From Calcarisporiella thermophila CBS 279.70 (taxonomy: Eukaryota; Fungi; Calcarisporiellomycota): a stretch of DNA of 64,000 nucleotides. How positions within the stretch are numbered: position 1 is the stretch's first letter; every line of letters starts with the position of its first letter. Positions 1-64,000 of this stretch are shown piece by piece. Made by a program: the position numbers and the translations under genes. The notes beneath the pieces are model-generated. The model ran no database searches. It was not told the origin of the DNA and saw only the letters and a list, made by a program, of their open reading frames with translations. The DNA lies in contig NW_027192197.1 of assembly GCF_041956535.1 (NCBI RefSeq), forward strand, positions 631,829 to 695,828. Direction: 5' to 3'.

Positions 1-1338
1 CGCTAAGCCAAACTTTCCAGACAATAAGACAGATAGCACCTAGAGGGAGGAAGGGAGAAGGTACGATTATTTAAAAAGACTGCTAGGGCGGAGGTCCATC
101 TTAGAGCTTACCAGTTGTAAGTGAGAGACTGGCAATAATAATGACAAAGCGTCTAATTTCAATTTGAAGTGTTGTCGAAGAATTGGAGCTAGCCGATGAC
201 AATTTAGCAATACGACCCATAACTGTGTTATCACCTGTGGCAATAACAACACCAATACCGCTCCCATTGGTGACATGAGTACCCATAAGAGCAATGTTCT
301 TTGTCTCAAGGAAGTTCTCATCCGTGCATTCCGTGCTACCGGCAACGGCATCACTCTCACCAGTGAGGATGGAGCGGTCGAATTTAAGATCTCCTGAAAT
401 CTGTACCAAACGAATGTCTGCCGGAACCTGTAATAAGTGGACAAAGTAGTTAAGTTCAGATTTGTAGACCAATATGTATCTATCTGGTAGCGTGGGGTGT
501 CTACCTTATTTCCCAAGTTCAAAAACACGATATCTCCAGTAACAAGCTCGGTTGCCGCCAATTTTAGCTTCTTTCCCCCTCGTAGGACCATTGTTTCAGC
601 CGGAAGCATGTTGTTGATAGAAGCCATCACTCTCGCTGTAGACCAGTCTTGCCACGCGTTGAATGCAGCTTGAATGGCGACTACGATAAGCAGCAATATG
701 GCGAGCGCAAGGTTGAGCGGATCTGGATTTGGAAGCCCGAGAGGCTGCCATGAGATCCAGCAGATCAGACTGGCAAGCCAGAGCAGTGCACCGAAGCCTC
801 CGAAGAGATAGGAGGCGATCTTACGGAGGTAGTTAGTTCTGGCCGGAGTGATAGCGTTTTTGCCATTTTGTTGTAGGCGTTTAGTTGCTTGATCCAGCCC
901 CAATCCCTCTAGAATGGAGGTGGAAAATCTTAAAAACACCTCATTGACGGGAATTTTATGCAGGTCCGACTCGGCGATTTCTATTGGATCAAATTTTAGC
1001 AACGAGTACCTCGGGTTCTTCAGAGCTTGAAGATTCAACTAGATACCTTTTGCAAGAGGAGCATTTGCAGGTTTAAGCTGCGCTTGCTGCGTCTCTGTAA
1101 CGTGGATGCTGAGGGTTCTGTAGCGGATGGGGATAACGCTGGCAAGGGTGGGGCGCTTGAAACGCACCTTTTCATCCGAATTCGAGCGCAAAATGCTGGA
1201 TTCTGTAGGTGTACGCGAGAGATTGTGAGATTGGAAACCGTCTCTGCTCTGGCGTGTATTGGAGCGTTCCAAATCGACCGCCGTAGGATTTCCAGAAGCT
1301 TTCGCGTCCTGGAAACTCAGGCCTTTCTCCTCGTCCAT
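1..1338 (-). CDS. P-type cation ATPase, Na+/K+-ATPase alpha-like (P2C), 5' part; runs off the left edge
   Basis: Exons 1338-1047, 980-505, 427-112 and 39-1 joined by GT-AG introns. Motifs: GL..A..RL...G.N, two TM helices, 'LVTGDIVFLNLGNKVPADIR', actuator 'DRSILTGES', 'VIATGDNTVMGRIA', 'TTLQIEIRRFV'. Confidence 0.85.
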
Positions 1339-2408
1339 GGCTAGTGAAGGTGAGCAAAAGAGTCTGGCTTGGGAACAGCTCGATATCTCGTCTTTTAAAG
1401 AAGATATGACGGCCTGAGCTATTTATTTGGGTGGGTGATGAGCTATTTATGCTGTAGTTGGTATTTGCGTGAATTAATAGAGGTTCTCCCTGGCTGAACT
1501 TGTGGTATTACCAAACAAAGTGGAATCGCCCCGCTTAAAGTCAGTTTCGACTGATATTATCCACTCAATTGAAAACTTCTGTCTTAAAGGATTTAGACCG
1601 ATGTGTGGATCAGTACACAGGATAGGAAAACGCAGAGAGCTAAATTTTGAGGGATTTATCTAAAACCGAAAAGGCTAAGTTTACAACGTCATACTCCGAA
1701 GTCTGCGAAGCCCACAATTGGTCATGAAGAAGTAAAAAATAGGCCAACTACGTTAATAAAGGTAGAGATAACGCTCATCTCAGGTAAAAATTTAACTAAA
1801 TCTGTTATTACGCGACACAGGTATGGAAATGCTATCATTTTTAAGGTGCCAAGCCTCGATGGAGCATAACTTTCTCATTGGGAGGCAGAATAATCTACGA
1901 CTAATTATCTATTATTTAAGAAAGTTAGCCTCTTCGTCATGATCGTTCAGGCACTTCTCCTGGTCTCCCATATAAATATTGGATCGCATCCTAAGGGTGT
2001 TAATTTTCTTTTTCAACCTATTTTTTTTTGCCCTCTTTGATATTCAATCTTATTTGCTATACCATGAATAGTATTGAAGACCAGAGAAAATCACTGGCAA
2101 ACTCACTGCCTTAAAATTGTCTTTTTGCTTACGTGGTTTTAATCTCGAATTCTCACACAGCCAGGCTCGATGAAAAAAAAATATATCATTGGGCCAGCTC
2201 AGTATTCGAGGGAGAGCAATCGGCATCGAAATCTTATAAAAAATAGAGCTTCGATGCTCTAATACATTTTCCGTCAACTTCAGTTTGATACGCCACCTCT
2301 GAAATTGAAGAGGCTTCAACCATTACCAAATTGGGGTTTTGTAAGCCATGTGTTTTGTACGGGTTTTCTGTCCGTTCTACCGCTCTACTTTTCAAAATTC
2401 ATTGAAAA

Positions 2409-4376
2409 ATGAATGATTCGCATGATTCTAATAGATCTGCATTTAAGCCCTCATGGTTCGACACTAACTTAGATGTAATAGAACATATTATCGAGTATCT
2501 TGACACCCAGAGTGTCGTCAACCTGTCGCAAACCAATTCCACACTTCGAAGCATCTGTCTTGCCACTATTGCCTGCCGGAAAGCAAAATGGAAATTGTTT
2601 TCCCCTAACGAGACGTCAGCACCCCCTGTATTTACAACACGATGTGGCGTAATGGTGGGAGAACACGAGTTCGTTGTGCCTTTTATGACCTCAAATCCTT
2701 GTTGTTACATTTTGAATCTGGACACTTTCCAGTGGAGCCGCAAGCTAGTGGAAGTCGATGATCCTAATTTTCAGCCGTTCATTGCTCCATGTGTGTCGCT
2801 ACACCACAAAATATACATGTTTGGTGGGCGTAAAGTCCGGCCGTACCGACTATCAAATGATTTATATGAACTCGATATGAAAACAATGAAGCTTTCCAAA
2901 AAAAATCCAGTTGAGGGAACGCCTCCGGATCCTAGGCATGAACACTCGGTCGATATAGTTACGAACAGATACATTGTAGTCTTTGGTGGGCTAATCGAAA
3001 ACTCAGCTGGTAGGTTTGGATATAATGGATGTAGCATGTGTAGTCGACGGCGCTAAATCTGATTTCACTTTTGTGATTCTGCCCTAATAGGCGAAAGTGA
3101 TGTCTACCTATACGACCTAACTACAGACACCTGGATTGAGCCTATTGTTCGGGGTCAAAGCCCATGGGGGCGATTCGCGCATTCTACAGCCGTCATGAAT
3201 AGTCACGATTTATTCGTATTTGGCGGCACGCAGGTTCTCGAGAGTGACGATTCCAACCGAGTATTTGATGATTTGTACCGACTTGATTGCCGCACTTTCA
3301 CATGGTACAAATACGATTGGTACCGCTCTCCTAAGCAACAATGCGTCTCCATCTCTCACGATAACACAATGCCAACTTCAGACGAATGCCTTGTGCCCAC
3401 AACAGGTCCTCGTCCGCGCGATCGCCTTGAGTGTGGTATGATTGCTTGGGGCCACAAATTGCTTATTTTCAATGGACACACATTTGGCAACGACCTCGAT
3501 GACCACCTAATCACCTATGACTATCCGCTGCACGCAATAGATGTTTTTAATACTCGGCTCTTAAGATGGACCCGCCTGGACTCACAAATTCACGTAGAGG
3601 ATGCCTCAATCCGTGCCCAAAACATTAGCTATGCTTTCCTTCCTGGTGAGCGTGGCCCTTCAGTGCTAATGATAGGGCAGCAAATTTTGGATAAAGGAGG
3701 GTCGTCAGTGGAAAGCATCCATACGAAGTCGGATTCGTCGTTTGAGGCTCATACCAACGAGATGTCGGGCGAGAGCTATAATTCTGGGAATGAATTGCCG
3801 TCAGAATTCCTTCATCCGATAACCGTGAAAACATGTTCCCGCGACTCTTTTCTAATCACCCTGAAATCCAAAAATTTGGCCAAGGCTGCAGCCATCAGTT
3901 CAGATCAGTCCGAAGAGAGAGTGGAATCCCCACCCAGAAAAAAAAGAGAGCCTGAGAATGGCATCATACCGAACGATAGTATTAGTATATCATTAGCGTC
4001 GCGCTCCAAAGAACAATTAGAGCAAAGTGATTCGGAAATGCATTGTTCAGGGACAGTTGAATCTCAAATCGGCTCGCTCCAGAAGCAATATGCTCGGAAC
4101 TTAATCCTGCAACAGCATGAACAGATGCAAGAAGTAATCAATGAAGACAATCCACACACTCCAGACGGTAGACCACAACCAACCTCTCCCTCATTCTATC
4201 AGAAATCCCAACCGCATTCAAAATCTGTGTCATCGACAACCTCGTCCCCGCTCTCTAATGATACTCATCCCTACGGCGCTGATACGAGTCCCAGCAGATC
4301 GGAATATTTTTGGCAATTCAAACTACGCCAGAACTACATGCTTGCACCATTATACGGGTTGTTATTAATGTCATGA
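2409..4376 (+). CDS. F-box/kelch-repeat protein
   Basis: Exons 2409-3009 and 3091-4376 (in-frame GT-AG intron). N-terminal F-box-like 'LDVIEHIIEYLDTQSVVNLSQTNSTLR'; kelch repeats (IYMFGG, IVVFGG, LFVFGG). Confidence 0.8.
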
Positions 4377-4632
4377 GTTCTTTAGATGTAGGTTATCTAG
4401 ATTGTTTTTATTTTTGCTTTTTTTTTTTCATATACTCATTATTATTTATATTGCATTGTATTATAATCACTGCGAATATTTCTGTTTTTCATATTAGCTA
4501 TATGTGGAGATAGCTATTAAACATTCCTGGTTATATTGGTGTGATAATTTTGCGATATTATTAAAAGCAGAGAGAAAGGAAAAAAAAAATGCATGGCCAT
4601 GAAAAAGATATAGCTTTCTGCAGTGACCCACT

Positions 4633-7600
4633 CTATAGATGTAACACCTCCACGCCATATTCGGGCACCCCTTGGCCTGCTTCCAAAAATCCTCTCCGTG
4701 TAGACTTGCGGCCACTCGTCGAGGATGCTTTTCCTCTTCCTCCAGAAGAGGCTGCAGAGGTAGCTTTTCGCGCATCCTTACCACTGCCTGATTTTCGCTC
4801 AAACAATGCCAGTGGTCCTTGCAATAATTGCAGCTGGTTGCACGTTTCGACTTCTTTCTGCACTAGAGAGACTGCATAATTTAACGAAGGATGAAGGGAA
4901 GGTGTCAGGATAAGGGTTGGGAAATGTGTGTCGAGCAAAAGTGCAAGGAAATCGAGTAACTAGAACAGAAACAGGGTTAGTTGTATTCGCGTAGGAGGTT
5001 TTCAATGTTTAGCGTAAAGGTGAGCAAATGCTTAGGTAGAAATCAGGTTCCATTGATACATACATCATTAATGACTGGGAACTCCTTATTTGTTCGCACT
5101 TCGTAAAGACCATTGAGCAGTGTACGGGTTTCTAGCCACCTAATCAACATACTGAGCACCACCCCAAGCTCTTCTACTGTTAGTTGGTGTAATGCCTGCT
5201 GCATGAAGTAGTCGTTGCGTGGAGCGGCAATGATGAGCGAGAGGAAGTCCTTTACATCGACGTGGCTCTTACTTTGGTGCAGTGCGATAACGCGCTGCAG
5301 AAGCATGATCATATCGGCCTCAGGGATGTCGTGAAGCCTTGTTAGTGCAAGCTTAATGAGACCCCAATCTCTTCGTTCAAGGAGAGCCGGTATTATGCCA
5401 CCATCCACTAGGCTGCTCGATATTAACTGACGATGGATAAGGAATTTGACAACTTTGCTGGGCCAGAAGCTGGAGTCAAATTGGCCATCTGCATTCTTAG
5501 CGAAACATCTTTCTGCAACTCTGCGCACAAAATATTGCGAGAGCACGAGTGGCTCCTAAAAAAAGGAGGAGTGATGTAAATATCAACTTTCTGTAAAGGC
5601 CAAGTTTCTCCGCGCACTAGATAAGTTACCTTTTTCTTTTTGTCTATATCTATTTCCTTTATACCGTTGACTTTGGATTCACCTTCTATTTTGGATTCCC
5701 CATCCACTTCCATAGAACTGGCGTGCTCTATCTCCTCTGTCTCCTCTGTCTCCTCTTTCTCATCTTTTTCGTCTTTCTCCACTTCCTCCTCTTGCTCTTT
5801 TCCGATCCTTTCTTCGACATATTCCATGAACACACTAGCAAACTCTTTTACTGTCGGCGTGTCGTCCTTATTCATCAGCTTTGTCAACACTGCCTCTTCT
5901 CTCTGCTGAACTTGCTCTATTTTGGATTTCCACATTGTCATTAACTTGTCCGGGTCAGCATCTGTAAAAAGTTCTTCTCCAGCCATAGCCTCCATTCCAC
6001 TTCGAACAAGCCCTGCAGGTTTAATTGCAATATAATCAGCCGTGGCACGCATCCGGTTCATTGCACCAAGAAGTGTGAGAGGAGCACAGAAATATGGACA
6101 TAAGAAGACGGATGTTTTTGAAACAGTAATTTTGGATGCAGAAGGAGGGCTTGTGGTGATGGCAAGGACGAGGTGGGAGTTTGGAAGCACAGTCAGCTAT
6201 TAAAACAATATTTAATAATTGCTTTGTAACTTGAAATTGGATTATCCTCTCGTTTACCTGATAGGAAGTTTGCGAGTGCGTTGTGTATTCGTGGGATGGA
6301 GATGGAATCACGGCTTCAGCTTGTAAAGTTCCATACCGTACGTCCCAAATAGTTAGGGTATGCTCGTATTTATCTGTCAGAGTGGAAGCAATGAGCCCTC
6401 AATTCCGAAAAAAAGCTATAAACATGAGTGTGATAACTTACCTGACCCCTCCTGTTTTCGAGCGCCGGAAAGTGCTAGATAATTCCCCTTCAATGGAGCT
6501 ACCGAAACACTCCCAGAAGAAACGAGTGAAAATCCACGTAGAGGAATAGATAGTATTTCGGTCAATGAAATTTGGCCAGATTTTAGAAACTGGATTTGGT
6601 AAATCTTCCAAGAGCCATCTGAGCCTGCAAAGAAAAAATAGTGAAAATAGACGAAATGAGCTATATATCCAAAAAATACACCTTCATGTAAAAAGCAACT
6701 TACAAAGCACAGAGAACTGCCCGGAGGTTGGATCCAAATTAAACGCTAACGGCTTATTCTCCTCCTCAATCCGCACCGTCGCCAAATTATTAACTTTGTT
6801 TCTATCTGAATCAATCCCGAAGAAGTGCACCCTAAACTCTTCTCCTTCTGTGGCCGTCACGGTTAAAATCATTGTGCTTCCTTGAGGAAGTATTGAGGGA
6901 GGAACGCAGGAGGAGGTTGTAGAGAAGATATAGGACCACTTAAGTTGAGCCCCAGGAGCAGTTGGGGCACGCTCGCAAGTGTGTACAACACGTTTGAGAT
7001 CGTCAGAAACCAGCGAGATAGAGCCGTCTTGATTAATGAGGATAATGTGTGAAGGTAGACAAGGAGAAATCTCAAGGGAATATATTCTTTTTCCAAACTG
7101 AATTACGATACTTTAGAGGAAAATTCTCCAACGAAAGTGAAGGGTTCAAAGTTACCTTTTTGGTTGTCTTTCTGGCGAAATTTCTCTCGCTACGCCCGTC
7201 TAGAAGCGCTTTCTCTTCCTCATCATGCCAGCACCAAACTAACCTATGCTCCTCACTTGAAGAAACATCGGATCCACCAGCAACAACAGCATAAACATGA
7301 CGCATAGTTGGTGTTTTAGTGTGGTATTTTGCTGGAGAAGAAAGAATTAATCCAGGAGGCGTTGACCAAGAACGAATGCATTTTTGATCATTTGTCTAGG
7401 GAAGGGAGAAAATTAATTGGATTTAAGGAAAGCAGCAAAATAGATTAATTCAAGCAACCAACATTATAAAGATGCACTCCTTCGCCCTGTACGGTAATAA
7501 CCACAGCATCGATATCAGTTGCACTCTCAATGTCACTGGCAGCCGATCCAGGTGGTGACGAATCAGCTGGACAGCAGGCAACCGAAAACGAGCCCTTGCC

Positions 7601-7654
7601 CGATGTGGTGAACTGTGCAAGTGGAAATGGATGTTCTATAGTTGCACTGGGCAT
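4633..7654 (-). CDS. Utp8/NOL11-like nucleolar SSU-processome protein (multi-exon)
   Basis: Successive minus-strand exons from ATG 7654 to stop 4633. C-terminal 'LHDIPE...LSLIIAAPRND..MQQALHQL..EEL' and terminal 'VPEYGVEVL' resemble Utp8-family proteins. Confidence 0.65.
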
Positions 7655-8694
7655 TGTACAATAGTCGATTAACCTTTTTCCACCGTTTCAAACTTCTTAC
7701 ATCTATATGGAACGAATTCAAATAGAAATAAAAAGTCACTCAGTAAACATGTGGCTTATAATGTTAATTAGCAGTCATTTTCTTTTGTAGCTATTTTAGA
7801 TAGATTGTAAATACAGAATATCACTTCAGTAAAACCACTACGATAACTAGAATCTTAAAAACACTATTTATCTTCCAATAGCTACAAAATTAATATATAG
7901 CGATAATCTAATATTTAATTGTATTTTCACTTTTTAACCTGAGAACTTCAGTTGCGGTAACTAGAAGTCTACGTAGTATAGAAAAAATGATTGGAAGATA
8001 TCGTTAAAATGCCTAGAATACATTTAGTAAAATGAGGTTTCTACCTCATCATGAATGATTCTAGTTTTATTCTAAAATAATGATTTGACGAATACTTTAT
8101 TCCACTGCGTTACAATGCAAGCCTAGGAAAAATCGATCTCTGTTATGGATACCATGTTTCATTACTAAAATGTTTAACTCGAGCGTAAAGTACCGAGATT
8201 GCTAATAGTAATAATAATTTATGGAAATCCTCTTAATTATGACATCAGTAAAAACATATAATGTTTATTCATACAATTCCAATATTCAATAACGTACTTG
8301 TGAAAGAATAACTGTCCTTATATTTTTGCAATTGTAGGCAATTAGATTGTTTGGAATGCAAAGATTATGGAGACTACGTTTATTGAAAAAAAAAGACATA
8401 GTATGTCATATTAGTTCAAAATTAAAAGATATTAACCCTACACGCCTCAATATACTAGTTCGAAGCTCCAAATTAACAAAAAAAACTATAGGGTGTACCT
8501 CAGTTTATAGGAAAAACCGTATTATACTCGAGAGAACAAGTGTGCTTGATAAGTCTGAGTTTCAAATACTTTCAAAAAATTATATAATAATATTGATTTA
8601 CTTTGGAAAATACATCACTAGAAATTCCTCCTATCCGATATATTTAACGATTATGAAAATCAAGTGCCTGTTTCAAAGGAGATTTACAGTTTTC

Positions 8695-8776
8695 GTTCAC
8701 CAAATTGCTAGCAAGGATAATATCCTTGCTAGCAATTTGGTGAACAAATTTTGGACAACAAATTTTGTTGTCCAAA
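8695..8776. repeat. Two adjacent perfect palindromes (25-bp and 13-bp arms)
   Basis: gttcaccaaattgctagcaaggata-a-tatccttgctagcaatttggtgaac (8695-8745) and tttggacaacaaa-t-tttgttgtccaaa (8750-8776). Confidence 0.95.
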
Positions 8777-9202
8777 TGAGGTGATGTCAACTATCCACAC
8801 AACTTTCCGATTTAGGACACTTTGCTGCGCCGTTATTCCAGGCACTAAATTACAACTTTAAGGACATCGGAGAACTCGCAAGCTGGGACAGGTTAATTTC
8901 ATAGCTATCCAATCGCTTAATTCTCGTGTAACTCCGTGTCCAACCCACTTCCTTTGTTGTTTCCCTCTCTATTCCACATCATCGCAATTTCTTCACATTC
9001 TCCCTCTCCATCCACTGCTTTTTCATCAGCCGCTCTAGTTTTAACCACCTTTTCTCTCCTCCTTTTCTCTTCATTTCCTCTTGTGTTGCTTTGTAGGATT
9101 CTTTCATTTTAATTTTATTTCATCTTTTGCTACTCATCTGTAACAATTTATAGTGATTTCCGTTGAAATCAGCAGCCAATTTATTGAACCCTTGTGCCCG
9201 CG

Positions 9203-11025
9203 ATGATTAAAAAGGGGCTCAAGTTTGGTGGCGCTCGCCATGATGACTACCAAAATGATCCTCTAAGGCGACCACGACCTGTTTCTTCAGAATATCTTGA
9301 ATCTGACCAAATGCGTCCATCACCCGAGCGAACCCCCTCATCTGCCTCACTACAGGTTGCTGCGGAGGCCCGCCAACGCCAACTAGAGCGACACTATCTT
9401 GGTGGGCCGAGTTCACCGACTTCACCAAGCAATTATTCTCCAACACTTCCTCTCCCAAATGCATATTCATCTCCTTCAGATCAATACAATGCCTACTCAC
9501 CTTCAGAACAGGCTGGCCGTTACTCACCATCATCTGGACAAGCCATTGCATATTCACCCTCCGATGAGGACAATATCTACTCTCCATCATCAAGAGAGCC
9601 TCACGAATATTACACTTCAGCAAAAGACAATACATACTCTCAGCAAAGTATCCCTGATGAGTACCGTGCAAGTGACGTGTACAAGGCTTCAGGCTATGTT
9701 TCAACACATTTTGAGCTCAATTATCCGTCTTACTACGACACGAGACAGTCGAATGCATACACTTATGGTGACGAAAATTCTGTCCACGATAGTAAAATAT
9801 ACAAGCAGTCATGGAGCCATGTGCGGGGTAGCGTTTACCCTCAAAATCGTGACAGCGAATATTATGATGATTCATTGGTTCATGGCGGTCGCGGAAGCGC
9901 ATATTATGCTTCGTCAATGGGCGATGCATACGAACCTACTGATTCAGTGATTTATGAAGATCGCCATCAAGATGCAGGACAATACCGCGATTCTATGGTG
10001 TCACGCAGTTGGGACGACCGATATTCCAACGATTTCCCGCAGAAAGGCGATTTAGACAAACAGTCTGCAAAAAGTTCTGGTTGGCGTCCGCCTGTGGACA
10101 GTTGGGATAGGAATCCGCCTTCACAATACCCTATTACTAATAATAAACCCCGAGAAAAGGCGCAACCACCCTCTGTGTCAGTTCCGTCCATTTCTATTAC
10201 TCCCTCACCCATGAATAAAATCACAGCCCCTTCATCACAGCAGCCTAGGAGTCCCTCTTCACCTAATAAAAGCGGGCCTTCATCCCGCAAAACCCCTGCC
10301 AATGCTGCTGATGATTTTGTAACCCAAGGAATTCAATTCCATGAAAACGGGCAGCTAGAAAAAGCCACTCACTACTTTAGAATGGCCTCTGAACAGGGTT
10401 CACCGGTCGGGATGCTATTTTATGGGATGTCTCTACGACATGGATGGGTAAGTGTTGATTTTTTTTTTATTGATTGGCTCTTGTTAACCTTTCGCCTATA
10501 AATATAGGGATGTAAACCAAATGCCCACCTCGCCTTCCAATTCTTACAGCGCGCAGCCGAATGCGCTGCTTCTGACCTTAACAGCCTACATAGCGTTAAT
10601 AAATCAGCTGCAAAAGGCGAACTTGTCATGGCAATTTACGAGCTTGGGGTATCATTCCGCCATGGCTGGGGTGTACCAAAAAATAAAGCTACAGCTGCAT
10701 ATTACTTTGAAATAGCGGCGAATTTGGTGCATATTTACAATAGAATATCCCTTGCTTGATAACTTATTCACTTATTATTTGGATTTAATAGGGAGATCCT
10801 GATGCACAAAATGATTTAGGTTTTGCTTATGAACACGGATTAGGAGTGAAATCCGACAAATTCAAGGCGGCAAAATATTATCGGATGGCAGAAAAACAAG
10901 GCCGCGGCCAGGTTGGAAATTCTTGGATTTGGTAAGCCTTAACTAGCGGTGTTAATATTTAAATTTTAACACTATTAACCCTTTGAATTATTAGGAAAAG
11001 TAAATACGATGTAGTTGGAGTTTAA
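9203..11025 (+). CDS. Sel1-like repeat protein, Dsf2/Nif1-like, with long Y/S/P-rich N-terminus
   Basis: Four exons. C-terminal 'GIQFHENGQLEKA...LRHGWGC...IYELGVSFRHGWGV...GDPDAQNDLG...GNSWIWKSKYD' is typical of Dsf2/Nif1-type proteins. Confidence 0.8.
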
Positions 11026-11682
11026 TCGTAGAAATCCATAGAGCAAAATTAAAATTACGGAGCAGAATTTCTTTTTTGATTTGATTTAGTCTACCACTCT
11101 TTTATATATAATTTTCATGTGTTGGATCCCACTACCCTACTTCTCTAGTTAGTCACCGTAGTAATGTTACTAAGCCTCTTTGGGGCCAATTTTGGTTATC
11201 ATTTTAAATTCTTTTTTTTCTTTATCCCGCGCAGGCGCGTTTGTTGTGTTTTGAACTCTCAAGTTAAGGATATTGTTCACTCCACAACTCCTAGCATTCT
11301 CTAGGGTGCCAGCCACAATATGGCTTCTTACTATATTTTTCTTAGTTTTTCAAACCTATATTTTTCCTATCCTATCCCTATTTTCCTTCAGGATTTCGCT
11401 GAAGCAGTTGCAATAAGAGATTTCATTGATACTCTCTTATTATTGTAAATAAAATAAGTTACATAACAACTCTTCACAATTTTTAAATATTTGATTAAAA
11501 TTCTCACTCTTTTTTCTAAAGCGCATATGGAACTGAGTACAGATGCTAATGCAAATATCTCTTCTGATTACAGTATTTGCTTCAATGCTTGTGAGAGCAA
11601 AGTGCCGCAGCAAGATATTTCTCGCGGGCAAATATTTGGGGAATTGAAAGATTCACGGTTTTTTTTAATCTATTAAGGCAGC

Positions 11683-12201
11683 ATGACCGATTTTTTTGGT
11701 GGCAGATTTACACCTCCACCCAACTATACTACACCGAAATGGCCTTCACTCTATTGGCCTCTTGGTGGGAAATCACAGGTTGCACTTTATTATGTCTCGG
11801 GTAAACCATATAAATCCTTTTAAAATTTTCTTTTAGATCAAAAGGTATTTACGCTTTAATACAATAAAGATATCTTCCAGTTTACTCTAATCTGGACCGT
11901 CCTCCTCATTTCTGCAACTTTTGCCTCGGCTGGCCTCTGGGCCTATTTTGTTTTTCTCCCGACTACACGTAGTAGTACACGATGGCGGCATCGTCTTCTC
12001 GTGCACGCCGTCCCCATCGCTTTTGCAACTATTGGGGCTTTTGCAGGTCTAGTGAGTGGAAGTGTTGTAGGAGCACTTCTGGGTCTGATATATAATGCGG
12101 GATATTTCCGCATGTCAACTTGGATGCCCCTTGTCTGGGGCATGGTGCAGGTATTAGTGGTCATTATGGCTAGCTATTCAACTATGACCACAATTTTGTG
12201 A
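11683..12201 (+). CDS. TMEM170-family small integral membrane protein
   Basis: Exons 11683-11800 and 11870-12201: 'PPPNYTTPKWPSLYWP..LYYVSDIFQFTLIW...GALLGLIYNAGYFRMSTWMPLVWG'. Confidence 0.75.
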
Positions 12202-12644
12202 AAATCTGAATCATAGAGGCCCATTTAATATAAGGATGATATGTTTATTTTATTCATTAATATTTTTTGCTATTGTATATGCTTTCTACCCTATTACTTT
12301 ACTTCATACCCATAATCTTGCACATAATTCATTTTATTTTATATTTTGTGGCTATTTCTCGCTACCTGTAATATGCTATAAATAATAGTTAAATTATATA
12401 CACGAAGAGCGAATTGTGATCCTATTTGACTTGAGATCGTCGTGAAGAGAACAATGCTAATAATTCTAGAAATCTGAATGAGAGATATTCAAACCATTCT
12501 CAAACCACAAGCAAATGCAACAGAAAAAAAAAAGCTATCTCCTTACATTTAACTACATCAAGTGAGCTTAATAAATTTTCGAATCCGAATAATAATACTT
12601 AGTATAGAGTAAAGACAAGGGAGGAGAAGCTACGAGAAAAAATC

Positions 12645-12683
12645 ATAATTCCATACTTAGTTTCATACTAAGTATGGAATTAT
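12645..12683. repeat. Perfect 17-bp inverted repeat, 5-nt loop
   Basis: ataattccatacttagt-ttcat-actaagtatggaattat. Confidence 0.9.
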
Positions 12684-13903
12684 ATATTTTGGCAATAGAA
12701 AAAATCTTTGGCACGGTTGACCCGAAAGAAATATTAAGAGATTTGACTCTACTACTTTACAATGTCTCTCATTTCTATAACTGCAAAAATTTGTAGGTTA
12801 TTTAACCAGCCTACCTACTATCTTTGTGTATATTTATGGCAATAAAGTGGTCCTGCTGCTAGTTCATTAGATTCACAAACTCTCAAAATATAATAACGAG
12901 ATTTCTCGTAAGCCGGCTGGAAATCAGGCTTATGAGAATCTTGAACTCATATCATATCAAATAAAGTTTCGAAATTGATAAGAGTTAAAACTTCGATTTG
13001 TAGTATATGGTATCCTTGTTAGACGGAATACAAATACTCGTGGAAGCAACAAGTGTATCATCTTTGATTTTCATTCTATCTCCTTATCCAGTAAAATCAG
13101 TAGCTCATTGATTTAAAATGCGTTAAGAATTGCTATTCAACATTGTTCAATTCAGTGCTTATACCGTACATGTTCACTATATCTGTTCACTGCCAGAATT
13201 TTAAGCCAAGAGGGACCAGGCCGGCAAAAAGTGGAGGAAGTAAACAGCCACTTACTATTGTGCAACACAAATAGTTTTTGCATGACCGGGAATCCATCGA
13301 AGATTCTCGAGCATCACACAAAACACTGCCACATGAGCTTATTTAAATTTTGAGTCGTGTTGAATACGTCCATTTTGCAAGCAAAATGCTATTAAAAATG
13401 CAAATGATCAATCCTTTAAATGACGAGAATAGCACTTGAATAATATACTTTGTGAGTATAAATATAGACAGCTAAAAATAACTAGACACAAAATATGCAA
13501 ATAAATAAAGAAGCGGAGTTAAGAGATATTCAATGTAAACCTAACTTTTGCTCTAAATTTATGCCACTGACTATTTATGGCTGCAACTGTCTGCTGTGGC
13601 TGTTGGTGTGGCTCTCTCTGTGGCTCAAAAGGTATCCCAAAATACCCCTAGTTGTTGGTACTATTCTAGTAGATTTCCATAAAGGACACACTCATAGCTT
13701 TCGGTAATTACCGAGAGGGGCATTTATAAAAAGACGCTATAAGCTATGACTTGCAATAAACATTAACAGGTTGTTTTCTGCTCTACTATTGATATCCTAG
13801 AGAATCCTCGTTCTGCTCCAACTTAGCAATAAAGAAAGAGAACTCCAACATTTCAGACAAAAATAAACGACCGCTTCAACCCATCCTTCCACCACAGTCA
13901 AAC

Positions 13904-14125
13904 ATGTCTGGCAATAACCCAACTAACGCTGGCTACTACTACCAGGATCAATATGGCCAGATGCATTATTATGCCTACCAACCAACAACTCAACCAACGC
14001 AGTCCTATCCTCAACAGTATCATCCTTCTATCAATCAAACCCAACATCCAAACACAGTTCGTTCCCAACAAGGAGCACAAATTGCACGCGAGCTTGAACG
14101 TCGCAAACAACGGAATTGGCTATAA
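13904..14125 (+). CDS. Putative 73-aa Q/Y/N/P-rich microprotein
   Basis: Context caaacATG, upstream TATAAAAAG (13725-13733), downstream AATAAA and AT-rich 3' region, biased composition. No recognisable domain. Confidence 0.5.
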   Translation: MSGNNPTNAGYYYQDQYGQMHYYAYQPTTQPTQSYPQQYHPSINQTQHPNTVRSQQGAQIARELERRKQRNWL

Positions 14126-15802
14126 TTGTTCAACCCTGAATAGTCTATTTTAACTTATTACCATTATTTCGTTTTAGTTTGATTATTAATTTTCCTCGGC
14201 ATATATTTACCTTATTTGTATTTCAATGATCTTATTACTCAACAGACGCTATAAATAAAACTTCGAAATATTTATTGAAGGTTTACATGCAATGAAATAG
14301 TTATATTTAAATTCATTTACATAGAGTTAGTATAGCGCTGTATCTATTTGAGCTATATTGTAAAGGCAGAGACTGTTGATATAAATATATATTCACGAGG
14401 GTAATTTTAGTCAAAACTGATGATTTATTGTAGAATTACATAATTTGTAATTTGAAATACTGAAAAAAAAAATGAAGATTAGGAACTTATTGTTATCGTC
14501 ACCAGTGGAGAAATATTATGGTAAAATCAAAATGTCCGGAAAAATTATATTCTTTCGTTTTTGTATCCCTTTCATATCAATAACTATCAGTTACACTGTT
14601 GATTGACTAATTAATGCTACCATACCAAGAGCTCAGAAATGCAACATGATTTCAATAATACACAAGCCTAAATTACTTCTGATAATATTATATTCCAAAG
14701 ATTGATTGAAAACAGTGCAATGCGAAATGAAGGTCAAAATTTAAACTATATTTTAAAACCGATCAAGACCTTTATTCGGTAAGAAAAAATGTATAAACTC
14801 AGCAGGAAGGATGATATTTATACCCGTCTTTTGGAGTGACTATACACAATTTCGATATGTTTCTGCTCAACTCTTTGCTAGGCGATTTTTCATTTCTCAG
14901 ATTCTCCGGGGTAAAAATTTGGGATCCGACCTCTATTAATAGAAGCTCTTCCTCCACAATAAATGTTAATATACCCCTTACTGAAATTTGCTGAAATAGG
15001 AAAGAGATCTAGAAGTCTAGACAAAAGTTAGAGATTTAATCATCAAGTTTACGATACTCAGGAATGATATTTTGTTATAAGGCACTGTAAATTATTTATG
15101 TTTAATCGATAATTATGAGAAAAATTACCATTTGCAATTGGATTCCGCATTCGTGCATAGGGTTCCTTATGTTTTGTATGTTTTTGCAAGTAAAACCTGA
15201 GAGTTATTCGAAGTTTGGTTTTACATTTTGTAGAGATTTGTCATTATCTAATATAAATTCACCAACCATATCTACTCATTCTATCATAAAACTTTGATTC
15301 CTGATCAACCTAGAAATAACACAATGCGATATTTTCTGGGAAGAAGTCTAGTCATTCAAGAGGCAATGTCAATTAAGATGGAGATTCATATTAAGTCTTC
15401 AGGCAAATTTTGCTAGATTTGAATTGCTCATCGAGGAATGCCGAAGAAAAGATATACTACTTGAAAAAAAAGCATTCCCACTTGATTGATGAATTATAAT
15501 TCATCTCTGTTTGCAATCTTTCTATATCACAGTGATAGATTTCATTCACCTTATAATCAGTGGATGATTGACCAAAATTAAAACCGAAGTGTTTGAATTA
15601 TTGGGCAATGCGAAGAATCAGAAACTTCAAAATGAAAAACCAAGTCCAACCGAAACCAAACTAGGATATTTTTTTAAAAAATAAGGGGTAATTAATGCTT
15701 AATTCGCGTAGGTGGCTGAAGGTAAAGGTGGATTAATATAAGTAGCAGTTGCACTTATTATCATCGTCAATTTCTAAAAATTTCAACCACTTTCCGTATA
15801 TA

Positions 15803-18800
15803 ATGCCTTTGTTAACTTCCTCGAAAGGTAACGGAGGTACCAATTATATTGAACTCTCAAATCGCGAGGAAGCTACGCATTCTCCACAATCCCCAAATGT
15901 TGGCCAAGATTCCGAGTTAAGAGTGGATGATCACCAGTTATTGGTTGAACAATATGTCGATTCAGTAGATGCGAGATTAAATTACTCCCCACGATCAAGT
16001 ATCGATTCCAAGGAAAGCCTAGAAACTTCAGAATTAGTGATTCCTCCACAGCAGTCTAGTTTGGGCAATTCTATGGAGGAAAGCGGGAACATCGAGTTCT
16101 GGCCGCCTACTGAATTACTTGAGGTTGTATTCGATCTATTATATTTAATTGTATTATGGATTCTAACGGATGAATTATTCCCCACTTAATTCAATGCATT
16201 TTCCTCGGTGTCTTTGGATTTTATATTTTCGCAATTATGTTCTTGATGGTAATACTTCAGAAATCAAACCAAGGCAAGTGGTTTTCTTGCATCGTGTTAT
16301 CCGCCGTTTCCGCCGTTTGGGCAGTAGCGGCAGTAATGTTGATGGTTTACGGTGCTGGTAATAGTTTATTAATTCTATTCTTCCTCTTCTTTTTATTTCA
16401 ACACTTAAAGGGACGTATATAAATCTATTCTTTTTCGTGTTGGAATAATTTGGAGAAGAGGGAGCTCTTTTTGTTTGGTAAGAGTAGTGGGTTTAAAACA
16501 AGTCTTTCATATCTATTTTTTATTACAGGTTCAAATTCTGGAGTAGCGCGACTACAGTCAATTGCGTTAAGAGAGCGAATCGAATTTGAAGATATATTCA
16601 ACAAAACACTAAAGCCGAAGCATTATAATATTCGGTGGGAAGACGATGGTAACTGGATACATGAAACTATTTCGAAACGCTTTTCATTCTTGAATCTTTG
16701 TCTTTTTCACCTTTAGCAAACGATGAGCTTTACTCTTATCAGGACTCATATGGGAATATCATAATGGCTAATGCCGCAGACGGAAAAAAGGAAATATACC
16801 TTAAGGCCTCTGATATTGTGATTATTTCTCGAATTTTTATAAAACTTCCTAGAAATTCATCCTCTGTCTTGTTCTTATTAGATGTTCAATGGTCTTCCAT
16901 TAAAATACTCAGACTATTCGATATCCCCCGATAAGCTTTATATATTATTTGCGACAAATCGAACAAAGGTCAGTACACTTCCCTATACTTCCTATTCTAA
17001 ATCTACAAGGACTAATTTTTACTGGGAATTGGCAGAATTGGAGACATTCCTTCTTCGCTAATTATTTCGTGTATGATACGCAAACTTCCGAAATGCATTC
17101 TCTATTATCAACACATGATCTCTATAACGTATCTTCAAAACCACCAATACAATACTGTGCGTGGAGTCCTACTGGCCACAGCTTGGTAAATTTCGATCAA
17201 TACGCTTGATTATTAAAATATTAATTTCTGACTTACCACTGCACCCTCTCTTTATAGGTTTATGTAAAGGATAATGACATTTTTCTTCGTCATGATTTTG
17301 TTACGGAGTATCGACTCACCGACGATGGCTCCGACGCTATTTTTAATGGAGTACCAGATTGGATTTATGAAGGTGAGTACTGAGTAACAGATATATAATA
17401 TATATACTATATTTTATGGCTATCTACATTTGCTCACTCGTTTCTCACATTTTTACTTTGTTAGAGGAAATTCTTTCTAGCAACTCGGCCCTCTGGTGGT
17501 CTCCTGATTCAACGCGGCTCGCATTTTTGCGCTTCGACGATACACTGGTTCCAGAATACAAATACCCTCTGTATCTGAATGGCCGCTCGTATCCTGATGA
17601 GTTAAAGCAGCGATATCCTAAAGTAGGCGCCTCTAGCCCAATAGTATCTCTCTATGTCTACGAGCTTGGAAAAGATAAACCCATACCGGTAGAAATACTG
17701 GATGCACCCCCAGATGACCGGGTTATTACAGAAGTTATTTGGGCTCCTGAAGGGCACAACTACTTGATGTTCAAGATGACGAACAGGATCCAGGATTGGA
17801 GTAGGACAGTGCTTGTGGACATCAATGATAAATTCAAAGCAAAGGTGGTTAGAGAATATAAAGTGCCTGAGGGATGGATTGAGCCCGAGCGTTGGATCAC
17901 ATTCGTACCTCTCCCAAAACAGAAGAAAAATGAGCCCATACCTCCAGCTACATATATAGATATTGTAGAGGTTGGGGGGTATAACCACTTGGGATTATTT
18001 AATTCGCTAGATGCTTCTGAACCTGCAGTGTTATTAACAAGTGGCGAATGGGAAGTAGTTGGACCACCTCTGTGGATCGACACCAAGAAAAAGTTGGTCT
18101 ATTATCTCTCAACTGAAAAAAATTCAACCGAGCGGCATCTCTATTCTGTCACAATGGACGGCAAAACCCGCACTCCCCTAACCAACATAACAACTTCCGG
18201 GTATTATGATGCCAGTTTCTCTCGAAGAGGTGGGTACTATATGCTAGATTACCAAGGCCCAGGTGTGCCGTACCAGGCGATTGTAAAAGTAGATGGAACG
18301 AATCCCTATGAGCATATGTTGGAAGACAATCATGAACTTTGGTATGCATTATCAAACATTGCACTTCCTACAAAACGATATACCATCGTGCAAAGTGAAG
18401 ATTATGGTAGGTGCTCATAATTTTCGATTTGCCTTTTTTTAAGAGCAAATAATTCTTGCTCATTAACATTTATTATTATAGATCTGAATGCCGTTGAAGT
18501 CTTGCCTCCAGATTTCGATGTACGGAAAAAATATCCTGTCCTCTTTAGAGTGTAAGTCAATCTTTTTATTGTAAGCGAATAATCAGATTAAAAAAAAATG
18601 AATATCTATTAATATCAACCAGGTACGGAGGACCTAATTCGCAACTTGTATCGCACAAATGGTCATTGGATTGGCATGCCTATCTTGCATCAAATTTAAG
18701 CTACATAGTGGTAATGGTGGACGGGAGAGGCACAGGTTGCAAAGGACACAAGTTCCGACAAACAGTTGCAAAGCGTTTGGGAGAACTGGAAACAGTGGAC

Positions 18801-19517
18801 GTGATAAATGCTGGGCGACATTGGGCAAGTTTACCGTATGTTGATTCGGAAGCGATGGCCATTTGGGGCTGGTCATATGGGGGCTATTTGACAAGTAAAG
18901 TTATTGAAGCCAACACTGGGGTATTTCGAGCTGGTATAGCCATAGCTCCGGTGACGGATTGGCGACTCTACAGTATGTAGATCTTAATTGAAACAATTCA
19001 CCTATGCATCTTTAGAGATTGACCAAATTTTCCCCTTAAGACTCATTTTACACAGAGAGATACATGAAGTCACCACAAATGAATCCCGATGGCTACAATA
19101 AGAGCGCGGTGACGAATATGTCAGGGTTTGCAAATGCAAGCTTTTTACTGGTTCATGGTACAGCAGATGGTAAGTAAAACAGGATCTATTTCTGAAGCCA
19201 CCCTGTGGTCTAAAGTATTTTTTTTAGATAATGTCCACTTTCAGAATACAGTTTTGCTTGTCGACCGGCTTACACAGGCACGGGTGCATACCTACCGTGT
19301 GCAATTTTTCGCGGATAGCAATCATCTCATTAACACAGGAGGGAATACACAACGTGAACTATATTACTTAATGACACGTCAACTCTGGGAGGCCTTTGGC
19401 GGAGCAGAGGGAGAAAGTCGGAGAAACCCATCTACTTCACAAGCAACTCTATTAAAAATAGAAGGCTATCGAAATCGGAGAAGAAAGAGAGAAGAAACAG
19501 GAAGTTGGATCTTATAG
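15803..19517 (+). CDS. Type II membrane dipeptidyl aminopeptidase (DPP IV family, S9B; Ste13/Dap2-like), many exons
   Basis: Single TM helix at about 16280-16355; 'WRHSFFANY', '[12 protein letters not shown]', 'ALWWSPDS'; catalytic GWSYGG, 'HGTADDNVHFQN', 'DSNH'. Confidence 0.93.
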
Positions 19518-21533
19518 CATTGCTATCTATGTACTCATTGGGAAACTATGGACGCTTTTTGTTGTTTATTTTGTTTTTATTGGAGGCTTGTTATTAAAAG
19601 ATAAATAAGTTTACTGCGCTCATTCCTGCTTTCGTAACCCTTCTTCACTTGTTCTTTCGCTGAAACTTTGTGAATTTATCACTTTTGCTCAACTCGCTTC
19701 ATTCTGTTCATCTCCGTCAAGGAGCCACAAGAAAAAAAATATAGTATTTAAGTTTACTTTATTTAAGCTATCCATATTTATTAAACAAGTGTCTAAATTA
19801 TTGTTCTGTAAATAGAGTTTATAGTTGGCTACAATAGAACAATAGAAAGAGTTTCACGCTATAGTAAAATAATTGAGCCCAAATTCCAACGGGGCTTTTC
19901 AACTAAAGTATAGAATCATACTGATATTCACTTATTTTAAGTTGAATATTCATGGACTGAAATGGGGAATAACTGGATATACTTCATTGTCGTTTGATAT
20001 GAGAAACAGGTTATGGTTGCTTTTTGAGCTTGCTGAGGTATGGTTCGATTTAATCCAATGCAACACTTTTTGACGCACTACATTCAGCATGACGACTCCT
20101 CCATAATGCTCAGATATATCCAAATCTAGCTCTCTTTACACTGCATTACACTGCATTTTATGTTGGCAAACTGGCTCTCCTATATCATGCCACCGGGACT
20201 TGACCTTTTTTTACGCGTTTTTTTACTGAATAATATTGCTCTAAAAAGACATAATTTGCATTATCAATAGCCAAGATAAATCCTGTTGTCCCAACGAAAT
20301 GCAAAAAGTTTGGCCATGGGCCCTCTATTAAATATTTAATTAACATCCACTAATAATAATGTAGAAGCAGAGAATTGTTCAGCGCATATTTGCTCACTAA
20401 AGGTGCATTTTTTAAAATCTGCGTAAAAGCTCCCCTCAAATACAAATGTAGCCAATTTTCCTCTCTTCATCCTCCTCCCTCCCCGCCGTTACACTGTTCT
20501 GAGGGTCCCCTTGTCCAAGTGCTATTTAGATTTGTCTGACTTCTTTTTGGAATTAACTAACCGATTCAGGGAAATTGTCTTCACTCTCACTAGGATAGAG
20601 TTAGGTTTGTGATGGAAACACCGATTAAAGAAGAAAATAGAATTTGTATGTTTCGCAATCTCTTTGTGGAAGAGCATTGCAAATAGAAGGGAAACGAGCA
20701 CATGTAAGAGCAGAGATGGAGAACTCAGATATTGAAGCTAGATTAAAATCACCGGGCCGTATTTTAGGGTGGACGACTTTCCACTACTTGGGAAAAATTG
20801 GATATAATAAAATGCGTGGGAACTATTGCAGGTGTAAAAAAGGGTTTCACGTTCTTCAGATCCTTGTTGGTCGAGGAGCAGCGCCCAGTTGTACCCTTTA
20901 GTTAGCCATTGTGGAGCATTGTGACCTGGTTAAGAAAGGTCTTTCGCATATTTTGTGGGCAGAGATGTTTATATCGGCATATCCGTACCGATCGTACTCG
21001 TGTTTTGAGAATAGATAATAGAAACCTTTGAATAAAAAAAACAGAATGAAAGGGATAGAAAACTAGTGTTTTTACACAGAAATGAGTGTTTGGAATTCCC
21101 TAAGGCGATATTTGTCCCTCAATTCTCTACATCTTGTTCACTAGTACTGGTACTATAGGATTTGAATTCTAACAGTTACTTCAGACTTCCTCTTACAATT
21201 TTAGAATTGAGAGCTTATTTTTTTTTTCCTCTCTTCTGATAGTTTGTATGGGTGATTCTTGAAACTGATTAAATGGGACCACCGAATTATATTGTGCAAG
21301 AGTCTAAATAAAATTAAGGGACGAATAAAGAGCCGCGAGAGCAGTGACAGGGAGCAGCCGTTTCCGTGGGATTATGAATATTCATACGCTTTAAATTGCA
21401 TAAATACTTTCTCGCTTGCTTATGTTTCCATTTCTTTTCTTTCTCTAATTTTTTTCTACACTTTTTCTTTCCTTTCCTATGTATTCAATTGTTTTCATAT
21501 AAGAATAATATATTCATATATTCATATGACAAA

Positions 21534-22390
21534 ATGGTAGGTAAACTTCGCGGTTTATTATCATCGGTGTGCCTAATATATATCCAGATCTATATCCACA
21601 TCTAACATTCTTATTGTTTACCATGGCAGCCGCGTATATTTTCTCCAGTAATTCTCTATCATGACGATCCCAAGAGTAACATTAATAATTTGTACACACA
21701 TATTCACGATTCAGCAATCCGTCTCCACCGCAAACACGTCAACAGCATGTTCAAAACGAATGGAGCATTGTGGGCTGCTATAATACGAGAAGCAAAAGGT
21801 GGGTAGTTTTGCATACCTAGAAAGTTATCAAGTGGTTAACGGAGATGCTTTATTCCTGCAGCTAGTCCTTCCTCATTTTCTCGCCAACCATCTCCAAGAA
21901 AGACGCCAGAGCCCGAACTGTTTCTTGCCCACCCTTCTCTATCTTCTTCTCCATCCTCTGAGGCTTCTACAAGTTCCCTTTCCATGGAACCTGAGCCACC
22001 TCTCGCTCTTTCTCTTCTTCTAACCCCCACTCATACTCCGCAACCTCCCCGTATCTCTCGCTCTCGCCGGGCAAATCTCCCCAAAACCAGTATAAATATC
22101 TTGAGAGTTTGGCTGGAAAACCATGAAAAAAATCCATATCCAACTGATGAAGAAAAACATATATTAGCGTGGCGAACTAACCTTACTTTCATGCAAGTCT
22201 CCAATTGGTTTGTGAACGCGCGACGACGTATCTTGCGCCCACGTCTGAAAAATAGATCGTCTAAATATCAACGTTCATTGCGATGTAGGTTCAATTTCTT
22301 TCCTGTTTTTCATGCCATAAATATTTTAGGCATTTACCCTTAACTTCTTCTCATTCCTAAGTAGCTGGAGAGTCCAAAATCTCAGCTTGA
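21534..22390 (+). CDS. TALE-class homeodomain transcription factor (Cup9/TGIF-like)
   Basis: Homeodomain 'RRANLPKTSINILRVWLENHEKNPYPTDEEK...QVSNWFVNARRR' with the PYP loop. Inferred exons 21534-21536, 21630-21798, 21862-22284, 22365-22390; terminal exons are less certain. Confidence 0.85.
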
Positions 22391-23361
22391 ATATTAATAG
22401 TGCTCAATACAAAGAGTTTTTAAATTTTTAAGGAAAAGTTGTCGTTTGTAATATTCTTGCTTGTAAATAAAATTTTACGCGGTTAGTTTTTCTCTCTTAT
22501 TAAAATGTGGATAGAGCCGTTATGAAATTCGCATACTATCTCTACTCCTCACCCTCGCTTAACGCTATATTATTTCTGGATACAATAATCAACAAAACGT
22601 GCAAAATAAATAAAAGATAAATATGAGCAGATGGCTATCTAATCACTCATTAAATGTTAAATACAGACATGTAGCATCTTAATTTAGGGATCAAGTAGTT
22701 GTAAAGAATGGACAATGAATTTCGCTAGTACAACTCGGAGAGAATCACGTTTTCATTTCATTTTGCAAATATCGATTTCGTTAAGTCATTTAGCATAGCA
22801 AATGGCAATATTTGAAGTAAATCAAAATGACTACATGTAGAAGCATCTAAAAGTAAATTAGGATGATATCTAGAGAAAAAATTGCAGCAATCTCAGCAAT
22901 CAAAGGGTTGTAAAAAAGCTTATAGTGAGTGAAGTAGATAATAGCAGATTTATTTTAAAACGGGTAGCTTCCCAAAATAAGGCAAAGGGGATCTTTCGAT
23001 TTGATTTGGATAAATTTCACTCTTTGAAATTCAGTACAAACAAACGAGATAAAAAAGTGGACATCGCGAACTTCGAACGATAAATTGAATACAATTACTA
23101 CTACCTACAAAAATAATACCTCTTTTATACAAGTGAGGTAGGTTCATATATTCTTTTTCCGTTTTGTCTATTTTTGTTTTATTCTTGGTATTTTTCTTAA
23201 TTTTCTTCGAGATGATATGTGCTATATTGGATCATCTATTAATTATTTTTGTGATGGATTTTTAAACAGAGTCTATTGAGGATTGCTCTGTGCATTACAT
23301 CTGGTATTCGTATTCCTTGTTCCCTAACTACATACAGAGGTATTGGCACATTTTTTTAAGC

Positions 23362-26300
23362 ATGGATTGGAAACCGCAAGAACAAGGTCTCGCAGAGCTC
23401 TTGCAGCTACTCAGACTAGCTGTTAGCCCATCCAATGAGCAACAGCCCGAAGTACAACAAGTGAGTACACTTTATAGCTTGACCCATCTTTCACACCCCA
23501 TCTCCTTTCACCTTCTCCCATCTTCTCTCCTCCTTCTATACACAATTAATTCCTTCAATTTCTGAGTTTTTTTTATGGTTTTCAATTGTTTTTGCAATCA
23601 TTAACAACTAATTTGTCGGTTAGAAACTTGATTCTTTCAACAAGATTCCAGACTACAACAATTACCTCGCTTACATCCTCACCCAAATGCCCCAAGAGGA
23701 ACCTTCAATGCGCTCTATTGCTGGATTAGTGCTCAAGAATAATATTCGCTTGCATCTCTCTGAGATGCGGCAAGATGTGATTGAGTATATCAAAACAGTA
23801 TGCTTACAGTCAATTGGTGATACGGACCCAGCTGTCCGTGGCACCATTTCAATTGTAGTTACAAATCTTGTCTCGCGAATTGGTGTTGCAAATTGGCCAG
23901 AGGTGTTGAACTCACTAATGGCGCTTCTAGATAACACGAACTTGAATGTGGTAGAGGTACGAATATTAATGTATTTACCCTAGACTTTCAACTTGATAAT
24001 TAAGCATATTTTTCTTCCTCATCCATGACTCTTATAGGGAGCTTTAAGCACATTGCAAAAGATATGTGAGGACTCAACACGCGACCTTGACCAAGAGTAC
24101 AATGGAGTCCGCCCTCTTAACTACATGATTCCCAAGTTTGTCAGCTTTTTTGACTCGCCTAATGATAGATTGCGCGTACTCGCGCTTCGTTGCGTTAACC
24201 AATTTATCTACACCCGTTCACAATCACTCAATGATAATATCGACGTATATGTTAGTGCACTTTTCAAGCGAGCAACAGATCATAGCCCTGAAGTACGTGT
24301 GCAGGTGTGTCAGGCACTTGTCGGGCTTATTGAAGTGCGACCAGACAAGCTCGCGCCAGAATTCAACAACGTCGTCGAATACATGCTCTATTCAACCCAA
24401 GATCAGGAAGACGAGGTTGCACTTGAAGCATGTGAATTTTGGCTTGCCATTGCGGAGCAAGAAGAATTGCGGGAGCACCTGCGGCCTTATCTCCCTCGAA
24501 TTATTCCAGTACTCTTGCGTGGAATGGTGTATAGCGAGATGGACCTGTTGAATTTGGGAGATGATGAAGACAATGCTAATGTACCAGATCGTGAGGAGGA
24601 CATCAAACCCAGGCACCATCAATCGAAGGAACGTGGAACTGAACGTCCTGAAGAAGAAGGAGAGGCTCAGCAGCAACAGCAGGTAGAAGATGACGAGGAT
24701 GACGAGGACGAGGACGATGATTTATACGATGAAGATGAAGAAGATTTCGAATGGACTCTTCGCAAATGCTCTGCTGCGGCCCTCGATGTGTTAGCCACTG
24801 TATTCCACAACCAGTTGCTCGAGGTGCTACTACCTTTGCTGAAAGATGAGCTGTTCCATCAAGACTGGAGGCATCGTGAATGTGGGATTTTGGCATTGGG
24901 CGCCGTATCCGAGGGATGCATGGATGGTATTGAGCCACATCTGAAAGATCTAGTGCCCTACTTAATTCAAAGTCTAAATGACGCTAAGGTAGTTAAAAGC
25001 CTAAGGATAATGTTGAAATGATCCGATTTTTATTAAATTAATTGATGTAAACTCTGATATTGTTAGCCACTTGTGCGCTCTATTACTTGCTGGACTCTTG
25101 GTCGTTACTCTCGCTGGTGTGTGGCCAAAGCTGCGGATCCGGAGGGCCGTCAGAAATATTTCGAGCCCCTTCTCGAAGGCTTGCTTCGCATGGTGCTTGA
25201 TAACAATAAGCGCGTACAGGAGGCAGGATGCAGTGCTTTTGCAACTCTTGAAGAAGAGGCAACGAAGGAGCTTATCCCTTACCTTGATCCTATTTTGCGC
25301 AATCTCGTATTTGCATTCAACAAGTATCAGCAAAAGAACCTGCTCATTCTCTATGATGCGATCGGCACATTAGCCGAATCAGTGGGGCCTGCACTCGCCA
25401 AAAAGGAGTATATTGAAATGTTGATGCCTCCTCTGATAGAGAAATGGAATCAGGTCGCGGACGATGACACTGACCTCTTCCCTTTGCTGGAAAGTCTTGC
25501 TGCCATTACAGCAGCACTTGGCCTGGGATTCCAACCGTTTGCGCCCCCAGTATTCGATCGTTGCGTGAAATTGGTTCACTCTAACCTTGTGCAACGCCAA
25601 ATGTATCAACAAAATCCCAATATTGTCAACGAGCCCGATATGGACTTTGTCACAGTTGCACTCGATCTTTTGAGCGGACTCGCACAAGGCCTTGGCACAA
25701 GTATAGAAAGTTTGGTTGCCGGGAGTCAACTCTTGCAGCTACTGCCGCCTTGCTTCACAGATCCAGTGCCCGATGTGCGTCAATCCGCATTTGCTCTTTT
25801 GGGCGACTTGGCCGCTAGCTGCTTTGCACACCTGAAACCATTCCTTCCACAGTGGCTACCGATCATAATATCCCAGATCGATCCGAATGGAGACCAGACA
25901 TCCGTGTGTAATAACGCAACATGGGCTACTGGCGAAATTGCGATACAATGGGGTAATTAGAAAATATCATTTAACCTTCGGGGCTTGTTTATACCTAAAA
26001 TTGCTAATATGTATATTATTGATTTTTCTTCCATATTTTCCTAGGACCTGAAATTCAGCCCTATGTTCAACCTCTCCTCGAACGTCTAATTCCATTGCTA
26101 ACCAATCCTCAGCGCCCACCAACGCTTCTTGAAAATGCTGCAATTACCCTCGGCCGCCTCGGTCTCGTGGTTCCACAGCTAGTCTCTCCACACCTGGTTG
26201 TCTTTTTCGAGCATTGGTGTAATGCGCTCCGCCCAGTTCGAGAAAACGATGAAAAAGCTTCTGCTTTCCGTGGCATGTGCACTCTCATCCAGGCGAATCC

Positions 26301-26505
26301 TGAAGCAGTCCTAAAGACGCCTCAAGGTCTCAACTTCCTTCTCGAAGCTGTGGCTAGCTGGGAACAGCCTTCTTCTGAGCTACATGAAAAAATGCGCGGA
26401 ATTGTGCAGGGATACAAGCAAATGATGGCGGCGAATTGGGACGGATATGCCCAGCGATTGCCACCTGCACTTTTCCAGGTACTTCAGGAACGATATGGTA
26501 TCTAG
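23362..26505 (+). CDS. KAP104: Transportin-1 / importin beta-2
   Basis: '[10 protein letters not shown]', 'VALEACEFW', acidic H8 loop, '[15 protein letters not shown]', '[13 protein letters not shown]', '[13 protein letters not shown]'; five exons. Confidence 0.95.
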
Positions 26506-27330
26506 AGTTCGAGTTTTAAATGGACCAATGGGGTTTTTATACACTTTTTCTTTCGATTCTTTTTTGTTTTAGAATAATCAGTAATTATCAATAAACAGAT
26601 AATCGGAAAACTTCTATTTTGTCCTTTTTGATATTTTTTTTCTCTTGTTAATCCTTTTTATTCCTTTTTATTTTTATTTTCTTCTCCCCTCCTCCCCCCC
26701 ACGCACAATTCTAAACTGGCTCCCTTCTAAAAAAATATATCATTTATATTTCTATTATTTCATGAAACACTCTATGGCTAAATATAAGAGTTGATGCTGC
26801 GAGTCTAGTCTATTTAATATAAATAAGATCACGTAACTGATAGGATTGGAGTTGTCTGGCTTGAAAGTTTGGATTTAAGAGTTCCCAAGAAATAGACATA
26901 TCAAACTATGAATATTACAATAAAAGAGCCCAACTCATGGTCTAGGAGAAGTAAAGAGCCATAATACTTGATAACCATTAAATAACACCGGAGCTGAGCG
27001 TGAACAAAGTTTTGCTTAGAATGACCACACAATTTTAAACCAGAACAACCATATCTCAATAATAAGTAAACTAAATTCCTACTTTCCTTAGCGTCGCGAC
27101 CAAGAAATGAGAGTGCTGTATGCTTTTGCGGGTTAATGGGGGAGATGTATTAGATAGGGAGAATTAACAAGAATGCCATTTTGGAAGGAGCCATTGACCA
27201 CTAGGGTTCATAGGCTAAGCGATGCTTATAAAGTACAACATTTCGCAGAAATATATACTGGATATATGTAGATATATATAGAAATAAATATATATATGCG
27301 TATGAAAATAAAATGAAACCAAGTAAGCTT

Positions 27331-30201
27331 TTAGCGTTTCTTTTGCACCAATTCACGACACAGTTCGATAAGCTTTTGTCTCCCATCCATGTCTCCCCGC
27401 CTCAGCTCATTTGACACTGGTATAGACATTTGTTCCAAAATGGTGGCAAGTACTGGGTCTAAGCAAGGTAGATATTAGCGATTAAAGCCAATGTTACAAC
27501 TACGTCTATAATGGACGGTTTACCGTAGAGATATCTGTGTAGTACCACCAAGTCCACTCCTTTCTTTGTAACCATTTGCAAAGCCCAAGCGAGCACTTTG
27601 TGTTCCTTAAAATAGGGCCACCCAAACTGTATCAGTACCAACAGCGAAGCCATATCGGTCTGGCAATACCGATCCTGCACAAGTTCGTATTGAAAACCTG
27701 CCACCAAATGCTTGACACATCTCACTGCTAATCCGAGCATATTTCCCTCGCTGTTTGAATACCGAAGGACCCAGCGCGGATCTGTTGCGGCCTTCTCATA
27801 CCGAGATTCATCTATTTCCATATGCTTTTTCGTCATTAGCGGAGTCGATTGCGGGAGAGAGGCAAGCAATATTGCAAGGTCCAGGCGTGCCTGTTCATGC
27901 CATCCTGCAACTAGGTAGCATAACGCAAGACAATATATGGTTCGGAATGGAAGGATGGGCGGGATTGATTTTGAAGTAGGAGGAGGGTGAGAGGAGGAAG
28001 AGGAACCAGAAGAGGGAGTGGCGGAGGTATTGGATGTAAAATAGGATGCAAGTTGATCAAAAAGCTCCTGATAGTTTTGTTTCGCATCCGGAAGCCAACC
28101 CTAAAAATAAGATAATTAGAAATAAGAGCAATATAGGGGCTGCGAAACTAGATATACATTTAAAAGGCATGTCTCTGCAATCGTTAGCGACACGGCATTA
28201 GAAACATCGTAGCGCAATGCTATACTCTTTAAATTCTTCTTCATATTACTTATGATAGAAAGACGACCTATAGATATGAAAATTAAGGAGAAATTAACCA
28301 GTTCATTTACTAAATTATCGAATGTTTGCTTAATAACATACCAATCGGAGAACTTGCCGGGCTTGCCCATTTAGCACCATCACTCATTGCATCTAATATC
28401 TCTATAATCATTTTCAAATGGCTTATTCCCATCTCTGCCGAGGGAATTTCTTCCTGCTGCTCATTCAGATCCTCATTGATTAAATTAGTTATATGCATAA
28501 TGTTTGAGACTGAAGTGGTGGCTGGTATGGATGGAGGATCTGCAGAAGGATCGCTCTCTACTAACAAGCCAGGGGATCCATCTCTCTCATCGCTCAATTC
28601 GCTATCGGAAGTAGCGCTGTCATCGCCCTCGTTGATACTTCGCCGTAGTCGAAGCGATTGTGGGTAGAGGGGATAAAGAGGTATCAGACATGTCGGTGTG
28701 TCTAAAACAATCCCAATTATTTTGATAAATATCTAGCAAAGTATAGGGAGATTCTAATAGCCTACTTATTGGATGAGCACGACCGTCACTTGAAATTCCA
28801 TTAGCACATAAATAAAAATTGTATGCACTGTAAACAAAGAGGGCGGTGAAGGCGGAAAACTCGAAGTGTTTAATGAACGCTTTGATGTGTGGAGTTTCAA
28901 CACCCTGGCGTGCCTCGGCGATCTTGGTATATAGGATATCTTTGTATTCTGGGTTCTCCAGAGAGGGTAGCGAGGTACATCTGGATATTAAGAACGGGTT
29001 ATGATTAATGCCCTGATACGCGAATGCCAAATTAAAGCTAAATAAATAGAATCTCACGTGTTTGAAGGGTAGAGTCCGCAACTTTCTAGCAACGAGAGTG
29101 GGTATTTAATGGCAGAATGCCAGTCCAACTGCCACAGAAAATAGGAGAGGGCCAAGCCAAGCCACTCTTCGATCTGTTCACAACTCATCCTTATGTCCTT
29201 CGAGCCGTCGTCACCGTCACCACCAACCCAGAGCTTGTGCCGAAAAAGCTGCGGCAAAATATCGCATACTTCGGAAAAAATAAGCAAAGGCGGTTACTAA
29301 TTCAATTTCCAAAATCCGGATCGTAAAAATGCTTAGGCTATTTTACCTAGTAACCGACGATACGGATTTATGGGAGTAAAGCCACCCATTATCTCCTCCC
29401 ACTGAATTAAAAGCTCCGCCGCTTTGACCTAGTAGTAATATAGGTAATTACCAATTAAATCTTGTGCATGGATTACATTTGAAATGGCGACTTACCCCGT
29501 AGCTCGGCGTAATATCGGGAAACGCTTTGATGGCAAACAAGTACATCTTAGAAGCATTTTGTGTATTACCCTTGGACTCGTAATATCCTAAAGATTGGCA
29601 CGTATATATAAATATTATGGGAAAGAAAAAGAGGGGCAAAGCTCAGGTGCGTCCTCACCGGCACTATCGATCAAAAGCTTCTGCTGAAGCCATACGGGTA
29701 GCTTACAATAGAAATCTAGAATACACAAAGAAGTTGGGAGGGGGGCAAAGCAGTTCTCTCATTCATATCCCACTACATACCGTATATTGTCTTATCTTTC
29801 AGGTGAACAATACTTTGTGATATTTCACACATGTAGGCAATAAACCAAGGCGTCGTCCTACTAGACATGTAACTTTGGTAGAGTCCGAGGTTAAAAACAC
29901 GAGATTTTCACAGATAGCGAAAAAAAAAACTAGATTTTCCTTACAGCTCTTCAAACATTGAGATTGATTCTGTCATATTTCCTCGCAGAAGGGCGATTTT
30001 CTGCGCACGGAACTGGATTGAAAGGGATTAAAGTTTCATAATAATATTGATAGTAAAATGTTTACTAGTCAAACCTACTTGAAGCTCTGGTGACATAGGA
30101 TAGATCTGGCTTGCCTCGCATATCTTATTCCAGGCGTCATCGGTTGCGCCCTTGAACAAAAGAGCGTCAATAGATTCGAGAAATGATGGGAATGATGTCA
30201 T
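27331..30201 (-). CDS. INTS10: Integrator complex subunit 10-like protein (about 9-10 exons)
   Basis: Spliced N-terminus 'MTSFPSF...AWNKICEASQIYPMSPELQ|FRAQKIA...|...DFYCKLPVWLQQKLL...PINPYRRLL|VCDILPQL' and C-terminal 'LLVLIQFGWP' are collinear with motifs recalled from animal INTS10 (A..LYP..F.IQ; PVNCFRKLFVCDVLPLI; VLLQQEWP). Confidence 0.7.
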
Positions 30202-31562
30202 AAGGAATGCAAGATGGGGGAGGGGGTGGGGTCAATGGGCTTGTCGAGCTTCTCGCTTCTCTCCCCTCGTATTCAACTTCAGTTGATTGTAAACTGAAAT
30301 TTCTACGAAAACAACTAATGATGCAGGGGAGGAGATGAGGGGAGGATAAGAAGACGGAGCGGTTTGTCGCTTATTCGTTGGAAAAAAAAAAGTGAAATAG
30401 GGTCCGAAGTGAGCGAACAACCGTTATACTTAAAAGGCACTCGTAATCTTTTTTGTTTCGTTCATGTACGATATCCTCGGAGGTCGATGCTACACAAGTT
30501 TACGTACGAAAAAATATCCAAATATTTACTTTTGTTAATAAATCGAATCGGTCTAATTATCAGAAACTGAAATTAACCCTATTTCTTCATTAAGTGGCCC
30601 ACCAATCAACCCATCAAATTCAATATTAATCCGTATATACCAATTAAGCCGATTGTATTCAAACTCATTTCGGAATGCACCCGCAGACGACCAAATAGAC
30701 TGAGAAAATGATATTTCCCCTCTTTATTCTAGGATCCTAATAAATTAGGATCGGTTGAAATGATGCAACCCGGCAATCCAAAAGCCGGAGGCAAACTCAT
30801 AGCAATCTTTGGAATATATATATGACTATTCAACTTAGCTTGGAATAATGGGGCCCAACTATCGACATTACCAATCACACTTTGCTAAGTAGTTTTCATT
30901 TTGTGCCGAAACGAGGAGGGTCTTTGGAGTCCAATTTCCATAACTTAATAAAATAGATTTGGTTAATCCTTCCAGTTTGATCTGTCTCCAGAAAACAATC
31001 TATCCTAGATAGACTATTCACGTCATGACATATCTACCTTTTCTTTCCACCCTTTCCCCCCGCATTGTTTGTATGTGGAGTTGCATGGCCTTGCAATATT
31101 TCTAACTTCACCCCGCATCCCACATAACCACCATGGTCGGAAAAAATAATAACAGAAGTGTATGCTAAGGAAATAAATGAATACAAAGCTTTTTGTTTAT
31201 ATATTTTTATTATATTTGAATGGTAAGAGATTCAGATTGTACCTATATTAATGTGGCTTTGCTCAATTATTGAATTGAACTTGTTCATCTTTGAACGGGT
31301 GTCGTTTCAATGCATTTTCAAGTCCGCAATTAATCTATTCGTCTCAGCTGAAAAACAATAGAATAGAAGAAGCTCAGTTTTCTTTTTATTAGTTCTCTTT
31401 ATCACTCATTTAGCAAGAATTATATTTTGATTTTCCTCCTCTACCTTCCTCCATTACCGAAATTTTTATTTTCCCCTTTTACTCGCCCCCTTATTCTATT
31501 GTTTGTATTACTTTCATTTAACTTTTCCATCATACCTTACACTCATTTAAGTTATACACAAG

Positions 31563-33740
31563 ATGGCTCTCAAGGTTAGTAAGATGCGCGACTGAAATTC
31601 GTGATGAAGTTTTCATTTTATTCCATTCTTATAAACAGTATGAACTCGAAACTTGGCAGGAGGCTGTTGATGCCTTCGACAGTGAGGATTATGAAAAGTC
31701 GATTGAGATGTTCAAGGTAAAGCTTTGTATACCTCACTATTAATAGACTTTTAATTTATCTGTTTAAACTTTTAGGATATTGCTGAATCTTCAAAAATCT
31801 ACTTCAACATCGGTATGGTTTTTGCCAATGTGAGCCAACAGCAAGAAGCGGTAATGTCATTTTAACCCTTTCGCTGAAGACACGTAAAATTAACCACCGT
31901 TTGAATAGATCCTTTGGTTTGATAAGGCGGTTGAACTCGACCGATATCTTGCCATTGCGTATTTTCAACGAGGTGTCTCCAATTTTTTGCTAGGAAACAT
32001 GGCTGAAGCTGAAGGAGATTTCAATACAACACTTCAGGTAGCTAGAAAGCACTTGTTTCCCTTTCAAGTTCATCGACTCATCGCTTTTTCTTTTACTAGA
32101 ACCTCAGGGGTAACCAGGTTATCGATTACACCCAAATAGGCCTCCAACACAAGCTTTTTTCATGTGAAGTGCTTTTTAACCGCGGGCTTGCTAAGCTTTA
32201 TCTGGGCAATTTAGACAGTGGAATGGAGGATCTGAAGTATGCTCAGATGAACAAGCAGGCCGAATCACACGATGTTATTGATGAGGCGATATCCGTTCAA
32301 GGCGAGGTAAGTGCATTGGCTGCCCGCTGAATCCAACTAGTTCTTTTCTAAAATCATGATTAAATCACGAAGGGTTTTACTGTCTTTTCGATACCTCCTG
32401 GAGTCCTTTACCGTCCCCCTGAATCTAAAGTGAAAAACGCAAAAAAAGTCGATTATCTGGGTAACGCACGAGTGATTGCTAGTTTGGAGGATGGCGATAC
32501 ATTCACCGGATTTAAAGCCGCAAAAATGATTGATGAGAAGAATGGAAAAGCAGGGAAACAAGAAAGTGGAAGGACCAAAGAAGGCGAATCTAATGGAGGA
32601 GCCTTTGGAAAACAAGCCGTTCTCCCACCTAAAGATGAACGAGCCATGGCGCTTATTGAACGTGATGGCAAGGTAGATACGTCTAAACTCATGCGTGCGA
32701 ATACTGTTCGTAACGCTAGCCCAGCGCTCAGTCGACAGAACACACTTGGCTCGTTGGCACGTCAAAATACCGTCACCGGTGCCACTCTTGCCCGCCAAAA
32801 TACGTTTGCTGGCAATACCTCTCCTCCGCTTAGCCGGCAGAACTCGAACGCCTCCACTCCAATGCTTCGTCGTCAAAATACCACTGCTCCACCTAGACGC
32901 ATGAATGGTGGCCTAGTCCGGAATAACACATTTTCACCCGGAAGCGGTAACGTACGGGGACTGGGACTAACTTTGATGCGATCAGATCAAGAGGTTCCCG
33001 TTGGTCCTCCTCAAGGCTCTCGTATGGTGACTTCTCCTGAGCTGTATAATGAACCGTCCAGCGATCCGGCTGCGTATATTGATGCCTATGGAGAGTATCC
33101 CGATGGTGGAGGCGGATATTCCTCTCCCTATCCTCAGCAAGGCTCGGGCGACTACTATCCACCCATGCGTCCACAAGGTGGTGGATACTCTCCAAGGCAG
33201 CCTCCTATGCAAGGCTTCCGCCCCGCCCCCTCGCGATTCAATACGGCTCCGCCCCCACTTGATGTCGTTATGGTACGCGGAGGATCAGCACCTACATCCC
33301 CAGACTCCAGCATGATGGATATGCGACCATACGGCGTCGATCAGCAGCTCTATGCAGACCGCCAGAGGAATAGTCCAACTCCAGGTCGAGGATTTGGATC
33401 TAAACCTGATTTGAGGCGTGAGGATTCTCTCTCCTCCATTCGCACGGTGAACATTCAAGGCAAAATCAAGGTCAAGTGTTATCTTCAGTCCCAACCTGAT
33501 AGTGCAAGAGTCCTGTTACTCGATAATGATGTAAACTTCGATGAATTGGTGCGTCGCGTACAACAAAAGTTTGGCGTCTCGACCCCACTGCGTCTCAAAT
33601 ATCGTGACGAAGAGGATGAACTTGTACTGATGACGGATGACAGTGATTTGGCAATTGCAAGGACAATCTCTGAAGCGATATACGGCGATAATGGAGCGGG
33701 CGGGCCAGCCAAGCTTGACTTGTTCTGTTACGATGCTTAA
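31563..33740 (+). CDS. noxR: NADPH oxidase regulator NoxR (p67phox-like; TPR + PB1)
   Basis: Six exons: 'YELETWQEAVDAFD', 'SKIYFNIG', 'LAIAYFQRGVS', 'LRGNQVIDYTQIGL', 'CEVLFNRGL', 'FSIPPGVLYRP', 'DYLGNARVIA'; C-terminal PB1 'LKYRDEEDELVLMTDDSDL'. Confidence 0.93.
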
Positions 33741-34252
33741 GCTTGAAAGCCTCGATGGCATATTCCCTAGCACATAAGAGATGCTATTTTTTAATACTCT
33801 ATATATTATTCATAAACGACAGTGGAGAAGGTGCTGGTCCCCTTTTCCTGCTTTTAAATTTTTTTTTCGTATTTACTCTATGATATCCACTCATTTATTG
33901 TATATAACTTTTTATATTTTTATTTCCCACGCTTCCGATAGCACCTGCGGCTTTCATTTTCCTACTTAATGATGTTTTCCACTACCTCCAAGTCCCCATC
34001 TCTTATTTGCTTCCCATCCCTTATCCTCTCTATATAGTATTCAGACAACTTCAACGTATATTGATTAGTTCATGAACTGTTTTGCTGGACAAAATGAGGA
34101 AATATATCAATGTCAGTATTTCATTACGTTATATAATGAGCGAGTGAAGTGTTTTGTTTTTGCAGTTTACAATCTGATGCTATGATAAAGGAAAGTGAAG
34201 CGATTATTTCTTCAGGACAACCAGCAACATCAAACATGATAAAAATAAAGCA

Positions 34253-34309
34253 GGGGATTGGGAAGCAGGGGAAGGGGGAAGGGGGAAGGGGAAGGGGGAA
34301 GGGGAAGGG
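34253..34309 (+). repeat. (G4-5 AA)n purine tract, potential G-quadruplex
   Basis: ggggattgggaagcaggggaagggggaagggggaaggggaagggggaaggggaaggg. Confidence 0.85.
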
Positions 34310-34474
34310 AGTGCCCGGCATGGTGCAAGTAGAAAGATAGCAAAACAAAAGATAATAACACAATAAAGGGAACATGAGGAAACAAGCATTAGTATGTCGA
34401 CAATAAAAGAGAAATGAATAAATGTAACATAGTTTTCCATAATTCTAGCATCAGAGTTTCAGACAATTCGCTAT

Positions 34475-36140
34475 TTAACAAGGCTCTTTGTCACTTCCCC
34501 TTGAAGTGCTTTGCGTCGGTGTGGGCTGCGCTTGTTTGGATTTGAGCTCTGAAAAATCTGTCTCCCACTCATTTATGTCAAAAGTGGTCGACGCTTCAAG
34601 CTCACCATGGATATCTTTAATAAAATCGAGATAAAATGTTTTATCAGAATCATGTATGCGGAATGGGAGATTTGGGAGAGGGTATATACCTTGATCAGCA
34701 GAGGCTTCAGCAGTGGGTAATGGTGCATTAAAAGCCCAATCTGTTTGGTTTGATTCCTCCTTGGATTTGAGGACTTCATCTGTTGTCCTCCTTGGCTCTT
34801 CATCAGATTCTTCGATGTGCTTAGCTTCTGGCTTTTCTTCTGGTGGCAAAGCATCTGACGTCTTGGCACTTGACGCTGACGGCGAAGCTTCAGATTCGAT
34901 TGGTTCCGTAGTGTTTGTGGATAAGGATGAAGATGTAGGCTTCTCGTCAGGTTTATTGGCAGTGTTATGGACAACTCGGTGATACTCAGCTACATAGTAC
35001 GAAATTATAATGAGTTTAGTGAAATAGCTGAGAGGTGCAGACAAAGAAAATATTTACATTGAACAATGCTCAAAGCACTCTTAAAGTCACTAAGCAATGC
35101 CCTCCCAAGAGAAGTGTAACGGATATAATAGCTGAGCATTGGTATTAACAAGACTGTGTAAGCTGTTTGGAAAAGAGGAAAAAAAGTGAGAACATTAAAG
35201 GAAGACAAAGGAAATAGATATGGATGATACCTAAAGCAAACACTAAAGCTTCCAGCGGAATCAAGTATCCGATCATAGCAACCTCGGCACTCATAAAGCA
35301 TACAATAGGAAGATACTAGATTCAGCATAGATAAGAGAAAATGTCATATACAAAGCCTATGGGCATAAAATTATAGTTGCGTGTGTATCTACCAAGCTCG
35401 TATTTGTCTTGCGAAGCTGGACTATGAGGTTGAGAGATCTTCTTGCAGTCTCTGTTATCCGATAACACATCTCTCCAAGCATATCGCATATATCGTCAAA
35501 TTTAGGTACGTATTGAGGTAAACTAAACGTATGAGGTTAGGTGAGTTTCACGCTCGTTATTCAAAAAGCGCATATTATAAAAAGTATACTATGCTTTCTC
35601 CCACTTTGTTTCTTGGAAAGACTAAAGAAAATGCACATGGACTAAATTAGTCTCTATATTTTTAATGGAAATGAAAACATTTACACTCATCTTACCTCCC
35701 ACAATTTTTGCTTCATATCTTTTGTGAGCACAAGTCCATCCAACATCTCAAAGGCAGCCAAATCAATTGCTAGAGTTGTAAGCCATGGAATATTGCATCT
35801 ATAAACAAGCCTACCATATAATAGATTGTTACTATTAAATTAATTTCATGTAGTTTTGCATTTTATGATTTTGAGAATTTATCTCTCCAAATCACCCTCA
35901 ATAACTTCAGGAGCAACAAAATCATTTACAATAATTATGTTTTTGATGCAAAGTCCAAACTTACCAGATGTGGAACGCAGTACCACTGAAGAACGCAGTA
36001 GCGAATATCGGCTTTCGGCCCAATAGCACAGAGTTGAAGAAGGTGGTTGCCAGCTCTTGCTGTGGTGCCAAACAATAGCGGATTCTACCAGACCAGGAAG
36101 ACCAAGGCTGAGCTTGGGAATGAGAAGAAATTTCCAACAT
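34475..36140 (-). CDS. Reticulon-homology-domain protein of the RETREG/FAM134-ARL6IP1 type with acidic tail
   Basis: Seven exons assemble into 'MLEISS..RIRYCLAPQQELATTFFNSVLLGRKPIF..W|LVYRCNIPWLT..LDGLVL..|SFQETKWEKAY|LPQYVPKFDDICDMLGE..LRKTNTSL|YLPIVCFMSAEVAMIGYLIP..|AYTVLLIPML'. Two long hydrophobic segments are followed by a disordered acidic tail. Confidence 0.65.
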
Positions 36141-37092
36141 GATTTAGGAGCAAGCTATGCGACTATCAAAACCTAGTGAAATGACTTCAAATGACGACCA
36201 AGGCGAAGGAGAAAAATTTCCTGGAGCTATAGTGGAGAGACGTGACTGTCTCAGTCAGGTGAACACGTATGAAAGAAGCATCCCCCAGTCCGCCACATCA
36301 AGATTTCGAATATTAAGACGGGGGATATTGCCTCGATCTTCTTTTTATACTTGCTTCTGCTTGTCTGTACCTTTTTGTAAATAACCTATTTCATACTGGA
36401 CAATAACGATAAGTCCTTCCAACAACTATCTGGATTTTCATTATTAATCTTCTCAATACATAGTGTGACTATTTTTTCATTAAGTCGCTACTCTAAACTT
36501 TATTTTTGGGCCATAATGAAATACCACTCAAACCGAGTCACGATGCCCAAAGAACTCGTGTCTTAAAGACGTCACTTCAATTTCGGACAAATAAAGACCG
36601 CTCATTGAGCCAAGTAAATTTTAATGTTTGGCGAATTCTATGCAGGACTTCTTCATTTCCATTTGATGAGATAAATGGAAGCAATTTGGCGGCATTCAAA
36701 GCTCTCTTAAAATACCTACCTAGCGTGTAGCTAATGGGCAATTTAGGATTCAATAATTAATATAGACTTAATTTCTAATTTCAAATGGGGAATCTGTAAC
36801 GTGCGAAATGGGTATTTTTGTGGAGCAATGCAATATTCACGGATAAACTCCAAAAAAACGTAGATATAGCATAACCTTTCATTCTCCAATTGATATTGCT
36901 TTGCCTGCAGTGTCAAGAAATAGAGGTGTATAGAGGCAAAAGTCAAGGGCGAAAAGGAATAGAAAAAAAAAAATATGATACAGATATATTTTCCCTAAAT
37001 TTTTCATATAACAAATAAAGACCATGACATAATTAAAGATGTCTAAAAAAACAGATCTATAAAAGTTTTCTATCAAGAGGATAAAAAGATAT

Positions 37093-39161
37093 TTAGTTCT
37101 TGTTACTAGCGGAGGATTTATCATCGTCTACAACGGTATCATTTGAAGAGCTGGACTGTTGCTGGGAATTCTTGTACACCATCTCGAACAATTTAAGGGA
37201 GCCTTGCTGGAGATTAGCTGTCTCTGTCTTGATCAGCTCGGGGTCAGCATTTTCAGAATCCGCGTTCTGAGCAAGAGTCTCACGCAGCTTCTTAATTTGC
37301 TCACGGATCTTCTCTGACTCGGCAGCATCAAGACGATCCTTGAATTCATTCATGTGCTTCTCGGTCTCGCTAATAACGCTCTCAGCAGAGTTGGTAGCTT
37401 CAATTGAAGCCTTGCGCTTGGCATCAGACTCAGCAAATTTCTCAGCATCCTTGATCATGTTTTCGATTTCCGAGGAGGATAAACCGGATGAGGCCACGAT
37501 TGACATACTCTGGTCGCGACCAGTAGCCTTATCTCTGGCGCTAACATTCACGATACCATCGGCATCAATATCGAAGCTGACCTCAATTTGAGGAACTCCC
37601 TTGGGTGCGGGGGGAATACCGGTCAGCTGGAAGTTGCCGAGAAGCTTGTTATCACGGCACAATTCACGCTCGCCTTGGAACACCTTAACGTCAACGGCAG
37701 TCTGACCATCAGCAGCGGTGGAGAAAACTTGGGATTTCTTGGTGGGGATAGTCGTATTGCGAGGAATCAAGCGGGTGAACACACCACCGAGAGTCTCGAT
37801 ACCCAAAGAGAGAGGAGTGACATCAAGCAGCAAGATATCAGTTACGGAACCAGCCAATACACCACCTTGAATGGCAGCACCAACGGCAACAGCTTCATCA
37901 GGGTTCACAGACTTGCTTGCTTCACGGCCAAACACGTTTTTCACAATCTCCACAACCTTGGGCATGCGAGTCATACCACCAACAAGAAGGACCTCATTGA
38001 TGTTGGACGTACTAATGCCAGCATCCTTAATTGCCTTCTGGCAGGGATCAATAGTGCGATCAAGCAAATCTTTTACGATGGTCTCAAACTTGGCACGGGT
38101 GAGACGTGTGTTAATGTGCTTGGGGCCGGAGGCATCCGCAGTAATATACGGTAGATTGATATCGGTTTGCACGGTAGAGGACAATTCAATTTTAGCCTTT
38201 TCAGCTGCCTCACGAATACGCTGGATGGCCATGCGGTCTTTTGAGAGGTCAATGCCCGATTCGGCCTTGAATTCCTTCAAAAGGTGCTGAACGAGACGGG
38301 CATCGAAATCTTCACCACCAAGTGCAGTATCACCATTCGTGGACTTCACCTCAAATACACCATTTTGGATTTCAAGGATCGAAATATCAAAAGTGCCACC
38401 TCCCAAATCGTATACAGCGACTGTCTTGTCACCGGACTTATCCAGGCCATAGGCAAGTGCAGCAGCAGTGGGCTCGTTAATCACACGGAGTACTTCCAGA
38501 CCAGCAATTTTGCCAGCATCTTTCGTGGCTTGGCGTTGAGCATCATTGAAGTAGGCGGGGACAGTGACAACTGCGTGTTGGACCTTACGGCCGAAAAAGC
38601 CTTCTGCAGTCTCCTTCATTTTACCAAGAACAAAGGCACCAATCTGCGATGGGGAATACTTCTCATTGCGTGCTTCTACCCATGCGTCTCCGTTGGAGTG
38701 CTTCACGATTTTATAAGAAACCGACTTAATATCTTCCTGCACAGCTTTATCATCATACCGACGGCCAATGAGACGTTTAACAGCATACAGAGTGTTTTCA
38801 GGGTTGACTACGGCTTGGCGCTTAGCGGCTTGACCAACAAGGAGCTCACCATCCTTGGTGAAGGCAACAACTGACGGAGTGGTGCGTGCACCCTCAGCAT
38901 TTTCAATCACTCTTGGATTTTTACCTTCGAGTACAGCAACACAAGAATTGGTTGTTCCCAAGTCAATACCGATCACTGGACCATTTACCGGTGAGCTATA
39001 ATTGCGGGCAAGGACACCCAAGGCAGACCGCTATATAAAATAAATTAAAGAATTTTAACATTATGTATGGTAAAAGATAAAATGATCTAGTAAGCCCTTA
39101 CACTTCTCAAGTAAGCAGAGGTATTGACAAGAGGGAGAGGATTTCGTGCTAGGCGGTACAT
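37093..39161 (-). CDS. SSC1: Mitochondrial Hsp70
   Basis: Presequence exon '[11 protein letters not shown]...', '[10 protein letters not shown]', 'GDAWV', '[11 protein letters not shown]'; no EEVD. Confidence 0.97.
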
Positions 39162-39316
39162 TTTGGGGAGGAAAAAAAAAAAAATTAAATTTTAAGTGAA
39201 AAAGTTACAAGGGGGGATGAATAACTGCTCTCTACGGAATTATAAGGAACGAGATTTTATGTAAACAATCTCGGCAAAACGTCATAAATTATAACACAGT
39301 CACAATAAATCTTAAT

Positions 39317-39336
39317 CGAAGATTCTGGAGATTTCG
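39317..39336. promoter_or_regulatory. Heat-shock element (4 alternating nGAAn units) in the divergent SSC1/ZPR1 promoter
   Basis: cGAAg aTTCt gGAGa tTTCg; one mismatch, correct 5-bp phasing. Confidence 0.7.
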
Positions 39337-39378
39337 ATCGAGCTTCACACATATTCCCCGCATTTTATTATACAACTT

Positions 39379-41019
39379 ATGAAAGAGACAACAATTAGTT
39401 CGAAAAAGCGATTTTCTGAAGCAACAAACTTGAAGCCGATAGAGGGAGAAATTGAGAGTCATTGCACTTAATGTAGCGAGAATGTAAGTTAGAAGTGTAA
39501 GAAGGCAAATTACTAAAATAATTTCGTGGCTAAACCCATGTTTTAATAGAGAGTGATGCGATATTTATCACCAAAGAATCCACTCTATAATGAAGAAGAG
39601 GCTATAGCATTCGAATATACACATTGTGGTATACATTTATGAATGGATTTACAATCAATCTACGATTGCTTAATTGAACAACTTTTTCGACTTTATAGGT
39701 CATAGCAAAAGCGAAATCCAACCATCTAACGCGTTTGCTGAAAAAGGAATCGCATTCACATGTCATATTGAAACTAAAGAAGACTTAAGACGTAAAGTTG
39801 TTACGACAAAATTTGCGAATATTAAGATATTCGAGGATGATATTGAATTGATATCTCACATACAAATATTTGGCATCCTAACGACGGTAGAAGGTTTGGT
39901 CAATAAGATAATTGAAAATTTATCTAGAGATGAATCCCTACGTAAACGATCAGAAAATGTTCCATATCAAAAACCAGATTCAATTGTTGCACGTTTGAGG
40001 CGCTACCTCAATAATGCAGAACCTTTCACCCTCGTTATCGAAGATCCTTCTGGATATTCTTATATCAAAAATCTCGGGAAACCAATAGGAGATCAAAAGT
40101 TAAAGGTTGACTACTATATCCGGACTCAAGATGAGCATTTAAGTTTACGCTCATCAAACAATGAACACTACCAGCAATCTGAATTCACACCCGAAATACA
40201 AGTTGAAGAAATTCCCCAGGAGGTAATGGCATTTGCTGCAAACTGTCCAGCGTGTAAAGCACCTAGTGAGACGCGGATGCATGTGATTGGCATACCATAT
40301 TTCAAAGAGATTGTTATTATGAGTACTAGATGCGATGCATGTGGATACAAGAGTAATGATATGAAAGTGCGTTTATTTGATATTGAGGTTTTATTAGCTA
40401 ATCAATTCGAATATGTCCATAAATTTAGTCTGGTGGTGCAATCTCACTTCGGGGAAAGAAAATCACTTTAAAAATAGTAAGAATCGAAGATATGTCGAGA
40501 GATCTTATAAAGGTACAAGTGCGATGAATGAGAGACCATTTATCATCTTGTGCACTAATAGTTACTCTGGTATATCCAAGTCAGAAACATGTGGACTTCA
40601 GGTACCCGAAATCCAGCTAGAATTGGCACAAGGAACTCTTGGTGGACGCTACACGACAGTTGAAGGTCTCCTGCTACAATTACATGATACACTTGAAAAG
40701 CTCTCTTTCCTTAATGTAGAATCAGCAATGAGTATCAATAACAAGCAACAGCTAATGGAAGAATTTCTTGAAAAATTACGCAATATCAAGTTTGGAGAAA
40801 TGCTACCGATTACTTTAATCCTTGATGATCCTTTGGCGAATTCTTACATTCAGAACTCGTTTGCTCCAGAAGAAGTAGACCTGTTATCTTTACACGTCCT
40901 CTCATTTGCTAAGACAATACTTTTTTTTTTAGGATTCTAATATGAAAATCGGATACTATGATCGCAGCTGGGAACAAAACGAGGAATTGGGACTAAATGA
41001 TTTAAAACCGTGCAACTAA
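39379..41019 (+). pseudogene. ZPR1: ZPR1 zinc-finger protein homolog with premature stop in zinc finger 1 (pseudogene or N-truncated paralog)
   Basis: Exon 1 reads 'EIESHCT*CSEN' (TAA 39469-39471). The second Cys pair reads 'FEYTHCG'. The C-terminal half is intact: 'CPACKAPSETRM..IPYFKEIVIMSTRCDACGYK', 'GTLGGRYTTVEGLL', 'DDPLANSYIQN', 'EELGLND'. Confidence 0.75.
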
Positions 41020-41783
41020 CGATGTAGCTAATTCACCAACGAGTATTAAAAGTCACCATGCTTGATATAGACCATTCGTCTATATACTGATTTCACAGAT
41101 GCATTTTTTACTGGAATGGATAGATATTGTCTGTATTTTAATTTGCCTTGTAATCTCCCATTGAATAGTTCAAGACTGATTAAATTTTTCTAAGGGTAAT
41201 CACTTAGTAATCTGGTGCCCAAAAATTCACACTATAATTAAGCACTCTTATAATTAATTGACTAGTATAAGTAGGGAGTTGGGTTTTATATGCGTGCACT
41301 ATATTCGAAGTCACGTCATTATTTCTCCAAGAAGCTTCTGGGCGATACTATAGTTTAACTTTCAAATATTCTGGGTATGCAAGACAATCTTAACGGAGGG
41401 CTATTTACAGTACTTTGTGTTTATATTGCGGAAACATATAGTCAACATACTTAATTGCAATTGGTAAGTGTACGAAGTATTCTCCATAATTCTTATACTT
41501 TTATCCCCTCGTCGATTGGTGACTCCGAATAAATTAAGGATTAATATATATCCGATATCCATCTACAGTACAATTCCATCTCTATGAAATGCGATAGAAA
41601 ATTTGAACAGATTGAAAGAGCGTGTCGAGTTTCCCATTTTTTTCGCTTAAACGGAAGCTCCAAAATTATGATTAATGGAAACATATAGGACTCCGAAACA
41701 TTTACGCATACCCTTTGCTCCATAGTTCTTTATATTCATATTAAAGCAATTTTATAAGGAACCATACAAAAGTGACAAAAAAC

Positions 41784-41857
41784 TGTTTTCGTCCGGGTTC
41801 GAACCGGAGACCTTACGCGTGTGAGGCGTACGTGATAACCAACTACACCACGAAAAC
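41784..41857 (-). tRNA. tRNA-Val(CAC): tRNA-Val (anticodon CAC)
   Basis: GTTTTCG/CGAAAAC acceptor stem, A box TGGTGTAGTTGG, anticodon arm TACGC-CTCACAC-GCGTA, B box GGTTCGAACCC, downstream oligo-T terminator. Confidence 0.97.
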
Positions 41858-41944
41858 TGCTGCTATCTCTTATAGAGACCATCGTTGAAAAATTTTTCAC
41901 TTAGAGAATATTATAACGACTTTTACAGCGTCCAATTTTTCCAC

Positions 41945-42696
41945 GGGGGAGGGTTAGTTNNNNNNNNNNNNNNNNNNNNNNNNNNNNNNNNNNNNNNNNN
42001 NNNNNNNNNNNNNNNNNNNNNNNNNNNNNNNNNNNNNNNNNNNNNNNNNNNNNNNNNNNNNNNNNNNNNNNNNNNNNNNNNNNNNNNNNNNNNNNNNNNN
42101 NNNNNNNNNNNNNNNNNNNNNNNNNNNNNNNNNNNNNNNNNNNNNNNNNNNNNNNNNNNNNNNNNNNNNNNNNNNNNNNNNNNNNNNNNNNNNNNNNNNN
42201 NNNNNNNNNNNNNNNNNNNNNNNNNNNNNNNNNNNNNNNNNNNNNNNNNNNNNNNNNNNNNNNNNNNNNNNNNNNNNNNNNNNNNNNNNNNNNNNNNNNN
42301 NNNNNNNNNNNNNNNNNNNNNNNNNNNNNNNNNNNNNNNNNNNNNNNNNNNNNNNNNNNNNNNNNNNNNNNNNNNNNNNNNNNNNNNNNNNNNNNNNNNN
42401 NNNNNNNNNNNNNNNNNNNNNNNNNNNNNNNNNNNNNNNNNNNNNNNCTTAGTTTGTGACTGCTATCCACTTGATCAGAAGCTGAGTCTTGATTATTGAA
42501 AAGATCGCCCTTACGATAAGTACAAAAGATTACATCGGTTCCACGTACATGCTATTCACGACAACTACGATACACGCATATCGATTGAAAGTCTATCGAT
42601 CAAGGGCCTATATCTCGTTATGTTAAGTCCATTGACATTAACTTCATGTAATATATGGAAATTAAATAAAAGTTTCCATTGATTGATCAAAAAAAA
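41945..42696 (+). mobile_element. Poly(A)-tailed retroelement insertion 1 (spans assembly gap)
   Basis: Flanked by the 15-bp duplication gtccaatttttccac (41930-41944 and 42697-42711); ends with AATAAA...TTGATTGATC-A8. Confidence 0.7.
41960..42447. other. Assembly gap (488 N)
   Basis: Run of N. Confidence 1.
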
Positions 42697-42729
42697 GTCC
42701 AATTTTTCCACCCTTGGACGGAAAGGTGT

Positions 42730-42914
42730 TCCATATTCTTTTCCTCTCTTGTATAATACCGTCCTTGAAAAATAGGATGGTATTCATACGATCAACCACT
42801 ACTTACATGTATTTCTCCTGACAATTTTTTTTTGAGAGTATTTCTCCTGACAAGGCACTATACTAACTTAAAAAGATACTTTTCAATAAAGATCCATAAA
42901 TCTCAAAAAAAAAA
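42730..42914 (+). mobile_element. 185-bp poly(A)-tailed insertion (5'-truncated LINE 3' UTR or SINE-like)
   Basis: AATAAA plus A10 tail; perfect 15-bp TSD tggacggaaaggtgt at 42715-42729 and 42915-42929. Confidence 0.8.
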
Positions 42915-43616
42915 ATGGACGGAAAGGTGTATCAACACCATATCAGGCCCCCTAAACACTCAGGTGCTGAGCCCCAGGAACCTCGTACTTGGCGACCTAC
43001 CAGAAGCCCCAAGGACAGTAAGACACGCGGCTCAAATCATCTTCGATTCGATGTTATGGCAAATCCATCGGGACCGAATCGCCTACCATTTCGAATGCAC
43101 TCGAGCATCACCCGAGACAATCATCCTCCGTGCCAAAATGGACATCGAGGAGGCTATCGGAGGTGAACTGATAAAGGCACGAAAAAGACGAGAGGTAGAG
43201 TTATTCCGAAGAAGGTGGTGCAGTCAGGGAGCGGTAATAGAAAGTTCGGATAGAGCAAGACTAAAACAGGAGTGACGAAGCAACCCTTCCTCTCCCCCTA
43301 TCCGCTCTTTACCTTCTCTCCTCCTCTTTACTTCATATCTCTCACCAAATACCCGTTCACTATATACAACTATTCTACCCTTTATTCCCTTGCTCCACGT
43401 TTATCACCTTCTCTATGTTCTTACCCCCTTGCGTTTCTTTGCTTTCTTCTCTTCCCTCCTTTTTGGGCTAACATAAATTGTCAAAATCCAAGTTCCACCT
43501 TGCCACCTAACTATATCCCCACCCCTTTATTCCCCCCTTTCATCTTTTATTGTAATCATTAAACTCTTATAAGCTACGGAAACTAATAAAAGTCTCCGTT
43601 GATTGATCAAAAAAAA
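42915..43616 (+). mobile_element. 5'-truncated L1-clade LINE: ORF2 C-terminus, pyrimidine-rich 3' UTR, poly(A)
   Basis: 'MLWQIHRDRIAYHFE' matches the W.IW..RN...F motif of L1/Tx1 ORF2 C-termini; stop at 43275; A8 at 43609-43616 followed by gtccaatttttccgccctt. Confidence 0.75.
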
Positions 43617-43635
43617 GTCCAATTTTTCCGCCCTT

Positions 43636-45116
43636 TATTCACTTACTCCGTCCTCTTGGACAACGAAAAAGCATATGATCCCATAGATCGAGAATGGCTA
43701 ATCCACTGCCTACAAGCGTTCGGTTTTGGTGAGAAATTCACCAGATTGATAAAGTCTATCTACACGAATAACCAAGCATCGCTCATCCTCAACAATCACT
43801 TAACAACTCCATTCCCAGTTAATCAAGGGGTAAGACAAGGGGATCCTCTTTCTCCACTTCTATACAATATAGTCATAGAGCCACTCCTAATCAAACTAAG
43901 GAGCGTGATCAGCGGAATAAAGATACCCAACATTCCGAGTATTGTAACAACTGCCTTTGCGAATGATATCACGGTGGCAGTAGCTGATCAACGAGACGCC
44001 GACACACTGTTCGAGGTAATAGACAGATTTCAGCGAGCTTTCAACTCCAAGGTCAATCGCCAGAAATCGGAAGCAGTCCCCTTAAGCCAACACACAAGAC
44101 TGCACTTACAACTACCATGCCGTTATATACAGGAAGAGGGATCCTTCACTCTGCTGGGAATGCCCTTTAACACAAAGGTCATCTTCCCGAGGGAAAGCTA
44201 CTTCGAAGAATTGAGAGCCAAGTTACAAAAGACCGTCGAATCATGGAAAACGAAATCACTATCACTGATAAGAAAAGTCCATCTTGTAAACTCCCGCCTG
44301 CTCTCTAAACTATGGTACATATCTCAACTTATACCTCCTCCACCAAAATTCCTAAAGTGCGTGAACAATATCATAAGGAGCTTTATCTGGGGAGGAAGGC
44401 GCCCACAGATATCTATGGAAATCCTCTAACAACCATCAGGACAAGCCCTGGGGCTCATTAACCCGAAGTATCAAACCGACGCGATACTGGCCACGTGGTT
44501 TCAAAGAATGGCTACAGCAATGTCTACGGGAATCCGCCCAATTTAGGTGCAACTCACCATACACATATTCGAAAAGTTCTACGCTCCAGCTGGAATGAGA
44601 GTGGGTATCCTGGCAACGCAGTACACACAACGCAAGCTCATCCGAACAGATGGTATATGGCCTCACCTACTGAGAGTATGGAGAAGTTTGGACGGCATAT
44701 TAGATCTCACCCAGAAATTCAACATCGAAGAAACGCTCTCTCTTCCCATAAACAACAACTCTTACTTCACAATGGGCGGATGTCCATTAAAATCGAAAGG
44801 CGAAAGTGTAGGACTGGTCAAACTAGGTGACTTCTTTAAACTCAACCGAAGGACTAATACATACAAACCGATGGTAGAACCATAAGTCCATGAATACGTG
44901 GCGAGAAATTCCGATCAATATTCCAGCCGATTTAGAGACAGCTACATAGTTCTTCAGTGGCACTGGAGGAAACGAGAGATCCAATTGACCCCACAACTGG
45001 CTGATGCCCTGCTACAAGGTATACCACAGATTGAAGGACCACGCACGTTCCCGCTGGGTAAATGTGTGCTAGCTGGCACAAAGATCAAAAACTTCCGTAC
45101 AAAAATCGAAAAATAA
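43636..45116 (+). mobile_element. Degenerate L1/Tx1-clade LINE reverse transcriptase fragment
   Basis: 'LLDNEKAYD', 'GVRQGDPLSPLLYNIVIEPL', 'AFANDIT' (YADD position), 'KVNRQKS', 'LVNSRLLSKLWY', 'FIWGG'; stops and frameshifts after 44429. Confidence 0.93.
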
Positions 45117-46153
45117 AGTAAATAAGGTAAAGCTAAGGATAAATAAACGACATCGTAAAAAATCTCGGATCTCTACAAGATAAAGATGTAAGCATATGGA
45201 AAGAATCAAAAATGCAATAATATTAAGAATGTAGCAAATGAAATATATTTCAATTTATCATAACTCGCGAATATTGCACGTTATACTTGAATCCCTAATG
45301 CAGCTGTGTATCTAGATGACATACATGCACATCAAAATAAAAATAAACACCCATATACCTCAGATAAACACCCCAGATACTACAAGACAATAAACTATGC
45401 TAAACCAGGTAATCGCTATAATATATCGAATTCCTTAAAAAAAAGTGTTAGGTATATTATCTCTTTTGTTCATTCATTCATTCATAACATATAGTGCTAT
45501 GAATACAATAAAAACAAGCGACTAAAATTATAGGTGATGATATAAACAATGCTTGTGATAAACTCATGTTATGAGAGGCCAGTACGGTACTAGAGAAAAT
45601 ACCTCATCGCTCTGTCACCTATCTCTTCATCTAATAATTTGTCTGAGAAAACTGGATTACTTGGAACCTAAACATGTTTATGTTTGAGCTATAAAACTCT
45701 TAGTAAATCGCGTGATATCCGAACGAGCTTGGTATCAAGTTTATTACCTCATATTTGAAAGCTTTTGTAATGTATGAAAGTGAGGTATATCTCCTAATTT
45801 ATATGCCTGCGAGCTCAGTTTCTATTGGTATGATGATGGGGGATCGTATTTCCACATAAATTAGTGGTATGCTGAAAAAGTTAGATAGGGTGATAGGCGT
45901 TACTTGTATCCAAAACAAATTATGCTCAAGAATTTCCCAAGTTAAAAATTCTTTTAGCTTCTTAGCCAGCCTAATAATACAGCGAAAAACCATTCATTCG
46001 ATCGTTCATATTATTTAGAATTAAGCCTTCCTAAACTTAAAATATCATTTTGATAATTGACAGAATATCGCCAGTCCCTTCCAGTCAAAGAAAAATATGT
46101 ATATCAACAACCTTATACACAATCAGAAAAAAAAAGTATTATGTAGGCAGAAC

Positions 46154-47524
46154 TCATGGCGAGACATTGCCAGACATATTTTCCTTGCGGGCTGCCGTCA
46201 ATGCGGAGCACTGCTCACGATGCAACATCTTCCAATGCTGCTTCTGGCAGTCACGCGAGCAATAAACTGCGGCTTTGCAGCTTGAGCAAACCAGTAATGG
46301 CTTATCCTGGTCGTCTTTGCGTTTGGTGGCGGAGCACTGCATGCACCCGCTGGGCTGCTGCGGTTGTTGAGGGTTGTTTAGCTCATTCTTACGTTTTGCG
46401 GCCTGCAGTGCATTAAAACGTTTGAAAAGGTCATGGAGGTACGAATCTGAATCGGGTAGCGGCTCGCCAGTGGGGTGCTCTCCAAAATTCTCCAGGGCCG
46501 CGCGGCGGATCTCATTTGAATCAGGGCGGCGACCGTATAAATGCTCATAACGCTCTTCAGCCTTTTTTGCACGATCGAAATAGTCGTACGCGAGGCGATC
46601 GGTAATACGCTTCGTACCCCCCCGTTGCTTGCTTTGCTTTTTCTGCTGCTCTTGTTCTTTATTATACAGAAGGTTGGATAGTGCATAGAGGGAGGTCGAG
46701 TAGTTTTTCGCATCAGGATGAGCTTGATCGACATATGTCTTCAAGCATCGAATTGCCTCGAATCGATCGGAAAGCGCCTGCTGCACTGTTCCCAATAGGA
46801 ATAGTGCATCCGTGTAGTTGGGATTATACTGTAGAGTCTGCTTGAGATCGCGCACAGCGCGACGTTGTTCTCCCATTTGCACGTAGCATAGCGCGCGGAG
46901 GTAGTGAAGACGGGGAAGATCACTCGGGTAATCTTTGGAAAAGTGGTCAATGGCAATAGTCAAAGTATTAACGCAGTGATGATACTGGCGACCTGTAAGC
47001 AGAATCCAAGCACTGAAGAGAATGGATTCACGAGTGAATTCCAGGTTTTCACTCTCGCTTATAGCCTCAACTTTGTTGTTGTCGGCCTCCGTCTTCTTGG
47101 ATTCGTCCTCGCTAGACAAAGCTTTCTCGTATTGTTGTCCCAGACAAATTACTCGCTCTGTCAATGATACGGCTTTCTCGTGCTTCAGCCACGCATTGAC
47201 TATCAATTCTGTTGCTTCCACGATTTTCGCTTTATTCTCGTCAAGTACCTTCCGCTCTAAATCCGAGGGAACATCGGCCACAATTTTTAGAGCACGTTCG
47301 AAGTGCTCCTTGGCTTCGAAATAGGCCGCGACATCTGGATCAGTTGTCTCATCTCGGCGATTACGCTCGACGAGAGCTTCGTAGTCGCTGCGGCGTTGCG
47401 CCGTTTGTTGAAGAGCCTTTGCGAATTCTTGCGTGGCAAGTGTCTGATCTTTAGGAATGTCGCGCTCCATTTGCTCGACGAATTCCTGGACCGCCTTTTC
47501 CTTAGAATTGACAGGAACAACCAT
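46154..47524 (-). CDS. TPR-repeat protein with C-terminal MYND zinc finger (intronless)
   Basis: TPR-like 'LHYLRALCYVQMGEQRRAVRDLKQTLQYNPNYTDALFLLG'; MYND 'CMQC...CSSCKAAVYCSRDCQKQHWKMLHREQC'. Confidence 0.85.
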   Translation of the reverse strand: MVVPVNSKEKAVQEFVEQMERDIPKDQTLATQEFAKALQQTAQRRSDYEALVERNRRDETTDPDVAAYFEAKEHFERALKIVADVPSDLERKVLDENKAKIVEATELIVNAWLKHEKAVSLTERVICLGQQYEKALSSEDESKKTEADNNKVEAISESENLEFTRESILFSAWILLTGRQYHHCVNTLTIAIDHFSKDYPSDLPRLHYLRALCYVQMGEQRRAVRDLKQTLQYNPNYTDALFLLGTVQQALSDRFEAIRCLKTYVDQAHPDAKNYSTSLYALSNLLYNKEQEQQKKQSKQRGGTKRITDRLAYDYFDRAKKAEERYEHLYGRRPDSNEIRRAALENFGEHPTGEPLPDSDSYLHDLFKRFNALQAAKRKNELNNPQQPQQPSGCMQCSATKRKDDQDKPLLVCSSCKAAVYCSRDCQKQHWKMLHREQCSALTAARKENMSGNVSP

Positions 47525-47981
47525 TTTGGGCAAAATGTGTTGGAAATCGAATAGTAATGTAGAAAAACAGAAGCGACACGTAAATTCTACAAGAGGAGAG
47601 TTCTTATAAATATCGTCTCTCTATTGAGTGTAAAAGACAGAGAGAATAGTGCTAAAAGAAGGGATACAAAAACAGAAGATGTTTGCAAGTTGAAATGTGC
47701 CTCCTTGTGTTAGCCAACCAGCAAAGCAAAAAAGGATGAACTTGAGCAAGAGTAAAATGAAAAGGGGAGCAAAGGGAAGTGATAATTCACAAAAAGAGTT
47801 ATACTCAGATCAAAAAATACCTTTCTCACCAACCAATCCATGCGATCCACGGCTAACCTACCCTCAACCAGCCCAGACTGTTTCCCCCACCCCCTCGTCT
47901 CCCTTTTGTTTACACAACCACACTTTAAAAAAACTGTATTCTCTTATCCGATCACCCCTGCAACCCACATAAATTAATACA

Positions 47982-48668
47982 ATGTCTTTTCAATCTGACG
48001 ATCGAAACTCCCAATATAGCTACTCAACCGCCAGCAATGACTACAGCTCTGAGAATACTGTGCAGGATTTCTTGGGTGGTGCTACTTTCGACCCGTCAAA
48101 GCTGCATCCCATGGCAAATCTCGGTGGCATTGATTACCTGAACCTCGATGATCAGTATGGCGGACGTCCTTCCGGTGCAGGGCATAGTGCACTACCCAGC
48201 AGAGGCTGGACAGACGATCTGTGCTACGGGACTGGAACCACCTATTTGATTGGTAAAATCTTTGAACGTCTTGTGATTTTCCTTGTCTAACCAAAATTTT
48301 CGCGCTTCCACTTTCAATTTCTAGGTTTATCTTCAGGGGGTATTTGGGGCTTTACCGAAGGTATTCGCAAGGCATCCCTTCCTAGCAACAATTTCCGAAT
48401 TCGCCTGAATGCAGTGCTAAATTCCATGACGAAGCGAGGACCATTTGTTGGCAATTCAGTGGGAGTGCTTGCTATGATGTACAATGGGATCAACAGTATG
48501 ATCGGGGCATCGCGGGGGAAACATGATATGGCGAATAGTGTTGCTGCTGGGGCACTGAGCGGTATTATCTTCCGAAGCACTGCTGGTGTTCGCGCTGCTG
48601 GGACTGCTGGTGCTGTGTGTGCGACTGTTGCTGGAGTATGGAGTGCTGGTAAAAAGTATATTCTGTGA
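47982..48668 (+). CDS. TIM23: Mitochondrial import translocase subunit Tim23
   Basis: 'LPSRGWTDDLCYGTGTTYL', 'RLNAVLNSMTKRGPFVGNSVGVLAMMYNGINS..RGKHD'; one intron. Confidence 0.95.
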
Positions 48669-48911
48669 GATGTTTATATGTAGAGGTTTTTCTTTCCTTT
48701 TTTCACATCCGCAAAAGTAATATCTATTATATAAACCACTCCCTGTTCTGTAATATATATCATCTTCCTTTTTTTTTGTCTACTTTTTATTTTTTTTTTT
48801 ATTGTGATGTGATTAGACTTTATAAAAAATACAGAAAGTATCGTACAATTGATTTTGCTAGTATCTTTAGTAGGTTGCTCATAATCACCGAGATAGGGTG
48901 TCTGGAATCTT

Positions 48912-49561
48912 ATGTCAGCTCCACAGAAAACTTACCAATCAGCCCTTTGCATTCTAATTCCTACCCAGTTCCATCCTTCGATCCAACGTGTGCGGCAGGA
49001 ACATGATCGCCATTTCCAACGATGGATGCCCCATATTAACGTGTATTAATCTCATCGAGCTCTGTCTCTAAATCAAACAAAAAATTCATTCATTTAAATA
49101 TTTCGACACTTTATAGGATCTACCCTTTTCTCCCAGAATCAGCTTTCGAGGAAAATCTCCCTACCCTTTCTAGCCTTCTCAACGATATCGCACCTTTCCA
49201 TATCCGCCTTACAACACTTGGCAAATTCACACATTCCAAGTCTGAAACCGTCTTTCTTCGTCCAGATACAACTCCCTTACGCTCCCTTGAGGCACTTGAA
49301 TCTAGGCTTGTTGCTCTATTTCCACACCTAGGCGAACAGAGACAGTTTGGTGAATACACACCCCATTTATCACTTGGTCAGATTTTGAAAAAAGGGCGGA
49401 GAAGTAAGCCTGACGAAAGTTGGGTAGAGGACACAAGAAGAGAGTTTAGTGAGAACCCGGTTGAGTTCTATGTAGACGAAGTTGCACTTATCTCACGAAG
49501 AGGGTTCCATGACCCTTTTGATATACGATTCCGTGTTGCGCTCGGCAAACAAAATATCTAA
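48912..49561 (+). CDS. 2H phosphoesterase / 2'-5' RNA ligase-family protein (LENG9-like)
   Basis: Exons 48912-49042 and 49117-49561: 'SALCILIP..IQRVRQEHDRHFQRWMPHINV|IYPF' and 'YTPHLSLGQ'. Absent from the ORF track. Confidence 0.85.
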
Positions 49562-49888
49562 AAGAAAACCAGCGTCCTTCTTGGGGCCGTGTATTCGCAA
49601 ACAAATAAATAAAAAAAAACGCTACGAAACAGAGAGTAACAAAAGTAGATAAGAATACAATTGCAAGAGGTATGGCGGGATTAAGGAAGAAGGGGGTGCC
49701 AATAGCACAAGCGCGAAATAGAATATTCACGCTATCACGAAACAACGTCAAATAAGAAAATGGTATAGCAAGGATGCAGGGGAGCCTAAATAAATAATTA
49801 TCCTTATTTTTATAAAAGTATATAAAAAGCGGAAGTAAAGAGCAGAGAAATGTAAAAAACGTAAGAGCCGGAGAGTTTGGTTTCCCAG

Positions 49889-52459
49889 CTATATGCCCAT
49901 ACCAAAACCACGACTGTGCACCGCGGCCGATATTCTGTATTGTGGTGTCGCTGCTCCTCTACTTCCATTTAAAAATCCTTCTACTGTTTTTCCTTCCTCG
50001 GCAAAGCGGTGCTTGGGAAGCAGATAATAGGGAGGAACCGAGCCGTTTTGCGAGGGTGAAGACGACGGAGGAGCAGTCGTGGACCGAGGCTTCTCCTTCA
50101 CATCTATGCCATTTGCATTTAATTTTTCTTTCAACAGCTCTTTCTCTCGCTCTTTGCTTTTGGACCAAGTAGCGCTTCGTCCGAACCATCGCTTTTCCTT
50201 CTCTATCGATGTGGTTGGCAAGGAAGTCGACAAACCTTCCGCCCCAGGCGGATAATTTTCATCTGCCTCATTATCCTTTTTTTCCTTTTTCTTTCTCCGT
50301 AAAAACCAAACGCCCTTGCGTACCTGTTTCTCTCGCTCCTTCTCTTCTTTCTCACGCATTCGTCTCTCCATTTCTCGTTCACGTTCAGCCTCTCGCTCTT
50401 TAGTCTCGTCATCAAAATCAACCGTTTTCTTTGGTTTTGATTTGATTGGTGCACCACTTTCGCTTCCTAGCTCTGAGCTACTCTGACTAGAAAGAAATGT
50501 GGAGGACGTAGTCAAAGAGGATGAGCCTGAAGCTTGTCGTGAATGGTCTGATGTATCATCAGATACAACTCCCTTAGGTTCGATTATATACTCATTGGTT
50601 TCTGATACAGGGATGGAGAATGAGTTCGGCAAATTCAAGCCCGAGGAAACAAGAGTTGACGTAGAAGCATCACTGTATGTCTGTTGAGTGCCTGAAGGAC
50701 TCATATCCAAATCTTTGGCTTGATAAAAGAGAAGATACCCTGAGCCCGCTGCAGCACGATCTCCAAAGAATTTTGGAATATCAGATTCGTCGAGGGTCTT
50801 TTAAAAACCAAGCAAGTGGATTAAATCAAATTAAATCAAATTTCTAGCCGAATGCTATATCTTACCTCAACTACATCGTCATCAAAAATGAGCCATTGCC
50901 CCATGCTTTTAATAATAGTGACGTAATGGCCATGGTTGGGGCCACTTCCAATGTGCACTACGATTGCAAAAAGCTCGTACAATCGATCTGAATCTTCGGA
51001 ATCGTCGCTCTAAAATAAAGAAGTAAGTAATCAATAAAACGTCATTTCTCAGACCTTATTCATGCTTAATAAAACCAATCTTACAGTATTAAATAAACGC
51101 AGTTCTAGGGGAAACACCACTCGATAAAAGAGTTTCACATATCTTTGAACAGTCTCTTCATATTTAAACCGCTTTAAATGAAGCGCTAGCACCTGGGGTA
51201 ATTTCTTAATCCGCATGCGCTTTTCCGCTTCCTGTAACCCTCCACATACTTCGCACAAAAATTTATTTTTGTGGCATAGCATTTCGCTCGCCGAGAACTG
51301 GCGTAGACATGAGGTGACGCTGGTATTCTGATCAATATCAATGGACATATCAAGGAAGGATTCGTCGCGCGATGTAACGTTTTCACAGGTGAGGCACTTT
51401 ATCTCATTGGTTAAAGTGCCTGAGAATAGATTGTGAATCCAGGTTGGACCAGTGGGGGTGTTGGTGATTCCAAATTGTATTCCAGAGTTATTGTCCTTCG
51501 AGGAATCCTTGGCCTCATCGATACTGCCGTTTTGCTCATCAGCCAAAGAAGAGCCTGCGTTTTGAAGTGTATGCAAATTTCGAGAATTTGGTTGTTCTTT
51601 TGTTAGATTCTTCTCGAAAATCTCAATCTCCTCGGCAATTGCGTTCAGAATAAACATAAGAAATTCATGAGCATCTTGATGGGCATTAGTACTAAAAAGT
51701 TCTAAATAAATTAATAAATATATATAAGTTAAATGTATCATTTATGCGGGCGAAAACCTATGTACACTAGTACCATTTTCTCTTCGTAACGTTGCAATAA
51801 AAGCCTCTGGAGCCACAGTGCCAGTCCATTTTGACTGAGATTCAATCTCTCGGTAGAGATCTCTCAAAGCGACAAACATTCCTTGTCTCATTCCATCAAC
51901 ATTCAATGCCGGTTTCATCTCTGAGTTCAATCCCGATTCCATTTCTTTTTCATTGTTATTGTTTATCTCGAAGACAGGTTGTAACGAATTAATGCGATTA
52001 TTTACACCCGCATCAGAAGATGATTGTAAGCTAGTGGTAGGAGTGGGGCTAGATTGAACGGGGGTAACATCATTCGAGAGAAGCGATGGGCTTGGATAAG
52101 AGAGCACATATACGCGGAAGGGTTTGCAAAAGTACAGAGCCTGAAGAATGGAATTGCAATAGCAGGTATTTCCAAACTAATAATAATTGGTTTTTTAGTA
52201 TTAAGAAATGAAATTTAAGAGGTAATTGATCCAAGCACATTTTCGAGGCCAAAATACTTATCCCCCACGCTATGCATGTCCTTTGCTTCGGTAGATTTTG
52301 AATTGGATCCCTTAATCAGACCAAAAGTGTTAATATATAACTCGTATTTTTTTTTTCAAAATAACCGCTGAGGCGGCCAGATCAAAAAGATTCAAATAAG
52401 CTTTCAATATAACGTCATGAAAAGCAGCTCACCGATTTCATCCATTTACTTAATGACAT
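49889..52459 (-). CDS. Ubiquitin-specific protease, USP12/46 (CreB/Ubp9-13) type
   Basis: 'YFGLEN|[16 protein letters not shown]', 'HQDAHEFL', '[10 protein letters not shown]', His box 'HGHYV', 'IFDDDVV'. Confidence 0.92.
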
Positions 52460-52931
52460 CGAGTGCTAATTACGTGATTTCTTTCTAATAGCTAGTTATA
52501 ACACGGGGAAATGGTGGACCGGCCAAGAATTCTCGAAGCAGAGACACAGGGGAAAAATATCGGCCCTAGTAGCGTGGGGAAAGTTAGCACTGTGTTACAT
52601 TCGGGATTTACTTTGACCATCTTAGTTCTTTTATTTTCATATTTATGAAGAATTCAAATAGTATGAGAAGCAGAGACAAATAAAAAAAAAAGGAAGCATG
52701 CCCCCTTACCAATGAAAAACTAATGAATTAAATGCAGATGATACTCGGCAACCATGGAGGAGTAGATGGGTGAATGAAGGTATTAAATAATTAAGGATAG
52801 AAAGAAAAAGAAATAAAGTCTCTCGAATGAACATGTGTAAGGAAGTCAAATGGTATAGTAATAACTCAGGCAACAAGAAAAAAACAAACAAATCAAACGT
52901 GTGAGGAACTACAAAAATTGCCAGTGGAACT

Positions 52932-54395
52932 CTATGCAACATATGTACTTTTTGATGGCATTTTAAATAAGAAAGACACAATACGCCCCAATCGATTCGA
53001 ATTCCTTTTCATCTTTCCAAGGTCCTCTCCCCGCAATCGCCAGAGAGCTCTCTTATCCCCATGTTCAGCGGCCAATCTATAAAATTTCTGCGCGGCTTCC
53101 TCATCAGGTTGGACGCCAATTCCCTTTTCATTAAAGTACCCGAGCGTATATTCGGCCTTTGCCAGTCCTTTATCGGCAGCTTGGCGTGCCCAAGCATAAG
53201 CCGCTTGGTCCGATTGCTCCAGCACTCCTTCTAACCCAACGAGATACCATGCAGTAAGTGCGAAACAAGCTTCAGGGTGACCCCTCTGAGCGGCGAAAAA
53301 ATAATATTGAAGACATAATTCTGGATCGTGTTCTGCACCACACAAAGCAAATTCATAGCATTCACCAAGACGAAAAGCTGAAGAAGCATGATTCAGCTCT
53401 TCCACAGCCTGGGCGTAGAGCTCGAGAGCATACTCGTTATCCGGGTACAGTTCATCGTCCACACCACTCTCAAGTGCCTGTGCTAGTTCAAAGAGTGCAT
53501 CAGGATGCTCTTCAGTTGCATACTCTGCAGCATGCTTTAACCATTTGATTCCATCGCGTGTATTCCTCTTTCGCCCCAACTCCCCATGCAACTCAGCCAT
53601 TGCAACTCGATATAAGGCGCCCGGGTGGTTGTTTATTGCAGCTTTTTTGTAAAATTGGAGTGCCTTCCCTGCATCACGTCTCGTCCCCAACCCATATTCA
53701 TAACAGCGAGCGGCCATAAAGGAGGCTTCAACATGACCATGTTTAGCTGCTTGAACATAGAGGACGAAAGCTTTCTCCATCTCGGGGCGTCCAGACTTAA
53801 AGATTCCCATGGTGTAACTCTCAGCAAGGTAGAACTGTGCATCTGCATAGCCACGGTACGACAGATTCTTCAAAAACTTTAGAGCCTCGTGTAAGTAACC
53901 TCTGCGAACAGTTTCGTCGGGCTCCTGCTGCGATACTTCCACTAAAAAAACCGCAAAATCGAATTGCAAAGAGGGGCTTGAGGATGAACGCGCCGCATTC
54001 CTTCTGTACATTGCCAGAGTATCACTAGCGGGAAGGAGGGAGGCGCGGGAGCCCGGTTTGAGGTGGGAATTGCTAAGCAAGGGTTGAAATTGCCGAGGGA
54101 ATAAATGGTCACTCACACCTGAGGTGGATGAAGCAGAGCTTTCAAGAGCAAAACTCATGTCTAATGTGGGTGGGTCTTGCTCCACCGGCCATGAGTTGGT
54201 CGACGCCATCAATGAGGCAGAGTAAGAATTAGAAGAGGAAGAAGAGGAGGAGGAAGAGGAGAAAGGCTTGTGGCATGGAGTAACATTAGGGCGTAGCCGA
54301 TTCGAATAGGGAGGCCACGATTCCTTCTCCATGGTGGGTTCGTCTGGGGAATGAATGAAGACTGTTTTGTTTGTAAGTAGCTCGGAAGTAGCCAT
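52932..54395 (-). CDS. Sel1-repeat chitin synthase activator (Chs4/Skt5-like)
   Basis: 'LAMYRRNA', 'GYADAQFYLA', 'QAAKHGH', 'ALTAWYLVG..GVLEQSD..AY.WA..AA..GLAKAEYTLGYF.EKGIG'. Confidence 0.88.
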   Translation of the reverse strand: MATSELLTNKTVFIHSPDEPTMEKESWPPYSNRLRPNVTPCHKPFSSSSSSSSSSNSYSASLMASTNSWPVEQDPPTLDMSFALESSASSTSGVSDHLFPRQFQPLLSNSHLKPGSRASLLPASDTLAMYRRNAARSSSSPSLQFDFAVFLVEVSQQEPDETVRRGYLHEALKFLKNLSYRGYADAQFYLAESYTMGIFKSGRPEMEKAFVLYVQAAKHGHVEASFMAARCYEYGLGTRRDAGKALQFYKKAAINNHPGALYRVAMAELHGELGRKRNTRDGIKWLKHAAEYATEEHPDALFELAQALESGVDDELYPDNEYALELYAQAVEELNHASSAFRLGECYEFALCGAEHDPELCLQYYFFAAQRGHPEACFALTAWYLVGLEGVLEQSDQAAYAWARQAADKGLAKAEYTLGYFNEKGIGVQPDEEAAQKFYRLAAEHGDKRALWRLRGEDLGKMKRNSNRLGRIVSFLFKMPSKSTYVA

Positions 54396-54956
54396 TAAGA
54401 AAAACTCTTAAGGTCTATTCTGTATGGTTTATCGTTCTAAAAACAAAAGAGCACACGAAAGAAATATAAGGTAGGGGTAGTATTTATTCGTATTACTGGG
54501 GGGTAACAAGAGATCTGGCAAAATGCGTTTAAGAAGACTTTGATAAAAGAGAAGCACGAAAAGAGAAGGGGTCTCCGCATATTGGCGCATATCGAAAAAA
54601 AAATCGCGAGAAACATTCGAAGGACCCTTTGCATTTTACATCATCTATCAGATTCCTTCAGAATTGTTCTGCAACCTGGGGAATAGATTATTCGTCTATA
54701 GAATTTTTCATTCGGGCTATCTACAAGAATATAATATACAAACCAATGAGAAACTCCTTTAATTTAACATTACAAATTCAAACTCTGTGCAAGGATGAGT
54801 CCACACAATTGAGCCACACTATTTACCTAATGGGGGCAGGAAGCATCATTATAAAAGACGAGGCTAGCGAAATAGGTCTTTATTCATTTAGAAACAGATT
54901 ATTTCCCTCCCCACTCTTCAAATAACTATCTAGTATACTCTATAGCCTTCGTTAAA

Positions 54957-55737
54957 ATGGCTCAAAACTATCTGCTTTTTATGGCTAAATACCATGCATG
55001 GGCTTACGAAAGCCTTTTCGAGAAAATTAAGGGTATATTAACCCCCCTGGAGATTTTATCTGAATACCCTTTTTAGTATTCTTATACTTTTGCTTATAGA
55101 TATGCCTGATGATATTTACTTCGCTGATGCCGGGCTTGTATTCCGTTCGATACATGGAACTCTTTGTCATTTGTATGCTGGTGACCAATTTTGGTGAGTG
55201 AGTATATTTTTAGTGTCTCTAAACCGCAAAATCTTATTAGACTATTGGGGACAGGATGACTTTGCTAATGAATGAAGAGGTTGACGAAGAAATAAAGAAT
55301 AAAAACCAATCCCACTGGATGCGTGAGGATATATATGCAAAACCAGGAGATGCCCAATCCCATTGGGAGGAAATCATTCCCGATCGTAAGGAACTCGAGA
55401 AAGCTTTGATCCAGCAGGTATTTGATTAGATCACACTCCACTCTCATTCTTCCACTAAATTCTTGTATTTGTGACAAATTAGTCCAAAAAATTCAAGGAT
55501 TTTCTTGAAGCTAATCCTCAGTATACAAAAATTGGCGCGGACAATACCCCCGCTTTTACGTTGCAAATAGGATTCTATCCAGGAGACCTCGAGAATCATT
55601 TAGCGTTCCTCCATGTGTTCAATCATCGTACCCATCACGTTGGGCAGATAACGGCGGCTGCTTCACGCTTGTGGAAACCATTGGACCACTTGGATCTACT
55701 TGATTATATGTTCGTGGACATGAAAAACTCAGAATAA
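54957..55737 (+). CDS. DinB/YfiT-like (S-transferase-like) four-helix metalloprotein, 195 aa
   Basis: Exons 54957-55032, 55100-55193, 55255-55417 and 55483-55737 sum to 588 nt in frame. Motifs 'MAKYHAWAY', 'FRSIHGTLCHLYAGDQFW', 'HVFNHRTHHVGQIT'. Absent from the ORF track. Confidence 0.85.
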
Positions 55738-56430
55738 CTGCATGGATCATCTATATGATACCGTAATCGTATTTATAAATAAAGATTTTTATTCTATTTG
55801 ATTCTTCCTTGCTCTCGAAGCTCTTGCTCTTCCTTGCTGCTTAAACTCCAAAATTGCTTTCGCTTCTCCGTCAGCCAGTTTCTTATCTATATGGTTATTA
55901 AGGAGGTTTAAAATTGGCTTTGGAAAGATAAATAATAATTTGGTGCTTACAGGCATGAAGCAATGATTCTCACCAAAATCTGCATAAAACACAATATATG
56001 TTGTCGCCACTTGAAGATATTGAAGTAGAATAAAAATGAATATATTTTTTTTGATGCAATATGATTAAAATAATAGATAAATTTACCAAGACTAAGCGCG
56101 AATGAACCGACGTGGAGCCTTCTTGCACCTAGACTAGGTTGAAGTGAAGCGGGCGAGAGTATACGTCTTTGGAATTTTTGCTGCTGATGGGGAGAAACTT
56201 TACGCTGTGGATGATCATTTGTCATTATCGAACAGAAAAGCTGTGGAGAGCAGATATTTACTGCAAAGTGACTTGCAATTGTAATATTTGAAACAATTGA
56301 ATTTAATTCACGGTCAAATGGGAATAAAATAGCTAAAAATTTGAAAAAAGTCGGTGATAATGTAGTAAAAAAAAATCAAAGCTTTCAAGTAGTTGCAGTT
56401 GCTCAAAAATATTATTGAGCTACTCTAGAT

Positions 56431-57192
56431 CTACTCATCATCACTTGGCGCATCATCGCTATCATCGTCATCGTCATCCTCTGCAACCAAATCTCGAGAA
56501 TCCTTGGGGAGGGAAGAAAAAGATCAGAAAATTAAATGATTGTAGGCAGGGGTTTTATACTTCAATTCTACTTACAACTAGTGATGCCATTTTGGCTTTG
56601 CGAATCAATTTTCGAACTTCCTCATCTTCTGCAACATTTTCGGCAGATTGTCGATTTCGATTTAGAATATTGAGATCTGCACCGGCATCAATAAGCATCT
56701 GGACTATTTCGTAAGCAACATCCGGGTCATCTGTAAAGGCAACAGCTTTATGGAGTGGAGTGTCTCCTTCGAGCCGATTTTGGATGTTAAGGTTGATGTT
56801 CTCCTGATCGAGAAGTATTTCCACGCAGGCTTGAGAACCAAATTGACAACTGAGAGAAAGTGAAAAATTAATGAGGGGAAAAATTTTGAGAAAATTTATA
56901 TGGAAATGATTACTTACGCGTAATGAAGCGCAGTATTCCCAGCACCATCCTGAAAGTTTATATCATAGCTTCCTGGTTGTTGAAAGATGTCCTCTAGCAT
57001 ATCCTCTTGATCGTTGCGGCATGCAGAGAGGAGAAGTTCATCTATTAATGGTTTTTGGACAAAATTTAAAAGAAAATAAGCATCTTTTTCACATAATCAC
57101 CAAAAGATAGATTTTGGAAGTATAGTTAAGTAATAAACTGAAGTCAAAACTTAACTGTTCGTAGCACCATCTTCAATATTGGAGTCTGACAT
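56431..57192 (-). CDS. Small ankyrin-repeat protein with acidic tail (YCR051W-like)
   Basis: 'ELLLSACRND', 'GNTALHY', 'EGDTPLHKAV', 'LIDAGAD'; tail 'EDDDDDSDD'. Confidence 0.85.
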
Positions 57193-57574
57193 TTCTTTTA
57201 TATTTTTAAAAGAAATAAGATAAGAGTCACCTCAGGGGCGCTCGTCTATTTGTGACTGCTGAAACTCGACCAAAAATTAGGTACTCGAAAAATAATTTAT
57301 AAAACTTTTTAAAGAAGTGTTAATAGAAAACTATTAATAGCATACTAATGAAACCTTAAGAAAAAAAAACTTTTAATTATGTAAAATAAGTATTGCCAAA
57401 AAAATCTCTCATGGCAGCATATTCTTGGAAAGAGGTCTGAAAGGATTTTCGGTTTGATTATGGAGATATCATAAAAAAGGCGCAGCCAAATTTTGGATTT
57501 TATCAAATTTCGCGTTTCCGAAAGAAAAAAGGTGCGAGATCTTTTCGAATCATTTAATCCACATCAATCAAAGC

Positions 57575-58325
57575 ATGATGGCGAAGGTGTGTAATAGAAA
57601 AAAAAAAAATCTAAACTTGTTACCAACAATAAACTAATTAAGATGTTTTGACCATCTCATAGGTAACAGATGAGCAAATGGCCGGTAATAAATAATTGTG
57701 TTTGTGTTAGCAATTTGGTTTAAATTTATTCAATGCGCAACGCTATGCGTTATTTTTATTGCAGAATGGAAGGAGGCTTTCTCTCTATTTGACAAAAAGG
57801 GTAATGGTACCGTCTCAACAGATTTGTTGGGCGACCTCTTGCGCTCTGTTGGTCAGGATCCTACTCAGGCTGAGGTGAGCGATCTTGTTGAACAAGTTGG
57901 GGGCAAAGGTATTATTTAACCATGACATTTCGCGTTACCCTTCCTAATTTATTCAATTCTATCTTTTAAAAAAATGATACAATATTCAGGTGTTGATATT
58001 GACTTTGACACATTCCTCAAAGTATTGAACAGGCCTGATGGTTTTAAACCTGCGGGCACTGCTGACGAATTTATCCAAGGATTCCAAGTGTTCGATAAAG
58101 AAGGAAGTGGATATATCACAGCTGGAGAACTGCGATATGGTAAGACATACCTAATATTCTAATCTAGCTTTACAATACTTATTTTATTTTTAATAAACAG
58201 TTCTAACGAGCCTCGGCGAGAAATTGACAGACGAAGAGGTGGATGAGCTCTTGCATGGGGTTGAAGTCGACAAGGACGGCCGAATTAATTACGAAGATTT
58301 CGTGAACATGCTGCTGAGTTCGTGA
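57575..58325 (+). CDS. MLC1: Myosin essential light chain (Cdc4/Mlc1), EF-hand
   Basis: '[28 protein letters not shown]', 'LNRPDGF', '[13 protein letters not shown]', '[18 protein letters not shown]'. Confidence 0.92.
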
Positions 58326-58912
58326 AAATTTACCTCATAACCTTTGTTATTCATTGTCATTTTTGTCGAATAAATTTTTTTTTTCAAAGGACAGTCAGAA
58401 CTTAACTATATATTCAATAATTTATGCACTTGACCTATATTATCTTCCAATAGTCATTGAATATATATACAGTAGACTGAACTAGGACGCAAGGATTGAA
58501 TTTTATTATAAAGTCACAGGTCGTCTTCACTCTAACCCGAATACACATGAAAATCATAACTCTGGAGAGTTTTACTAGTACTAAGATTATTGTAATAGCT
58601 CGACAAATATAACTGAAACTTATAATTCTGCCGGTCCAACAATGGAATTAGAGTCATTGAATACGATGTTTATTTGCGAATGCTTAAGCATAAATGTAAT
58701 AGATATGCAAGAAGAATGAACATCGCAATGAAGTATGTCACTTTATGGAGAAAGATGGGAAAAGGATGTAAAGGTATTTAAAATTTGTATGATATAGAAG
58801 CAAAACGCATGGTATAATAAGATAATGGGGATTGTCCGATTGCGTGTACTTTCTTATATAGAGATCAAATAAAAATAATTGTGGGAGATGTCAACCAAAA
58901 ATGTTCAAGCCT

Positions 58913-61661
58913 TCACCATAATTCTATCGCTTTCCCAAACGCTCCCGTTTCTCTTGCCTCCCAGTAGCCTCCTTTGTAGTGCCAAGAGCCCTCGTCTTCG
59001 TTGTTGAATGGATCTTTCTTCAATTCAAACCATTGAGGCTCCCAAGTACGGCCCTCTTCTTCCATTCTTTGTCGAAGCATGCGCTGCTTCTGTTCTACTC
59101 TTAATTTTTCAGCATCGGCCTCCTGTACTTTACCAAATTCAAAAAGTCTCTGGTCAGGACGGTGGCGTGTATCTGTTCCAGGCAATTTACCGCTTAGTTC
59201 TGGGGTAATCTCATTCAGCTCCATCGCGAACTTTGTGAATCCATAATACCGTTCCACATCCGGGAGCGGGGTATGGGCCCGCCATATCTCAGTCCCATCA
59301 CCACCTCCTGCCGAGCTCACTAGCACAATCCCTTCACTCCATTTTCCACTCAGTTCTCCCCATTTCTTCCCTGTGCGATCATAGAGCACTCCATCAACAG
59401 CGTCACGGTTCTGACCCCAAAAATCTGCTTCTCGGAATGTAAGCTCGCAGTATTCACCTGTTGCACGGTTCTCTACTCGCACAGTTCCAGTGTGTTCCAA
59501 ATAGCGTGTTCCCGCTATGAGATTGCGCGTCCATGTGCTTGGTTTATTATAGGTGAAGTGGTCGCGGTATTTTGGAAGGAGGACGTTCACGACCCCTGAT
59601 GGCTGTAGCTCCATGGACTTGCCCCAAAATTTGGATTTCAATTTCGAATCTTGAAAGAAAATAAAATTCGCGGATTCAGCATGACACTAATGAATGGGAA
59701 AGAGGTTATTCGTCTAATGGGGTACAAAACCAAAACTACACCAAGATATAATACTAACAGCCATGATAGGAGGTCGATGGCTCACTTTTTCTGATATATA
59801 CCTGAACCCTTTATCCTCCCGCACACATTCGAAAGTTTCCCCGTGCATAGGATTAAATGGTTTCCGATAGGCTCTATACTTAGTGCTTGCGTACCCTGAT
59901 ACTGCAAACGCGGTCACTCTTGCGAGACGCTCCATGCTGTCCGTTAGGGCGGCAGCCGCATCAAGGAGCTCGCTATACTCAAGTTCCTCGCATAGTCGCT
60001 GTAGAGCATTCAGCGGTTCGTTAAGCGACACAGGCATTGCCACAGTGGAGAGGTCCTTCCCCACGTTTTTTCGAAGGATGGAAAGTAGTGAAACCTCTTC
60101 GCCACAGATTGGGTGGGGGAGTCTTTCACGCCGCTTGATTGGTGCAGGAGCAAAGAGTGTGGAAGCAAGGCTCGAACGATCCACAACTGGTGGCTCAGCA
60201 GGAACTACCGCACTGCCATTTTCATCAACGGAGGCAGAGTTTGTGGAAGCGATGTTTTGGTCACCAGGGATAGCACCCTCATCTTCGCTCTCGCTCTCAT
60301 AATCTTCACGTGCATCGAAAAAGACCTCAGCGGATGCTGTGCTCAGCACAGATATGACAGAGGCAGCCGCCGCAGGGTTTGCCAATAGTCCAAAGAGGCC
60401 ACCATTCCCAGCAAAACCACGCCGAAGTGCCATCTCAAGCTGTCGCCATCGTGAGAGCTCAATGCGCACGGACGCATGCATCGTAGCACTCGCGGCAACT
60501 AGTTCCGAATACATAGAGTAAATTTGCTCCGCAATGTCTGGGGCATGGGATGCTGCAGTGTCCATTAGAGGCCCCAGCCTTTTTAAAACGTCTTCGACGT
60601 TAGCCATCTGCGACTTTAACTCACGATCTCTTACCCTAGCAAATGGTAGCCATTGATTTCCGAGGAGGCTGTTTTTGCGCTCATCACCACCTACAAGGGC
60701 AGAGATTTCTTCTCCTCTCTGACAAGCGCGTAAGGCCTCTACCCAAGTCTCATAATCTTCGGCAGTATAGGCACGCATCTGATACACGATAGTTCCCGAA
60801 TCAATGGTGATGGCATGTTCTTTGGGGGACTCACTAATACTACACAGTGAGACCTGAAGTGTCCCACGAACTACTCCGAGTGGTTGGAGCCGATAGGAGA
60901 GAACTCCGTGGTCTAGCTCGAACCAACGCTTTGCCCACCCCTGCATCATTTTGCGTTTTTTCTTTAGAAGCCAACCACTCAACTCCACTTTGCTGTTCTC
61001 TTTCGTTACAGGCTCTGGATAAATATTGGTTCGGTTAGTGTATTTTGTTAAAGGCTTTAAACAATAGCAATATTCACCTTCAGAGATATTTACATAAAAT
61101 GTGAGTGTTTTTGTTGTGTTAATCGAAAAAGTATTATCTAAATACATGGCAGTGATTAGATAAAATGCTAGAGTACATGAGTGTAATTGGCGATGAAAGT
61201 CTGAGTTTACCAAAGCAGAGTACATAAGTTCCATCCTCATCAACCTCATATTGCCCCTTGATAGTGTTTACAGCGCTTTCATAATGAAGTATTGGTAATA
61301 CTTCAACGAGGTCAGCATTTGCCAATTTAGCTGGTGCAATGCTTTTTTTTGGCCGACCTTGCTCCCGCTTTTCTTGCGATACACCATTGGCATCGTCTTC
61401 CTCAGTCGTGACAGAGTGATTGGCAGTGCTTGCAGCGGAGGAGTTGATATTGAGTGCTTGGAGCCCATTTATTATACGACTATTTCTGCGGGAAGTGGTG
61501 GAGGCAAGCGAATGCGAGGATGATTTGGGCGGGCCAAGTTTGTAGAGCCCAAAGGAAATATTCTTTCTCTTGGTGCTGAACCACCATTGCAGGGTGGAGC
61601 CCTGGAGAGCTTGGATATGATATTGAAATATGTCCCCAGGCAAAACTTCTACCTGTTGCAT
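58913..61661 (-). CDS. OSH3: Oxysterol-binding protein, Osh3 type (GOLD + PH + FFAT + ORD)
   Basis: GOLD 'WWFSTKRKNISFGLY', PH 'GWLLKKKRKMMQGWAKRWF', FFAT-like 'EVFFDARE', ORD 'LRKNVGKDLS', 'EKVSHRPP'. Confidence 0.92.
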
Positions 61662-62343
61662 ACTCGGTTTCTTCCGGTGATCGGCTTGATAAGAATGGTA
61701 AGGAAATGAGGGGGGAAAAAAGTAATGTTAAATATTTGTGTTGTTTTTAATGAAGTTGCTCATTTCCCCCAAAAAAACCACCGAAGGAAAATTGCCACTC
61801 ATTTTTGTACGGGTCTGACTGGCAGCTGAGAAATGGGGATCTTAATACGGAAATATCAATCCCCCTGATAGAGCTACGGTTTGACTGGGCACCAAGATTC
61901 TGATGGGCAGCTAATTAAATTCTGAAATCTTTCTTGAATCCTTCAAGGTAATCTTGGACGCAAGTCTGCCCACAAGTATGCGCATGGCATAACCAAAGAA
62001 CTTCTTTTTTGTTTTTCCTGAGCCTATTTTGGAATACAATCCTCCAGACCTCAGGTTACAAATCCCAGTATTTCCAAAGAATGCAAGGCCTGCTGTTGGG
62101 TTTTGACACATCAGTTATCCGACAATCTTTGGGCCGATTTTGGGAATAAGGATATTTCAGCCGTGCATGATACTTGTTACAAAAGCTCTCTCCATTAGCC
62201 CCACATTGAATCGATATGATTCTTGCCTATCCTATGGCATAAGACAAAGAGATTTAAATACACTGGTGAACTAATGCAAAAATGCCTATAAAAAGTACAC
62301 ATATTTACAAAGACAAACAAATAAAAACACAAATAAATAAAAT

Positions 62344-63099
62344 TCATAACGCTCTCTCAGTATGTGGTGCATTATTCAATCCTTTTTGCACCATATTTCC
62401 ACATCTATCTTCAAAATTACTCAGTGAAGATTCCAGCGTATTCTTTTTCCTGGTGTTCTGTATTTTTCTTCGCTCATCGCGCTCTTTCATCACCGACTCC
62501 ATCCAGTCCCATTCGTCCTCAAGCACAAGAGTTCTATCTAACGCTGGCACTTTGAAATCAATAGAATTGGCATTTAGTCTTGGTTCAAGCCGTAATTCGA
62601 GTCGCAGAGCAGCACGTGGAAAGTAGCAGTTCTCAAGACGATATTTCCGTGGATGACTCGAACCAAGATTCAAGGCATCCATAGATGTTTGGAGGGAAGT
62701 TGATTTGAATTTTGGTGGCTGTACATACTCAGCGAGGTTGACCGTAACCCTACCGACTATTGAAGGCTTCTCCTTCTCAACCAATTGGTGTATTGTGAAT
62801 ATACAACGGCAGGGCAAGAGTTCACTGTTGTCACCCACAGCAAGCCGGATGTGTGTGTGTATTTTGGTGTCCCAGGTAGCGGTATAGTTGGTTAAGGGAA
62901 CTCGAGACGTGCGTCCGTGGGTCTGGAGGTTTGTGTTGAGAAGTGCGGTGGAGCTGCCGCCCCCGACGAGCCGCCAGTCAACGAGGTATTTACCTTTAAG
63001 GAGGGGGAGACGTTCCAGGGCGATTATATTGATGAAGGCATCGCACTCGACACTGTGATGCCGGCGGAAGTGCTGGAATAGTTGGGAAAATTGTGGCAT
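62344..63099 (-). CDS. NT-C2 (EEIG1/EHBP1 N-terminal C2) domain protein
   Basis: 'LERLPLLKGKYLVDW', 'GRTSRVPLTNYTATWD', 'VGRVTVNLAEY'. Confidence 0.75.
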   Translation of the reverse strand: MPQFSQLFQHFRRHHSVECDAFINIIALERLPLLKGKYLVDWRLVGGGSSTALLNTNLQTHGRTSRVPLTNYTATWDTKIHTHIRLAVGDNSELLPCRCIFTIHQLVEKEKPSIVGRVTVNLAEYVQPPKFKSTSLQTSMDALNLGSSHPRKYRLENCYFPRAALRLELRLEPRLNANSIDFKVPALDRTLVLEDEWDWMESVMKERDERRKIQNTRKKNTLESSLSNFEDRCGNMVQKGLNNAPHTERAL

Positions 63100-63724
63100 T
63101 ACTCAACTTTCCTGTAAACAAAAAGTAGGTGTAAATTTATGCATTAATAAGGTGGAGTATATATATGACTGAAAGGTTTCTCCGACAAGCTGAAACCTTA
63201 AAGCCTTTTTTTTCCGGGTATGAAGTGGAATTTAGCGGTAGTATTTCTAAATTTCGAAATAAAGGTTGCCGTGCAGATTTTGATATATTAGACCCGGGGT
63301 ATGCATGACAGAGCGACACCCTTAAAGAACCCAACGCTATATTGGAAAAGAAATAAACCTCCCTTTCAGTAATGGACGCAATATGAAAGGGAGGAATTAA
63401 AGAGAAACTATTCAAGCAAATAGTTTTTCCACGGCTTTGAAACAAATTAGTAATAAATACGAATGGTGAAAATGAGAGTCACAACACCTGTGATAGACAT
63501 ATTAGAATAGTAGTAATTATTTGTAATTTGGTCTATACGTCTGTTGATTCATTTCCCCCTCAATATAGAGCATTAGTCCGAGGAGGAGGGGAGTAGTCTC
63601 ATTAAAATGGAAACTGAATATATTACTGATGATAATCTTAGTAATGGAAGTAGATGATTTGAAATAATCGATTTATTGTGCCAGAAAAATGATTTGATAT
63701 CTTGGTTCAACATAGACGTCATTT

Positions 63725-64000
63725 TCATAGCCGAAGAATGAGCTGTCGTACTTGCTCCTTTTCATTCCGAGTTTTCTCTCGTGTAACCGGCGCTTCGTCT
63801 ATAGCTGCTTTCTCCGACTTCTCATCCATTTCCGCTGCTTCTGTTTTCGGGTCATTGTTCTCTGCTTTGTTCTCCGTCTCCGTGATGTTCACTTTCGCTT
63901 CATCTTCATCGCCCAAATTCTCATAATACTCTATTGAGAAAATGGGTAATTATTTTACTCGCAACATTTTACTTCAAGTTGCGTAACCTACCTATTAAAA
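63725..64000 (-). CDS. Probable 3' exon(s) of a gene extending beyond the window; acidic C-terminus
   Basis: E/K-rich open frame ending at TGA 63725, preceded by an intron-like AG acceptor; no ATG. Confidence 0.4.

Follow-up and report, generated by a model that had tools for sequence, protein, structure and literature searches.

What placed three copies of one 15-mer, with LINE-like DNA between and after them, directly upstream of a tRNA-Val(CAC) gene in Calcarisporiella thermophila, a thermophilic early-diverging fungus with a compact genome of 28 Mb? The original prediction, made on a 64-kb stretch of this genome (here called the window), was that LINEs had been inserted at the same nick again and again, at a position fixed by the tRNA gene. 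The observation behind it was confirmed, and the interpretation is supported, with corrections that are given as the evidence is presented.

Anatomy of the tRNA-Val stack

ARAGORN called a single tRNA gene across the 64-kb window, and upstream of it the following features were delimited.

41784-41857, minus strand: tRNA-Val(CAC) gene, called by ARAGORN; its 5' end, at 41857, is the side toward the stack
41858-41929, no strand: 72-bp spacer from the tRNA 5' end to the putative first nick site; contains the palindrome at 41886-41899
41930-41944, plus strand: TSD copy 1, the 15-mer GTCCAATTTTTCCRC, left TSD of element A
41945-42696, plus strand: element A, an apparently tRNA-derived SINE with a head (A and B boxes), body, LINE-type 3' tail and A8; contains the assembly gap 41960-42447
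42697-42715, plus strand: TSD copy 2; SINE A has its right TSD in the initial 15 bp, and LINE B its left TSD in all 19 bp
42716-43616, plus strand: element B, a 5'-truncated, probably L1-like LINE with an ORF2 C-terminus, stop codon at 43273-43275, 3' UTR and A8
42730-42915, plus strand: element D, a poly(A) element of 186 bp that belongs to another family; its 3' end is different, and its tail is A11
43617-43635, plus strand: TSD copy 3, right TSD of B, with one A/G mismatch and a few bases of old target DNA after it
43640-45108, plus strand: element C, RT fragment of a second, older and probably L1-like LINE family; 5'-truncated, frameshifted, its 3' end cut off

Within the window the 15-mer was found at 41930, 42697 and 43617 only, as had been claimed; shuffled sequences are expected to contain 0.06 copies, and none of 100 shuffles reached three. 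The first base of copy 1 is the 73rd before 41857, matching the predicted distance of 73 bp, and copies 2 and 3 each follow directly on an A8 tail and continue with CCTT. TSDs of 15 and about 19 bp had been proposed, and these are respectively the 15 bp shared by SINE A and the 19 bp that flank LINE B. The 3' motif AATAAAAGTYTCCRTTGATTGATC(A)n was seen twice in the window, ending at 42696 and 43616. Altogether the stack consists of four poly(A) retroelements, every one of which has its 5' end toward the tRNA, and the single orientation originally described therefore extends to all four.

The content of the stack had to be revised in part. The LINE 3' part and the RT fragment are where they were said to be, but the element described as gap-containing is the apparently tRNA-derived SINE, and a fourth element, D, was added. 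It follows that the element nearest the tRNA gene, thought to be a LINE, is this SINE. Element D interrupts element B after the first 14 bp of B and has its own 15-bp TSD, TGGACGGAAAGGTGT, at 42715-42729 and 42916-42930; further copies of D occur in loci L025 (95% identity), L041, L033, L035, L024 and L044. Near-identical copies of the tRNA-Val gene are also present in locus L032. The A/T palindrome tgaaaaatttttca does lie at 41886-41899, but the idea that it is a general signal of the TFIIIB region was rejected, as none of the 32 other tRNA upstream regions examined contains it; those regions are A/T-rich or LTR-derived, and the palindrome is specific to this locus.

The assembly gap in element A

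Copy 1 of the 15-mer is separated by 15 bp from a gap whose length is an estimate, its junction is known from the assembly alone, and the triple repeat might thus have been produced by misassembly across the Ns. Copies 2 and 3, however, sit in uninterrupted sequence, and both flanks of the gap are collinear with one SINE: to its left, 41945-41959 correspond to positions 1-15 of the ~339-bp family, and to its right, 42448-42696 correspond to positions 87-335 on the same strand with 95-97% identity. The gap should therefore hide about 71 bp and not the estimated 488, although it may contain a further insert beyond the SINE letters.

The SINE family

At least 92 exact heads of the ~339-bp SINE and 139 candidates were found genome-wide. 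The element is short and non-coding, ends in poly(A) and is flanked by TSDs of 14-19 bp. Its head contains A and B boxes, TAGTGTAGTGG and GGTTCGAATCC, and folds into a cloverleaf-like structure with a canonical T loop, at an energy z-score (-1.2) that is not significant. Against Rfam the head gave a weak match to the tRNA clan (21.9 bits, below the gathering score), and ARAGORN called no tRNA on it. As judged from these sequence features, the SINE is probably tRNA-derived. Its last ~94-114 bp match the LINE 3' end, implying that it is mobilized in trans through recognition of that tail. One odd SINE head lies ~10 bp from a weak 5S match.

The LINE families

The LINE 3' end is present in at least 42 copies in the genome, and element B matches more than 20 other copies at 92-95% identity. 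Across the families the copies have the hallmarks of LINEs: A6-A13 tails, lengths of 145 bp to more than 1.4 kb, variable 5' truncation and TSDs of 11-19 bp. The ORF2 C-terminus of a B-type copy in locus L038 matches zf-RVT (PF13966) at 27.7 bits, a borderline score against the cut-off of 27.5, and the motif C-x2-C-x8-H-x4-C (CCHC) is visible in the translation of longer B-type copies. An exhaustive protein search with the B ORF2 C-terminus gave, within the species, fragments of no more than 334 amino acids, plus distant relatives of ~25% identity; full-length distant relatives (P0154 and P0161) combine Exo_endo_phos, RVT_1 and zf-RVT. Note that LINE bodies coincide with N gaps in this assembly, and one TSD-flanked element of 5.2 kb comprises 5014 N; none of the copies read extends to ORF1 or to the N-terminal endonuclease region.

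Element C contains RVT_1 at 1e-21 on 43617-44429, and its best relatives of solved structure are human LINE-1 ORF2p (2e-25), ahead of R2 (2e-16); a Protein Atlas look-up of the RT returned generic RT clusters only. By their predicted domains, a LINE-type RT and zf-RVT, elements B and C are thus best classed as non-LTR elements of the L1-like (LINE) type, putatively of the APE-type L1 superfamily. The predicted RT fragment is real, but its limits were redrawn to ~43640 and 45108, and C-type copies in L038, L043 and L046 extend past the position equivalent to 45108. The third 15-mer copy is in frame with C and could have been part of its RT. This was rejected, since other C-type copies differ upstream of ~43640; the alignment of L1 ORF2p to the frame that starts at 43617 begins only at residue 12, which also argues against 43617-43635 being RT sequence. 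Likewise rejected was the notion that duplication or read-through had carried the B-C junction to L043 in one piece: the letters at the junction are not the same, and the C copy in L043 is longer at both ends than that of the window. C-type fragments lie downstream of B-type tails in four loci, which fits stacking better than joint copying.

Genome-wide position relative to tRNA genes

The check put forward with the original prediction was whether family copies, mapped genome-wide, form a sharp peak some 70-95 bp upstream of numerous tRNA genes, all in a single orientation. This peak was found, carried by the SINE that shares its 3' tail with the LINE. The genome was searched for a B box on the opposite strand before a SINE head, the gap being counted in nucleotides, and with the reversed pattern as a control. 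Sixty matches fell at 125-155 nt, none at 94-124 nt and four at 156-186 nt; the reversed pattern gave no match genome-wide. The 64 matches are all head-to-head pairs of a SINE and a tRNA gene in one and the same orientation, and 79-103 bp (mode 86-88) separate the tRNA and SINE 5' ends. No case with a spacing of ~48-78 bp, the nearer 30-bp window, exists genome-wide. The strict tRNA geometry fits 52 of the 92 exact SINE heads; some of the other 40 are at contig ends, and some have probably been displaced within stacks.

The LINEs are found in the same setting. Thirteen of 30 3-kb loci around LINE 3' ends contain a tRNA gene, as against one in total in the 64-kb window, and when 20 loci were extended toward 10 kb, 14-15 had a head-to-head tRNA gene where the repeat stack has its inner edge; of the others, three were short contigs or contig ends. 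Among RT-bearing copies, at least 9 of 45 have a known head-to-head tRNA gene within 8 kb upstream (0.7 expected by chance, three in the mirror geometry), a lower bound because the tRNA list for this test comprised 63 of ~1459 RF00005 candidates. In L038, once a later solo-LTR insertion is subtracted, the 5' end of an older LINE is ~85 bp from tRNA-Gln. The pattern is supported as a TRE5-like, position-specific integration upstream of tRNA genes.

Could such a pattern arise passively, by near-random insertion with survival only in harmless, gene-poor tRNA neighborhoods, or by co-clustering of tRNA genes and repeats? The tRNA genes of this genome are indeed clustered, so that repeats and tRNAs share neighborhoods; the mirror-geometry control was 3 of 45 and not zero; and at least two clean TSD-flanked copies, in L034 and L043, have no detectable tRNA, 5S or U6 gene nearby. 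All of the evidence, moreover, consists of fixed copies in one assembly, in which targeting and selection after insertion are not fully separable. Selection, however, cannot yield a first nick confined to within 10 bp (66-73 bp) or a single orientation, and it explains neither the empty adjacent 30-bp window (0 vs. 60) nor the re-use of exactly the same nick three or four times. We consider passive accumulation very unlikely. Targeted integration is preferred, and the two or more clean copies without a tRNA gene mean that targeting is strong and not absolute. There was no support for 5S rRNA and U6 genes as other targets, the odd SINE head near a weak 5S match excepted.

Target site duplications and recurrent stacks

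TSD offsets could be read from TSD-flanked LINE fragments or SINEs at 9 of the 33 tRNA genes examined. When offsets of 1-399 were scanned, the left TSD started at 66, 67, 67, 67, 68, 70, 73 and 73 bp, plus a doubtful 60; the only other matches, at 245 and 395, were both inside stacks. Every TSD case has the orientation seen in the 64 SINE-tRNA pairs. The TSD sequences are mutually unrelated, and the site is common to SINEs and to a LINE fragment of 614 bp (L023) that has no tRNA-like head.

An endonuclease that reads a DNA motif upstream of tRNA genes, in the manner of Tx1-clade and R-type LINEs, would also give a preferred site, and several tRNA genes here do have LTR-derived upstream blocks in common, with some identical target sites (L038 and L047). 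Yet TSDs and flanks show no relationship when Val, Ile, Pro, Ala, Thr, Lys and Gln genes are compared, the nick is preceded by different bases, and the insertions of the window used target DNA and then LINE-derived DNA (the TSD of D lies inside B). Targeting by sequence was accordingly judged to be highly improbable, and a position measured from the tRNA gene remains the preferred reading.

Stacks with three or four copies of one TSD also occur in L023, L024 and L048. Such stacks, and the tRNA-SINE units themselves, might have been multiplied by segmental duplication or unequal crossing-over. L024, which has a 20-N gap and two stacked inserts with identical first 30 bases, could fit unequal exchange, but the triple-TSD stack of L023 contains no N whatever. 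By a hand count, at least 35 different tRNA gene sequences are represented among the 64 tRNA-SINE pairs, whose spacers also differ, and the pairs are thus not copies of one segment. Artefact, whether from misassembly across the gap or from such rearrangements, is in our estimation hardly credible as a source of the pattern, and repeated insertion is retained.

Proposed mechanism

The insertions keep a constant position and orientation irrespective of sequence, recur in stacks, and have one 3' tail in common between LINE and SINE. Very probably, then, L1-like LINEs and a tail-borrowing tRNA-derived SINE integrate at a position measured from tRNA genes and not at a particular sequence. Integration would proceed by target-primed reverse transcription (TPRT): the tRNA-sense strand would be nicked first, ~66-73 bp before the start of the mature tRNA, and the second nick would fall 11-19 bp further out. 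The element would always be inserted 5' end toward tRNA 5' end, which would place its 5' junction ~80-92 bp upstream. Because the ruler would be the tRNA gene, a new insertion would re-use the TSD copy nearest to it and push older elements outward; the newest element would be the nearest. In the window this would produce the order SINE A, D, LINE B and old RT fragment C, and three copies of one 15-mer.

We propose that the Pol III initiation complex of the tRNA gene, be it TFIIIB/TFIIIC or Pol III itself, supplies the positional cue, that this cue may be read by a LINE-encoded protein, by analogy with Dictyostelium TRE5-A, and that it could act in trans on the SINE RNA. A tether to TFIIIB is of course pure conjecture. 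A site ~35-40 bp farther from the tRNA than that of TRE5-A lies outside the classical TFIIIB footprint, and the cue may thus differ from that used by TRE5-A. We give about even chances to the fullest account, in which a fungal lineage would have independently evolved TPRT guided by the Pol III complex, with a ruler unlike that of amoebal TRE5 (first nick ~70 bp upstream); the guiding protein would act in trans on a tRNA-derived SINE, planting a second, divergent Pol III promoter beside each tRNA gene, and the whole would overlie a Ty3-like LTR element that sits ~14 bp upstream, so that in a thermophile the same genes would bear two classes of retrotransposon in two fixed registers.

If true, the fungus, with its compact genome of 28 Mb, would provide a clean example of a "safe-haven" strategy reached by convergent evolution. 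The positional cue would also be transferable in trans to a SINE RNA that has only a ~100-nt 3' tail in common with the LINE, narrowing specificity to proteins and not the body of the RNA, and there would be a second, differently spaced system (~70 bp vs. ~35-47 bp) for asking how the Pol III machinery positions a TPRT endonuclease. The host is a thermophile already favored for structural work (Hsp104 cryo-EM papers), and the element proteins could suit structures of site-directed LINE integration complexes. A divergent SINE promoter accompanies at least 64 tRNA genes; it may affect the chromatin of the Pol III neighborhood, and it makes the SINE-bearing tRNA loci hard to assemble.

Comparison with known systems

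Stringent LINE-SINE pairs have a common 3' tail, for example eel UnaL2/UnaSINE1, and the present pair resembles them in its SINE head with A and B boxes and in the last ~94-114 bp common to SINE and partner LINE. To our knowledge, the known stringent pairs are dispersed and none is aimed at Pol III genes, nor do we know of tRNA targeting reported for the described fungal SINEs (MgSINE, Foxy and others).

In the literature searched we found no fungal report of TRE5-like non-LTR integration; the fungal tRNA-targeting elements described there are all LTR retrotransposons with an integrase. Saccharomyces Ty3 and Ty1, and the Ty3/gypsy elements that co-localize with tRNA genes in Rhizopus, are, like those studied here, fungal and placed upstream of Pol III genes via the transcription machinery (PMC5911963, PMC2699053). 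They differ in being LTR elements that use integrase and not TPRT, and in position, Ty3 inserting at the Pol III start site and Ty1 over a window of up to 1 kb. Zorro3, an L1-like LINE of the fungus Candida albicans, also prefers certain targets (PMC7175516), but these are poly(A) tracts, selected by sequence, and the element has no connection with tRNA genes.

The tRNA-targeting non-LTR elements of the literature searched are from dictyostelids only (PMC5006619, PMC5911963). NLTR-B of Polysphondylium pallidum, a non-LTR element with no relationship to the TREs, integrates ~50 bp upstream of tRNA genes in TRE5-like fashion, which indicates that the habit evolves convergently (PMC5006619); it differs from the elements of C. 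thermophila in belonging to an RNase H-bearing group, in its dictyostelid host, in having no reported SINE partner and in its distance from the tRNA gene. TRE5-A has a strict 5'-to-5' orientation, a window of 47 ± 3 bp and contacts between ORF1p and TFIIIB (PMC5391098, PMC5911963). With TRE5-A/B/C of Dictyostelium discoideum the present elements have in common their non-LTR nature, poly(A), TSDs, insertion upstream of many kinds of tRNA gene with the element 5' end strictly to the tRNA 5' end, a narrow position independent of sequence, the repeated re-use of sites (PMC5391098, PMC5911963, PMC5006619) and coexistence with an LTR element nearer to the tRNA. The host, in contrast to that of TRE5-A, is a fungus and not an amoebozoan, and the partner at the same site is an apparently tRNA-derived SINE, whereas the non-autonomous TRE5 element described in these papers is an ORF1-containing, TRE5-A.2-like derivative. 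The SINE 5' junction at 79-103 bp (mode 86-88) and the putative first nick at ~66-73 bp fall outside the 47 ± 3 bp of TRE5-A: the habit is the same, and the ruler is different.

A stack of insertions upstream of tRNA-Val(CAC)

Calcarisporiella thermophila is an early-diverging thermophilic fungus of the Mucoromycota sensu lato. The analysis covers a single assembly, G000 (28.16 Mb, 116 contigs), and the fixed copies in it; the window is C7:631829-695828, contigs being written C and other loci of the genome L. On the minus strand, 37093-39021 holds the mitochondrial Hsp70 gene, which matches a C. thermophila protein at 100% identity. The window features under discussion are:

41784-41857, minus: tRNA-Val(CAC) gene (ARAGORN), the sole tRNA gene found in the 64-kb window
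41945-42696, plus: element A, by its sequence a SINE; perfect 15-bp target-site duplication (TSD)
42716-43616, plus: element B, 3' part of an L1-like LINE, with ORF2 C-terminus, stop at 43273-43275, 3' UTR and A8; TSD of about 19 bp, one mismatch
42730-42915, plus: element D, a 186-bp poly(A) element of another family, inserted past the first 14 bp of B; own 15-bp TSD TGGACGGAAAGGTGT
about 43640-45108, plus: element C, a reverse transcriptase (RT) fragment

As originally predicted, the window contains the 15-mer GTCCAATTTTTCCRC exactly three times, at 41930, 42697, and 43617 (0.06 expected from shuffles). The mature tRNA 5' end being at 41857, the first copy starts with the 73rd base upstream, in agreement with the claimed 73 bp, and copies 2 and 3 do follow A8 tails directly and run into CCTT. 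The proposed TSDs of 15 and about 19 bp are present for A and B, respectively, and all four stack members lie on the plus strand, i.e., with their 5' ends toward the tRNA, the orientation that had been described for A, B, and C. Two copies of the terminal motif AATAAAAGTYTCCRTTGATTGATC(A)n are present in the window.

The stretch 43617-43639, in frame with C, was considered as RT sequence; this was ruled out because the other C-type copies, at L043 and L039, are completely different there. Since, in addition, the alignment of C to human L1 ORF2p starts only at residue 12, this stretch represents old target DNA, which makes the third 15-mer a genuine TSD copy. C is cut off at 45108, and copies at L038, L043, and L046 extend further. 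Among solved structures, C matches L1 ORF2p best (2e-25; R2, 2e-16), and in longer B-type copies a CCHC zf-RVT domain just reaches the Pfam threshold; B and C, known here from RT and ORF2 C-terminal fragments, appear L1-like, of either the L1 or the Tx1 clade. The B-type 3' UTR exists in a long form and in one without the equivalent of window 43390-43522. The C-type 5' ends at window 43640 and L039:9190 are within a few bases of each other, that of L043 (1444-1500) is 54 nt further upstream, and the B-type 5' ends in L038 and L041 are 12 nt apart; such recurrent ends of independent copies could reflect a 5'-truncation hot spot or defined shorter subfamilies.

Similar stacks are found elsewhere. 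L023, which contains no N, reads tRNA-Ile, 66-bp spacer, TSD, 614-bp LINE fragment, TSD, 5'-truncated SINE, TSD. One 16-mer borders the three inserts of L024 in four copies, and in L048 such a sequence occurs three times. The triple 15-mer of the window is therefore one case of a general pattern, and this recurrence speaks against misassembly at this one locus. In four loci (window, L043, L039, and L038), the C-type fragment is distal to a B-type tail, which fits older families having been pushed outward.

The SINE and the assembly gap

The element nearest the tRNA had been read as a gap-containing LINE insertion. It is an insertion with a TSD, but its tRNA-like head and LINE-type 3' tail identify it as a tRNA-derived SINE rather than a LINE. 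It starts with GGGGGAGGGTTAGTT, followed by a block of N, and this start is that of a ~339-bp element known from other loci (reference copy L033:7413-7751), which its sequence marks as such a SINE. In the head, an A-box-like TAGTGTAGTGG and a B-box GGTTCGAATCC are present together with an acceptor-like stem and encoded CCA. Its fold is cloverleaf-like and includes a canonical T loop, at an energy z-score that is not significant, and its match in Rfam is a weak one to the tRNA clan only (21.9 bits). The final ~94-114 bp of the element correspond to the LINE 3' end. SINE-type (window 42665-42692) and LINE-type (43585-43612) 3' termini have two diagnostic differences, GTTTCCATT versus GTCTCCGTT. 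Window 41945-41959 corresponds to SINE positions 1-15, and 42448-42696 to positions 87-335 at 95-97% identity on the same strand; the gap flanks are thus collinear within one SINE copy, and by this alignment the gap should hold about 71 bp, not 488.

Genome-wide association with tRNA genes

The LINE 3' end (117 bp) has at least 42 matches in the genome, and a tRNA gene is present in 13 of 30 3-kb loci around them. At 20 of these loci, 10-kb stretches were taken (16 full length, four shortened by short contigs or contig ends); in 14-15 of the 20, the repeat block has an opposite-strand tRNA gene at its inner edge, and of the five others, three are contig ends or contigs of 2-3 kb. We then counted the reverse-complement B box GRNTYGAAC followed, after a gap, by the SINE head GGGAGGGTTAGT, with the reversed pattern as control.

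Matches by gap length (control in brackets)
94-124 nt: 0 (0)
125-155 nt: 60 (0)
156-186 nt: 4 (0)

In reverse complement, the matched stretches are tRNA genes, of at least 35 different sequences by hand count; the four at 156-186 nt are tRNAs visibly with introns or long arms. Taking B box to tRNA position 1 as 52 nt, the distance from the tRNA 5' end to the SINE head is 79-103 bp (mode 86-88). The sharp, one-orientation peak about 70-95 bp upstream of many tRNA genes that the original prediction anticipated is therefore seen for the SINE, the nearer window and the reversed control both being empty. This geometry holds for 52 of 92 exact 19-mer SINE heads; of the other 40, several coincide with contig ends or are separated by a few kb from an occupied tRNA, the latter as expected of displaced stack members.

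Targeting has exceptions: in the vicinity of the clean TSD-flanked insertions at L034 and L043, no tRNA, 5S, or U6 gene was found. The L043 SINE (C44:42024-52023, raw 1994-2398; clean 19-bp TSD) adjoins a B-type LINE fragment at the fragment's 5' end, and the fragment in turn borders on the initial ~70 bp of the 245-bp LTR-like repeat described below. On the side where a tRNA gene would be expected, there is none for 6.8 kb; the SINE is either an off-target insertion or a former tRNA locus since rearranged. Two SINE heads at G000:C38:117559-117577(-) and 117634-117652(+) lie face to face, 56 bp apart, with no space for a tRNA gene between them, and a SINE head may itself have served as target there, with different spacing. 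Another, at G000:C5:1186705-1186723(-), is ~10 bp from, and head to head with, a weak 5S rRNA match (1186735-1186848(+), 47.8 bits); no SINE head was found near the main 5S copies (C31, C53) or the U6 gene (C30). The tRNA genes are strongly clustered (C10:204-215 kb, C8:936-942 kb, C24:86-89 kb, C25:432-438 kb, and C29), often as close divergent pairs of the same isoacceptor with retroelements in between.

Nick positions

Thirty-three tRNA genes were scanned at upstream offsets 1-399 for a sequence of at least 11 nt recurring downstream right after an A-run. Left TSDs start at 66, 67, 67, 67, 68, 70, 73, and 73, and also at 60, which is T-rich and doubtful; the only other matches, at 245 and 395, are inside stacks. 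The TSDs are 11-19 bp long and mutually unrelated in sequence. Within a locus, the left boundary is constant and the right varies (15 versus 19 bp in the window, 19 versus 14 in L023), which fits a precise first nick and a looser second one. On the standard model of target-primed reverse transcription, the first nick would cut the tRNA-sense strand at the TSD boundary nearer the tRNA. LINE fragments without a tRNA-like head (L023) share their site with SINEs; it is thus not the SINE head that finds the tRNA gene.

A second register of LTR-like repeats

Different tRNA genes also have upstream blocks in common that end 10-15 bp before the gene. One is a 245-bp unit with TG...CA ends, the same end facing the tRNA at Gly, Gln, Cys, and Asn genes:

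L040:3010-3254: intact, beside tRNA-Gly
L038:3034-3232 and 8418-8486: split, 99.5% identical, tRNA-Gln
L047:7027-7095: tRNA-Cys
L039:5315-5380: tRNA-Asn

At least three further shared blocks, ending ...aaca, stop about 10-12 bp before other tRNAs. From its sequence the 245-bp repeat looks like a Ty3-like solo LTR, suggesting that Ty3-like LTR elements occupy a fixed register of their own on these tRNA genes; in Rhizopus, Ty3/gypsy elements are associated with tRNA genes (PMC2699053). The L038 repeat is split by a 5185-bp poly(A) element flanked by an 18-bp TSD, 67 bp upstream of tRNA-Gln (C12:195123-205122, reverse-complement coordinates 1585-6769), of which 5014 positions are N; its 3' end, ...AATAAAGACTCGGCATTGATC(A)12, is unlike the B-type tail. 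In general, LINE bodies fall into assembly gaps (L038, also L041 and L046). If the LTR-like repeat is subtracted from L038, the distance between an older B-type 5' end and the tRNA becomes about 85 bp, which is once more the canonical one.

Mechanism and comparison with known systems

The data show that integration upstream of tRNA genes is position-specific, orientation-specific, and sequence-independent. Element D and the B-type LINE with its SINE, two 3'-tail families at the least, have one site in common; the older C family probably also uses it. By analogy with TRE5-A, the tRNA-targeting L1-like element of Dictyostelium, a LINE protein would most likely take its cue from the Pol III initiation complex on the tRNA gene. 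TRE5-A has a strict 5'-to-5' orientation and a 47+/-3 bp window, and in its model ORF1p contacts TBP, Brf1, and Bdp1 (PMC5391098, PMC5911963). The distance here is about 35-40 bp greater, and the adaptor or contacted factor may therefore differ; the latter may be, e.g., TFIIIC, Pol III, or the first upstream nucleosome.

In the literature searched, non-LTR tRNA-targeting elements come from dictyostelids only (TRE5, TRE3, NLTR-A, and NLTR-B; PMC5006619, PMC5911963), the fungal tRNA-targeting examples are all LTR elements, and the fungal L1-like Zorro3 targets poly(A) tracts (PMC7175516). That literature, with subscription journals outside it, held no relevant link of LINEs or SINEs to tRNA genes for Calcarisporiella, Mucoromycota, or zygomycetes, and a prior description is possible. 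The C. thermophila system behaves like TRE5, but in a fungal host, at a different register, and with a SINE partner.
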